Source of the DNA: Eremomyces bilateralis CBS 781.70
Lineage: Eukaryota
Strand: one strand, 5' to 3'
DNA: 64,000 bases
Assembly: GCA_010015585.1 (NCBI GenBank)
Contig: ML975163.1
Part shown: positions 1-64,000 of the stretch, in pieces
Numbering within the stretch: position 1 is the stretch's first letter
How the letters are laid out: each line of letters opens with the position of its first letter
The notes under the pieces: model-generated
What the model saw: the letters and a program-made list of their open reading frames with translations, nothing else
What the model was told of the DNA's origin: nothing
Databases searched by the model: none
Position numbers and translations under genes: made by a program

Positions 1-672
1 TCAAATCAGCTCTAAGCAGCGACAGCACTGAGATTATCGTCATTTCACAAACCGAAAGAGGAAGCGCATCTGACTCGGTGTTCAGCGAAAATAGATAGTA
101 GTTTACTACCACAGATATTGAATCAGACATTTCACAATCGAGAGTACTACGTTTGTCTTTTTGTTAATAATTATCATGGATGTAAGCCAGGTTTGTCAAT
201 GACGAAAACTTGCAGAGCAATCTGAAAAGGCTATGTTGGAATGTGAGCCAATTATGTAGACTAGACCTATACTCGAAAGAAATCCTGATTTGGCTCTTCA
301 AGATGTGGAAACAAACAGGGCAAGTTTCTGCGGTATATGATTCGGGATCGATCAAGCATGAACAGCAGGTGCTCTCTGTGCTCCTGTGTCCTCACTCCAA
401 GCAAAGAAAAGAACAGGAACGGGCACGACGAAACGATCAATCGAGTGACGGCCCTTAACATTGGTAATTATATGCGAAGGCAGAGGGAGGCTCTACAGCG
501 GAGCTATAGTATTTAACAGTGTCATTTTCCGAAATTAGCATAGAGATATAGCAGTTGCTGACACGGTTTGGATGCGCAAGGTCTGCGATTACCAAGTTCC
601 ATTAATCTAAACTGAAGAGAGAGAAGGAAGAAACCTCCCAGCGTCTCTGCGCGCAAGATATAGAAGATACTT

Positions 673-712
673 CCTTTGTTCCTATCTCCTTTGTGCCTAT
701 CTCCTTTGTGCC
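673..712. repeat. Short 15-bp tandem repeat (about 2.5 copies of CCTTTGTGCCTATCT)
   Basis: cctttgttcctatct-cctttgtgcctatct-cctttgtgcc read directly. Confidence 0.7.
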
Positions 713-3435
713 ATCCACTAGCCACATCCCTGTGGCGTCAGCCATACTCAAGGGCTCAGGCCACAGGCCTGGGACCATAACAGTTGCGAAAGTCGAAAAC
801 CCTCCAAAAACGGCGTCAGAAACCTCCGTGTCTGGAGGCAATTTCTGTAGCACACAAAGTTACTCCGTAGGGAACGAAGGGTTCGCGCCCGATGGAGGAA
901 ATCTCGCGCCGCCAACAGGAGTTCCGGTTCGCGAGATGCCCGGGGTTGTCGATAGGAGCGTGCATCTCCGATCCAAGATGGCATATGGGCGCCCGGTAAA
1001 GGATAAGGGGAATTTGAATTGTGAATTGCACGAGGACAGGGATAGTTGCCACTTAAGTATTCGGGGCCGCTGCGGTGGAAGACGCTCTGCACTCGCTATC
1101 CTATCGCCACGGCTCGACCGCTCTTCTACTTGCATGCGCAACCCCGGAATTTACCCCTGAGTTTGCCTCGCCGCTCTTGCCGCCAGTCCACGACTTGCAA
1201 GAGGATGTGCATTCTACACCCAAGGCATGGATATACCATTCTGTCCTGGTTAGCGTGCCATCAGTAATATTGTTTGGGGGGTGCGTCCAAAAATAGCGGA
1301 AGGTGAAGCGGTAACATGGATTGACATTGATGCGGTCTGCTTGATATCTTTCGTTTTCATCTCCCTTTCAGTCCACGACCAGTGACGGCCAGGTATAATA
1401 TGCGACGACGCTCTCATCCCTATGCACACGCCCAAGGTTAGAGGAGAAAATGGTCACTACAAAATTCCATCGTCGCTGGATCCGAGATCGTACACAAGCT
1501 GCTTGACTCAAAGATAAGGGGCTGCCTCTGTCTATAAGAGCGCATGGTTGCGAGAAGTGTAATAATTGGGTTGGAGGAAATCTCAATGGTCGTGCTGGGC
1601 CACTAACCTCGAGTAGCCAGGGGTATCGGTAGTCAGTGGACCGTTATCCCGCGGGTAGATCCAGCTGCTCACGTTTAGATGATCGTAGAAATTCTAGTCC
1701 ACGAGACCACATGCAATGGCAACCGAGCAATTAGATCCACGGGCTTTTAAGTTCGCATGGATGGGTTGGCGTGCAAGAGCTGGAACAGCCACACCGCAAA
1801 GCACACTCGTCAAGATGCCTCACCGTCATCGTCACCGTCGGTGTCACCGATTTCACCTGGTTCGGCCTCACCGGATGCTTTAAGCATTGTCAGTTGGGCT
1901 ACGACTCGAAACTCCTACGTACGAATAGCAAGCTGCAATCGAGCGAGCGTGGCACCTCCCATGCCAATGATCCAAGCCAGAGACAGATTGGGGCATTAAC
2001 GTCCACATCCAGCTTCCTATTTGATCCCAGAACGCCCATGCCGGTGTCTGTATGAAACCGCAGTTGATTTAAATGAGATGAAGGGATCGGACAATCACGA
2101 TCATCATTATGCGATTATAATCATGCGATGCACGGCGTGGTGTGGCCGAACGCCAAGCTTAGCCGGTTCGAGAAGGGGCGTCTCTAGTTATGGTTAATAT
2201 AATGTAACTGCTGACGCGGTCTGAGGCGAAGTCGTCAAGGAAGGCCAGAAAAGTCGGTGGGGCTAGCCCGCCATCCAACCACCTTCGTCGGTTGGAGAAG
2301 ACGCGTTCTCCAATCCGGGCCTGATGCCGGTGTGGTTGCTGACGTGGCATGAGGCGTCGTCGGCGAGGAAGATTAAGAAAACCGTGGTTCAATGGGGATG
2401 CATGTATCCAATAAGGGAGGAGCAGAATAAGAGCAAAAGAAAGGAATGACAGAGGGAATGAGGGTTGCACCGGAGTTCATGACCGGGGCTTATGGCCGAG
2501 GCTCAGGGCTCCTGAGTCGTGAAGGAGCAGCGAACACAGTAAGGGAGCATTGAACGCGCGGAATCTGAGCGTCTCTGGAAAGTGAAAGTGGCAAGGGGAC
2601 ATGCTCTCAGAGATTACAACGTGGAAGAACGGGCCAGATCTGTAGATGAGGAGCCTGATAGAATACGATAGTGGAATCCTCCATTCAACTGAGGGGAAAA
2701 GCAAAATGACAGGGATGAGCGAGACAAGGGGCAGAACTACTCACCATTGGAATGGAAGGGCCTTTAAGAGGGGGGAACAGTCAAGTCGCATGAATCGAAT
2801 GAAGGGGGTAGACGGGGTGGCCGCCGCCAGAAAATGTCTGGTGGATCGTTGACACTCCTCACGCGGGCAGGCATAGGTCACAGGGGCGAAAGTGGGCTGG
2901 TGGGCCGACGGAAACGAAGGGGGGAGACAAGGAAGTCGGACAGGAAATGAATTGGTGAATGGGAAAAGATGGAGGAGAGCGGGTTTGCGAGAGGGGGGGA
3001 TAGAGGTATTTATGTTTGAAAGTTTTGGGAAGGTTGAAAACGGAAAAATGCGCTAACCTCGAACTGACACGCTAGTCTCAAAGAGGCAGTCACAGGTCCT
3101 CAGATTACAACACCAAACATGAAAGTGCGCTGGGGCTGTGACGCAGCCAGCTGCCTCCACTGCCGTCCTCCCGCACCCTCCCTGATACAACTACGCAGAT
3201 CTCACCACAATTATCAGAACACAATATCAGAACACTTGCCAATACCAAACCCGGACATTCGCTTTTTAAGGTTGACGATTGACAATCCAATCTCGCAATG
3301 CTCGGAAAAATCTGATACGCCCAAAACAAAAGCGAACGAACTTTCGTGGCATTAACCGTCCAGTTCAGAACCAACATCTCTCTCCTCACGTACATATATC
3401 TCACATACATATATCCCACGCCGCTCAGTCACGAC

Positions 3436-3929
3436 ATGTTCTGCCTCCGCAGTTGGATCCCCATCCTCTTCTTCCTGTAAGTCCCCTCCATCCTTCCGCG
3501 CGACACCGACCTAACCTTCCCAGCACCAACGCGTCCCCCCTCTACCTTATCCTCTTCATCAGCGCCACCTACGTCCTCAACCGCCCTTGCGTCTACTGCT
3601 CCCTCCTCCTCGCCATCCTCGTCATCTCCCTCTTCGACTTCCATTCCAACTGGTTCGAACCGCGCTACGCCTCCTCCCCGTCGCCGGCCACCTCGTCCGT
3701 CGCCAGCGCTGCCCTGCAGAACCTCGCCCTGGAGACTGCGTCGCTCGTCGCGGAGGCGATGAACGGCACCGCGGGCGCGATGCTCGGCGCCGTGGTGGAC
3801 GGCGTTAAACAGCGAATGCAGCCGCAGGAGGCGATGGGGGGTGGGGCGGGGGAGTTGATACGCGCGGGATCGAGCTGGACGAAGAAGGAGTGGAGAGTGC
3901 CGTGTATTGATGTAGTGGTACGGCTATGA
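3436..3929 (+). CDS. BC10/BLCAP-family small membrane protein (2 exons)
   Basis: ATG 3436, exon 1 MFCLRSWIPILFFL, intron 3477-3523 (GTAAGT...CTAAC...CAG), exon 2 TNASPLYLILFISATYVLNRPCVYCSLLLAILVISLFDF...; the MxCL-W start and RPCxxC motif match the BLCAP/BC10 pattern as I know it. Confidence 0.82.
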
Positions 3930-4896
3930 TGGCTCCATACATCGTCGGCGTCGAATTGCATTCTGATCTTTGGGGAAAGGGTTGTAGATGGTCTTTTTAG
4001 CGCATAGAGCGGGTTGCTCGTTCGATTCATGAGGCGTCAGGCTTTCGATGACTTCTGGGGTGGGCGGGCAGAGAGTGCATGGTCAGAAGAGTACATATCG
4101 AAGCACTGCAAGATACCCATTTGGGACGGCGCCTCTAGTACAGCGTCAGGAGGCTTGATTGCATGTCGTAGGCGTAACGGGTCAGGCGTCTTGGCTATTG
4201 TTGTATATTATTCATGGTCAACGGAGGTATTGCCTCTGCTGCGGCTGGCTCCTAAGCATGAATAGGTAGCATAGGATCTATCTACGACTTTCAACGCCGT
4301 TCATCAGTACTATGCGTATCGCATCTGCACATATCCCCAGGCATCAGCACCTCTAGGAAATCAAAGTGGGAGAGTTATATGGCACTAACCCCATTCGGCA
4401 AGCAGTGGATCGACAGTGGCCAGCGCGTCCAAAGTTTGTCGCCTGTCGAGAGGCGCGTGTCGCCGTGTAGCAAACCGGACGATGGAATTAAATCTATCAA
4501 ACATCAGACTGGATCATCAGCGAGATGACAGGCATGGCCAAACCGCTCGCATCGTCGCCATTGAGATGCCTGTTTGCGTCATCCTCCGTGAGAATTATAG
4601 CCAGACCCAGGCGGAGCTTTGTCGATGCCTGTAACGTGAGATCATCCAGGTCTGGACACTGTGGGAGCGCAGTGAGGGACGGCGGGGTCAGGAAGGCGCA
4701 CACTGCTGCTGCTCTTCCACCTTCCACATTCATCCCCTCCATTCGCGGCTTCTATCGGTCCAACTCTGAAAGACCTTCCATCTGTCAACATAACAGGAAG
4801 ACGTTTGGGTTTTTGCGGGATAGACATCACACTCAATCGCTACCTCCATCGGGTTTCAGATACTGTTCAACCGCTGCGAGGATACATAGAGCAACC

Positions 4897-7800
4897 ATGG
4901 CGCAAGATAGAGACATTCTCCCGGACACGTGAGCTTCCATTGAAATCCTCGAATGAACCGAGCCGACGCTGATTGATGTGCAGTGTCAAGCCGGTCAACT
5001 ATGAGCTGTCGATCTACGACCTGGAGCTCGGCGGGGCCTTCTCCTACGCCGGCACCGTCAAGATCGCCCTCGACATCGTGAAGTCCGCCAAGGAGATCGT
5101 GCTCAACACCCACCAGCTCGAGATCCAGACCGCCGAGCTCTTCACCGACTCGGCGAAGACGGAGTCGTCGACGAAAGCAGACAAGATCGATTACGATGAG
5201 AAGCAGCAGCGGGCGACCCTTTCCTTCGCGGATGCCTTCCCGGCCACGACGAAGGCATCGCTGATCATCAAATTCAAGGGCACTATGAACAATGTGCGTA
5301 TGTTCCGTGCTCGGGATTACCCTATCTAACGTGCCTCAGACTATGGCTGGCTTCTACCGCTCCCGTTACCTTCCGGCCGCGCCCCATGTGCCGTCCGTCC
5401 CCAAGGATGGCGACCATGTCTACATGTTCAGCACGCAGTTCGAATCCAGCGACGCGCGCCGTGCCTTCCCATGCTTCGACGAGCCCAACCTAAAAGCCAC
5501 ATTTGATTTCGACATCGAAATCCCGGATGATCAAGTGGCGTTGAGCAACATGCCGGTGAAGAGCGAGGAGCCAAGCAAATCCGGCCTGAAGGTCGTGACC
5601 TTTGAGAAGACTCCGATCATGAGCACTTACCTCTATGCTTGGGCGTTTGGAGACCTCGAGTTCATCGAAGAGCACACCGCCCGCCTGTACAATGGCAAGA
5701 GTCTGCCGGTCCGAGTGTATACCACCAAGGGTCTGAAGGATCAGGCTCAGTGGGCGTTGGTCAATGCCAGCAAGATCACCGATTACTTCTCGGAGGTGAG
5801 CAGGACCCGAGTGTGCAATTCAGAGAACCTGCTGACGTCGACAAGATTTTCCGGGTTGATTATCCCTTGCCCAAAGTGGATCTTCTAGCGGTCCATGAAT
5901 TCGTGAGTGCCCTGTTCATTGACCTTCGTAACTATGGGGTGGCTGATTGCTCAGTCCTCTATACGTACATCCATAGTCTTATATGAACGGCAGTCACTGA
6001 TTGTGTATCTAGTCACACGGCGCAATGGAGAATTGGGGCCTCATTACCTACCGGTATGACATTTATTTTAATTCCATGGCGTGGCTGCTGACGACAACCC
6101 AGAACAACCGCGGTGCTCTTCGACGAGAAGTCCAGCGACCAGAAATACAAAGTCCGAGTGGCATACGTAGTTGCCCATGAGCTTGCCCACCAGTGGTTTG
6201 GCAACTTGGTGACCATGGACTGGTGGAACGAGCTCTGGCTCAATGAAGGCTTCGCCACCTGGGTCGGCTGGTTAGCAACTGACCATTTCAATCCATGTGA
6301 GTTATCTCTGCCTTCTGGCAGGATCCTTACTGACCGAATCAGCTTGGAATGTCTGGGGACAGTTTGTCGTACGTTCACTGCAGCGAGGTATGCATGTAGC
6401 AGTCGCTCACCGTGTTTAGTCTGAATCCTTGCAAACAGCATTTGCCCTCGATTCGCTCCGAAGCTCTCATCCCATCGAGGTTCCAGTCCGGGACGCGTTG
6501 GAAGTCGACCAAATCTTCGACCACATCAGCTACCTCAAAGGAAGCTCGATCATCCGCATGCTTTCGGCCCATTTGACTCAGGAGAAGTTCATCCTCGGCG
6601 TCTCGAACTACCTGAAAGCTCATCAATTCGGAAACGCAAAGACCAATGATCTGTGGGCTGCTCTGAGCGAGGCATCTGGACAGGATGTTAAGGCGTTCAT
6701 GGACGCATGGATCCTCAAGATCGGCTTCCCGGTTCTGAGCGTTTCTGAAGAGCCGGGTCAGATCGGAGTGAAGCAGTCCCGTTTCTTGCTCTCCGGCGAC
6801 GTTAAGCCTGAGGAGGACGAGTCCATTTGGTGGGTGCCCCTTGGACTAAAGACAGGATCTGGATCGGCCGCTACGACCAACATTCCTCTTACCGGAAGGG
6901 AGCAAACCCTGCGCGACATTGACGAGACTTTCTACAAGCTCAACGCCGACGCAACTGGATTCTACCGAACCAACTACACGCCTGAGCGGTTGATGAAGCT
7001 CGGCCAAGCTCGAGCGCAACTGAGCCTCGAGGACAAGATCAGCCTTATCGCCGACGCCGCAGCGCTTGCTCAAGCCGGCACTGGCACCACCGCCGGATTT
7101 TTGGCGCTGGTTGAGAACTTCAAGGATGAGGACAACTACCTCGTCTGGAGCCGCATTTTGACGTCTCTTGGTAATGTCCGTACGGTATTCGCGGATATCC
7201 CAGATATTTCGGAAGGCCTCCGAAAGTTCACCCTGAAGCTCGTATCGCAAGCGGCGGAGAAGGTCGGCTGGGATTGCTTGCCGAACGACGAGCTGCTCAC
7301 CCTGCAGCTTCGTGCTCTCCTGATCTCATCTGCTGGACGTGCCGGCCATGAAGGGTATGCTCCTCCCGATGAATGAAGACAACCTCTATGAATAAACTAA
7401 CTCATTATCCCTTCAGCATCATCGCCGGAGCCCAGCAACGCTTCAAGGCCCACATCGATGGTATCCAACCCCTGCACCCCAACCTCCGCCTCCCCGTCTT
7501 CCGCGTCGCCATCAAGAACGGCGGCGCGACCGAATACCAGTCCCTCCAGCACGAATACAAGACCACGACCTCCATTGACGGCAAAGAAATCTGCCTCCAA
7601 TCCATGGGCCTCGTGCAGTCCCCTGCGCTCGCCGCCGACTTCCTCGCCTTCCTCTTCAGCGACGCCGTCGCCGTGCAGGACGTGCACTCCGGCTCCGCCT
7701 CCCTCGGCGCGAACCCGGCGACGCGCACCGCGCTCTGGGAGTTCATCAAGGCGAACTGGGAGACGAAGGTGTACCCGCGTCTGAGCGGGAACATGGTGGT

Positions 7801-8008
7801 GCTCGATCGGTTCCTGAAGGTCGGGTTGGACGACTTCGCGAGCGCTGCGGTCGAGGAGGACATCCGCCGGTTCTTCGAGGGGAAGGATAATAAGGGGTAT
7901 GATCGCACGCTGAGTGTGTTGAGCGATACGATCAAGGGGAACGCGACATATCAGGAGCGGGATCAGGCGGTGGTGAAGGAGTGGTTGAGCGCGCATGGGT
8001 ACATGTAA
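4897..8008 (+). CDS. APE2: M1-family zinc aminopeptidase (Ape2/puromycin-sensitive type), 9 exons; possible upstream in-frame start at 4525/4534
   Basis: GAMEN motif, HELAH...NEGFA (HExxH-x18-E), [25 protein letters not shown]; introns 4929-4983, 5294-5339, 5796-5845, 5903-6012, 6054-6102, 6297-6342, 6369-6419, 7355-7416 keep the frame. Confidence 0.95.
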
Positions 8009-8554
8009 GCTGCGGATCATTGCACTCATTGCACACCTATTGCGTGACGCAGGCACAGAAAGGTTGAGTTCCGGTAAATAGAGCTATCCATTATAGCTAT
8101 CGAGAATAAAAGCAGGTGAACCATGATTATAAGCTCCTTGACGCTGAATCGCATCGTGATTCGTTGCTCATAACTTCATAAGCTCCCTGACTGGGCTGAA
8201 ACGTATCGATGTGAAGGTGATCCATACCCTGAACTCCATGACCATGATAAAGGACCTTCTCCATATTCGCCGCAGGACTTGCTCGTGCTGTGCGCGAATC
8301 TCTGAGTGAGACTGCACCTTCCGGTCCAAGCCTCGCATGCGGCATGGCATGCAGCCCTAAGGAGACCTGAGTATCTCCCCATGACGTAAAAACTCCCCAA
8401 CATGAAAAGCAAAAGAAAAATCCACCGCTATAAGATCGGCGTCTTCCACCTCTGTCGACCGAAAATCCCTCGAAGCTTGTGTATCCCTGTCACCTCACCA
8501 CCAGCTCCCTCCGTCCTCCTTCCTCCTTGCTTCTCTCCATGGCACTTCAGTCAC

Positions 8555-11500
8555 TCAGAACACATCCGGCGGCCACTCCCACTCCCCCTCCGAGTTCTTC
8601 TTCCCCGCACTCCCCGGCACTGCCGGAACCGGCGGCGGCGAAAACGACTTCCGCCTCCGCCCCCCGTTCGCGGCTCCGGACGCCTTCGGTGCCTTGCGCA
8701 GCTTCCCCGATGGGAGGGGCGGAGCGTGGCGGGGCGCCGGCTTGGTCGGGCTGTCGCTGCGGTTGCGGACGGAGGAGGGAGGGGGAAGGTTGACAGGGTA
8801 CCATTGCGCGGAGGCGGGCTTTGAGGTCGCGTGCTCGTTAGTATTGGCGGAGGTAGAGCCCGAAGTAGTGTGGGTCGCAGTCTGCGCATCCGTGAACGGG
8901 ATGGAATTGGCGGAGGAGATGGAGGTACGTGCGCTGCCGTTGGGGGTGAGCAGTTGGCCGTTGCTGATGGCTTGGCCTTTGGGGTTCGCGGGCTTTCCAC
9001 TGGAGTCGGTCGCTTCAGCGGGAGGGGGATTGGGTACATCGTCGCTCTTGCTGCCGACTCGACTGTCAGGCTTTGGGATCCGGCTCTTCACCAAGACACT
9101 CTTCGTGGTATCACCAAAGGTGAGCTTCTTCCCTCCCTTCTTCTTCGCCTTAGGACTCTCGTTGCTGACTTTTCCCTTAGGCTTGGTAACGAGACTTCCT
9201 TTGATTCCGTCCTTCGAGTCGATGCTCCCGTTGCTCTTGCGCTTCTTGCGACTAGCACGGCTAGCTCCCTTCCATTCCCTTTCGTCGTCGCTCTCGCCGC
9301 CGTCGCGAGTAGGCTTGTAGGAAATGTCCTTCTCACCGAGCTTGCGCTTGATAGTGCTGCGTCGTCGAGTGCGGGACGCTTTAGAAGTGGCTTCAACGGA
9401 GCTGAGCTTGTCTGCAGGGATCCGCTCTTCGGGTCGGATATCCTCATTGTTGCGCTCAATTGAATCGGCGATGTCATCATGCAAGTCGTCCGGTGGGTTA
9501 AAGACTGGATCAGTGTTCGCACCAGCAGTAGTTTCAGCGGCCGAGTCGAACGCGATGAAGTTGCCATTCCCGTCAACTCCAGACGGTTGAGCAGCGGCTG
9601 GATTCCAAGAAGTCGGATTTGGAAAGACACTGACGCGGTTGGCCCCATGCATAGAGCTATTAGTGAAGGGATCCATGTCGCTATCGTCTCCAGGCTCATC
9701 GATGAGCTGTTGATCGGGGAAGAGTAAGCGTTCGGAAGGAAGTGATGGAAGTGAAGGCTTCATTGCAGCCCCAGGTCGTCGATATAACTTGGAATGAGAT
9801 TCGATCTCACGATAGATCTGACTCGTGGCAGATGCCTCTGAGTCTGAAACGTAGCTTGGAGTATCGTGGAGCTCACTTCGACTACGTGAAGTGAAGAGAG
9901 ATCGATCAGTGGATGCTTGTCGACTGATACGATTATCGATCACGAGGCGCTCACTTCCACCTGTTGCTTGTCCAGCCGCCGGATCTTGATCAGACATGAC
10001 TCCTCGATGTCTGAAAAAGGCACTGTACGACTCGGGCACCCTTGGAACAGGCGGAGCTTCAGCATTCTCCTCTGCCTCTCTCACAAGTGTTTCCGCCAAC
10101 TCCTTCCTCGCGGTCTCCAACTTCGTCTCCAAATCGCTCACCCGCTTCGACAACTTGTTCCTCTTCCCCACCTCTTTCTGACTCTTCGCTGTCATCGGCC
10201 TCTGCAGCTCCACTTCCGACCTTACGCGCTTCAAATTCTGGAACGACGGTGTCTTCAGCAATCCCAGGCCCCATCCAGGTTTCCTGCTCGGCGATGGCCC
10301 CGGCGGCGGAGGTGGTGGGAGTGGCGCGTCCCGCGTCGGCATCGGCGGCACCGAAGGACGCTCATTCAGTACTGCGTTCAAGCTGATCGGGCGCCTCGCG
10401 TCCCTGCCAACCGACTTTCCCCATGCATTCGGGGTTGGCTCCGTCGACATCTGTCGGGTATATCCCTCTGCACGCACCCTCATCTCCTTCGGGATAGTCT
10501 TGCTTCCCAATGTGCTCAGTTGTCCCGAACGCTTTAGGTCCGCGTATGCCTGATGTGCACGTGCCTGGCGATCGTCGAGCTCTCGCTTCCGCGCATCGTT
10601 GGTTTCGGAGGAGGATGAGTCCCTGGGACTAGCAGGTTCCTTACTCCAGGTGGTCGCGACCTTATTCCAGATGCTGACGGGGTTGAAGGACGTCGCGAAC
10701 GACTTGCCGAAGCGATAGACACCAGAAGTCTTGCTGTCGGCGGTGATGCCGGTTGTGATGCTAGGGTTTGGGGTGTGCATGCCTGCACGTGAGGTCATTC
10801 CGCTGTGATGATATGCGGATGCCGAAGGGGTGAGAGAGCTAGTCGACGCGTAGGCGTGATAATCTTCCATCAGCTCGTCTTGTGATGTGCCCACATCTTC
10901 AGCAAGGGTAGTGTTGGGCCTGAAGTAGCGAGTGAAGAAGGTAGGGGGTTTCTCGCTGGCTCTATCGCCCATGCTAGCTTCGAGGAACTTGGACTTGCGG
11001 GTGCTGGATTTTGGGACTGAGCGTCGATTCCGGGAGGGAGCGTTGGCAGTGTTTCCGGGTGAGCGTCCACGGTGAGATCTAGCGTTGTAACTATCGGCAG
11101 AGTAGTTTGTATTGAGGGACGTGTTGGTGCCTTCCTTGCCTTCCCCTTCACGCTCTTTGTCCGCGTTCACAATGGCTTCAGCGCTGCGGGTGAGAGGCCA
11201 ATCACTGGCTCGCATCCGCTTTTGAGACTGGGTATCTTCATCCTCGTCCCCATGAGAAGAGCAAACTCCTTCATCAGGATCCATGTTGCTGTTTGAGTTG
11301 ACATCGCTCTCGCGAGTGCGGGAGTGACTACGCTTTCGATGAATGACAGACTGCTTCTCCATGGCTGCTATGCTCGCTCGATGCATGCGAGTACGCATTA
11401 TTTTGCGTTGATGGATGAGCTGCTGCGTGTCTTGTTGACGCCAATTCTCATATTCCTGGTTGATGGGATCGGCGGAAAGAGAAGGACGGGGTCTACGAGA

Positions 11501-11603
11501 GGTCTACAAGTTGTGAGATAGGCTGAAAAGAGCAATATAAACAGCGATAAAAAAAATTAACACTTACCGTCCTCTCTCGGATGATTGGGGTCGGTGTACC
11601 CAT
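8555..11603 (-). CDS. ~994-aa largely disordered Ser/Pro/Lys-rich protein with a central coiled coil, basic NLS-like patches and C-terminal WEWPPDVF; function unknown
   Basis: 947-codon ORF extends upstream in frame via exon 1 (11603-11568, MGTPTPIIRERT) and intron 11567-11504 (GTAAGT...TAG); coiled coil NKLSKRVSDLETKLETARKEL. Confidence 0.8.
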
Positions 11604-13936
11604 TCCGAGAAGGTTGAAGATGAGGGAGATATGCCACTTTGTCGTAGACCAAAAGCCACGAAGGTCGTGAAATATCGGATGCTAAAACGCTTCAACGCAA
11701 TTGATGAAGATCAAGCAAAGTAGAGTATGTGCTCGCAAGAGGAAGGAACCGTGTCTCGTAAAAGTCTCGTGAATTAGTGTCGTAGGCAGTATTCATTCGT
11801 AGTCGTTACGAATCGTAAACAATCGTCCGGTCGTGGTGTGGCTCAATCACTTCCCTCCGCGACGCTCAATTCGCTATCGAGAGAGACGGAGTGTGCAAAA
11901 CCAAGCGCCCTAAGAATATGCACCGCACGCAGCAAATCAAACGCTAAACGCAGCAACTGCAGCAACCCCCAAATGGTGTGCTTGATGCAGGTGTTCCGGA
12001 TGGCGGGTTGGTGATATCTGGAGCACAGCAGTGGAAAGTGACGGGTTGATGTTTAGGCGGGAGGGAGCTCCGGTTACCAGGGGAGATGCACGTGATGTGA
12101 TGATCCAGTGGCACGGGCGTGGAAAGGGGATGCTTCAGCCTCACCGCCTCAGCCAAGTCTGGAATCTCTAGATCACGTGGTTGGGCCCTAAAACAGGGGC
12201 TTGGGATTCGCAGGGATGCGGGCGTTCCACATGCAAGGGACGGGAATTCACATCTGGTTCAGCCTTGAGGTGTCTTACTCCTGGATGGGTGGGCACGGAA
12301 TTTTTAATTTGGGGCCATTAAGCACGGGTTTTCTTGCCATGCTGACACTATCTTTATTTTCTGACAGAGACTCATCTGGTTATTCAGGACAGTAGACGCT
12401 ACTATGTACGGGGCGGACAGACAGTGGTCGGGCTCGTATGTAGTGCAGTCCGTGCTGACGACTCGACGGACCTCCTGAATTGCTGTGATGTGTGAGTGGG
12501 TCATCGCCCATTAGAGAGACAGGAGCGAGTCATATTGAGAACTTGAGATCGACCGTTGAAATTCGAATACAATTTAGGATCGGAGAAGGTAAGACGGGGT
12601 TACCGGTTACGGGAAAGAGTGGGACACAGGGACGGAACCGGGCTTGATAATGATGGTGATGTCGAACCTTGATATACCTACCCTTCTCCTAGACTCCTAG
12701 GAAGGCGTCCCTTTTGTGGATTTAGCGTAGTTGGGTAGATTTGAGAGGCGATCAGTGCCATCATACGAGCTTCAGTGGGCGACAAGTCCAATCAGCGAAA
12801 AGGCAAGTAGGTGAACGGCGATAGACAGATCCATCGGGTTGGCAATGTCACAATTCCATAGCATGCGCAAGCCCCAGATCTGGAAAGTTGAATGAAGAGA
12901 ACTATCATGTTTTCTTTTCTGTATTCGTTTCTATCCGACCACATCTCGAATGAAATCCACCCCATGTCCACCCCATCCAAAAAACAAGCGTCACTCCAAC
13001 TTAATGCAGGCAGGCCTCGCTCGATTCATGCGAAAATCGCCGCGAGCCTCCTTTTTTCTTCGCCGCGATCCATGGACCGACAATCACCATCAGCCCCGTG
13101 CGCAAACAGCACCCAAAAAACCCAAACATCATCATGATGGAAACCGAAGAAAATCCGTCGTTGTTGGTGGCTGTTGTGCTAGTCGCATCAACGATGCCCG
13201 CCGCCGCTTGAAAAGCAACTCGTAGGCGTAAAATGGAAGCTCATGAATCGAAAAGGATGAATCGACCGCCAGGGAAAAGTAGTAGAAGAAAACAAAAGGA
13301 CGGGAATCGTCATGGGGACCGTGTCGACATGTTCGCAATGTGGCACCGCACGCGTGGGCGGCGCCAGACATGAACATGAGTCGCAGCCGGATTAACGGAA
13401 GGGAAAACACGCGCCGCACATGTAGTGAGACATGGACAAAGGGGATGGAACAGGCGCCCAGGAACCGGCCGAGAGGCACCCCGATAGCAGAAACGCCGGA
13501 GAGGCCACCGGCGAGAGAAGGCGTTCAGTCAGAAGAGTCCATGAGATATCGTGTGGAAGGGAGCAGTGCGGGTGCGGGAAAGGGAGGAAAGGGAACGGGA
13601 GGATTGTCGTTGTGCTGACAAGCCGTGTTCGCGAGACCGGGAGGTGGCTCGAGCGGGCTGATGCCGTAGGTAGGAGAGGTGAGGATATATCGCCGAGAAC
13701 GCCATAAATGAATAAGGAAAATATATGCGATGAAAATGAATTGTGCCGGAAAGGGTGGGGGTATTAGGCGACCATGTGGGATTCGGCGGTGGGATTCTGG
13801 AAAACGGATGATCTCGTTCTTGAGGGGCACTGAACCCCGACCATGGAAGACATCAGATCGGAAATAATCCCGCATTGGAAGCAGGGTACCAGACGATGAC
13901 ATCCCCACAGATGGGGTCCATCAGCATTTCAGTGCC

Positions 13937-15691
13937 TCAATCGCTAAGAGGGACAACCCTCCTCCGCTCGGTCCCATCAGCCCGTCGATAGCTCATCGCC
14001 GCACCGCTGTCATACTCGCCCTCCTCTGCGATCGTATCCGGGTACGCCATCGGCGCAGTGGTGTGCATCCCGTACGCATCATCTGCATGCGGCCGGGCAC
14101 CATGTTGCAGCCGACCGTCGAGATGCTGCGTATCGAACGATTCGGAATACGAGCGTTTGGTAGCCGACTGGGCGACGTGGGTGGACGGGGCGGACGAGCG
14201 GGTCATGCCGTTGTGGTAGGCGTCGGGTGCGGACGCGGTGCTGTTGTGGTCGTAGGCGGGGGAACTGGTTTCGAACTTGGCATCGACGGAGATGGATGAG
14301 GTTTGGAGGTTTTTGAGGGGCGCCAGGGAGGGTTGAGAGGCGTGTGATGACGGGTTGGAATTGTGACCGTACGGCGTCGAGGGGGCCTGCATGGTGCCGT
14401 TGCTGTATGACTGACTTTGAGTGGATTGCTGGCGACGGAAGTCGTTGCTCGGAACTTGGGCTTGGTATCCCTCTAGGCTGTTGTGGCGGATGTGTCCATT
14501 CTCCTGGTATTGCTGCGGGTATTGCTGGGCTTGGGGTTGCGGATAGCCATAGGACTGGTGCATTTGAGGCTGGGGCTGTTGATACTGCTGGGAATGGTAT
14601 GGGACCTGAGGAGGCTGCATCATGGTCTGATGAGAAGGATATTGGTTCTGGTAACCATTGACTTGACCGTTGGAATAAGGCATTGGTTGAGCATACCCGT
14701 TGGGAGCCTGTTGAGCCATGGGTGGAGGGTACGATGCCTGGTATCCTTGGGCCATGTTCTCCATGGAGGTACGGCGGCTGCCCATATTGTGGAAGGACGC
14801 ATTACTGGCAACGCTGCCGGAACGAGGACGGTCGACGATCTCCACCTGGCCTTGATTTCCCATCTGAGAGTAGTGGTTATCTGGAGTGGCAGTGCGGCGG
14901 GCACGTTCATAAGCGGTCTCATCTTCATACTCGTCCCAATCCTTGGCGCCCTTCTCTCCTGGACGACGCCTCATGCGAACATCGCGTCGGATGCGGACAC
15001 GGCAACCTTGTTCGGCGACCATGCGGCTGAGGGAGGTGCTCTCGGTCAATCCGGGGAACTTCTTGGCGGAGAAAACAGTGAACGGTGTGGACTTGACTTC
15101 CAAACGATGTGACACATGCGCATCGGCAGGATTGGGTAGGTTCGAGGTGGGGAGCTCCTCGCTGTCCATATCTTTCTGCTCCTTCAGTTCCTCGTACAAT
15201 GCAAAGCTCAAGCGATATTTGCCCTCGTGGCGTACGGACAGATCCGGGAAGATGAAGTAACCAGCAGGATGAGGACGGTCCAGATATGCCATGCCGGCCA
15301 CGGGGGTACCAGTTAAGACGGGAATCGACGCTTGGCCCGGAGCAACACGGCCCTGGGCCATGGTACGCGCATGCTCGAGGGTTGCAAACAGGAAGTAGTT
15401 GGCGTTGTAGTTGTGGGTGACCTCATCGTCGCCGTCGTAGACGCGCAGTTCGACAATCGGTGGAGGATCGACCGGGCGACGGTCGGCGGATGCTGTTCGA
15501 AGGTTAGAAAACTCCTGGACAACTTGTTTGCCTGTCCGAGGGCGCGGAAGCTTACATTTGGCACCGGATCCGCAAGCTTGGGCTCGCTCCGGTTGCTGAA
15601 TGACCTTCAACCGGTATGTGATTTTCTTGGCCTCTTTGGTGATACGGGAGGCCTGCGAGATGGTCTCGTTGGGAACCTGGATGGTCGCCAT
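13937..15691 (-). CDS. veA: Velvet-family regulator VeA
   Basis: [11 protein letters not shown]...[71 protein letters not shown]; 63-nt intron 15555-15493; Q/P/Y-rich C-terminus ending in a YRRADG motif. Confidence 0.97.
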
Positions 15692-15732
15692 AGCTGCTGA
15701 TTCTATCTGCAGGAGAAGATTGAATTCAAATA

Positions 15733-16134
15733 CTACGAGCAGAGGATAAAGTCAGCAAGTTGTGTAGGTGGGAAAGAAATGGGTCAACAAAATGGTGCAA
15801 GCGCCGTGGATTGCAGCCAGATCCCCTGCATCGGGACCTGTCTCGAGTATTCCTGGGAGTCTTCTCTGAGCCCCGTCGGAAATCATCGAGCGAAACACGG
15901 CGTGGAAAATCGAACATCAAAACGCAAAAAGTTCACATACATCAAAGGATAGTCCGTTGGTAGCCGATTGAACGGAAGGGGAAACTGTCCGTGGAGCCGG
16001 ATTCTGTAGCGTTGTCAGTTTGAGGTTCGTTACCGTAAGGGCGGGCGAAGCCGTGATTCGACGGTGGAGGCCAGTCGAGACGGCAATTGAAGACGATGGT
16101 GAATGCAAATCGAGATAATCAAGTGATGGCTTAC
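15733..16134 (-). other. Predicted 402-nt intron in the veA 5' UTR
   Basis: GTAAGC donor at 16134; GCTGAC branch and TAG acceptor at 15733, 41 nt before the ATG; upstream exon 16135-16640 has no ATG on the minus strand. Confidence 0.6.
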
Positions 16135-16794
16135 CAAGTGAATCAGGTTTAAGTGACAGCAATGTGAATAGACGGCGATGTCGTTTTTCTGGAGTGAGGA
16201 GGGCCGTGTTGGAGTTGGGTGGTTTCGGACTTTCGGTCGCACGCTCGGGTTTGGGCGACGCAACAGCTTCCCTCGCTTCGACACGACTCGACGGTCGACA
16301 GGCGGCAGGAATTGAGCAAACGACTCAATTCTTTGGTTCGAGACCTTGGTGGGAAAGGCTCGATCGACTTGAATCCGCACAGCAAGACGCCGCAGGCTGG
16401 GAATGGACGAGAGAATACACGGCGATGGGGATGACAGAGGGAGGAGGAACAGGTAGGAAGATGAGTGGGAATGTGGAGAGGATAATTAAAGCGTGAGACT
16501 ACGAGCAAGAAGATCAGACTTCAGTGAGGAGCCACTAGAGGACGAATGGGCGGGAAAGGGAGCAGACAGACGCTTGGGACGGTGGACGAGGGACGAGGGA
16601 AAGTGGGTTGGTGGACTTGGTTCGCTGGGTGGGGAATTTGGCATTGGGTTGGCAAGGAAGTCGACGAAGCGGAATGAATGGCTGGCATCAGCAGGGTGTC
16701 CGCCAGGGTCTCAGCAGGAATGGCTTGACTCTTGAGGGAACATGGAACTGAGTTCCAGTCGGGATCCGTTTGGATTCAGTTTAGTTTGGAGTTG

Positions 16795-16910
16795 GGACGG
16801 GGCCCTGGGGGACTGGGAGAACTGGGGGTGGGGATGGATTCGGGCCCAGGGGGTATTGGGGGAATTTAGGGAGCTTTGGGGAGTTTGGGGGAGTTTTGGG
16901 GGTGTGGAGC
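16795..16910. promoter_or_regulatory. G-run tract upstream of veA (G-quadruplex-capable; contains SYGGRG CreA-type hexamers)
   Basis: More than 10 runs of G3-G5 in ~115 nt, including repeated GGGGAGTTT units. Confidence 0.4.
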
Positions 16911-19900
16911 TTGGAAATGTTGAAATGTTGTGTTGAATAGTGACGGGTGAGGTGGCAGAATGGGCGAATCGAAACTTGATCCACTAACTGAACTGAACTC
17001 TCGAATCTCATTGCAGGGACAGGCCACAGGCGGGAATAGTGCGGGCTGCGGCTTAGTACCCCCTCCTCCTCAACGGTGGCCTGCGCACTTGGGATTAAGG
17101 ACTTGGAGGGAGGTTTAGCATTTCCCACCGTAGCATTAGGTATTGATGGTGGTTTGGTGGTCAAATCAACCAGGGAACAACAACCCCCCAAGTCCCAGGG
17201 AGCCCTTACCTACCGCTCGGGGATAGCAGGGCGCAGTGTGTTCACAACTTGGGCCACGGGCTCTCTCCATGCCATACTGCCTTTGATCCCCAGGGGCACC
17301 CGAATCTCCCCCAGACGCGAGGATATTCCAGGGGGTTTTAGGAATTGTCATGTGCTCCCAGTACAGAAAGATGGTGTGTCTAGTGCTCGGAAGAACAGAC
17401 CAAACTGCCATCTGACTTCTGAATCTTGACAGAGAGCTTGTGCTTGTGTGTGTAACTTTCTCCGCATTGTCGAAGAGACAATCACCGTTGAGTTGATACT
17501 CCTCAAACTAAATTAACACCCTCTCTACGGAGTATGGACATGACAATGGACACAGTGCTTTTCTTAGACCTAAGATAGTGGTTATAAGGATCGGCCAACG
17601 GTTCATTGGATTTTAGATTTGCCGAATTATCAAGTCTCTAATCACCACCTTTCTACTCGGTTCATTCGCTGCCAATTGCGATGTGTGAACTCAGAATTGT
17701 GATATATCGCCTTCACAACTGCCGCTGGGCGTGACTCGATCACCCCGCTAACAACCAACTGGCTCTCCCGCCATCCCGAAACCGCATCCATTCCGTTCGC
17801 TACTCCGCTGGCTCTCTCGCTTCCATTAGCTAGCACAGAAGGTACTACGTACTTCACCAGCCAAGTTTAAAGAATCCATATTTTAGTCTCGCAATCGGGG
17901 CTCATCTCCTGGGGAGATGTAGGTAAGTCGAAGAGCTGCTCCTGGCCATCGAACCATCAAAGCGTGGTGCAAGAACATACAACAGGAATCAGACTTCACT
18001 CGGTCCATCAGGTACGTAATACTTGAGGGTGATCCGGATGGGCCTTAATTCGTACCTGCATCATGTAAGTACATAGCAATGTCTCGCTGACTGCTGGCTC
18101 CGCTGCACAATCCCCAGCAAGCGTCCGATTTCATGATTCATCATGCCTTGGACTTGAATTGCGACATGAATCTTTCCCACGAAAAGAAGAAAAAATATTG
18201 CGAGAATTTACCTCAAAGCGCAAAAATATAAAAATAAGCAATGATGCAAGCCTCCTGCCTCCATGATAGGACCTCAAGACGTGAAGCCAGCCCCAGCCTC
18301 AACACTCCCAGACGGGTATCGTGCGTCCACACGCTAGTCGAACATCAGGATTCGCGACGCGCCACTGGACCGGGATGAAATTCAAATTCCAGTTTCCCGC
18401 TCCCAGGATGCGCCCAGTGCCCCCGCCCACCTGTCCTCTACTCCTCTCTCCCGCACCGTGCGGCGCCAGGTCCCACCATTAAGCGATCGTTCTATGAACT
18501 AGGAGGTGAACTAGGTAGTGAACTACGAATCTCGCCTGGAGATGTTGCCGGTTCGGGGCAAGCGGAGATTTCCTCGTTAGTCTTTCGACCCACGGAACAA
18601 GGCATCTGCTCCGTTAGTACTTAACAGTACTATGTAATGTTCGTGAAGCTCAGGGAAAGGCGACGATCATCAGATAATAGCGAATTTAGTGGTGGTCTAA
18701 CGATGGAAGAAGCCGGCGCCAGATGTTGGAGGATGGAGTCGGCGCCAATTTCCGAGCTTCCACGACGGACACCAAGAAAAGGGCTCTGTGGACTCCGTCG
18801 TTCAAGGGTTCCAGCAAGTTTAACATCCGCCGTGCTCTGATTGACTGATTCATCTTTGCTCTGAATGACCCGCTGAATGGTGACCCTATTTTCATAGTGT
18901 CCGCGGACGGAGTGTGGTGCATGGCTCGTCCCGCATTTCTTGATTCAGTTCAAAGATCACAAGCCACACAAACGATTGCGTCTATGTCAGTTGGCGACTC
19001 CTGGACTCAATCGAGTGATGGAGATACGGATGGTCAGCTTATTACTCCGAATTCATGTCGCGAACTCTCACATGTTCCTCTCGATGTGCCTTGAGAATTG
19101 ACTTTTACCCGATATGGGAGCAGTACCCAGGAAACTCAAGTGACAGCTCCCAGCCGCTCGAATGCGCCCGTAAGGTCAGACAAGCGAAACCACCTCCAAG
19201 TCCGGAATGCATGCCGTCAGCCGTAACAGACCAGGGCCCCTATCCTCCGATTCCAGAGTCGATGAAGGCAGCTTGAGCTAGGAAATACTACCCCCTTGAG
19301 AGTTAATAATGAGGTATGTATTTCTGTTGAAACAGCGGTTTGAGGAGGAGAAAAAACTTCATTCATATCCTTCGAGCCTCCGTACTCGGGTCGCTATAGT
19401 ATCAATCAATCTGTCCAATACTTGATTCGGCCAAGCGAAATGATCGCGCAGCTCCCCAGCTCCGGGTCAAATGTCTGGTAATAATGTTCTTTCTAGGCAA
19501 ACGAGTCCTATTCCTCCGTCGCTGAGGTACTTTCTGTGACATTTGCCGATGCTCCATAGCCCGACTGGACACATGCATCTACACAGCCGGCGTGCAACAA
19601 ATACATGTACCGACATGTACCCAACCTTGTAAGCGTTCCTTATCCGAATGACCGAATCCTACCACTTCCCAATTATTGATACGGGAACAGGCTACTGTCT
19701 CACGGTGTTTCCCACGCTGCACCGGATATTCCTTCCGAAGGTAGCCCTGACGCTTTTGCTGGTTTCAACGGTATGGAAAAGTAACAAAGCCTTGTTCCAT
19801 GACTACCTTGTCCATCATGACCAGCAGAGCACGGAGGACGATCGGAGTGATTAATGTCCTTGCTGAGGTCATGGTCCCTGGCAATAAGCTTGCAATCTTG

Positions 19901-22900
19901 CATTGATCCCTCATCTAGATCAAATGTGCAGACTGCAGGTTTGCCGCGGCTCAGCAGAAACACGAAACTCCACTGGAGATAACGATGCCGTATGATATGA
20001 TCGATGAAAGGATATCTTGAATCCCGATCCTGCTCGCCACTCTCCAGAATTCAGAAGCCAGGCACAGGCACCTAGACGAATGATCAGTGCTCCATATCAT
20101 ATCGTATCATATTACCGCCACCTCGGAATGGCGACATCGGGATTATGACAGGCATAAGTCCCTGGCTCCCTGCACCTTATCTACTCAGAAAGTCCAGCTG
20201 CTATTGAGAACAGGATATCCCAGTCACATCCTCGAGAGATGTCTCCCCCAACCTTCTCGAAGCTATGGATCGTGCATCAAGGAGCAAGGGATCGGAACAT
20301 TCGATGCCAGGTTGATATGCAGCGTGACAAATTCCTCTCCAGCCACTTCGACTGCTAAAAAGGCAAGATGTCGTGAGAAGTGGGAACTGACGATGTTCCT
20401 GGCAAAGTTGAATCATGACTGTGGAATGCAAGCTCAAAGCAGAGGAACGGTATGGCTCTCGGCGAATTTTGATTTTCGGCAGAGATACCTTATCGCTTCA
20501 AGAGAATCTTCCGATAGAAACACCCAGCCAGAACCCTTCCTTGTAAGACCGAAACAGGTGCACAGAATCTCAGAAGCGTTGAGCAAATCGGCAGAGCCAC
20601 CATCCGTTCTCCGTGGTCGATTGGCAGCGCAACTATCCTTTCATTTGATGATTTGAACGATCACGACGCAGCCGAGTCAGATCAGGCTTGGGAATCTTCC
20701 AGCGACGCCATTTTTATGAATCGTTCATCGCAAGGATCAGTAATGTTCAAACCTATTCTTGCTTTTTCTACGGTTCGAACTTCGAAATCGAAGTCAACTA
20801 GAACTCCAGAAAGCAAGGCTGGGTGGTTGCCTGGTAGAGTATGCACGCCGATCACAGCACGCACATGAAGCCCAAAAAACAATCATGCATTCCGCTTCTC
20901 AACCAGGATTTCCACATCTTTTTTATATTTTTACCAGCCGTCCTAGACATTTCAACGGTCGAGGCTGGGCTGTTCCCGATTGGTCTAGACCGATCTACTT
21001 CTTTCCTGCTTCCATTGCTTGTCTCCGGATTGCGATATGTAACCCAAAGCATGGCCTAACACAATCCGGAATGCTCAATGCGCCTTCAATCTTCATAATG
21101 CCCGGTCAGCAAACATCAGGCAATTTGAGTCTCAAACATCTCCACGCTTGGACGTCTCCCTCCCATATTTTCAGCATGGCCAATCAAGCCTCGAAAGAGT
21201 GTGGTGACCCCAGCTGTTGAGAGTTGAGACTATTATTATTAAGAGCATGGCTTGGGAGGGCTTGCAGCCTCGAGAAATCCCACTGTTACAAACGGGCGGA
21301 GGGTCGCACAACCGACACCACAAGATCCAATATCGGTTGCATCGCTCCTTGTTCCCCCGCTCTCCTTGCTTTCACGCGACGCCCATCCCGCCTCCCGTAT
21401 GCCACGGTTACGCAAAAGTTAAAGGTGGGAAGGGCGGGAGAGAGGTGTCAGATGGGAGATGGGCGGATAGCAAATGGAAGTTGACGGAGGCCTGGACTCT
21501 GGAGTGGGTGGAGGTGGGTAAGGAGCACATGGACGACTGGGAAATTATGAGGGACGAATGGAAAGGAGGTGAAGAGGTGGTTACACGGCAGGACTTGGTG
21601 GTTACAGGATAGGACTTGGTGGCGTGCCTTGAATCTTGATTCTGTTCGTGGTCCGGGATGATTGAGGATGTTGAGGAGTCCTCTCAGTCCTGAATGCTCT
21701 CGACAATCGACATGCTCCAACGATGCAGCCATCTCTGACGGCAATTACTTGGGCTAAAAGAAGGGGCTAATATAGGCTACAGCTGGGAGTGGGAAGTCAT
21801 TGTGATAATTGAATCAGATGGGCAATGAAGTACATATTAGTCTTAGTCCATTCCGGTTAGACGAACGATACCGTTGGTTTTTTCGCCCTGGCGTCACTGT
21901 CACTCTGTCATTCGTTGGACATGAAAGCCATCTCGATATCGAGGAGAACAACGTGGGAAAAGAAGCAAATTATCGATAGCGTCTTGGCTCGAGGTTCACT
22001 CCTTCTCCCGGATCTTGCGTGCTTTAATTATATGTCTCTTTCAATGACGTCTGACTATTACAATACACGAATTTCCTGGTTCTGATCAACCGTGAGCCTC
22101 AGCGACCCCTTCATGATATCTTCGATCTCAAACATCACCGATGCAGCGGGTATCCTCGCGGAATGATACATCCCTTCACACGTGTGGTGTCCCAGGACTC
22201 GCCGGCTCGCCGCAGCGATTGCTTGCATTAACAAACGTGAGACGGGATTTCTTGATTTCAGGATGGTGATCTTCCTTGATCAACACGTGGGATTGGCAAC
22301 GCAATCATCCACTTCACACCTGCAACCTGGCCGTTTTTGTCACCATTGACCAACCCACCGTCTCCTCCACACTCCCAAGTCCTGAATCCTACCTAGTTGC
22401 CTTGTGGCGCTCTTGCAGTCTGCACAACTGCACGTTTGGCTACTAGCATCATCTATACTCTCACTATATTAGACTGTACTCGGTAACCGTGGATTTTCGT
22501 GCGCGATGATGGCCTGATCTCGTCGCATCTATCGTGACATGGTCCCATGCGGCGTGGTTGCAGCCTTGAAACGGTCGACTGGATTACCGAGCATTTGCAT
22601 CTCCGGCCTTTGTTTTATAAAATACGGTCAGGTCCGAGCGTAGGTTTGGTGGCTCATCTTGCCGCAATGCAGTCTCACCACTCGCCAGTCACCAGCGACC
22701 ACAGCCCTCACATCGGGACCAATGGCCGCAAAAACGGGACGGGCTGGACTGCTGGACGAGGTTTTGGGAGGGCCAGGGTTGCGGAATGTGGGTGTCTGTG
22801 CTTAGTGTGCTCCCTAAATCCGGGCAAATCGGCAAATCCTGCTTCGGCCTTCGGATTCTCCTGCCCTTCTCCATAGTGCTTGAATGTTTCGTTGGGTTAT

Positions 22901-25900
22901 TACATTTGCTACTGCACCTTCGCTGCCCTTGCTGTCTGGCTTGTCTCGGGCTCACAACTCTCTCCAACTTCCAAGTCTGCCACATGTTGCTCATTGTTGA
23001 AAGGACCACATGTCCTCAGTATATATTAATGTGAGAGGAGCGATAAAAGGTTGTGGAAGTGACAATTACTCCCGCATATCGGTACTAGCCAAAAGGAAGC
23101 ATCCAACGCCATCTTCCTTGAAGGAATGGAGAAATGGAGAGAGGTCCTTTGGCTGTCGAGACGGGGGATTTGTGGCGCTGCATTCTAATGCCCCATTTCC
23201 CCTCCGCTATTCAGGGTCGGCCTTTAATATCCGTGAGACCACACCGAAGTCATTCCGATTGCAGGTAATTATTAACTTAGGAGGAGCTGTACGGTTCCAG
23301 TTGTTTAAACCATGAACAACAAGTATCTCTTCCTCGGATCCCTGGGCCTAATTCCTAGGTGATCAAATATATGGTTTCTCCGAGCCCATCAAAGCTATAA
23401 TGGTGTTGGAAACTCAGGATCCTTGGTTGAGCAACCCAGCATTTGAGGACACGTAATATCAATATGATCTCCGCAGAGCATCGCAATCAAGGCGGACCCA
23501 GCTAATCTTTCTTCATTTCAAGGTTCTTACAGACTACGGACTCACTTGAGTATGTAGGGTTCTAGCAGGTACACCACATTTATCCACTGCGGAGTGCAGA
23601 CATCGTCCACTGTCGAAGCTCCAGCAACAAGTAGAGGGCATAGGAGCACAATATTTCGCTGCCCTTCCTCCACACCACCATCCTGAACTCCTCCATCGGT
23701 TCAATATCCTCCGGCCCGTAAGCCCCTCATGTCGCCATTGGCCCACACGGATATCCTTCCACCCTGGCTTTGTCTCGAATCTTCCCGCACAGATGTCAGA
23801 TGTCAAGCAGGCACAAGACGGTTGAGGCCGCCAAAGGATCACGATGTGCAACTTGTCATGACTTCTGCGAATGACCCATCAACTAAGGAGGCAAGGATAT
23901 ATTGTTATACACTGTGGTATCCGAGACATTGACATCACGGCTCTACGTGTCCTTGCAACCCAGGCACTGCCCAACGGTCCCTCACGCCTCTAGCTTCTTC
24001 GTCCTCATCCAAGAAGGCAACTTTACACGCTGTGTCCGCTCACCTCTCCTCATCCGGAAGTTGTGAGTTCGTGTGACCTGGTGGTGGAATGGCACTTACC
24101 TAATTCTCACCATCCTCGCCCCTTTCGCGATGCTGAGGACCCAAAAGGATGTGGCCGAATAGGACCACAGGGATGGGGAAGGCATACAACCGTGAGAGCA
24201 GATGTTGTGTGAGGATCGGGAGAAGAGGCTCTGCGGTTGTGGCGGTACAAGGGGTACGAGGAGGATTCGATACACGAACTCAGTCCTGGATTGATATCGG
24301 GGACTGGGAAATTGATTCTGATCTGTGAGTAGTGAGTACAGTACTAGATAGAGGGGAACTTTCTTGGCTCATCTCACTTACAATACCGGTTTCCCTCGTT
24401 TCCAACATGTCGGGCCACGGGATAGATTACATCCATAACCTCATATCGCTCTTCCTGGCGATCAACTTCTGCTTCGTGTATTTGAATTGAACTGGATACC
24501 ACCGGCGCAAATTCCTGTCACAAGGACTGGTATATCCCTGTGGAATTCGGATGAAACAAGCCATTTTTCGGCTAGGAATCAAAAGGAGGATCAACCCATC
24601 CTCGGCCACAACTTCCAGTGTTGAACTCGCTATGCACACGTCCATCGAGTCATTTCATTCCGGACGATAGACACCTGGTGTCTATCGACGATGCGACCCA
24701 GCCATCTGGGCAACGAGCCATTATAGCGCTCCTTTCCTTCACGTCACTTCATCGCACATTACATTCCACGATTCAAGTCTATCATTCCGTCCTCAGTATC
24801 ACCCTCATCAGGTCACCTCTCTTCATTCAACGTCTTCTCATCCAGTAATGGCCTGAATCGCTAGCTAGGTACTACTTGGTTTCTCTACACAGTACCATCC
24901 CAATCCGCGCCGTCGCCCCCAACATCACGCCATCCCTCGACGGCTGTACATCCGTCGCACGGTAGATGTATGCGGAACTTCGTGTAACTCCTCAGTGTCG
25001 CACTTAAGAGCACCATCGATCTGAACGCGGTTGCGTATCGCACAACGCGAGTCAAGTAGGGAGCAGCGGCCGATGCCGGAGGAGGGGATTGACAGGTCGC
25101 GATTCGGGATGTCTGTGTATGGATATTGAACCGGATCTTTTCTTCAACGCATTGCCTTACAGTTTCCTTCTAGCAATTACCCCCCAATGCAGTCGGTTTC
25201 TGAGTCTCGCGATCTTGTACCTGATCCCTCGCAAAGCATAATCCTCCTAGATTTCAACGGTGATTATGAAAGATCTCAAAGTTCAGTGTCATCCGATCAC
25301 GGCACCATCAGTCCTTCATTTCGCGTCTTTGCATACAATCGTTCTGTCGAATTTTGTTGCTGCCTTTAAACGTCGTACGACTGTGGACTTACCTGGGGTT
25401 TTGCCACCCAGGGTGTCTCAAAAGTTCCAACGCCATTTGTCTTCGGGTACGCGATTTCTTTTACCAGAACGACCAGTTCTACAAGGAATCAATCTCGATA
25501 TGCGCCTACTAGCTCGCTTATTATGAGACATGAAGCGACACTGCGGGCAAGGTATCGTCCTTGACCCGGTTGTTAAATAAACGGGATAATAAGCTTCTGC
25601 ATCTTCTGAATGTAGTAGGAGTGAAAGACGCTAAGTGTGCATGAACGTCTGGTCCAATTCGTATTGGGTCATGTGTTTGGCTGCCTTAAAACCATCGCAT
25701 TGGATACAAGTGTGGGTGATAAAAGATGCGTCTGGTATTAGTTGTCTGACCACAGATTCCGCCGCTATTAAGCTCGAAGACCAGATCATGAACGAGAGGA
25801 AATGACATTGTCAAACTCCAATGAGGATGTGCAAAGAGGGATAGACAAAAAAGATCGAGAATTGCGGGCAAAGGGGACGCAGATCCTCATCATACCCAAC

Positions 25901-26764
25901 GGCCAACACTGAATATCAGTGGCACCCAATCGGATGAAATGCAAGAGGCGTATATCATATCTGAAGTTTCTTTGCTTTTGCTATCAACTCTCAGTCCTTA
26001 AAATAGTTGTGCATTCCTCCGGTTTCTTTAGCAAACCCATATTTCGGGATGTCTTGTTGGTTTCAGCCGAGTCTCGAATCTACAAATGGGATGTTATGTT
26101 AACCCTCCATGACAACTCCAGAAGCCTAGTATGATCAGATGGCTTCTACTTTGCCCTCTGTGGCGCATCACCTATTCATATATATCTCCCCACCGGTTCA
26201 CGTTCATAAGGCCACAGCCTTATCCTTCCGTTGCCTTTTTGCTGGCCCTAATTTGCGGCGGGGTGCTACCCGATTGGATATTCAACATGCTCCTCGAGAT
26301 GATGGGACTACACCGCTGCATTGGTTGCCGCTATGGTGCCGAAAAACATTTGCGGACGTCCGCGAATGGGCCCGTTCCGTCCCATGCGGCCTCAGTCGAC
26401 GTCCTAGTATTCTAATGCCGACGCGTAAGTCCCTAGGAATTTGATTACTTGCGTGCTCAGAGGAAGAACCGACGGCTCCCACCCTCTAAAGAGGGATCCA
26501 GCAGAGTCCAATTGGATGGTTAAGTAGCAGGATGAATCTTGCTTTTGTCCCCCTGTCTAGAGCCGCCAAACACTATACTATTTCTAAGCCATTGCGTTGG
26601 CTATAGTAACTATGTCCTCGGAATTAGTCCCTATTCTACCTAAACAATGGAGAAGGGCGGGGTGGTTATGCTGAGGATAATTATTACGACCTGCAATCGA
26701 TCTCCAGCTCCTATTCTCAGTCGAATCTGACCGAGCGAGACTAGAGGCTTTCGCGGAGGGGTCG

Positions 26765-28320
26765 ATGCACCTCCACAACGGAATGAGCCCTAGAGCAACC
26801 GTCGAGAGATCTCATGCCAGGATGTCGTCGTACGTCGGACCAGTCGAATGCCCCGTCGGTCCTAAGCCTAAAGGAGGGTTTGGAAAAGCCATAGGAGAGC
26901 TGGTGATGTCCAAAAACCAATATCAATACTCCGACATCCAGGAGATGTAAATCCGACTGTTGGCTTTGGACAAGTCAGCAGACAAGATGTCACGGATAGA
27001 GTGCTCGCTGCAGGTCGTTAATCGTGCCGAACTCGACCAATACGAATACAAAGCTTTGTCTTGTGCTTGGGGTGATGATGACCCATTCGGACAAAACAAA
27101 TGTCGAGTATCCGCCGCGGGGAAATCTATGAAACCTCCAGTCGCAGATTATGAGAAGGATGTCTCAGATGTCTACATCGAGTTTGTCAAGCACTGTGTCG
27201 ACAAGACAGGGAGGTTGGACACCATCTGCCGCCATTGGCCCCTTCCGATTAAGAAGCCTCGGTCCCGAGGGGTGTCCAAGAAGGGACATAGAGTCAGAGA
27301 ACCAGTTGCAGTATACGAGCCGATGCCATCGTGGATCGGAATGCTTAAAGATTCGGCATATGGGTCCCCTGGGAAATATACCGGCAGACGCAATGGTGAT
27401 AGCCTCGTCGGACGACCATTCAAGCGCGTGTACACTGCTAGCAAAGGACATGATGCTGACTGCTTCTTTGAAGAGACGCAAATGCTGGAAGACCAATTGA
27501 CTGTGCAATTGAATGGGACTGAAACCAACAGAACAACTTCAAAGTCACCGCAGGATACTGGAGAAGTCAACAGTAATGTGAGCAGATTCCGATGACGATC
27601 AACGCCGCCAATACCACAAGTCAAGTTCCAAGATAGAACAGACACACTCCCTACCATACCGTCCACTCAGAGTGCTTTACTCATTTTCAATGGCATTTTA
27701 GTAGCTTGGGGAATAGAGCTCGGGCGGATCATCCTTATCTCTCCTCGCGTTTCGGATGGCACCATTCAGCGAGAATGCCTTCATCTTGCCGGGCTCGAAA
27801 GCGACGAAGATAACATGGGCCATGAGACGTTCTACGAGGGTCCTGTTCCCGTCCCCGAACGACTATGGAGGACTTTAGTGGCCGATCGAGACCCCAACGG
27901 GGACAATCCAAGCCGATTGTACCGACGTGTATGCGATGCAGTTCTGCATCAGCGAGGCCTAACGACGATGTCAATACCACAAGTATCATGAGGGCGACAG
28001 AAACCCTGGACATGGTTCTGGAATATCTGAGGCGAGTGGAGTCGGTGATTTGGAACCGCAAGTTCTTCGCTTGCAATACCGAGGACAACGACGACCGCAA
28101 CCATCTGTACGGGTTCGGATCGGAGAAGATGGAGATAGGAGACAGAGTCTGCATTCTTTTCGGCTGCTCGGTACCGGTCGTTGTGAGGGATTCGAAAGAT
28201 CGGGAATTCTTCACGCCTGTCGGCGAAGGCTACGTCCATGGGAAGATGGATGGCGAAGCGCTGGCCTCGATGGATGACAACGAGCTAAACAAGAGAGAAA
28301 AGTCTTTGAGGATTCAATGA
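26765..28320 (+). pseudogene. HET-6-like heterokaryon incompatibility pseudogene
   Basis: YQYSD..*IRLLAL, YKALSCAWG, ADYEKDVSDVY, MPSWI, LWRTLVADR, GDRVCILFGCSVPVVVR, VGEGYVHGKMDGE; in-frame stops at 26948 (TAA) and 27593 (TGA), frameshift near 27957, HET core motifs absent. Confidence 0.85.
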
Positions 28321-29380
28321 AAATGTGCGTCAGGTGAATCGGGCATCCACGTTGTCATATCTGATCAGAGGCTATAGCTTAAGAATGCGAGCCTTGTTGC
28401 CGAACTGTCGGGCCAAACTATGTCACGCCTATCTGTATTCTAAATATAGGGTTGCTTGTTATCAAAGAGTTGAACTCGTTTGAACATGTATGATACGAAC
28501 TATTACCATTTTACTAGATGATATACATTTGTAGATGATTTATAAATACGAAAAGAATACGATACGGTCCCTATTGGGAGTTTGGTGCGATACAACCCAT
28601 CCATCAGCAGTTGGCAGATATAAGAGATAAATTCGTTTGATTAAAATGCATCCCGAGTGAAATAAATTGGATGACTGGAAAGGGGATCGGTAGGCCGTAG
28701 GCGTCGAATACCTTAGATTATTACCTAGGTTCGCTTATATCCTTTCTAAAGATATAGAAATACTCTTCTATTCCCTTTAGTTGAATAAGTCGATACAATT
28801 ACCTTATTCCGTCGTCTAGAGGACATCAAAGGTAGAGGATTATCAAGTTCTTCCCCCCAAGATGGCGTCTAAGTTCAAGAAGCATGAATGAAATAGCTTG
28901 ATATGAAAAACAGTCTAGATCAACAATGGAGATCTGCTCACCTATCAAGTTGGTCCTTTGCCAGTCAAGCACAGCATTATCCTACTCATTTCTACGGTCA
29001 CCAGTGCACATATTGCCAAAACGGGCGTTGAATAAACCAGCCATCCCTCAATGGAAGGCCGAGCCTTCATATTCCATATCATGCCATACCGTACATATGT
29101 AGACAGCGCAGCGAACCCACTCGAAGAAAAAAATGGAGTGAAACCCATCATTCAATCGCTCGAAGGCAAAAGCTAAAAGCACTCATTGCTAGACGCCGCT
29201 CATAAGCGGAAGTTTTCGAAAGGGAACATACGCCTCGTTGGAATTCATTAACCATCCGTACCTCCGTCCATGGAGGCAGCCATTGGTCATGTCTCCAGCC
29301 ATGAGGCTGCATTATCACCTCGTTCAACCCATCCCCGTAAAACGCCGTCGGCTTTCCTGCCATCGTTGCGAAAATGCAGA

Positions 29381-31416
29381 TTATGAGGTAGTGCCAGCAT
29401 CAGCACCGCCGCGACCCCCCGGCGCACTCATGCCTCTTCCTCTTCCAAATCCTCGCCCACGTCCCCGGCCGCGACCACGACCTCGGAACCCTCCGCGCGA
29501 ATCAACGCTGCCCTGTCCAAACGTCTCCATATTCCGTCGGCGTTCTTCAGTCCGCATATCTCGGACGTCTTTCCTCTCCTCGCGGTCTCGCCGGTCCGAA
29601 CTCAAGTTGTCGAAGAAGCTTGAGCCCTTGTCATAAGCAGGCGCCGGGGGAGGAATCGTAACGTCATCAGACTTCGTTTCGCCCTCTGTTCCGTTCGTCG
29701 ACTTCGACTCGCCGTTCTCAATGGTAGAGTTCGCATTAATAGGACTCTCACCAAGGGGTGACCCTGTAGCAATGGCCTCTTTGGCCAAGTCGAGCTTGCT
29801 GAATTTCTTGTTTGCGCTTTCAAAATCAAAGTCGGGAGTGGTCTCAATCTTTGGACCTGGTACATGATGGCCGCTCGGACCACTGCCGCGTCGAGCACCG
29901 CGTCCACGGGCCGGGAATGTTGATGGTCCAGTAGAACCTGTGACTTGTGATCTTGGATCGCCAGCGGCTTGAGCAAGGATTTTTTGACCCGGCGCAGCGG
30001 GAAGCTTGGCCATGGCGGCGGCAACGGCCGCTGTAGCTGCAGCGGTTGCGTTCTGGTATTGTTGCGTCGCTGTAGCAACTGCTTGGCTAGGTTGGGTGGC
30101 GGGTTTCGTAGACTGTGTGACAGCAGCCGGAGGTTTGGCGACCGCACTAGGTATTGGGACCGCGGGAACTATGCGGTTACCTTTCGGCCCCGTGGGGATT
30201 GTCTTTGTCGGGGCGGATGGTTGAGCAGGAGCTTGAGCCGTAGGTGCCTGAGAGGGAGCCAGTGCAGATGTAACATCAGGCTTTGACTCAATAGGCGGCG
30301 CAGGTGCTTTGTTCGGCGGCGCTTGTGAAGGAGTAGGCTGGGTAGGAGTACCTCGTCCCTGCGGTTTTCTAGTTGCAGCAGGCCTTGGTTCTGATGGCTT
30401 CGATGGGGCATTCAATTCGGCCGGCTTTGTTTGTGCCTGCGTTGCCGGGCCCGCAGTAGCTTGCCTAGACGACGGTCCTTGATCTGGTTTCTGGCCCTGC
30501 AAATCTTGCTGAGCCTGCTGCTGTTGAGCTGGAGCCCCGGGAGGTAGTTGCGAGGGCTGGTTCGGGAAAGGTCCCGGTGGAAAACCTTGTCCTGGAGGGG
30601 GATACCAACCAGGAGGTGGAACTCCAGGCGGGGGGGCTCCATACGGCATGCCTGGATATCCAGGGAAGCCACCAGGACCACCAGGACCGCCCTGGAACCC
30701 ATCAAAGGGGGAGCGATTGCCGGGAAACGGAGGATATCCATAAGGATTCGGAAATGGAGGCGGAGAGTTGAAATTGTTAGGCGGGGCTTGTTGGTTCGAT
30801 GGCGGCCCAGGTTGCTGTCCCTGGAGTTGTGATGGACGGGCGGACTTGACAAGTCAGTACAATTCATCCTTGATAGTGGATTACAGGAAAGACAAGGTAT
30901 GTTGCTGTTTCAGAAGGAAGGCAACGGTTCTTTCAACATGTGTGATTCAGTCGAAATAAAAATCCGTATTTTCATCATAGTGCATTGAAGGTGCTTGGGA
31001 GACGGGCTGACTTACTCCGAGGATAGCAGGGTCGTTGGGCACCTGGGGTGGCGGCGGCTGAGGTTCTTTAGGCGCGTCTTCAATTGACAACTCCTTCACA
31101 TCACTGCCGCGGAATACGATGTACTCGTATATGGCCTCCATTGGAGGCACCTCGTCGACTCCATTCCGCCGCCCTTCGGTGCCAAATGATCTGACATTCT
31201 CTAGGGCGACGGTATGTTTGTCTGAGTTGATCTCATGAAGCGTCCCTCGATAGCTAGGTCGAACCGTGAGCTAGGTACACTCATATCCGGTAGCATACTG
31301 ACCGTATATCGCTCTTCGATATCAGCGAGATCACCGATCTGTGCAATTGAACCGTTAGCGTTTGTATTGAGCTTTTCAGCTGTCGCGAGGTCCACATACC
31401 CGATGAATTCTGACAT
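29381..31416 (-). CDS. SCD6: Scd6/LSM14 (Sum2/RAP55) P-body translational repressor, 4 exons
   Basis: MSEFIG/SVISLISKSDIR/YRGTLHEIN...VRSFGTEGR...YIVFRGSDVK Lsm domain; DFDF, FFD and TFG boxes; RGG tail; third intron 31015-30845 keeps the frame. Confidence 0.95.
30905..30984 (-). ncRNA. Intronic box C/D snoRNA, snR52-like (predicted guide for 18S Am420, yeast numbering)
   Basis: Box C ATGATGA 30978-30972, D' CTGA 30950-30947, C' ATGTTGA 30939-30933, D CTGA 30913-30910; guide GTTGCCTTCCTT pairs with conserved 18S AAGGAAGGCAGC; sense orientation in SCD6 intron 3. Confidence 0.85.
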
Positions 31417-31662
31417 CTTGGCACCTTGGGTAGGTGCAGGATGTGAATGTTTTGATGAGAGGAGTATGGAAGAAAAAGGGATGAGGTGTCGGAAGAAGGA
31501 TTGAGATGTGAGAGAACAGTAAAGAGAGAGGAGGAAGGGTGGATGTTTGTGGGAGGGAGATGGGAGATGGGAGATGTGGTTTGGAGGAATTAAGAGGATG
31601 AAGAGACTTTGCAGCTGCGCACAAGAAGAAATGATTCGGCGAAGTTGGAACGAAGCTTCCAG

Positions 31663-31693
31663 ATCACGTGAGCATTCCATCCTGCACGTGCAG
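31663..31693. promoter_or_regulatory. Paired CACGTG E-boxes in the divergent SCD6/PEX39-like promoter
   Basis: ATCACGTGA 31663-31671 (Cbf1-type RTCACGTG) and palindrome CTGCACGTGCAG 31682-31693. Confidence 0.5.
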
Positions 31694-31854
31694 CTCCCTG
31701 CCTCCCATCCCTTCCAATTCTCCAACACACGGCCACAAAGGTGGTTGAATCTTGATACGTGTACAGAATAGGATGCGAGTACTTAGCATTGGGGGTGAAC
31801 CTGTATCCCTCTTTTGAGCTTATCCACCTTGGCATTTCTTGATTTATGTGAATC

Positions 31855-32437
31855 ATGACGACCGAATCCTCAAGTGCAAATAGTCCTTCAGAAGTCAAGT
31901 TGTATGAAACCATCGAGAACTACGATTGGGGTTCGGATCCGGAATTCAGTGGTGGTTTGCAATCCATACTTCAATCAGCCCAGTCTCCAGACCATGCCAC
32001 GGATCTTGAATCGCGGGCTAAGTGTTTCTATCTCTCAAGGTGCTTAAACCGTGTCCATACGCCAAGACGGTTGCTGAGTCGGATATAGGAAGCATGGCGT
32101 CAGGATAGACGTCAATGGATACAAAGCTTGGAAGAAGCAACAGAAAGGAACTACAGCACAAGAGAATGGGATTGAATTAGGGAATGGTACGGAATCGGCC
32201 AAGGAATCTTCTGCACCTCCCGCGGAGACGCAGAACAATGACTCTGGGGCACAAGACGACTCTACTCCTGCTGGAGATGCCCCATATCCAACCTCATTCT
32301 CCGACATCGTGGAGTTGATCACGTCGGGGAAGCCAATACCGGGTATCAAGGATATTCCGGATACAATTCTCGAAGGCCAGGGCACGCAACCGTCGGCAAA
32401 CAGACGAAAGAAGCCATGGGAAAAGGATGTATCCTAG
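31855..32437 (+). CDS. PEX39: PEX39-like (YJR012C/C6orf226/DUF5572-type) protein with C-terminal KPWE motif, 2 exons
   Basis: YDWGSDPEFSGGL...RAKCFYLSR, intron 32040-32088, IDVNGYKAW...PYPTSFSDIVELITSGKPIPGIKDIPD...RRKKPWEKDVS*. Confidence 0.75.
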
Positions 32438-33443
32438 TTGGCACACCATTGGGAGCTGCGCTCTCACGTAGTTTACAACTACCCGGGATAAAGTGCCTAC
32501 AAAGTGTGTCTGCTGATGGATCGGGAGAGAGATGGTGTGTTCCTGCCTGCATCGGTCCGTAGGTTTTCCCTGTCGGACAGCTCTTGCAGTGAAGGACCTA
32601 TCGCCATCCTCGGAGGGTTTCCCCTTGAGATATTCGTAATTCGCGGCCTTCAAGCGCTCTTTGCGTCTATGCAGGGCTTTTCGAATCGACAAAGTCGCCC
32701 TCGCAAGCCATTCGCCTCTTAGCGTATTAATGAGATACTCACATGGAGATGTGCCACGGTGCATTACTTCGAATGGCGACGAGTTCTAAGAATGATATAT
32801 TGTCACCCAATTCTCTTTGGATGTCTCGTGCTCTCGTCCAAACGTGTCCGTATTTGGCCCACTATGTCAGATTGGACGAGGCCCAAGGCACTTCAAGTTA
32901 CAATAGGCACGGTCGTTGGGCAAGGATTTAAAGAATCTTCAGTCGAGTATCATATTGGGTACTATTAACATTCTTAGATCCGATGGAGATCGACAGACCA
33001 TATCAGATACTCCGTGCAATGATGGAGATCGGATGCATCTGGCGATGGCGTGTAGCTGAGTGAGTTGACAGGGATCCGAATTTTATTTCCTTTTTCGCTG
33101 ACCGACCCGGAACTTCACGATCTAATTTTTGGACTGCTAACTGGCCAATGTTTTCATGGACCAGTTCTACGCACAACCACATCGCAAATGGCCTCAGGCG
33201 TTTCATCGAGAATGGACGATAAGCATTCATACAGGCGGGCTGGGAATCCATAAGAGTCATCAAACATGATTGAGATACTATTACTTACCTCTTCACTCTT
33301 GATCAACCGCCACGGAGGGTCGACATTCGCCACATAGTTTTGTCCCTTGGTTTCTTCGCTTTTGATATATCTGTTCGACGAATCCATTCATTCCTCCTGA
33401 TTTTCATATTGTTCCTTACCGTCTATCGTTTGATAGTGCGAAG

Positions 33444-35855
33444 ATGGCCGACTCCCCCAAACTTCTGTTCATTGACTCGTACGACTCATTCAGTCAGAAC
33501 ATCGTTGCTCTTCTTTCTGACTCGATACAAGCCGACATCGAGATCATTCAAAATGACGACGAGAGGTTTATTACGGAGCACGGAAGCATCAGGCATGACC
33601 ATTTCCGCATATTCCTTCAATCGTTCGACGCAATAGTCGCTGGACCGGGACCAGGAAATCCGACCAAATCGGCCGATGTTGGTCTAATCACCGCACTTTG
33701 GGATCTCCCACATCAGTCGCTACTCCCTGTACTCGGAATTTGTCTTGGGTTTCAATCGCTGGGGTTTCATTTTGGTGCCAACGTGCGCCGGCTTACGCAC
33801 CCTCGCCATGGAATCATCCAGAACGTCGCCCACACCAAAGAGGACATATTCAAGGGCGTCGAGAACGTCCAGGCAACCCAATATCATTCACTACACGTCG
33901 ATCTTGGATGTACCAATTCCACATGGATACCATTGGAGACATGTCCATCCTTACTCCCCCTAGCTTGGATCCTGGACGACGCCGAAAACGGAGCGATTTT
34001 GATGGCCCTGAAACACATGAAGAAGCCATTTTGGGGAGTTCAGTATCATCCCGAGTCGATCTGTACAAACCCAGAAGGTGGCAAGATCATTTCAAACTGG
34101 TGGTGGGAAGCTAAAGCTTGGAACGAGTCGAATAGAAGACGACGGATCGACTCTCCGATGTCGTTTTCACCTCTGGAGCAGCCTGCACCGGACATTCCGG
34201 ATGACCTGGGAGAAGGGAGTTTACTATTACCACTGTCTATTCCGGTCAATGGCAAACCTTCAACCTTCCATATCTCTTCGAGTGCATACTCGAAGAGTCT
34301 CGACCAGTGCGGTTGGACCGTACAAACAGCCTGCCAGGCGCTCGAGGCTTCCGACCGCGAGCTGATAGTGCTCGAATCCTCCAACACAAAGGTTCTGACC
34401 GGTAAATACTCCATCATTGGGCTAATCCTGGATGACACGATCCGCATCCATTACTTTGCAGCCTCCCACATGCTCCAGATTCGAGATGGCCAGGACCACA
34501 CCATCTTCGAATGTGTGGTCGACGATGCTTGGGCGTACTTCCGCGAATTCATGAAAAACATCCAGGTGTCCATTGTAGATGCCGGCGCTGTTCCTTTTAG
34601 TGGGGGGTTGATGGGGTTTATCTCGTATGAGGCGGGGTTAGATACGATTGGGATCACCCCTTCGAGTTCCCCTGATGGTCAGCCGCCCTCGGACATCGCT
34701 TTTGCGTTTGTGACGAGGAGCGTTGTGTTCGATCACACCCAGAAAAGAATTGTCGTGCAGAGCATTGGCGCGGAGGATGAAGACTGGGTGCGCAAGACTT
34801 CTGCTCTGCTCAGCAGTATGGATTCAGACACGGCTTCCCCTTCTTTTATGACCCCAGCCCCGACAGTTTCCGTGCAATACTCCCCCGACCCGAAAGAGTA
34901 TTGCGATAAGGTTAAAAGCTGCCAAGAAGAGATTCGGGCCGGCAATTCATACGAGCTGTGCCTGACAGATCGGCAGATCTTGGAGTTCGATGGCTCTTGT
35001 TCAAATGACAATCTGCCGTGGACTCTTTACAAGCAAGGGGCCTTCCACAACCCAGCGCCGTTCTCAGCATACATTCGTCTCGGACCCCTAGACAGAGGGT
35101 TCAACATCCTCAGTTTCAGCCCGGAGAAGTTCCTGTCTTGGAACAGGGAAGGGACATGCGAGATGCGGCCTATTAAGGGCACATTGAAGAAGACTACAAG
35201 CGACGGGCGAAGGTTGACATGCGCCGATGCCGAGGACTTTTTCCAGTCACCTAAGGAGCGAGCGGAGAATCTAATGATCGTCGATCTTATCCGTCATGAT
35301 CTACACGGCGCTCTCGGCGCTGGCAACGTGGAAGTGACTAAGCTCATGGGTGTTGAAGAGTACGAGACGGTCTACCAGCTCGTGTCAGTCATTGAAGGCA
35401 AATTCAAGCAGCGTACAATGATGGCTGAAGCTGTCTCGAGCTCTCCAACGGACACCCGACCGCTACTGGCCATTCCATCGAGGCGACTCCGCGAAGAAAG
35501 TCTCCAGCCTCGAACCCAACGTGCTGCGTCCGGCGTCGATGTGCTCGCCTGCTCACTCCCCCCCGGGTCCATGACTGGCGCACCCAAGAAGCGCTCCTGT
35601 GAACTTCTGCAGTCAATCGAAGGGAACCAGCCTCGCGGAATCTACTCCGGGGTGCTCGGATACATGGACGTTGGTGGTGGAGGGGCGTTCTCGGTCGTTA
35701 TTCGGAGTGCGTATCGCTGGGATGGTGATGCCGCAAGATGGCACATCGGAGCCGGAGGCGCGGTGACAACATTGAGCGGTCCCGAGGACGAGTACGCGGA
35801 AATGGTCGCGAAGAGGGAAGCAGCGTTGTTGATGTTCAAGGCGATCAAGCGGTGA
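33444..35855 (+). CDS. ABZ1: Aminodeoxychorismate synthase (PabA glutamine amidotransferase-PabB fusion), intronless
   Basis: LFIDSYDSF, GPGPGNP, LGICLGFQ, QYHSL, GVQYHPES; GNSYELCLT, SPEKFL, RPIKGT, KERAENLMIVDLIRHDL, PPGSMTGAPKKRS. Confidence 0.96.
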   Translation: MADSPKLLFIDSYDSFSQNIVALLSDSIQADIEIIQNDDERFITEHGSIRHDHFRIFLQSFDAIVAGPGPGNPTKSADVGLITALWDLPHQSLLPVLGICLGFQSLGFHFGANVRRLTHPRHGIIQNVAHTKEDIFKGVENVQATQYHSLHVDLGCTNSTWIPLETCPSLLPLAWILDDAENGAILMALKHMKKPFWGVQYHPESICTNPEGGKIISNWWWEAKAWNESNRRRRIDSPMSFSPLEQPAPDIPDDLGEGSLLLPLSIPVNGKPSTFHISSSAYSKSLDQCGWTVQTACQALEASDRELIVLESSNTKVLTGKYSIIGLILDDTIRIHYFAASHMLQIRDGQDHTIFECVVDDAWAYFREFMKNIQVSIVDAGAVPFSGGLMGFISYEAGLDTIGITPSSSPDGQPPSDIAFAFVTRSVVFDHTQKRIVVQSIGAEDEDWVRKTSALLSSMDSDTASPSFMTPAPTVSVQYSPDPKEYCDKVKSCQEEIRAGNSYELCLTDRQILEFDGSCSNDNLPWTLYKQGAFHNPAPFSAYIRLGPLDRGFNILSFSPEKFLSWNREGTCEMRPIKGTLKKTTSDGRRLTCADAEDFFQSPKERAENLMIVDLIRHDLHGALGAGNVEVTKLMGVEEYETVYQLVSVIEGKFKQRTMMAEAVSSSPTDTRPLLAIPSRRLREESLQPRTQRAASGVDVLACSLPPGSMTGAPKKRSCELLQSIEGNQPRGIYSGVLGYMDVGGGGAFSVVIRSAYRWDGDAARWHIGAGGAVTTLSGPEDEYAEMVAKREAALLMFKAIKR

Positions 35856-37408
35856 GCTGGAAGTGACTTGAGGATGTTATGATTGGGGCTATGTACGATA
35901 CTGGCATGGAGCAAGGAGTTATGTCTGGCGTGGATATTGGAGTTGGTCCGAAGGTCTCCACACATTCAACAGTTGATATTGGGTGGAAACCATGATAAAA
36001 TACGGCTTCAACGCTACAAGATGTAAATATATATATGCATCAAGGAGATTCCATTCCTCTCATGCCTCTAGTGTGACTGTAATCAAAGAAAACAATCAGA
36101 ATAGCAGCAGACAGTGCGTATCGGGCGGAGGTGTGGAGGCGCAAGTATCAGGAACAGCGGCTCTGTCAACATGCATTTTTTTTGTTGGAATGATGATGGA
36201 CGGAGTGCGTCCAAGACTCCAATTCCTGGAGCATCAGCCAGCTGTACCTGAGATTGTTGAAAGAAATGGTGCCATTAACTGCCCATGGCAAATACGAGAT
36301 GGCGTCCAATATGGAAACTCAGAACAGAGAGCGTATAATAAGAATCACCGCGTTCCTTTTGTACATTCGACGTTGTCGCGTAGGTGGGAAACCATCGCAG
36401 TCATACTATCAGGTATCTCAGCTCATTTTCCCACCGGCCCACCATATCTTCGTGATCTAAGGCCAGAGCAACGAGAAATCCGGACGGAATAATCAATTCT
36501 ATCCTCAAAACTCAAAAGGGGTGTCAGCAAGTTCTATCAATAATCATTTAAGATTAATGCCGCACAACGGAAGAGTTTCGTTTGGACACGATCGTATTCT
36601 GCTACGTCAACCAACCCATCACACCTCAGTCTGTAGGGTGCATCGCCAAGGCGCGCCGCCACGCGCCATGGCGATCCCTTCGTACCCCCTTTTCCTACTT
36701 TTTTCCCATTTCCATGGCGAAGAATGAAGAATTGATGATGACCCGAAGGCCGAAGAGTACCTAGCGTGGGCCATGACCCCTTGCAGAGTGGTAGGCTGGT
36801 AGCCTTGCACAAGTTGCACTTTGCAGACACTGTTGCGCCACAAGCCTTAATTACACTCCGACTTGTGCTCTTCAGGTTAGATCCAACAGTTAGTGGGAAG
36901 AATCAGGGAAAGCGTAGATTTGCTTGGGATTCATGATTCATGATTAACATTACCTGGCTAGGGAGGGTGGCTTCTCACAGTCACATCCTTATCCGCCACG
37001 AAACATGGTCTTCTCTCTTAAAGTCTCAATACGATACGGATTGGGAACCGGCTCAAACCAAAGACACCAGACGGCGTGTGGGCCGTGGTTATGTTTAGCG
37101 TCACATCAATAGCTTGGAGGCTGAAGTGGAGAGGGTGAGTTAGTGACGGCTTGAAGCGTCGATCGTAAGGCGGCATAGAAGTATAAATGTGTTTGTTTAT
37201 CCCTTCGCTTGCTTGTCTGGCAGCATTTGACCATTGGGAATTTTGAACTCCACACTGTTTGTCCGAGTCACTCGTTCACCCTTCCTACGAAGTACTTCTT
37301 TTAATACTTTCGCATTAAAACTTCACTTCCCAGGCTCTACCTACCTTTCTCACTTCCAAGACTATACTTCCCACCCCAAAGTCTATATCTCCCACCCCAT
37401 AAGCCATC

Positions 37409-37995
37409 ATGCAGTTCAAGGCCACTCTCCTCACCACCGCGCTCCTTGCGACCAGCGTCGTGGCCGTCGCAGAGCCCGCGCCCCAAGTCACCGGTTTCAA
37501 TGTCGACCCGGCCTCAGTACGTCCCCAACCCTTCATGCGTCTCCGCGAACCCGCTCACTAACCGCTCTCTAGACCTCCGCCTTCCAATCTGAACTCTCTA
37601 GCTGGATGGAATCCCTCACCGACGATCCCGCGTTCACCTCCTTCGGCAAAGTCATTGCCACCGGCGTCCCCTCCTCGGTCCTCAACAACCTCCTCGCCGA
37701 CCCCAGCGCCGCCGTCGGACAGTTCATGGGTGATACCGCCCCCCCTGCCTGGTACACCGCCTTGCCCTCCTCCGCCCAGAGCTACATCCAGAGCATGGGC
37801 GACGCGCAGATGTCAATCTTCAACAAGTATTCCGGCGGAGCGAGCACGACCTCCAGCGGCGGTTCCAGCAGCGGATCGGGCAGTGCCAGCAGTTCTGGCA
37901 ACGACAAGAACGATGCGGCGAGTCAGGCTATTGGGTTCGCTAAGGTCGCTGCCGCTACGTTGGCTGTCATGGGATTCGGCATTGCGATGCTCTAA
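37409..37995 (+). CDS. Small secreted, probably GPI-anchored cell-surface protein (2 exons)
   Basis: Signal peptide MQFKATLLTTALLATSVVA, intron 37517-37572, PAWYTALPSSAQSY motif, Ser/Gly spacer, NDAA followed by a hydrophobic C-terminal tail. Confidence 0.85.
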
Positions 37996-39085
37996 GGGAG
38001 AGGGGACATCGATACATGCACTTCAGCGGTATGCGCCGTATATAAGGATGGGTTAACCGCGTGTAGGGACAATTCACAACTTTGAAGCTGCTTTGTTGTT
38101 GCTTTTCGCTCGGCTGTCTTGTGTTTTGAGCCAGATCAATATACCCGTAATAGCAAATTGGATCACTTTTCGTATCCACAAACATAATAAGTAGAACTGT
38201 TGCTGTGTATGATGTGGTATATATCGGTATTGATTTCATGTTTATCGACAACACCTGTCCGCGCTTGGCGCGCTCGCCTGCGCCTTCCAAATTCAGCATG
38301 AGGGCACTATCAATCTTGAGAGTCCATGTTTTGGCTAATTTAAGCGAGCTGATCGACTATCCAATTTTGCACAACTGGAAACTACGTGTTTGATGCCCCT
38401 CCATGGCTTCTACATGCTTCTTACATGGCTACTCACGACTCAAGCCTAATTAGGTGGTTCCAAGGACGCCGCTCTCAGCGTCGAAGGCCGACGAGATGCT
38501 GGTACAGCTTCACTACTGAAGTTTTGAAGATGGAGCCTACGTACATTCAGAAGGGCGGTATCGCAGCAATTTCACAGGATCACATCAAATGCGACATAGA
38601 TAGAATGATCTGATATCATTGTCCTCTGCCTATCCGTTTAGTCATACCCCAGCGGTCATATGCTCGGTAGAGCCGAGACGGAAGGAAGAGAGGAAACTAT
38701 AAGAATAGCCCATGGAGAACCGTATGAAGGAAATCGGGTAATGAGAAAGAAGGTAGGACCGGCCTTAAGGAAAGGCATAATGCTCTCGATGTTCAGACAG
38801 ACGAACGATTGGTGATCGATCGTCGTGAGTCAGACAAGGGAGCCAGCCTTGGTTGCTGATGTTTGATACAGGTGAAATCGTGCATCGCATCTGCATGTCA
38901 TGACAGACCTGAATGAAAACATCATACAAAGAGAAGGAAACTCGTGGAAATTGGAAACCCATCACCACCCCCGAACCGCGTTGAAAACTCCATTGGATCA
39001 CTTGGACCTGTCACTCCGAGACTCCATCCTCCACTTCGATACTCATCATCAGCTTGAGTCGTTTACGCCATTCGGTGTAGTTTGA

Positions 39086-40007
39086 TCAGCCTTTAACCGC
39101 CTCATCGGGGTCGACATTGTTTTCGCGACACGCGGTCTTGAGACGCTCGTTGTCGGTCTTGAGACGGTCGACGGTTGATGAGAGTTCCGCGAGGGCTTGC
39201 TCGGTGAGGAGCTTTTCGAGAGTCCATTTCTCGATATTCTGCTGCTCGGCATCTCTGAGCTGTTGGATGTATTGGACCGCGCGTTGAAGGATGGAGCCCT
39301 TGTTCTTCTCGCAGCCTGGGACGATCTTGGACAGCTCATTGATGCCTTCGTTGATGGTCTCTCGGCGACGGCGTTCCACTGGCAGTCATTGTTAGCCATC
39401 GTTCCTCGGATTACTGTCATTGACTACATATAGATCACTCACCCTCCTTGTGGTTATCGCGGCGAATCCTGTGCCATTCCTCCGACCCGACTTCTGGCTT
39501 CGGCTTATTAGGGTCGTGAGTCGGCGTCACGGGGGGATTGCTAGCGGAAGCCGCGTTCGCACCGCCATTCACCCCAGCAGGTTGGTTCGCTGTCGGGGTC
39601 GAAGAACTCGCGTTCGCGCTCGTCGGAGTACCGCCGTCCAGACTGAAGTCGAACTTGACGTCGGGCGCATTACCAACGCTAGGCGGGTGGCTCGCCGCGA
39701 AGAGCGCGTCGGTTGATTGCGGCACGTTCATCGAGTAGTGAAGAGCTGCGCTGGCGGTGTCTGACGCACTTGCAGTAGGGGCAGCCCCGTTGGGACCACC
39801 GGGAGTCGAGGACTGGTCGTGGGCAGTGTTGTGTGCCTGAAGCGCGGAGAAGTCGGCGCTGGACATGTCCCCCAGATCAGGGCCGCCAGTGTTGTTGAAA
39901 GCCGGATCAATTTGGGATGCGGCCGTGATGTTATTACGCGCATTCGGAGCAGCTCGAGCGGTCTCAGTGTCCTGAGCGGCTCGCTTGCGTTTGTTCACGC
40001 CAGACAT
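39086..40007 (-). CDS. CBF1: bHLH-zipper transcription factor Cbf1 (AnBH1-like), 2 coding exons
   Basis: EEWHRIRRDNHKE/VERRRRETINEGINELSKIVPGCEKNKGSILQRAVQYI...NIEKWTLEKLLTEQA; intron 39442-39379. Confidence 0.93.
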
Positions 40008-40090
40008 GGTGAGACTCTCAAAAAGCGTATTTGCGTAGTGTAAACGTCAACCGGTTGTAGGGTTGATGATGAACAGCGGAATTTGAGCTT

Positions 40091-40615
40091 CTATATGCAT
40101 CGTCTTGTTAGCGATCCGGGATCTCTGAACAATGGATTGTTTCCTTGGAGGCGGAAGGTAGAAGGAAGCTTGCAGCCGCCACGTAACGCGTGATCCGATT
40201 GTATGAAAGGAGGGAATTTAGGAGACAAGAGACAGGGAATAGTACTCATATCGGGACTTGAAGATGGAGTTGTCGCATGCACGCTGCAAGCAAGGTACAA
40301 AATCAGGATCAGAACAGTTGAAGGAATGACGTTGATCGACGGAACAGAACGAAGGACATGACTGAATAAAAGGCATCTGAGAGAACAGCGACATCGCTCA
40401 ACGATCCGAACAGAGGTCGGAGAGCAAGCTGACAACCAGTGACACGACAAATGAGATGGAAATCCAATGGAAATCCAATGGAGTGAGCGGCAAGGCAAAC
40501 TGGAGGATGCCACAATGGAAAACGATTCGACGCGTTGTAGAAGAGGGCTCATGCGACCAGAAGGACGATTGTTTGACCCTTCAGCAACCAGGCGAAAGGA
40601 GAGGCATGAACTTAC
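40091..40615 (-). other. Predicted 525-nt intron in the CBF1 5' UTR
   Basis: GTAAGT donor at 40615; GCTAAC branch and TAG acceptor at 40091, 83 nt before the ATG. Confidence 0.55.
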
Positions 40616-42809
40616 TTTGGTGTCGCGGGAGTTTGGATGGTTCAGGTGGATGGCCGAAGTCACGTTGGGATCACGTTCTTGTGAGGTTGAAGAGAAGTCA
40701 AATGATTTAAAGGGCACGTCCCTTTCAGGTGGAGCGATGCCGTCGGGTAAGCTTCGGATGAGGCTGGAGCACGTGATATCCGGCTCGGAATGCGGTTTTC
40801 GCGTTAGTAGACTCGGGAAAGATAAAAGAAGTAAATGGGATCGCGAAGAACGGGTTATATCGCGTTGGAAAGCGTGGAAAGATGTCCTGATCGAACCTAT
40901 CCCGAAAACGCGTTAATATCGGCGGTGATGGTGTGGATGAGAGCGGACGAAGAGGAGGGCACGTGGGGAGGAGGTCACGGGAATTTAAGTAGCAGGACTG
41001 GCAGGCGCTGACCAGGGTTGCTCGGCATCAGCAGGGGCTGGGAGAGGGTTTTCGGCCCAAAAAAGTTTAGTGTACAATCCACTATTCACTAGCGCCAAAT
41101 TGCATGAATTGTGTTTCGGTGGACCTATTATGCCAGATGTGTATATCTTCAGGGGTCTGGGATTCCGCTCAATCTCAACGCCTTCAAGGCTATTCCTGAG
41201 TATTTCTGCAAGAACTGAAGCGATAAATGCGAATGATATGAAATTCAATGCTTTAGAATTGCCTAGTCGTTGCTTTGGAAAGAAAGCGAGCTCCTCTCCG
41301 TTTTCAAAACTCGGATCCTCACAAGACGGCTACCAAAAGCTCGTGACTTTTTTTCCACTGTCATGTGCACCACAGTCCACACCACCAGTGTCCGAACCCT
41401 CCTTGAAGACTCCATCCAATCAGGCTCCTAGTCATCCATCCCATAGTGTATGAGTTTGGCTACCAGTATGCCCTCTGTATTCCATAATCACGGATGGTCT
41501 CCTTCCCTGAACCATCCTCGGTGTCCCGTGACGCGTCCAGCCTCCTCAGCCAGGTCATGTTGAGAGATAAATGTCCCCCAGTAGTATCAGATATTCGGAC
41601 CTATCGAGGACAAGGATGCTCGGGGAACAGGGAACACCTTCCGTCTGACAGCTCGCCAATAATGCGTCCTCGAAGGATATTCGAGGTGTATTCCCTATTA
41701 CTGGTATTTCGTATCAAGGCATCGATAGGCATGTCCCTTTGACCACCTCCAGGCTCAAATCGACCCGCAGTTGACACGGGTGCTCCCGACCTGCCGCCCG
41801 ATAAATCTCGATGAGGGGTGGGCGTTGCGCGATTGCAGGGTTCGAGACGACATCACGTCGTGACATTTATGGTGCTGATGGGCCGTGTGACCACCTGTCT
41901 AGTAAGACATCTTACGACCTTTGTGAAAATACGCTAGAGAGGTCGAAGACTTACCAAAAGGCCGTTAATGTACACAAATCAATACTAGTAGGCAGCCCTT
42001 TGTTTGCTCTGATGAACCATGAAGGCGATCCCAGGCATTCCCACGGCCGTGGGATCACGATGCTGTAGGAGTCACGATCGTGTCCTCTCCCGATTCGCGT
42101 GTAGAGAGGCTTTGCGAAGCGTAGGTAAGTGCTATTCTCTACGGTAAAGCAATGATTATAAATGGTTGTTAACGATATCCAGGTTATGATTCAGTCCAAT
42201 CCAAGCCTGACTGGAGTGTCCGCATTAAAGCAACGACTAACCGTCGCTGCAAAGATTGCCCTCTTTCCACTCTCTACCCCTCGACACTACTTAAGACTCC
42301 TAAAGGTGATTCATACAGAAAGAGCAAAAGAAATGTGTAAAAGTTCAGACACATGCAGTGATCAGTTGCGAGTGCCTTATGAAAACCGCGGAGTGCAATG
42401 CAGTTTTTCATCGGTCATTCGTCACATACCATAAAGTGACCTGGTACGCCTGGTCGGGCCTTGTACCTGGGGCTGGACGATCATCGACTCTGTACTGAGC
42501 CGGCGCCCGGCGCCATAAAACCCCAAGTATAGTACTCAGAAATTGGGGATTTAAAGGTTATATAGTCATTTTATTTACCACGATCCGTCCATAGCTAAGG
42601 ATGCCATAGGTCGACAACGAAGTTTTGAGGATTAGAGTGTACCTATGTATTCTACAGTATGTCCAAGGTCTGAGGGTAATCTACAGTAATCAGTACATCC
42701 GAGTTGAGATGAACCTCCAATGAAATAAGACAGTCTTGTCCGCTCGATACGCTGGGAGATCAGCCTTCAACGCCAAAGCAATGCATCCTGGGCCGTACCT
42801 GCCCACCCT

Positions 42810-45800
42810 TCACCGATCCAACGCCTGTGCCCGACACATCTGCCAGTACAACCCCCGCTTCGCCAGCAACTCCGCATGATTCCCCTTCTCCAACACATTC
42901 CCACTCCCCAACACGAAAATCACATCCGCCTTCTGGATCGTCGCCAGCCGATGCGCGACCGCCACGATCGTCTGCCCTCCCTCTCCCGCCGCCCGCTCGA
43001 TCGCCTCCTGAACCAACCGCTCCGAGCTGCTATCCAGCGAGCTCGTCGCCTCGTCGAGCAACAGTAGCCGCGGCTGACGGAGCAGCGCACGGGCCAATGA
43101 CAGCCGCTGCTTCTGGCCGCCCGACAGCGACAATCCTTTGGGGCCAAGCGGCGTGTTGTACCCCTGCGGCAGGCTGGTGACGAACTCGTGGATTTGCGCT
43201 TCCTGACACGCGCGCTCGATGTCGGCGTCGGTCGCTCGCCCTTCTTCGACGCTCAGCCCGACGTTCTCCTTGATCGTGCCTTCGTACAAAGTCGGTTCCT
43301 GGCTGACGAGGCTCACGGCGGCGCGGTACTCGGCGACGGCGAGGTCGTTCAGGTTCTGATCGTCCGCGATGATGGCGCCATTGTCGACATCGTAGAAACG
43401 TTCGAGGAGGGAGATAATGGTGCTCTTGCCGCAACCTGATGCGCCGACCAGCGCGGCGAATTGCCCGGGTTCGATCTTCATATTGAGACCTTTCAGGACG
43501 GGTATATTGCGGGAATTGTAGGTGTAGCGCACATCGCGGAACTCCAGGCCAATGGGTCCATCTGTGCTGGAGAGAGGCCTCTTGCCGATCCAATCGCTGT
43601 CATTTTGGTCTGGTCGAAGGCTGATGATCCGATTTGCTGCGCCGGTGGCCTGAGCGATGTTGGGGGCCATGGAGAACCAGACGCCGGCGGCTTGGGAACC
43701 TTGGACGACGGCCATGTATACGACGAAAAATTGGATCATGTCGTATTCGCGGGTTGCGAGGAGTTGGCCGCCGTACCAGAAGGCAAGGGCCATACAGGCG
43801 AGGTCGACGCTGTCGGAGAGGCCGAAGACAAAGGAACTGGGGATGGCTCGCTTCAGGGCGCGGATGGTGTGGCCTGCCAGCAATTTGTTGTATCGCTCCG
43901 TCACGACACCTTCCATAGTTAGGCTAGTAACAGTACGGAACGCGCCGACTGCTTCGGTAGCGAATTGGGAGCTGTCGGCGAATACAGCCGCGTTCATTTG
44001 CTCGAATTGCATCTCGAGCTTCACGCGGTAGTAGCCTGCCAATAAAATGGCGGGAAGTATAGCGAATAGCCCAACGAGCGAGAGCTTCCACCCGAAGACA
44101 AATGCGATGATAAGACTGCCGATCAGGTTAAACACGGCGATGTAGGCCATGCTCATCTCCATACCTAACAATTGCATGATCTGCGTTGAATCAGTGGTCA
44201 GTCTGCCGCTCAGCGTACCAGGCGAATGCCCTTCCTGGTCAAAGAAGGAGATCCGTTTCGTGATCATGTTGACGAAGTATTCCTGTCGGTAGTGGGTGCT
44301 GACCACCACTGCTGCTTCGTAGCTGGCCCAGCCAAGCATGCAGTACGCGACGGCGACACCGAGGGATTGGACAAAGAATATCAGGCTCCAGAAGTTGCCT
44401 TCGTCGATTAGTTCTTGGCCGAACTTCGTGAATGCGTTGATGAGCTGCGCAAACAACCAGGCCTGGAGAGGATAGACTGCTCCTCCACCCAGTGCGCCAA
44501 CGATAGTAAAGAGGTAGAGTACCCAGTGAGACCGCTGTTCCCAAAGGAGACGCCCGAAGGTCTTTGTGATGCCCTGTTTCGTATATTTCGCCTCGCCCTC
44601 AAGGTCGATTTCTTCAGCGGCGCCGCCACGTATGGCGGATTCCGCCTTGCTCTTGGACCTACGCAACTCTAAATCTTCGCCCGTGAACGCTTCGACTTCT
44701 TTGAGGTCGGAACCAGGAACATCGTCCTCGATGGCGAGCTGCTGCGCACGAACAAGGTTGTGATAGATACCCTCGGTGAACTGAAGGAGCTCTTCGTGGG
44801 TGCCTTGCTCCACGACCTTCCCTGATCGGACCACGACGATCTTGTCGGCTCGTTTGATCGTGCTGAGCCGGTGTGCAATCACAATCGTCGTTCGGTTCTG
44901 ACTGACCCGGTCCAATGCTCGCTGAACAATCCGCTCCGATCGAACATCAATGGCGCTTGTTGCTTCGTCCAAGATCAAAATCGGAGGTCGTTTGATGATG
45001 CTCCGAGCAATAGCGATGCGCTGTCTCTGCCCACCCGACATCATCATGCCCTGATCGCCGACTATCGTGTCGTACCCATCGGGAAACTGACTGATGAACT
45101 CATCGGCAAACGCCTCTTTGCAAGCCTCAACGACCAGTTCCAACTTCTTCTCGCGCGTTTCGTTTTCCCACTGCGTGCCATACAGACCATGAGACACGTT
45201 GTTGAAGATGGTGTCGTTGAACAAGAATGGTTCTTGCTGAACCAAGCCGATCTGCGCTCGCCACCATTTGACGTCGACGTCGCGGATCTCGTGAGGCCCA
45301 ATCTTGATGGATCCGCTGTTAACTCGCACCTGGAGTCTCTCATCGCCATCGCTTGTGTTCATTCCTGGCGGCTCAGAACCGTCGTTCGTGTCCTCAGTCG
45401 AAGTTGCAGCTTCGTTCTTCTTTCCAAAAATTTTGAAGGCCTTTTTCTCCGACTTCTCGCCCTGATCACCCTCTTTCTTCTTATCTCCCTTTTTGGGAGG
45501 TTCAGGAAGTTCCTGGCCGAGATCGTACCACCGCTCCAGCAAAGCTACAGTGGTACTCTTCCCCGAACCAGACGGCCCAACAATGGCTGTCACTTTTCCG
45601 GATTCGAATGTAATATTTAGGGAATCCAGAATCTTTACGGTAGGTCGAGATGGATATGCAAACTTAATATCGGTCATCGTAATGTCATTCTCTGAGGAGA
45701 CATCTGGCGCTTTCAATCCTGACTGATCAGAGACCTCCGCATCTATTGTCGTGAACAGGATACTCGCTCCCGAAGCGGCTTTTGATATGGCAATGATGGG

Positions 45801-47136
45801 GGTTGAAACCCTTCCGATGGCAGAAATCGCAAAGACGACCGAAAACAGGACGATGATAATTGACGTAAGATCGTCGACCGTTCCGTTCGTATACAGCTTG
45901 ACGCCATACCAAAAGGCCAATGCAAAACAGGCGTACATCGCGAAGAACATGGGCATGATCATGAACCCCATGACAGGACTGTTCTTGGATTCATTCTTCC
46001 TCGCTTTGAGGAGTACGGCTTCATGTTTGGCGGCAAGACGCTTTTCTGCTCCGAAGGCTACAACGATACGGATGGAGCTGAACACTTCGAAGGCCACTTT
46101 GGACGCCAGATCCTGCATCTCTTCGGTACGCTTATGGATCTTCAGGAAGATAGGCAATGAAGCGCCGTAACAGAGAATGATGAACAGCAAGCCAGAACTG
46201 ATGACTAGCGTGAGACGCCATTCATAGATGAATGAGACGACATAGAGCCCAACGACCAGGGCAATTGACTGGACAAGCATGGTGAGTTGTTGAGAAACAC
46301 CAAGCTGGATCGTATTGCTCGTGTTCGTGATTCGGTTCGCGACAGTGCCTGGAGAAATTGCATCCATGCTGGATACCGGCTGCTTCAACAGGGCTTGGAG
46401 GTAGGCAAGACGCAAAGCGGCGCTGATCCGGACCCCAGATACACGGACCGTGAGCTGCAGATTGGTGAGTAAGTGGTAAGATACTGGGAGTGAGAGGTCG
46501 TACCATGGAGATGTAGGAAAGAACAAACTTCCCAATGAACAAGTAGACGAACCATAGGCTAAACACTAGTAAGTCAAGAATCTCGATCATTCCATAGGGT
46601 GTAGCTATATCCTTACGAATTCTTGGTAAAGAGTTTCTTAAATGCAGCTTCCGTTAGGGTGTTTCCTGGAGTAGAGTAGGCGGTGAAGTCTCCAACCAAC
46701 CGGCCTATACACAGTCAACTCGCATTCTTTCTTCGCGAATGCTCGCATTCTTACCAAAGACAATCTGCATCAATGGCAACGACTGTAACTTGGATCAGCG
46801 GTCGTCCATCTCGAGAATATTGTCATGTCTGAACCTACCACGCCGACACCAACGGACGATAGCACAGCCAAGACGACAAGGAAATAATCGAGCCCTGTCC
46901 CATAGCTCAGGACTCTCTGATATAGCGCGTCAGTTCTAAGACAATAGTTGTGCACTTGCTCAACATACAAAGTAGTTGCCCAGCGATGCGCTGCCCTTCT
47001 CTTCCTCTTCCTCCTTTTTCTCCTCATGTATTGAGGCATCGGCATCGTCTCCCTTATCATCAACATTGTCCACCGACATTTTCTCCACTGCCGGCTTTTC
47101 TGGAGCCGTTGGTTCCTCTGGCACATGGGAAGCCAT
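42810..47136 (-). CDS. Full-length ABCB (MDR1/P-glycoprotein-like) transporter, TMD-NBD-TMD-NBD, about 6 exons
   Basis: Walker A GPSGSGKST and GASGCGKST, signatures MSGGQ and LSGGQ, two LDEATS Walker B motifs, AHRL H-loops; five short introns between 46458 and 46970; ATG 47136 (MASHVPEE). Confidence 0.95.
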
Positions 47137-48211
47137 GGTGCGAGAATCGCGACGAATAAAGGACAATCACGGAAACAAAACGCGCAAATTGTCGAACTAC
47201 ATGAAATAGAAAACGGTGAAGGAGAGACGGGTTCCCCAAGCAGCAGATGCACCCATCGCTCTAGGGACAGTAAGGGAGAAAAGGGGGGTTGAAATAAAGC
47301 TGCTGCCTAACGAAGGTGTGATGCAGTTGGCTTTCGGGGTCTCTTTATTGAGAATTTGAGATGTGTACAACCATTGACTGGTCCGTACACGGGGGCGTAA
47401 GACGGTGCATATTACAACTCCACGCAATGATGCACGGCTCGAGGGGTAGACCAGCACAACCGCCGCAAACGCTCCAGTCAATCAGGTATCTGGATGTTGT
47501 CGACTCATACGTCGGGTTACGCAAGACATTTATTCTCTTGGCGAGATTTCCGTGAGAGAACGTCCAATTAATTTGCAGGTATTTATTTTCCTCTCTTAGC
47601 AGTCGGATTCAACCATATCACTACCGCAACGTTATTGGACGGTTGGATCTCGCCGTCCGCGGGATACGGAAGCTAGCCCTCTTTTGCGGCGATGCAGATT
47701 GCGGGGCGCCTGATTTGGGCAATGCGGCTCGACGACATCGTGTGCGAGATCTCTGCAGCTTCGTTCTGGTACGTATGTACTTTGTCGAATTGTGCCTCCA
47801 TAACTGGATGCACTTTGGAATTCGTCATTGCGATGATCTTCGCGATCAATAATGACTCGACTTTGGTACACCACAGCGGACTGTGAGACCGCACGATGTT
47901 TTAACGTCCCATCGCTACGAGCTGAACGTCTGGTCGAGGCAGACTCCACTCGGCACTATGTGGGACTCATGGTTAACTACCGCTCTCACGGAGCTTAGAA
48001 GTTAACGCGGAACTGATCTCCAACGTCGGTGACTCAAACTTGACAGTTGACCCCGTTGTTAATAGCTTGAAAGTTGAAAGGCAAGCAATTGGCTTGTTTC
48101 ATTTGAGCTCGATAGCACGTATCAATGGGCGATTCAATCCGATATCTCATCATGATCCGCAGAGAGTGGTATCCTTTGGAAAGGTCGTATCTTCCTTCAG
48201 ACGCCCTATCT

Positions 48212-48816
48212 CTAATACTTCGTACGCCGTACAGACAGGAAACTCAAAGCGGCAGCAGCCACGCAGGCGATAAACGCAATGAACGCGAACGCGCTATCCG
48301 CTTGTACCCTCTGACACCGACCCATAATCAAAGCCTCGCCCTTTTTCTCATCCTTGAAAGCGTTGTTGTAGCATCCCCACGACTCAGCCGCTTCTTTCAG
48401 GTGGCATCCCCCTGTGAGCAACGGATTGGGATCCTTCCTACCCCTCCTCGCGTCGTCAAGAATTGAACCACAACTCGTCGATCCGAGTTGAACCGCAAGC
48501 GCGATGCCAGCGGCCAACAAGAGCAACGCAGCGAGGCCGTCAATCGCCCAGGTGATGATGCCCTCGATCGACTCGATATAGTTGGAGGTTACACCGACGA
48601 TGGAGGCGAAGATGGCAAAGCCGCCACAGAACGTGGTGAAGGAAATGACCGCGGGGACGGCTCCGACGTATTGTTGGGTGATGAGAGAGGCCGAGAGGCC
48701 GACAACGACGCCCCCAGCGATGGACTACACTAACTGATTAGAGGCGATGTTAATGTTAGGGTACATGGCAGAAGGAAGCGGACCTGGAACGGCCGAGCCC
48801 AGACTGCTCGTGGCAT
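48212..48816 (-). CDS. MARVEL-domain tetraspan protein (Nce102-like), 2 exons
   Basis: MPRAVWARPFQ, intron 48783-48725, SIAGGVVVGLSASLI...; four hydrophobic segments; DGLAALLLLAAGIALA and RCQRVQADSAFAFIAF motifs. Confidence 0.82.
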
Positions 48817-50264
48817 GGTTGCTCTCCTGATTTTCAGCCCGATACCGGATATATGATGTCGAATGGGTTGCTCGGTGTCGCGTATATTCGTACCAAAGGA
48901 CAGGTTCGAGGATGAACACTATGGTCAAAAAAGTAGGCGATCGCAAGGTAGAGGAGAGCCAGAAGGAAGAAGCGAACTTCGAAATTCACGAGCAAAGAAT
49001 CCTTCGTCCTCCTTTATGTCCCGTACACTTTCAAGGAAGCGCCGAGCCGCCGAGCCTCTCACTACTCCCTGGCCACAGCTCCTCGCGGCCTGAAATCAGG
49101 ATCCTACCCTAGGTCCCCAATTCCTTTGGGATTCAGATGTGCACTCATAATCCCGAGTCATGGGTTTCTCTGAAATGGTTAATAGATCCAGGTCGGAAAC
49201 GCGCCTGCAAGGTTCGACCTAAGTCAAGGAGAGCAAATCGATTTGATCTTTCACTTCTTTTAGGCTTCTCGCCTGCTCGTGTCCACATCTCTGGGACCTA
49301 CTAAAATACTAGCGCCGACTCATTGAGGCGTGATGAAACGCTCATTGTAGAGAAACGATGGACCACGATCTGCGATGTTAGACTGGGATTCAAATTGCGG
49401 GATTGATTTTCTAAATGCTTGTTCCACTTCCTCTTACTACCTATGTATCTAATTATGTTAGTGGGTCGATCCTTCCTTCGTTCGCGTACTGCAGTTAAAT
49501 ATAACTTTAGCACGGAGCACTTCACCCTAAGTCAACTTCATAAATCATAACCATCTCTGAAGTCTGATCGACTGTTGATTGTCGACAAACTCGACAGGAT
49601 CAAGCCACTCGTTACTAAGATTTTCATTTTTCAATAGTATTGATTTGCAAGGATACCCATTAATAGGGCACTCACCGGAAAAGTTGGGAAATGCGTGGCA
49701 ACTCTGGTGGCATTGATTTGGCGAGGTTGATTCGCTTGTTGCCTGGTGCGGTCTGAGCTTCGTCGCATGTCGAACTTTAAGCGATATTACAAGTACAATA
49801 TTGACATTTGACTGCAGGCCGAGTACAGGGCTGCCGCTTGTCCAATACCATATTTGCTTTTGGAAGTCAGAACATCACCTCACTTTGAGTCTGATATTTT
49901 CAAGAAGACATCTTAATTTTCCTCAATATGGTAAAGATATGTGAAGGTGAAGTAACACGCAACATCGCAGCGATGAAGTGTTCGAGCTCGATACAGCCTG
50001 GCAGTTCAGCTAAGGTACCGCATCCGACTGTAAGACCTAACTAGAAGCATTTGACCGGTAGGCAGCAACGTCTGGAGCAGTTGCTATAAATAACAAGGCA
50101 CAAAGCGATAAAAGGACCAGTCTGTCATCTGTGAGAATGACGGTTTTGATGAATTTCCATTCAAGTTTTTGGCTCCTCTTAATCAATTGTCGATTCTATC
50201 CCGTATCTGCTGTAATAGTCCTCAAATCACCAAATATTTCCGCGGTATCGTACTTCTCTTGATC

Positions 50265-51160
50265 ATGACGGACATCAATGATCCCCAGTCGAACTCGCCC
50301 TCTGGTCCGCCCCCCCTCCCCCCAGATTTCCTTACGTCTCCCCCATCTCAGCGGACCACCCTCACACCCATCCACTTCCCCGACACTCCGCTTCCCGGGT
50401 ACGCCGGCTGCCTCGCCTTCACTCTCGACGGGGTTCTCTCTCCCGACGAATGCGCCGAGCTTGTCGCCCTCGCGGAGTCGCACTCTCGCGCTGGACCAGG
50501 GCAATGGGAGCGCGCGATGGTGAACGCTGGCAGCCATGAGATCATGGCCACGGATATAAGGAACTGCGGGAGGATCATCTGGGACGATCGAGAGGTGGTA
50601 GCGAGGGTTTGGGATAGGTGTTTGGTTGCGCTGGAGAGGGAGAAGGAGTGGTTGGAGCGGGTGGTGGTGGTGGATGGCGAGAAGAAGGGGACGGCGAAAC
50701 CGAGCGGGGACAGGGTGTTGGAGTACCTGGATAAGGGATACAAGTGGTCGTTCAGCAGGTTGAATGAACGGATGAGGTTTTTGAGATATGGGAAAGGGGA
50801 GTATTTCCAAGGTATATGTTTCTTATCACCGGCCTGGGACTATCATCTTCAAAGCTGACACTGATAATGGCAGCCCATCAAGACGGGCAATACCACACCC
50901 CCGATCGCTCAGAAACCTCCCTCCTCACGTTGCAGCTGTACTTGAATGATGCAGAGACCGAGGTTGCTGCTGGCCGAGAGCCTCTTGTCGGCGGCGCTAC
51001 GACGTTCCATTCTTGGGATCTGCTGCGACACCATGATGTCGTGCCGAAAGTTGGCAGAGTTTTGATCTTCCAGCATCAGATGCTGGTCCATTCGGGAGCC
51101 GAGGTCAAGAAAGGAATGAAAATTGCGATGAGAACAGATTTGATGTATAGGAAAGGATGA
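50265..51160 (+). CDS. 2OG-Fe(II) oxygenase (prolyl-4-hydroxylase-like), 2 exons
   Basis: VLSPDECAELV, LNERMRFLRYGKGEYFQ/AHQDG (HxD), TLQLYLN, GGATTF, VHSG, MRTDLMY; intron 50812-50873. Confidence 0.9.
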
Positions 51161-51302
51161 GACTCCCTGATTATCTACCGCAATGCTTTACCTTTGGTTC
51201 GATACTCTTCCGTAACGAGGCATGACTCCTAACAGCACCGCTAAAACGCAGACTGGCGGAAGGACTGAGATGCAGCGGGCTCTTGTCCTGCTTTGTGTTT
51301 TC

Positions 51303-51487
51303 CATCATCTGGAGGAAGAAATTGATGGTCCTGAAGCATACCACCAGGGCGTCGGGAACTCTCAATCATTGCCTGCTTTCGCCTCCTGTTACCTTCCTAA
51401 AGACATACCTAAAGTTCCCCCTTTCTATCCCTTTTAATTTAGGAAGCCGATACGATTCTCCGCTTTAGGACTGGGGGTGCACGTCGA
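51303..51487 (+). repeat. Diverged dispersed repeat, copy A (homologous to 60484-60671)
   Basis: Colinear shared blocks CATCAT-TGGAG, GAAGAAATTGATGGTCCT (51315-51332), GAACTCTCAA, GATACGATTCTCC (51449-51461). Confidence 0.85.
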
Positions 51488-52700
51488 AGGCGAAGTGCAA
51501 TCAACTTCCTCCACCCCGGATGCATATAGTTCTGCAATTGGAGCTTCATAACATTTTCTAACCCCAGACTTCCAGTCAGATTCACGACATGTCACGGTGC
51601 CGTGCTTGCCGACTGAATCATTCGGAGGCTCTGGAATGGCGCCGGCAGCAGAAACCCAGCTTTGTTTGCCTCGACATACTACAGCTGAACCTGCTAGAGT
51701 ATGAGATACGGTAGTAGTGCCGATGGTTAACTAAGTTAGGGTATGCAACGAATAACTTACTATAAACTTGACTAGGTCTTGCTAGATTCCCACCAGAAAT
51801 ACACAACCATCTATTCCCAGTTCAGCACACTAATACTTTCGACACTTCTTCACGGCCTACTTGAATAGCCTCGGAGTGGCCAACACGCCTGCCCATGATA
51901 GGCTTGACGAACTCCAAGATGAGATCAACGAAATCCAGCGAAGTTGCCAGCAGTTTGGAGATGAGACCAATGGGAGGCTGGACAATATAGAGACCAAACC
52001 CGGGAGTATGAAGATGCAACTAGAGAATATTGAAACTATGGTGCAGTGACCGGTCAGTCAAAGGAAAAACAGTGCAGTATAATGCTATTACGAGAAGGTT
52101 GAATCCATTAATTCGAACTACGCACCACACAATTCAATAGCAACCAGGAGACAACACTACAATCATTACTTCCCGAAGGATACGGCACAATAAGGCCATT
52201 CTAAAGCCGCATGGCGAGCATTTTAGGCAGGTATCGGACTGCAGGATACCATACATGAGATCATGGATGGTGAGGCATTGAAGTGAATTGGAATGGGCTG
52301 TCAGCTTGAGACTCATAATCTGTTGAAACTGATTGTAGAATATGGACACTACTCTGAAATACTTGATGTGGTGAGGAGTCTGCTCCTGAGTTTAATTGAG
52401 GGGTTTCATACCGATATCGGAGCTTGGATACAAGTGTTACCAAATGCCTCGTTTCAATTCATCCCAATTGTATAGCAATATCTGTATACTTGAGAGTAGA
52501 GAGATATTTGAATTGATTGGGCAGTGATTTTGAATATCTGCTTCTATTTCCGTTATGATGACGTCTTTCGTCCGTCAAGAGTTTCAGCCATTTGAATCCC
52601 ATCTCAGCTTCTTGTGTTCGCAAAACTGTAAGAAACCATCCTCAAAAAATGAATCCCGACGGAACCCCACTACAGTCACTCCAACCCCCACACTCCGGAG

Positions 52701-52719
52701 TGACTCCACTAAGAGTCAT
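52701..52719. promoter_or_regulatory. Two Gcn4/CpcA-type TGACTC elements upstream of SER1
   Basis: TGACTC 52701-52706 and GAGTCAT 52713-52719, ~130 nt before the ATG of an amino-acid biosynthesis gene. Confidence 0.6.
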
Positions 52720-52843
52720 TATTGATGTTGTGGATTTTCGGATGGATTCTTAGAACACCCACAGTGTCCTCTCCTACTTGTATTTATACTGCCGTAGTTC
52801 TCAATTCCTTTGGGTAATTACCTATCCTTGAATTGACCGCGCC

Positions 52844-54240
52844 ATGCCTCCTCGATCCGACGTCCATTATTTCGGGGCTGGGCCCGCACCGCTCCCCACC
52901 AACGTTCTCGAAGAAGCCTCCAACGTTCTCCTAAATTACAACGACCGCGGCGTCGGAATCTGCGAAATCTCGCATCGCAGCGCCGATGCCACCGCGATCC
53001 TCGACAACGCTAAGGCTGCCCTCGTCACCCTCTACAATATCCCCACCGACGAATATGAGATCCTCTTTTTGCAAGGCGGTGGCAGCGGGGAGTTCAGCGC
53101 AGTGGTATACCACTTGGTGAGTTACTGGGTTGCGAAGCGGCAGGCGATCGCTACGGAAGAGCTGCGTCTGGCGGTCGCCGATGGGAAGGCGGATACGGGG
53201 GTGGATGTGAATAAGATGGTGATTGAGAGGCTCAAGCGGGAAGTTCATGACGAGTTGAAGTTGGACTATCTAGTGACAGGATCCTGGTCACTCAAGGCGA
53301 GCCAGGAGGCTGCCCGGCTAGTGGGTGCAGAGCATGTGAACATTGCAGTGGATTCACGGGTTGCAAATGACGGGAAGTTTGGGAAGATCCCGTCCGAGGA
53401 GACGTGGAATGTGGTGAAGAGGAAGCGGGAGGGTGGGCCGGGATCGGCGATGGTCTACTTATGTGACAATGAGACGGTGGATGGGGTGGAATTTCCGGGA
53501 TTCCCCAAGAGCTTGGAGTCCTATCCGGAAGACGCTGTCGATGACGATGCACCGCTAGTGGTTGCGGATATGAGCTCGAACTTCATCTCCCGACCGATCG
53601 ATGTGAGGAAATACGCCGTGATCTTCGGAGGGGCACAGAAAAACGTCGGAAACGCTGGCATCACGATTGTGATTGTCCGCAAATCACTGCTACCGCCAGT
53701 CGCCAAGATGGCGAGTCCTGAGCTGCTACGGGAGCTGGGTCTTCCTGTTGGCCCCATTGTACTCGATTGGCCGACGATTGCGAAGAACAATAGCTTGTAC
53801 AACACCCTACCTATCTTCGATGTATGGGTAGCTGGCCGGGTGATGGCCGGACTGGTCCAATCCCATGGCTCAAAAGGCATCGCAGGCCAAGGCGAGATCG
53901 CTACCCAAAAGGCGGCGTTGGTATATGGGGCATTGGATAAGTACCCGGCCGTCTACCGCGTCGTCCCCGATCAATCGGTGCGAAGCAGGATGAACATCTG
54001 CTTCCGAGTCGGAGGGGAGAGTGCGGAAAAGGAAAAGGAATTCTTGCAAGGGGCTGAACAGCGCGGCCTCACGGGTCTGAAAGGACATCGAAGCGTTGGT
54101 GGCATTCGAGCGAGCAATTGTAAGTACTTCTGCCTTGAATTCTGGAAAGAAAGTATTGACTCTCTGCAGATAATGCTGTGTCGATGGAAGCCGTTCAAAA
54201 GCTTGTGCAGTACCTGCAAGACTATGCTCAAGCATCATAA
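52844..54240 (+). CDS. SER1: Phosphoserine aminotransferase, 2 exons
   Basis: YFGAGPA, EISHRS, FLQGGGSGEF, CDNETVDGVEF, DMSSN, GAQKN (PLP lysine), SLYNT, GHRSVGGIRASN/YNAV; intron 54120-54169, stop at 54240. Confidence 0.96.
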
Positions 54241-55803
54241 TGGAGCTTATGGAAGAACAACGAGAAAGATAGACCATGGTGGTTTCAACACGTCTGATGA
54301 TTGCATCACAGGTATTCGAAGGCGATCTTCTGGGGTTCAAAGAGTTATGCCAATTCCTGAAGGTAAAAGGAATACAAAGCAAGCAAATGCCGAGTATCAT
54401 CTATTCAAGGGTTTCTATCAGTCCCATCACTCCCATCTCGATGTCCTATCTCGTTCAACCTGCTCGGGTATCGCGTGCCGTCTTGGCTAGTCTTAATAAT
54501 AGTAGACTATGGATTCGGAATTTCGGATGAATGAGTTTTTTGCTAATTATATCAACAAGAGGAGAAGTTCAAGCGTTGAATCATGAATGTGAGTTACAAC
54601 CTTGAAGGCCCAAGTGGCTAAATCTGAACGGAGGTATGATCGGCATGATGTACCACACTCGATGCAACGGTCACGAGAGTTATATTGACTTTGGCGCACA
54701 AATGTAATGAGCATGACAGGTTTGCAACTCTATCATCTCGGAGCATGCCGTCGGTATTAATATCTAGAAGTGTGAAGGCCAGTGGTCGCGCTTCCAGGTC
54801 GGTTAGAGTTATCTGTCCAAAAATAGCATCCCTTTAACTTCCGGGACAGTTCGCATAGGCGATCAAGGGAAATCCTGTGACATCTTAATTATCCCGCCCA
54901 CTTTATCAATTAACTGAGTCAAAACCGTTCGCAAATGTCGGCCTAAAACGGAATCAACCCGGACTTCGAGGCATTCCAGTCGTCTTCATCCCTCACGCTG
55001 TACGACACCAGATATCGGCTGGTGGTGTTTCGGACGATCAGCAAAGGTACCTCGGGACCGTCCGAATCACAAACGCTACTGAGTAACCGTTACCACACCA
55101 GCTCGCCGCAACTCCACGATACCACTGGTCGTTCAATATTCCGAATTCCAGCGCTGAATCCAAGTCAGCAACGCGCGTTACCCCACAAAGTCATGGAGCT
55201 GGCCGTTTATAGGATGGAGATCCAGGACCGCCACATTGTCGAAGACAGGAACCCGGATCGTCAATGGAGTGACTCTGTGCTTCCCGCCAACAAGGGCTCA
55301 GAATTAACATTCCTGATATTAGTTCCAGAGTTCCTTATAGATTACCATGACTTTTGCGACGTAACATATTTCGACTTCTTCGCACCCCATTGGATGGCTT
55401 GAGGCTGGGCAGAGGGGTTCAAACGTCAAACACGAGAACTTGATGCTCGGACTCCCTTCGCGCCCATATCCGACCATGCGAATGGGACGTCGGCTCGCTG
55501 GGTTCCGGAAGCCAGGGGACGACTTGCGTTTACGACTTCATGCCTGGCAGATGAAATTCACCTCTCCAGTGCCAGTCATGTAATTAAAGTAGCAGCATGG
55601 TTTGTGAATGTTTCTTACATGACCTCGTGTTTGGTGCGACTCCAATTTATTACCCGCTGCTTGCGGCTTGCCATTTCGTTATGGTTGCGTAGTATAAAGG
55701 ATACTGATATGGCCAACTTTTAACTGCAATCGTCGAGTCTACTTTCGTTGCATTTGAGTCACCATATCTTGATAAAGCCCTGAATTTAAATCAATCTGTC
55801 ACC

Positions 55804-56573
55804 ATGAAGACTACGCTTGTATTGCTTGCTCTATCCTATCTTGCTGTTGCAGCTCCTCAAGGAGATGGGCTTACTGTGAAGCCTGGTGCTTGCGAGTGCC
55901 CGCTGGTCTACTGTGTTCAAGCTGAGCCGATGGTATGTTGGCTATGTCCATTCGTTCCTCCAATCGGATTCCACTGACACCTGATAGCGCTGCGAATGCC
56001 AGCGAAATGCTGCTCTAGAATGCATCGAAAAGAACAACGGCAACCCAAGATGCCCTCAACCGCCGACATGCGAGGCTTCGCCCACCAGGCCCACTCCCTC
56101 AGATCCCCCGGGAGTCACACCAATTCCGCTCCCTGAACCGATCCCAGATTCTTGCGGGGGACGCGGAGGACCAACCTGCCCCGACAAGTTCGAGTGCGTC
56201 CAGAAACCGGGCTCGCCGTGTGGCCCAGAGTCAGACTGTCCCGGTGTATGCGTGAGAAAGCGACAGTACTGCGGCGGACTGTTGGGCATTCAGTGCGATG
56301 AAGGGGAGCTCTGCATCAACGATCCGTGGGGACCGGAGTGCGGGTAAGTTGATGCTTAATGATTCTAGAAGTTCTGATAAGAAGTTGAAGCTGACTCTTA
56401 TTAGTATGGGTTGCGATGTGCCGGGAATCTGTGTTTCTGGATCGAGCAAAATGTGTGGAGGATTTGCAGGATTCAAGTGTGCAGGGCCGGAACAGGTCTG
56501 TGTAGATGATCCTAGAGACGATTGCGATCCGAAAAATGGTGGATTTGACTGCGGTGGACTCTGTGTTGGCTAG
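55804..56573 (+). CDS. Secreted cysteine-rich protein with three CGG-x-G-x-C...DC-x-G-x-CV repeats, 3 exons
   Basis: TATAAA near 55694; signal peptide MKTTLVLLALSYLAVA; introns 55933-55987 and 56344-56404 keep the frame; last repeat CGGFAGFKC...CVDDPRDDCDPKNGGFDCGGLCV. Confidence 0.88.
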
Positions 56574-57849
56574 ACCATTACAACCGCATTCAGAATGCAC
56601 CAGCGTCATTGACATCAAGGCGACGCAGTTGCGCAGCCCCAAAATTGCAAACTTGTTCCTAGTATGTCCTCATGATATGTATATCACCACGTGATCGATC
56701 GAATAGCTCCTTGTTCAAGATTTGACCGGTATTGACTCTGTTTCTGTAAAGTGTAAACCTGCCATACATTTAATGTATATGTTGCCCTGCTTCGAGGAGC
56801 AGGGGTTCAGATATTTCGCGCCACTGCAGCTAAGTTTCATGCCTTGGTTAGACTGTTAGAGGCATCAGCACCGGCCCGACGGTCCATACGGTGAGGACTT
56901 GAATGTAAGTATGTCTCTTCACTCTTAGTTGATTATTCCGTACGGTCAAAAGCGTCACAAAGAGTGCGTCAATCACCGATCTACCATAGTCCGTGGACTC
57001 GGAAGAGCGAGCATCGCAGCATCATCTCCAACCTTAAACATGAAGATTTTCCCCCCATCGATGATCGGACCCGATATCCCGTTTTTAAAAGTCTCCGTGC
57101 AACCGCATAGGTCGAGCTGAATGGCACAATTCCACACTGTTGTTTGAAACAATCTCGCACCCCAACAATCCCCCAAATCTCCCGAATCTCCCAACTCCCC
57201 AATGTCCACCATGTCTGAATTTGGCTCTGCACTTTGCCTCCCCAAACCAAGAGCCCTTCCAGCTGTGAATATGGAAAGGCAGGCCGTGAAATAGCAATCC
57301 ATCCACTCGTCCACTTAACGGATCGCATTCCTGCACAAGGTCAATCTCTTGATTGATTGGGCAGGTGACGCCGCCAATCTTAATAGCGGATCGGTCGTGC
57401 TGCAGCGAGGGCGGGCGTTAGGCGTTAGCGCGACCATCTGCCCTCCACTGAGCCCGTGTTTCGCAGCAAACATCGCCCAGTCAAGGACGAAAGACCGGCA
57501 CCTCGTTTAAGGTCAAAGGAAGATCCAGGAATTGACCTTCCGGACGTGGCAACATCGCCAGAACGTGTTTCCTTTCGGAATTGACACGCGCTCAAATGAC
57601 TGGAGCGGCGATAGGATCGAGTCAACGCGACATGTGAACCTGATAAGAGATGAATTCTAGAAACGGCTGTCGGTCCTGCTAATTTGGTGCGGGTGATCGT
57701 CATTTACGACAGCGTTGAGGTCAAGATAGTTATATAAGAGCATAGAATTTTTGTAGCTACTCCGTCCCCTTGCCGTTCGTGCACCACAACAACGGTAGGA
57801 GAGCTCCAGGACGACCACTTGAAGTCATCTTCAGGCCTTGTCGCGCAAG

Positions 57850-58593
57850 ATGAAGTCCGCCACCGCCACCGTCGCCGTCCTCTCCCTCATCCCTCTCCTC
57901 CATGCGGCGCCTCTCGCGTCGCCCACACCACCCAACATCCCCTCCGAATCCAGCGCGAGAACCATGCTCTCCGGTTTGACCACCGCGGCGGGCGACGCCA
58001 CCGGTTACGACCGTGACCTCTTCCCGCACTGGATCACCATCTCTGGCAAGTGCAACACGCGGGAGACGGTGCTCAAGCGCGACGGCACGGACGTGGAGAC
58101 GGACGACGCGTGTGCATCGACGAGCGGGAGTTGGTTTAGCGTGTATGATGGAGCGACGTGGACGGCCGCGTCGGATGTGGATATTGACCATGTTGTGCCG
58201 TTGTCAAATGCTTGGAAGGTAAGGAGTCTGACCTCTTGGATGGTTATTAGATGAGAGTGGAGCGTGCTGACTTGGGGATATATAGTCCGGTGCGAATGAA
58301 TGGACGACTGCACAGCGACAGACGTTCGCGAACGATCTGACCAATCCTCAGCTTCTTGCTGTGACGGACAACGTCAATCAAGCAAAGGGTGACAAGGGCC
58401 CGGAGGCGTGGAAGCCACCGCTTGGTATGTCTTGCCGTTCATGTACAAAATGTCTTCCTGCAATGCTAACTATGCCGTAGAGTCATACTGGTGCACCTAC
58501 GCCCGCATGTGGATCAAGGTTAAGGACATCTACAGCTTGACTGTCAACTCCGACGAGAAGAGCGCGCTGGGCGAAATGCTGGATACGTGCTAG
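57850..58593 (+). CDS. Secreted DUF1524-type HNH (His-Me finger) nuclease, 3 exons
   Basis: Signal peptide; GYDRDLFPHW, CNTRETVLKRDG, DIDHVVPLSNAWK/SGA, FANDL, NQAKGDKGP, CTYARMWIKVK; introns 58219-58285 and 58425-58480; TATATAA near 57731. Confidence 0.9.
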
Positions 58594-58897
58594 AAGGGCA
58601 GGTCGGAAGCTGTTAACGGGACCTTTTCTGGGAATCCGGCGGTTTCTGGCAGCTAGGGCGGTTCTGGTGCCTAGACTTCAATCTCGGCTGGAAACAGGGA
58701 GAATAGAGGACGTAGGACCCCCTGGATGGTGTCGGTGGTTGCATTGCTATTCTTATTTGTCTCGTGAACATCTTCAATGTACCTTTCCTGGTGTTCAAGG
58801 AGCTATCGAATATACAGCAGACACTGACTATTCGTCATGGGCAGAATAAAGATTATATACTGCTCCAAATAACCGACATACTGAGACTAATCAATAT

Positions 58898-60489
58898 CTA
58901 TTCATTCGCACACAAAGTTGGCACCATCGCCGCATTAGCCCCGACCAGACCATCAAAATAGTCGAGCAAGATATCCAACTCGATCATATCCATTTCTCCT
59001 AATGAGGGGTTCGAGCTCGTGAGCACCTGTCCTCCAAACAGCACCCTCACATACCTCTTATCCTGATCTCCGTTCTTATACATCTCAAACACCACCTCGG
59101 CACCCATCCCCGGCCAGGCCATCACATCAATTTGTAGAATCGCCAAAAGTAGCGACACTGATCCGTCATGCGCGATGTTATGCATATAGACCACCGGTTT
59201 AACTCCAGCGACGTGATCCCGCATGTTTCTCGCCAACTCCGCGACCCACACGCCATACGACCGCTTTGCCACCTCCAGCGACTCTGGGGAGTCCCGATAG
59301 AGGTATGAGTATTCGTACTGGCCGAGTCGATATACCTCGTTGGCTTGCGCCTGCGTCACGCACTCCATCTCGCTTCCAATTTTGCACGGAAGCGGCTTTT
59401 GATGACATTGGCGTGTGGAGAGGTTGTCGTAATAGTGGTCAAAAGAGCGATGCCATTCCGAGTCACTGGAGGATACCCCCGAAACCACGTCCAGGGATCT
59501 AAAAAGATCGGCAGTTGCCGATAAATGCCCAGTCCAGGCTGGGTTGCTGCTGCCAGCACCATATTGTCCGGAGATCTGGTTGGACGCAGGACAGGAGTAC
59601 GCTGGCTCGAGCGAGTCAATCGAGGAGGGTTGGATGTTCACCGGATATCTCCCATCCCATATCGCAGGAAACATGCCAGATATCACCATCCCGGCCACTT
59701 GACTCGTGATGGCATTGCTCGTGACCCGAAACGAGACTTTCTCGTCCGGTTCCGCAGGGAAGCCATGGAGGCGGGAATGGTAGACCTGGTAGAGATCCTT
59801 TCCATGTTGCCAGGAGTCCTCGAGACCAGCACGGGTGATCTGAGGGAATTGACAGCTTCCGTTGAACCCCTTTGGCGCGAAAGGATTGACTTCGGAGGTG
59901 TGGACGAACCAGTAAGTTTGCGCCGGGTTGGGGTTTTGGGGGTTGAGGGGGCTACCATAGTAGGAGAGGCCTTCGTCGGTGCATTCCCAGGAGTAGCCTT
60001 CCCGCGGGAAGGTGTTGTTCGCATAAGGGGTGCGCTTATGGTGACGGTGGATCTGGACATAGTTAGCAGAGGGAACTCGAACGTCAATCACTTGGGGTAT
60101 GATACCAATTCCACGTATGTCAGCTCATATCCCTTTGGCGGGTCTGGATACATATCCTCTCTCACATGCGGCATATTACACCAATTGTACGTTCCATACT
60201 TGACATCCGCCGGCAATGTCGACCCTCCAAAATGGAATCCGTATGTCCCTGATCCATTCACTACTTGCGTGATATCATTTATCCATGTTTGATTCGGCGC
60301 ATGCCAGCTGAGATCCACTGCTGCCGACGGGGGAGCATTCGAATCCTGTGCTCGAGCGGATGAGAAGAACAGGGCAGGAAGCACATAGCCCGCTGCGAAG
60401 CGACTCATGTCAATCCCAAACGCGATGGCAAGGACCAGCACGAGAATGCAGATCAAGGAGCCTGCGATCGAATGGACATGGCGCATCAT
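58898..60489 (-). CDS. Histidine acid phosphatase (phytase-like), secreted or anchored, 2 exons; alternative start at 60408
   Basis: YNWCNMPHVR, YVEL/IHRHHKRTPY (variant of RHGxRxP), AHDGS proton-donor motif; intron 60105-60053. Confidence 0.9.
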
Positions 60490-60671
60490 TTGGAGGGGAA
60501 GAAATTGATGGTCCTAAACGATCTGAAGCACATCCCCAGGGCATTAAGAACTCTCAACCGTCATCTGCGTCTGCCTTCTATCACCTTTCTCATAGAGGTT
60601 CCCTTTTATTTTATTTTAGTTTAGGAGGTTGATACGATTCTCCATTTTAGTAGGCTGGAGGTGCAGGTCGA
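60484..60671 (+). repeat. Diverged dispersed repeat, copy B; overlaps the start codon and upstream region of the phosphatase gene
   Basis: GAAGAAATTGATGGTCCT 60498-60515 and GATACGATTCTCC 60631-60643 are identical to copy A. Confidence 0.85.
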
Positions 60672-60942
60672 TCAGTTGGGGTTGTCAAGTTGAGATCTGA
60701 GAATTGGGAAACATATGGTGCCCTGTCGGGTCCAAGTGGCTGAAGCATCCTGTGAGGGGGTGACTAGCGATGGACACTGTCCACCGCAAGTCTGACCACT
60801 TCGACTGTGCCTGCCAATATATATTCTGTTATTATTCTCGTCTCCAATTAAAATATCAATTACTGTTGGTTAAAGAATTCGAGAATCGATTGTTAAAGTA
60901 AGACCGAGTATCGATGGGCAAAATATTTTCAAGGTTGAGGAG

Positions 60943-62781
60943 CTAGTCTGTCGAACGACCTGTCTCCTTCTCCTGGCTCCAGAGAAGCCTCTCCTCCTCT
61001 GCCACTCTAGGACCGTTATATATGGTACACTCCCATTCAGTCTAGTCGCCCAGTCCTTGCCTAGGCCATCCGGAGACGCTGTCTTCTTATACTAGCGTCT
61101 ATACTGTAGTAGATAATAGAGTCGGAAACCCAGGAAGGCAAACCTATCTCTCTCCAAATCCTCAGGATACTTCGCACCGAGGTTGACAGCGGCAGCGATT
61201 CCGCTTATCACAGCGACCTCATGCGCGTTGACCAGCATCCAGGATCCAGCAAACCGGGTGTTATTCCGCCCCTGAAGAAAGCACATCCAGGGGACGACGG
61301 TCAGGTAGTGGGTAAACGAATGGCAAAGCTGATGCCACTAGTCCCTGCGGATAACTTTGGACGGGTCGATTTCGTCGAGCGACCAGAAATGGCCCATCTC
61401 GGGACTTGTTGAGGAATATGGTCTGGAAGATGTGATCTCCAAACGGAACCTCTTCGGGAAACTGCGCTTGATAGTTGGTGCAGTCGAAGCACATCTCCAG
61501 CTTGTTGGGATCTTTCGGGTACATCTTGATCATGTACATGGGCTTGAAGGATCGCTTCGCCATCTCGACTCGTTGCATTTGGTTGATGCCTGAGAGGTTG
61601 TCTACCGCTTGCTCTGGGTTAAAGAAGTTCTCGTAATGACGCTTCATGTACTCCGTATCGTAGTGGGTCACAGTTATGTCATCTGCGAATTTGGCGCAGC
61701 CGAGCACTTTCTTCTTGCGAAAACTACCCCGTATTACCTAGGAGTCTCTTTGCTGTGTCCGGTCTATTCAAATTAAGCGGGTTTGCCTGGAAAACCATGG
61801 AAATGAATGAGGTCAACTTACAGCACACAGACGACCATCTCATCGTATTCTTCCTCAACCTCCTGCTTATGGTCGTCTAATTTCCAGGCTTATCCCAAGA
61901 CCCACGCGCTGTTAGGGATATGAGGAGCGTCATCGGTTGGATCTCGTCTTACAGTTCGGACGACTATGCCCTGCTTATTTCTCCGAACAATGCTGGTCAC
62001 CTCCATTCGAACCCTGACATGCACCCCCTTGCCTTCGAGACTGTTCTTCCATGAGGTATAGAATTTCCCTAAATTCGGGAATACCACCATAGGCGGCATG
62101 TTGCTCGCGACGCTTATTTCATCTGGTGGATACCACATCCCAAACGTTGGACTGGTACACAACCGCTCTAGTATCATCGATGGCACTTCGGGGGTATAGT
62201 TCCCCGTCCCCAGAAAAAAACGCAATCATCGGCAACACCACCACGTTAGCAAATTCCGCCGAGAACCGAAATATCTTCAGAAGATATTTAATCGGCAGCA
62301 GGGCAAACAACACCTCGAACGTCCGCACAGTCGACAACATTCTCCGGAACCGCTTAATCTCATTCTAGTGCTTCTCGAGCAGTTTAGTCGGATACACGTT
62401 CGTCCAAAATCGGGTACCTTTACCAAAGGATACCTGCAGCTCCACGGGATGAGCTTGATAACCTTGCTGCGCAAACATGGTCATGGTGTGGTGAAAGATG
62501 TAGCTTCCGCCTTTGACGCCTTGGTTGATCCAGCTCGCGTGGAATTTTTCCTTGTTGATGGGGATAGAAAAGGCTTGGCCGCCGCAGTAGTCTTGCGCTT
62601 CGACCAAAGTCACGTCGAACTTGTCCGGATGCTCAGCCAAGTGGTGAGCGCATGACATCCCTTAGATACCTTAGAACAGGGGTTGGGTCGGATCCTGTTG
62701 GTTAGACTTACTTGCAGCTCCAGCACCAACTACAAGCACTCTTTTCTTGGACCCAGCTAGGCGGCGGGTGCTGTCTGGCAT
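60943..62781 (-). pseudogene. Flavin-containing amine oxidase-like FAD/NAD(P)-binding oxidoreductase pseudogene
   Basis: KRVLVVGAGAA/RMSCAHHL, CGGQAFS, WINQGVKGGS, RFAGSWMLVNAHEVAVISGIAAA; stops at 62365, 61890, 61338, 61092; frameshifts near 62217, 61728, 61393 and ~61025. Confidence 0.9.
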
Positions 62782-63534
62782 TGTGATTGGACTTGGAAAT
62801 CGTTATTCTGATGTGAGGGACAGATGTGACATATATCGATGAAAATACAAACGACAATGGTGGGGGATGCATTCATGGGCTAGCCAATTCTTCAATGAAC
62901 ATAGAATTTGGGACAGACTTTAAAGATATCATCGATACGATAACGTAAAGTAAGTATAAGGACGCTGATATGCATTGCAGAGGGGCTGATACCTATGCAT
63001 CGCACGCAGGTCACAGCCTCTGCGAATTCATTGCGATCCTTTTCTGGTAAGCCTGCATCATCGAGGTCTCCACGAATCATGATCGCGAATCCGATCCGGG
63101 ATAGGATTCGACCATACCACAATAGGAATAGCGTATAACAAAGTGCCTGAGGCCATGGGGCAGAAACTCACCTACCTCCGCTAGTTACTCAGCGGCAATC
63201 CATATTTGGTAGCAAATATATTCCATACTCAGGATTGACAGCAATTGATTGCTCTCACGCACAATAGCCTTGACTCCAGGAGGTTATTGAACCAGAACAC
63301 AAAAGGAAGGTGGTAAGAAATGATCGTCACCCGGATTCGGAAATCATTTATGCCGATGTGACACGTACTCACCTGACCAGGCGCATTGGGAGGGGTCACC
63401 TCGTATTCTGCGCCATAAAAGAGGACGCGACGGACGCGTTTGGGGAGCAATACCATCTCTCCTCGCCATCCCCTCATTCTCCCGCCACTCTCTCACACAT
63501 TAGTTGGCTTGATAAAAGTTATAACACATTCAAA

Positions 63535-64000
63535 ATGTCTTATCTCCCTGCTGAAGCCTTGGAACTCCATGGAGGCTGCTTCTGCTCCAAAATCCGCTAT
63601 ACCATCTCTCTCCCTTCCCGAGATGAGCGGCCCCTCATCCCAGGCGCCGTCCCAATACCGGTTGACGGGTCGGAGGAGTCTCCACCAGCGCGGTTCCCGT
63701 ACATGGACATTGATCACTGCTCAGATTGCCGTCGTGCTTGCGGTTCCATTGTCCAAGCATGGATCATCATTCCCCACGCATGGGTCAAGTGGCAGCTGGA
63801 GCAGAAGGACGGGAAGGGCAAGATAGACGTGGAAACAGGCGATGTTGTGCTGCCGTCAGACGAGCTGAAGACGAAGACGTTTATTGGCCATTTCAACTCC
63901 TCGGAAGATGTTCAGCGAGCATTCTGCTCCTTTTGCGGCACGCCTTTGACGTTCTGCTATACTGGGCCTCGCACCGGCTGGACGCTGGGCCCAATGGTCG
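63535..64000 (+). CDS. GFA/CENP-V (Mss4-like) zinc-binding protein, truncated by the window edge
   Basis: MSYLPAEALELHGGCFCSKIRY...DHCSDCRRACG...SSEDVQRAFCSFCGTPL; frame open to the window end. Confidence 0.88.
   Translation, partial: MSYLPAEALELHGGCFCSKIRYTISLPSRDERPLIPGAVPIPVDGSEESPPARFPYMDIDHCSDCRRACGSIVQAWIIIPHAWVKWQLEQKDGKGKIDVETGDVVLPSDELKTKTFIGHFNSSEDVQRAFCSFCGTPLTFCYTGPRTGWTLGPMV

Follow-up and report, generated by a model that had tools for sequence, protein, structure and literature searches.

A predicted snoRNA within intron 3 of SCD6

The stretch of Eremomyces bilateralis DNA that was analysed in full (64,000 nt, hereafter the window) carries on its minus strand a host gene of the SCD6/LSm14 family, the coding part of which spans positions 29381..31416 and is delineated by RNA-contig joints, Pfam domains and RGG repeats. 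Its exons are located at 31400-31416, 31303-31338, 31016-31253 and 29381-30844, the last including the stop codon, where exon 3 encodes the LSM14 (Scd6-like Sm) domain (Pfam, E 2.2e-23), exon 4 contains an FDF domain (Pfam, E 6.6e-11) and the C-terminus bears RGG repeats that are visible in the ORF listing. The gaps between the exons are bridged by a contig of RNA type (run X3), namely 30845-31015 (171 nt), 31254-31302 (49 nt) and 31339-31399 (61 nt), and all three introns read CT..AC on the plus strand, corresponding to GT..AG on the strand of the gene. The contig joint across 30845..31015 thus sets the length of intron 3 (minus strand) at 171 nt, approximately three times that of the other two SCD6 introns (49 and 61 nt). 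Intron 3 opens with a GUAAGU 5' splice site, ends in AAG and contains a branch-site-like UACUGAC motif at 30859-30853 on the minus strand. The X3 contigs represent spliced SCD6 mRNA only, leaving the intron uncovered, and are of a kind unable to reveal a small RNA.

The first-pass annotation had placed an snR52-like box C/D snoRNA with correctly ordered boxes inside this 171-nt intron, which is borne out by the splicing seen in the contigs and by the sequence of the intron. The predicted RNA, of ~80-85 nt, is located at 30902..30986 on the minus strand, as are all of its elements described below, with its extent taken from a match to the Rfam family RF00335 and both ends predicted. It exhibits the features of the box C/D class, with box C (AUGAUGA, 30972..30978; assigned from the sequence and the Rfam alignment) near the 5' end, box D (CUGA, 30910..30913; assigned from the sequence) near the 3' end and a 3-bp terminal stem in which UGC (30982..30984) is paired with GCA (30903..30905) in the Rfam alignment. 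The boxes follow one another in the order C-D'-C'-D, where box D' (CUGA, 30947..30950) aligns with CUGA, CCGA or CAGA of the homologues and is separated by 8 nt from box C' (UGUUGA, 30933..30938), which is the same as in Nc CD42 of N. crassa. Between box C and box D' lie ACGGAUUU (30960..30967), the local form of a family element, (U)CGGAUGU, that emerges from an alignment of 45 sequences, and the U/A-rich spacer UUAUUUCGA (30951..30959), which directly precedes box D', is hypervariable among the homologues and constitutes the 3' part of the D' guide proposed in the first-pass annotation. The D guide GUUGCCUUCCUU (30914..30925) adjoins box D. Neither the intron nor the snoRNA has a better folding energy than shuffled sequences (z -0.62 and -0.33, respectively); stable folding is not expected of box C/D snoRNAs.

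Within the intron, the snoRNA resides ~29 nt past the 5' splice site and ~47 nt ahead of the branch-site A. Hirose and Steitz reportedly described an optimum of ~50 nt for the placement of intronic box C/D snoRNAs. The distances to both splice signals agree with the placement given for such snoRNAs in Liu 2009 (PMC2780460).

Complementarity of the D guide to 18S rRNA

The D guide can form 12 bp with AAGGAAGGCAGC of the 18S rRNA, including a single G-U pair, with a duplex energy of -22.3 kcal/mol. This pairing is found in all three eukaryotic 18S rRNAs tested, which are sequences of eukaryotes other than Eremomyces bilateralis, and the fifth position corresponds to A416 or A424. The rRNAs derive from a scan of prokaryote assemblies with the ITS4 primer, which recovered contaminant eukaryotic rDNA with complete 18S and 5.8S rRNA and with LSU rRNA reaching as far as model position 2289 of 3401. 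A scan of viral contigs with the LR0R primer returned three loci, only one of them with LSU rRNA (103 nt), and a scan with the LR11 primer returned no locus with rDNA.

Guide and box D together constitute a 16-mer that matches the family consensus exactly and is present as a single copy in the 64,000-nt window; when up to two mismatches are allowed, 0.08 matches would be expected, with at least one match occurring in 8 of 100 shuffles. The guide is identical to that of N. crassa Nc CD42, which Liu 2009 (PMC2780460) assigns to 18S-Am417 and equates with snR52/U83, and the same guide is labelled S420 in the supplement to van Nues et al. 2011 (Suppl. 1 p.15). By virtue of this complementarity, the D guide is predicted to direct methylation to the 18S counterpart of yeast Am420, an adenosine that the first-pass annotation had likewise reached by applying the D+5 rule to the 12 nt before box D.

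Relationship to the Rfam snR52 family

The best Rfam family for the locus is RF00335 (snoZ13_snr52), which is matched over the full model (1-101) with 35.8 bits, at E-values of 4.5e-5 in a search of 501 nt and 0.0057 in a search of the whole window; in the latter, no other of the 4227 Rfam families matches at E <= 0.5. The alignment covers the terminal stem as well as the internal CGGA/UCCG stem of the model, and lower-scoring matches to U83, U83B and snR52 have the guide in common. The affinity to snR52 claimed in the first-pass annotation is therefore recovered as the best family match, but with a score that remains below the gathering score of 47 bits, a curated cut-off rather than a biological feature. 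As a consequence, the locus is missed by standard Rfam annotation, and a default scan at the gathering threshold yields no match for it. Among 20 homologous loci tested, 19 pass the RF00335 gathering score (47.6-95.3 bits), including the short forms L022 (49.1 bits) and L024 (47.6 bits, the lowest of those passing), and the window copy lies lower than both.

Homologues in the same host intron

A metagenome scan with the 16-mer of guide and box D yielded at least 117 loci with at least 121 matches. By our rule, 49 of the listed loci hold a snoRNA-like copy, after removal of one (L041) that passed the rule and was recognized by eye as a false positive. By the same rule, no snoRNA-like copy is present in 67 of the 117 listed loci, most of which are seemingly bacterial or otherwise unrelated, and in three of which (L011, L013 and L077) the sequence ends upstream. 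Six members of this group (L001, L008, L031, L050, L063 and L065) contain apparent box C/D snoRNAs of other eukaryotes, which carry the same guide and no GGAU.

In 32 of the 49 snoRNA-like loci listed, the guide is preceded on its own strand by an LSM14 exon at a distance of 93-272 nt (found by tblastn with exon 3 of the window, and by Pfam for L079), indicating that the host intron is old and widespread. In 31 of the 32, the exon alignment runs to the final residue of the window exon 3 or to the one before it, so that the position of the intron is identical. The core of box C does not vary anywhere in the alignment of 45 sequences. Copies outside SCD6 are present in other fungi (L009, L015/L076/L084 and L078), with second copies in L042 and L075. 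Taken together, the window and the metagenomic loci show that many filamentous ascomycetes have retained an snR52-type snoRNA in this SCD6 intron; our literature search on Scd6 and on the A. fumigatus locus tag found no paper stating this.

Conserved elements and departures of the window copy

The alignment, which comprises the window copy and 44 homologues, reveals an invariant GGAU after box C (45 of 45), extended to GGAUGU in 36 of 45 sequences. The GGAUUU of the window copy is unique (1 of 45), the others bearing GGAUGU or a near variant of it. In the van Nues 2011 supplement (Suppl. 1 p.15), this element is annotated as pairing with nucleotides 410-415 (ACAUCC) of the 18S rRNA, with which the window GGAUUU can establish four contiguous pairs plus one. 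The description of the region as an orphan second guide in the first-pass annotation therefore does not hold for its 5' part, since CGGAU belongs to a family-wide conserved element annotated as extra 18S pairing. An alternative assignment, with CGGAUGU acting as a D' guide next to a cryptic D' box, was rejected, as conservation is limited to 6-7 nt, for which the published extra pairing and the internal stem already account.

The partner of CGGA within the internal stem is UCCG in 40 of the 41 copies that have CGGA, and UCCA accompanies UGGA in three of four. The window copy is the single exception among the CGGA copies, with ACCG instead of UCCG beside the guide, and Rfam accordingly marks the outer pair of the internal stem as non-standard. 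A shifted stem of 4 bp is possible, in which ACGG pairs with CCGU at 30924-30927, as seen in the fold. Also absent from the window copy is the AGCGCAAA element between box D' and box C', which is at least 90% conserved in the alignment; van Nues et al. 2011 give an (A/U)GCGCAAA element between these boxes for Pezizomycotina snR52, and the window copy has none. The short forms L022, L024/L061 and L095, four metagenomic copies that reside in the same SCD6 intron, also lack the GCGCAAA / AGCGCAAA element.

The box D' region and alternative explanations

In the window copy, the sequence separating box C from box D' most likely does not serve as a second guide for methylation. Compared with 18S and 5.8S rRNA and with the first two thirds of LSU rRNA, all from other eukaryotes, it finds no target better than those of shuffled guides, 9 of 200 of which attain the best count-based score and 41 of 60 the best duplex energy (-13.6 kcal/mol). 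Its variability among the 45 sequences points in the same direction, and the view of the first-pass annotation, by which the D' stretch mismatches the 25S target of the yeast RNA and might go unused, is upheld. We regard it as improbable that the D' stretch, ACGGAUUUUUAUUUCGA, guides a lineage-specific methylation besides the 18S site; possible targets would be G1907 of the LSU (N. crassa numbering), within UCGGGAUAAGGAUU, and, close to the 3' end of the 18S rRNA, an adenosine in GGAAGUAAAAGUC. Such a double guide would be in keeping with the canonical D' and C' boxes and with relatives in which the D' region switches targets, addressing 25S U2921 in yeasts and, in Eurotiomycetes, 18S G1428 (van Nues 2011, Suppl. 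1 p.15), as well as with the dual targets of Afu-200, Am415 and Gm1422 (PMC2377427), the grouping of snR52 with snR56 in clan CD_19 (Canzler 2018) and the snR56-type guide in L015, L076, L084, L090 and L106. In addition, 14 bp are possible with the LSU UCGGGAUAAGGAUU in L128 and L163, placing the fifth position at G1907, the nucleotide predicted for Nc CD16 in Liu 2009, and 12 bp (two G-U) are possible with 18S GGAAGUAAAAGUC. However, these candidates remain at chance level relative to shuffled guides; the LSU duplex relies on G-U for five of its 14 pairs, including that at the methylation position, and is one pair shorter where nucleotide 1909 is A instead of U (L124 and L142), and the stretch adjoining box D' is common to none of the 44 homologues. 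It is marginally less probable again that the labile D' region has been re-used in this lineage for a separate target, the best fit to a conserved region being at LSU G1907 (N. crassa numbering), within the loop UUCGGGAUAAGGAUUGG; if true, this would represent a further target switch in the snR52/snR56 clan, effected by a shortened snoRNA that is missed by standard Rfam annotation. Target switching in this family is known to concentrate in the D' region, of which the window copy presents one more state.

The departures of the window copy might be taken to reflect a decaying or non-functional snoRNA, with the 18S methylation lost or guided from another locus. Its RF00335 score is the lowest compared (35.8 versus 47.6-95.3 bits for 19 loci), GGAUUU is unique to it, the UCCG partner is missing and the AGCGCAAA element has been lost, while the extra copies beyond SCD6 in other fungi make a second locus conceivable. 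Decay is nonetheless very unlikely, given that the four boxes are canonical, that the 16 nt of guide and box D match the family consensus, that the shifted 4-bp ACGG/CCGU stem preserves internal pairing, that both the unusual length of the intron and the usual distance from the snoRNA to the branch site have been kept, and that other short forms devoid of the AGCGCAAA element (L022, L024/L061 and L095) occupy the same SCD6 intron. An accidental array of short motifs resembling the boxes, within a long intron devoid of an RNA gene, would be compatible with the shortness and frequency of box motifs and with folding energies at the level of shuffles, but not with a 16-mer identical to the published guide and box D, a full-length covariance-model match (E 0.0057, whole window) and the same host gene and intron position in 31 metagenomic loci. 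The shared host intron and the Rfam matches of both the window copy and the homologous loci refute such an array for practical purposes, leaving it a negligible probability.

Proposed biogenesis and function

Rather, the locus very probably harbours an intron-encoded box C/D snoRNA orthologous to Nc CD42 of N. crassa, Afu-200 of A. fumigatus and snR52 of yeast, with the mature RNA being predicted from the sequence. Following the established route for intronic box C/D snoRNAs, from which we infer the individual steps, the snoRNA would be transcribed within the SCD6 pre-mRNA, and Snu13, Nop58, Nop56 and fibrillarin/Nop1 would assemble on its C/D and C'/D' motifs. Upon splicing and debranching, exonucleases would trim the intron to the protein-protected RNA of ~80-85 nt. 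The 12 nt before box D would then pair with AAGGAAGGCAGC of the 18S rRNA, enabling fibrillarin to 2'-O-methylate the adenosine that faces the fifth nucleotide of the guide and is equivalent to A420 in yeast, A417 in N. crassa and A415 in A. fumigatus. In the segment that separates box C from box D', the 5' part is probably a weakened version of the family element, whose pairing partners are 18S ACAUCC beside the target and/or CCG(U) before the guide, and the remainder would act as a spacer that holds the C'/D' motif in place. The suggestion in the first-pass annotation that rRNA methylation is tied to Scd6 splicing is apt insofar as intronic snoRNAs generically depend on their host transcript; nothing further is indicated.

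Since the same RNA has been described in the same kind of intron in other moulds, we consider the window snoRNA to be real but ordinary. It is neither hidden nor new as a kind, intronic snR52 counterparts having been published for A. fumigatus in 2008 and for N. crassa in 2009. What is gained is one more orthologue, divergent and shortened, of a methylation guide that is already well described; this has little import beyond annotation and makes no open question testable.

Comparison with known counterparts

The closest parallel is provided by N. crassa Nc CD42 (EU780965), which is described in the accessible part of Liu 2009 (PMC2780460) as an intronic RNA of 92 nt with a D guide only, directed at 18S-Am417, and with the detection codes N and R; no name is given there for its host gene. 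Like the window RNA, Nc CD42 is intronic, has the same order of boxes, a CUGA box D', a UGUUGA box C' and the D guide GUUGCCUUCCUU, bears CGGAU after box C and, in the same part of that source, has no D' target assigned. By contrast, Nc CD42 retains CGGAUGUAAAA and the AAGCGCAAAAAC element between box D' and box C', whereas the window copy, at ~80-85 nt, lacks this element and has CGGAUUU instead.

Afu-200 of A. fumigatus (AM921928) was recovered as a 91-nt cDNA annotated 'Intron 3 (sense); Afu1g12390' and assigned to 18S Am415 and Gm1422 (Joechl et al. 2008, PMC2377427). It resembles the window RNA in its location within intron 3 of a protein gene and in the equivalent 18S site, Am415, but is a double guide that addresses 18S Gm1422 through a snR56-type D' guide, whereas the D' stretch of the window copy is without such a guide. 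As in the window, an LSM14 exon precedes the metagenomic copies of Eurotiomycete type (L090 and L106), and Afu1g12390 is probably the SCD6 orthologue; our literature search found no gene name for Afu1g12390.

In S. cerevisiae, snR52 is produced by RNA polymerase III from a gene of its own, unlike the window RNA, which sits inside a spliced Pol II intron. The D guide and its 18S target are the same (S420; van Nues 2011, Suppl. 1 p.15), but the D' guide of yeast snR52, GUGAACAAUC, is directed at 25S Um2921 (van Nues 2011), and the window copy is without a 25S-2921 guide. As judged from the guides, the window RNA would thus resemble snR52 in function at the 18S site only. The human counterpart, as given in Liu 2009, is SNORD83A/B (U83), the Rfam families of which (RF01179 and RF00593) match the window copy far below threshold, with 24.0 and 22.1 bits, and have the UGCCUUCCUUCUGA end in common with it. 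Where the fungal RNA has CGGA...UCCG, the SNORD83 Rfam consensus has UGGA...UCCA or GGAAU...AUUCC pairing, such that the likeness to SNORD83 lies in the guide end and the layout of the boxes only.

The host gene and its third intron

The host gene starts with an ATG at 31416 on the minus strand. The LSM14 (Scd6-like Sm) domain encoded by exon 3 (Pfam, E 2.2e-23), the FDF domain encoded by exon 4 (Pfam, E 6.6e-11) and an RGG-rich tail in the ORF listing together assign it, by predicted domain content, to the SCD6/LSm14 family. A 1866-nt contig of the public run X3, whose contigs look RNA-like and whose RNA nature is a guess by the tool, spans three splice joints in this gene. These define intron 3 (30845-31015, 171 nt) and introns at 31254-31302 (49 nt) and 31339-31399 (61 nt), all on the minus strand and bordered by GT..AG on the gene strand. 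Run X1 consists of DNA and may be the one from which the window derives; unlike the spliced X3 contig, it is collinear with the host gene region. Thus, the 171-nt length of intron 3 is confirmed, and with it the first-pass description of a long intron, about three times the size of the gene's other introns. An ORF starting ATGACGACCGAA runs on the plus strand from 31848, with ~430 nt between it and the start codon of SCD6, and the two genes appear, from their arrangement, to be divergently transcribed.

A predicted box C/D snoRNA within the intron

The predicted snoRNA is preceded by ~29 nt of intron 3 and followed by ~47 nt to the A of a branch-site-like UACUGAC motif and 57 nt to the 3' splice site. 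Read along the minus strand, it comprises UGC (30984-30982), box C AUGAUGA (30978-30972), ACGGAUUU (30967-30960), a U/A-rich stretch that reaches box D' CUGA (30950-30947), box C' UGUUGA (30938-30933), CCGU (30927-30924) overlapping the D guide GUUGCCUUCCUU (30925-30914), box D CUGA (30913-30910) and GCA (30905-30903). The boxes C, D', C' and D therefore stand in order and, with snoZ13_snr52 (RF00335) as the best Rfam match, bear out the earlier proposal of a box C/D snoRNA in SCD6 intron 3. While a default Rfam scan of the window listed no match, permissive scans gave the full RF00335 model at 35.8 bits versus a gathering score of 47 (E-value 4.5e-5 in 501 nt and 0.0057 across the whole window), so that the suggested family assignment holds as the best match but falls below the gathering score. 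RF00335 was also the sole match in the window with E <= 0.5. The window has a single copy of the 16-mer formed by guide and box D; when up to two mismatches are allowed, shuffles yield 0.08 matches on average.

The D guide and its predicted 18S target

Pairing was evaluated on Rfam-annotated eukaryotic rDNA contaminating prokaryote assemblies, that is, on rRNA of other eukaryotes. The D guide forms 12 pairs, one of them G-U, with 18S AAGGAAGGCAGC in all three complete 18S sequences (duplex energy -22.3 kcal/mol), and its fifth position lies opposite an adenosine in each (A416, A416 and A424). An identical pairing is printed for Nc CD42 of N. crassa at 18S-Am417 (Liu et al. 2009, PMC2780460, Additional file 4), and the equivalent guide of yeast snR52 is labelled S420 (van Nues et al. 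2011, PMC3116282, Supplementary file 1 p.15). The assignment to the equivalent of yeast Am420 is thereby supported.

With the fungal ITS4 primer as query, species-representative genomes of prokaryotes gave at least 60 loci (L121-L180), and many bacterial assemblies and MAGs carry eukaryotic rDNA contigs (for example, L137:1278-3072, L158:1519-3314, L143:1208-3015 and L128:165-2419), which looks like contamination. By Rfam, the rDNA contigs contain the full SSU_rRNA_eukarya and 5.8S, and the LSU up to model position 2289.

Homologues and their genomic context

A metagenome scan with the 16-mer yielded at least 121 matches in at least 117 loci. Homologues were taken to be matches with a box C of no more than one mismatch 35-85 nt upstream and GGAU after it, a rule that 52 matches in 50 of the loci listed obey; L041 is one of these loci but was dropped by eye as a false positive, leaving 49. 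The RF00335 gathering score was passed by 19 of 20 homologue loci tested (47.6-95.3 bits), L025 falling below it. With exon 3 of the window as tblastn query, an LSM14 exon was found on the snoRNA strand in 31 of the 49 listed loci, where the alignments extend to residue 78 or 79 (of 79) and stop 93-262 nt short of the guide. One further locus, L079, has its own ORF with an LSM14 domain (Pfam, 30.5 bits; cut-off 30); L012, L096 and L108 have ORFs that resemble this one by eye, and L069 gave a weak match. This count leaves out L025, L042, L075/L085, L101/L105, L104 and L107. The exon upstream in 31 loci and in L079 argues that the SCD6 intron has long been the standard location of this snoRNA among filamentous ascomycetes.

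Other settings occur. In L015, L076 and L084, an snR52-type copy with an snR56-type D' guide, CACAGACCUGU, lies ~530 nt downstream of an ORF with eRF1 domains 2 and 3, and in L009 a copy lies within a DUF2408 gene, between two ORFs of that protein. Tandem snR52-type copies outside SCD6 are seen in some fungi: two copies 226 nt apart behind a DUF5321 gene (L078), two pattern matches 327 nt apart (L025), and second RF00335 matches 250-350 nt upstream of the guide-pattern copy at L042:986-1098 (minus strand, 55.2 bits) and L075:764-871 (plus strand, 35.6 bits). Six loci (L001, L008, L031, L050, L063 and L065) combine box C with the same 18S guide and box D, without GGAU and with a different interior; these probably represent the counterpart of this snoRNA in other lineages of eukaryotes.

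The stretch preceding box D'

In an alignment of the window's copy with 44 distinct homologues (45 sequences), no variation is seen in the box C core, GGAU, the greater part of box C', the guide or box D; the last two are dictated by the search pattern. The 10-25 nt that lead up to box D' are hypervariable, with hairpins in several loci, and the nine nucleotides at this position in the window (UUAUUUCGA) match none of the 44 homologues. A target search through 18S, 5.8S and the first two thirds of the LSU, all from other eukaryotes, gave candidates no better than chance, since the best count-based score was reached by 9 of 200 shuffled guides and the best duplex energy (-13.6 kcal/mol) by 41 of 60. 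We regard as leads only the best fits to conserved rRNA, namely LSU UCGGGAUAAGGAUU (14 pairs, five G-U, one of these at the methylation position) and 18S GGAAGUAAAAGUC (12 pairs, two G-U). The fifth position of the LSU fit is G1907 in N. crassa numbering, predicted as a methylation site of Nc CD16 (Liu et al. 2009, PMC2780460).

At its 5' end, the stretch carries a conserved family element. CGGA is present in 41 of the 45 sequences, 40 of which carry UCCG beside the guide, the window being the one exception with a shifted ACGG/CCGU instead; RF00335 models CGGA/UCCG as an internal stem. The remaining four have UGGA, three of them with UCCA, a compensatory change that probably arose in one event. 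In addition, GGAUGU (36 of 45 sequences) is the complement of ACAUCC, which in each of the three 18S sequences lies directly 5' of the target. This complementarity is the published extra pairing of GGAUGU after box C to 18S 415-410 (van Nues et al. 2011, PMC3116282), of which GGAUUU in the window retains four contiguous pairs plus one. Thus, the orphan second guide proposed previously finds no target above shuffles in the rRNA covered, in agreement with the suggestion that it may be unused. Its 5' part is conserved, and the stretch is most readily interpreted as an accessory element, conserved in the family, followed by a spacer.

The window's copy is short (about 80-85 nt by predicted ends), has a weakened GGAUUU and the lowest RF00335 score among those compared, and lacks (A/U)GCGCAAA, which in the alignment lies between D' and C' with at least 90% conservation. 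These features could indicate a copy in decay, a reading we consider highly improbable given that every box and the entire guide remain intact, as do the size and layout of intron 3. The (A/U)GCGCAAA is likewise missing from L022, L024/L061 and L095, in the same intron. We take the feature to be a slightly degenerate addition to a well-described snoRNA family, in its usual host intron.

Comparison with known fungal snoRNAs

The literature found on Scd6 with snoRNA, intron or host gene included no fungal paper on such an association, and no text found names the gene Afu1g12390. This gene harbors Afu-200, a cloned 91-nt cDNA of A. fumigatus located in 'Intron 3 (sense); Afu1g12390' and targeting 18S Am415 and Gm1422 (Joechl et al. 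2008, PMC2377427). Because L090 and L106 are double guides of the Eurotiomycete type that follow an LSM14 exon, we infer that Afu1g12390 is the SCD6 orthologue. A published alignment of snR52 from about 30 Pezizomycotina annotates a D guide for S420 and, in Eurotiomycetes, a D' guide for S1428 (van Nues et al. 2011, PMC3116282), and target switches have led to the merging of snR52 and snR56 into one clan, CD_19 (Canzler et al. 2018, PMC5824354). Nc CD42 (92 nt, chromosome II, detection codes N, R in Table 1) is listed with a D guide only, the location 'Intron', and snR52 and U83 as homologues (Liu et al. 2009, PMC2780460); in its sequence as printed there, the box forms, the guide and a CGGAU following box C agree with the window's copy.
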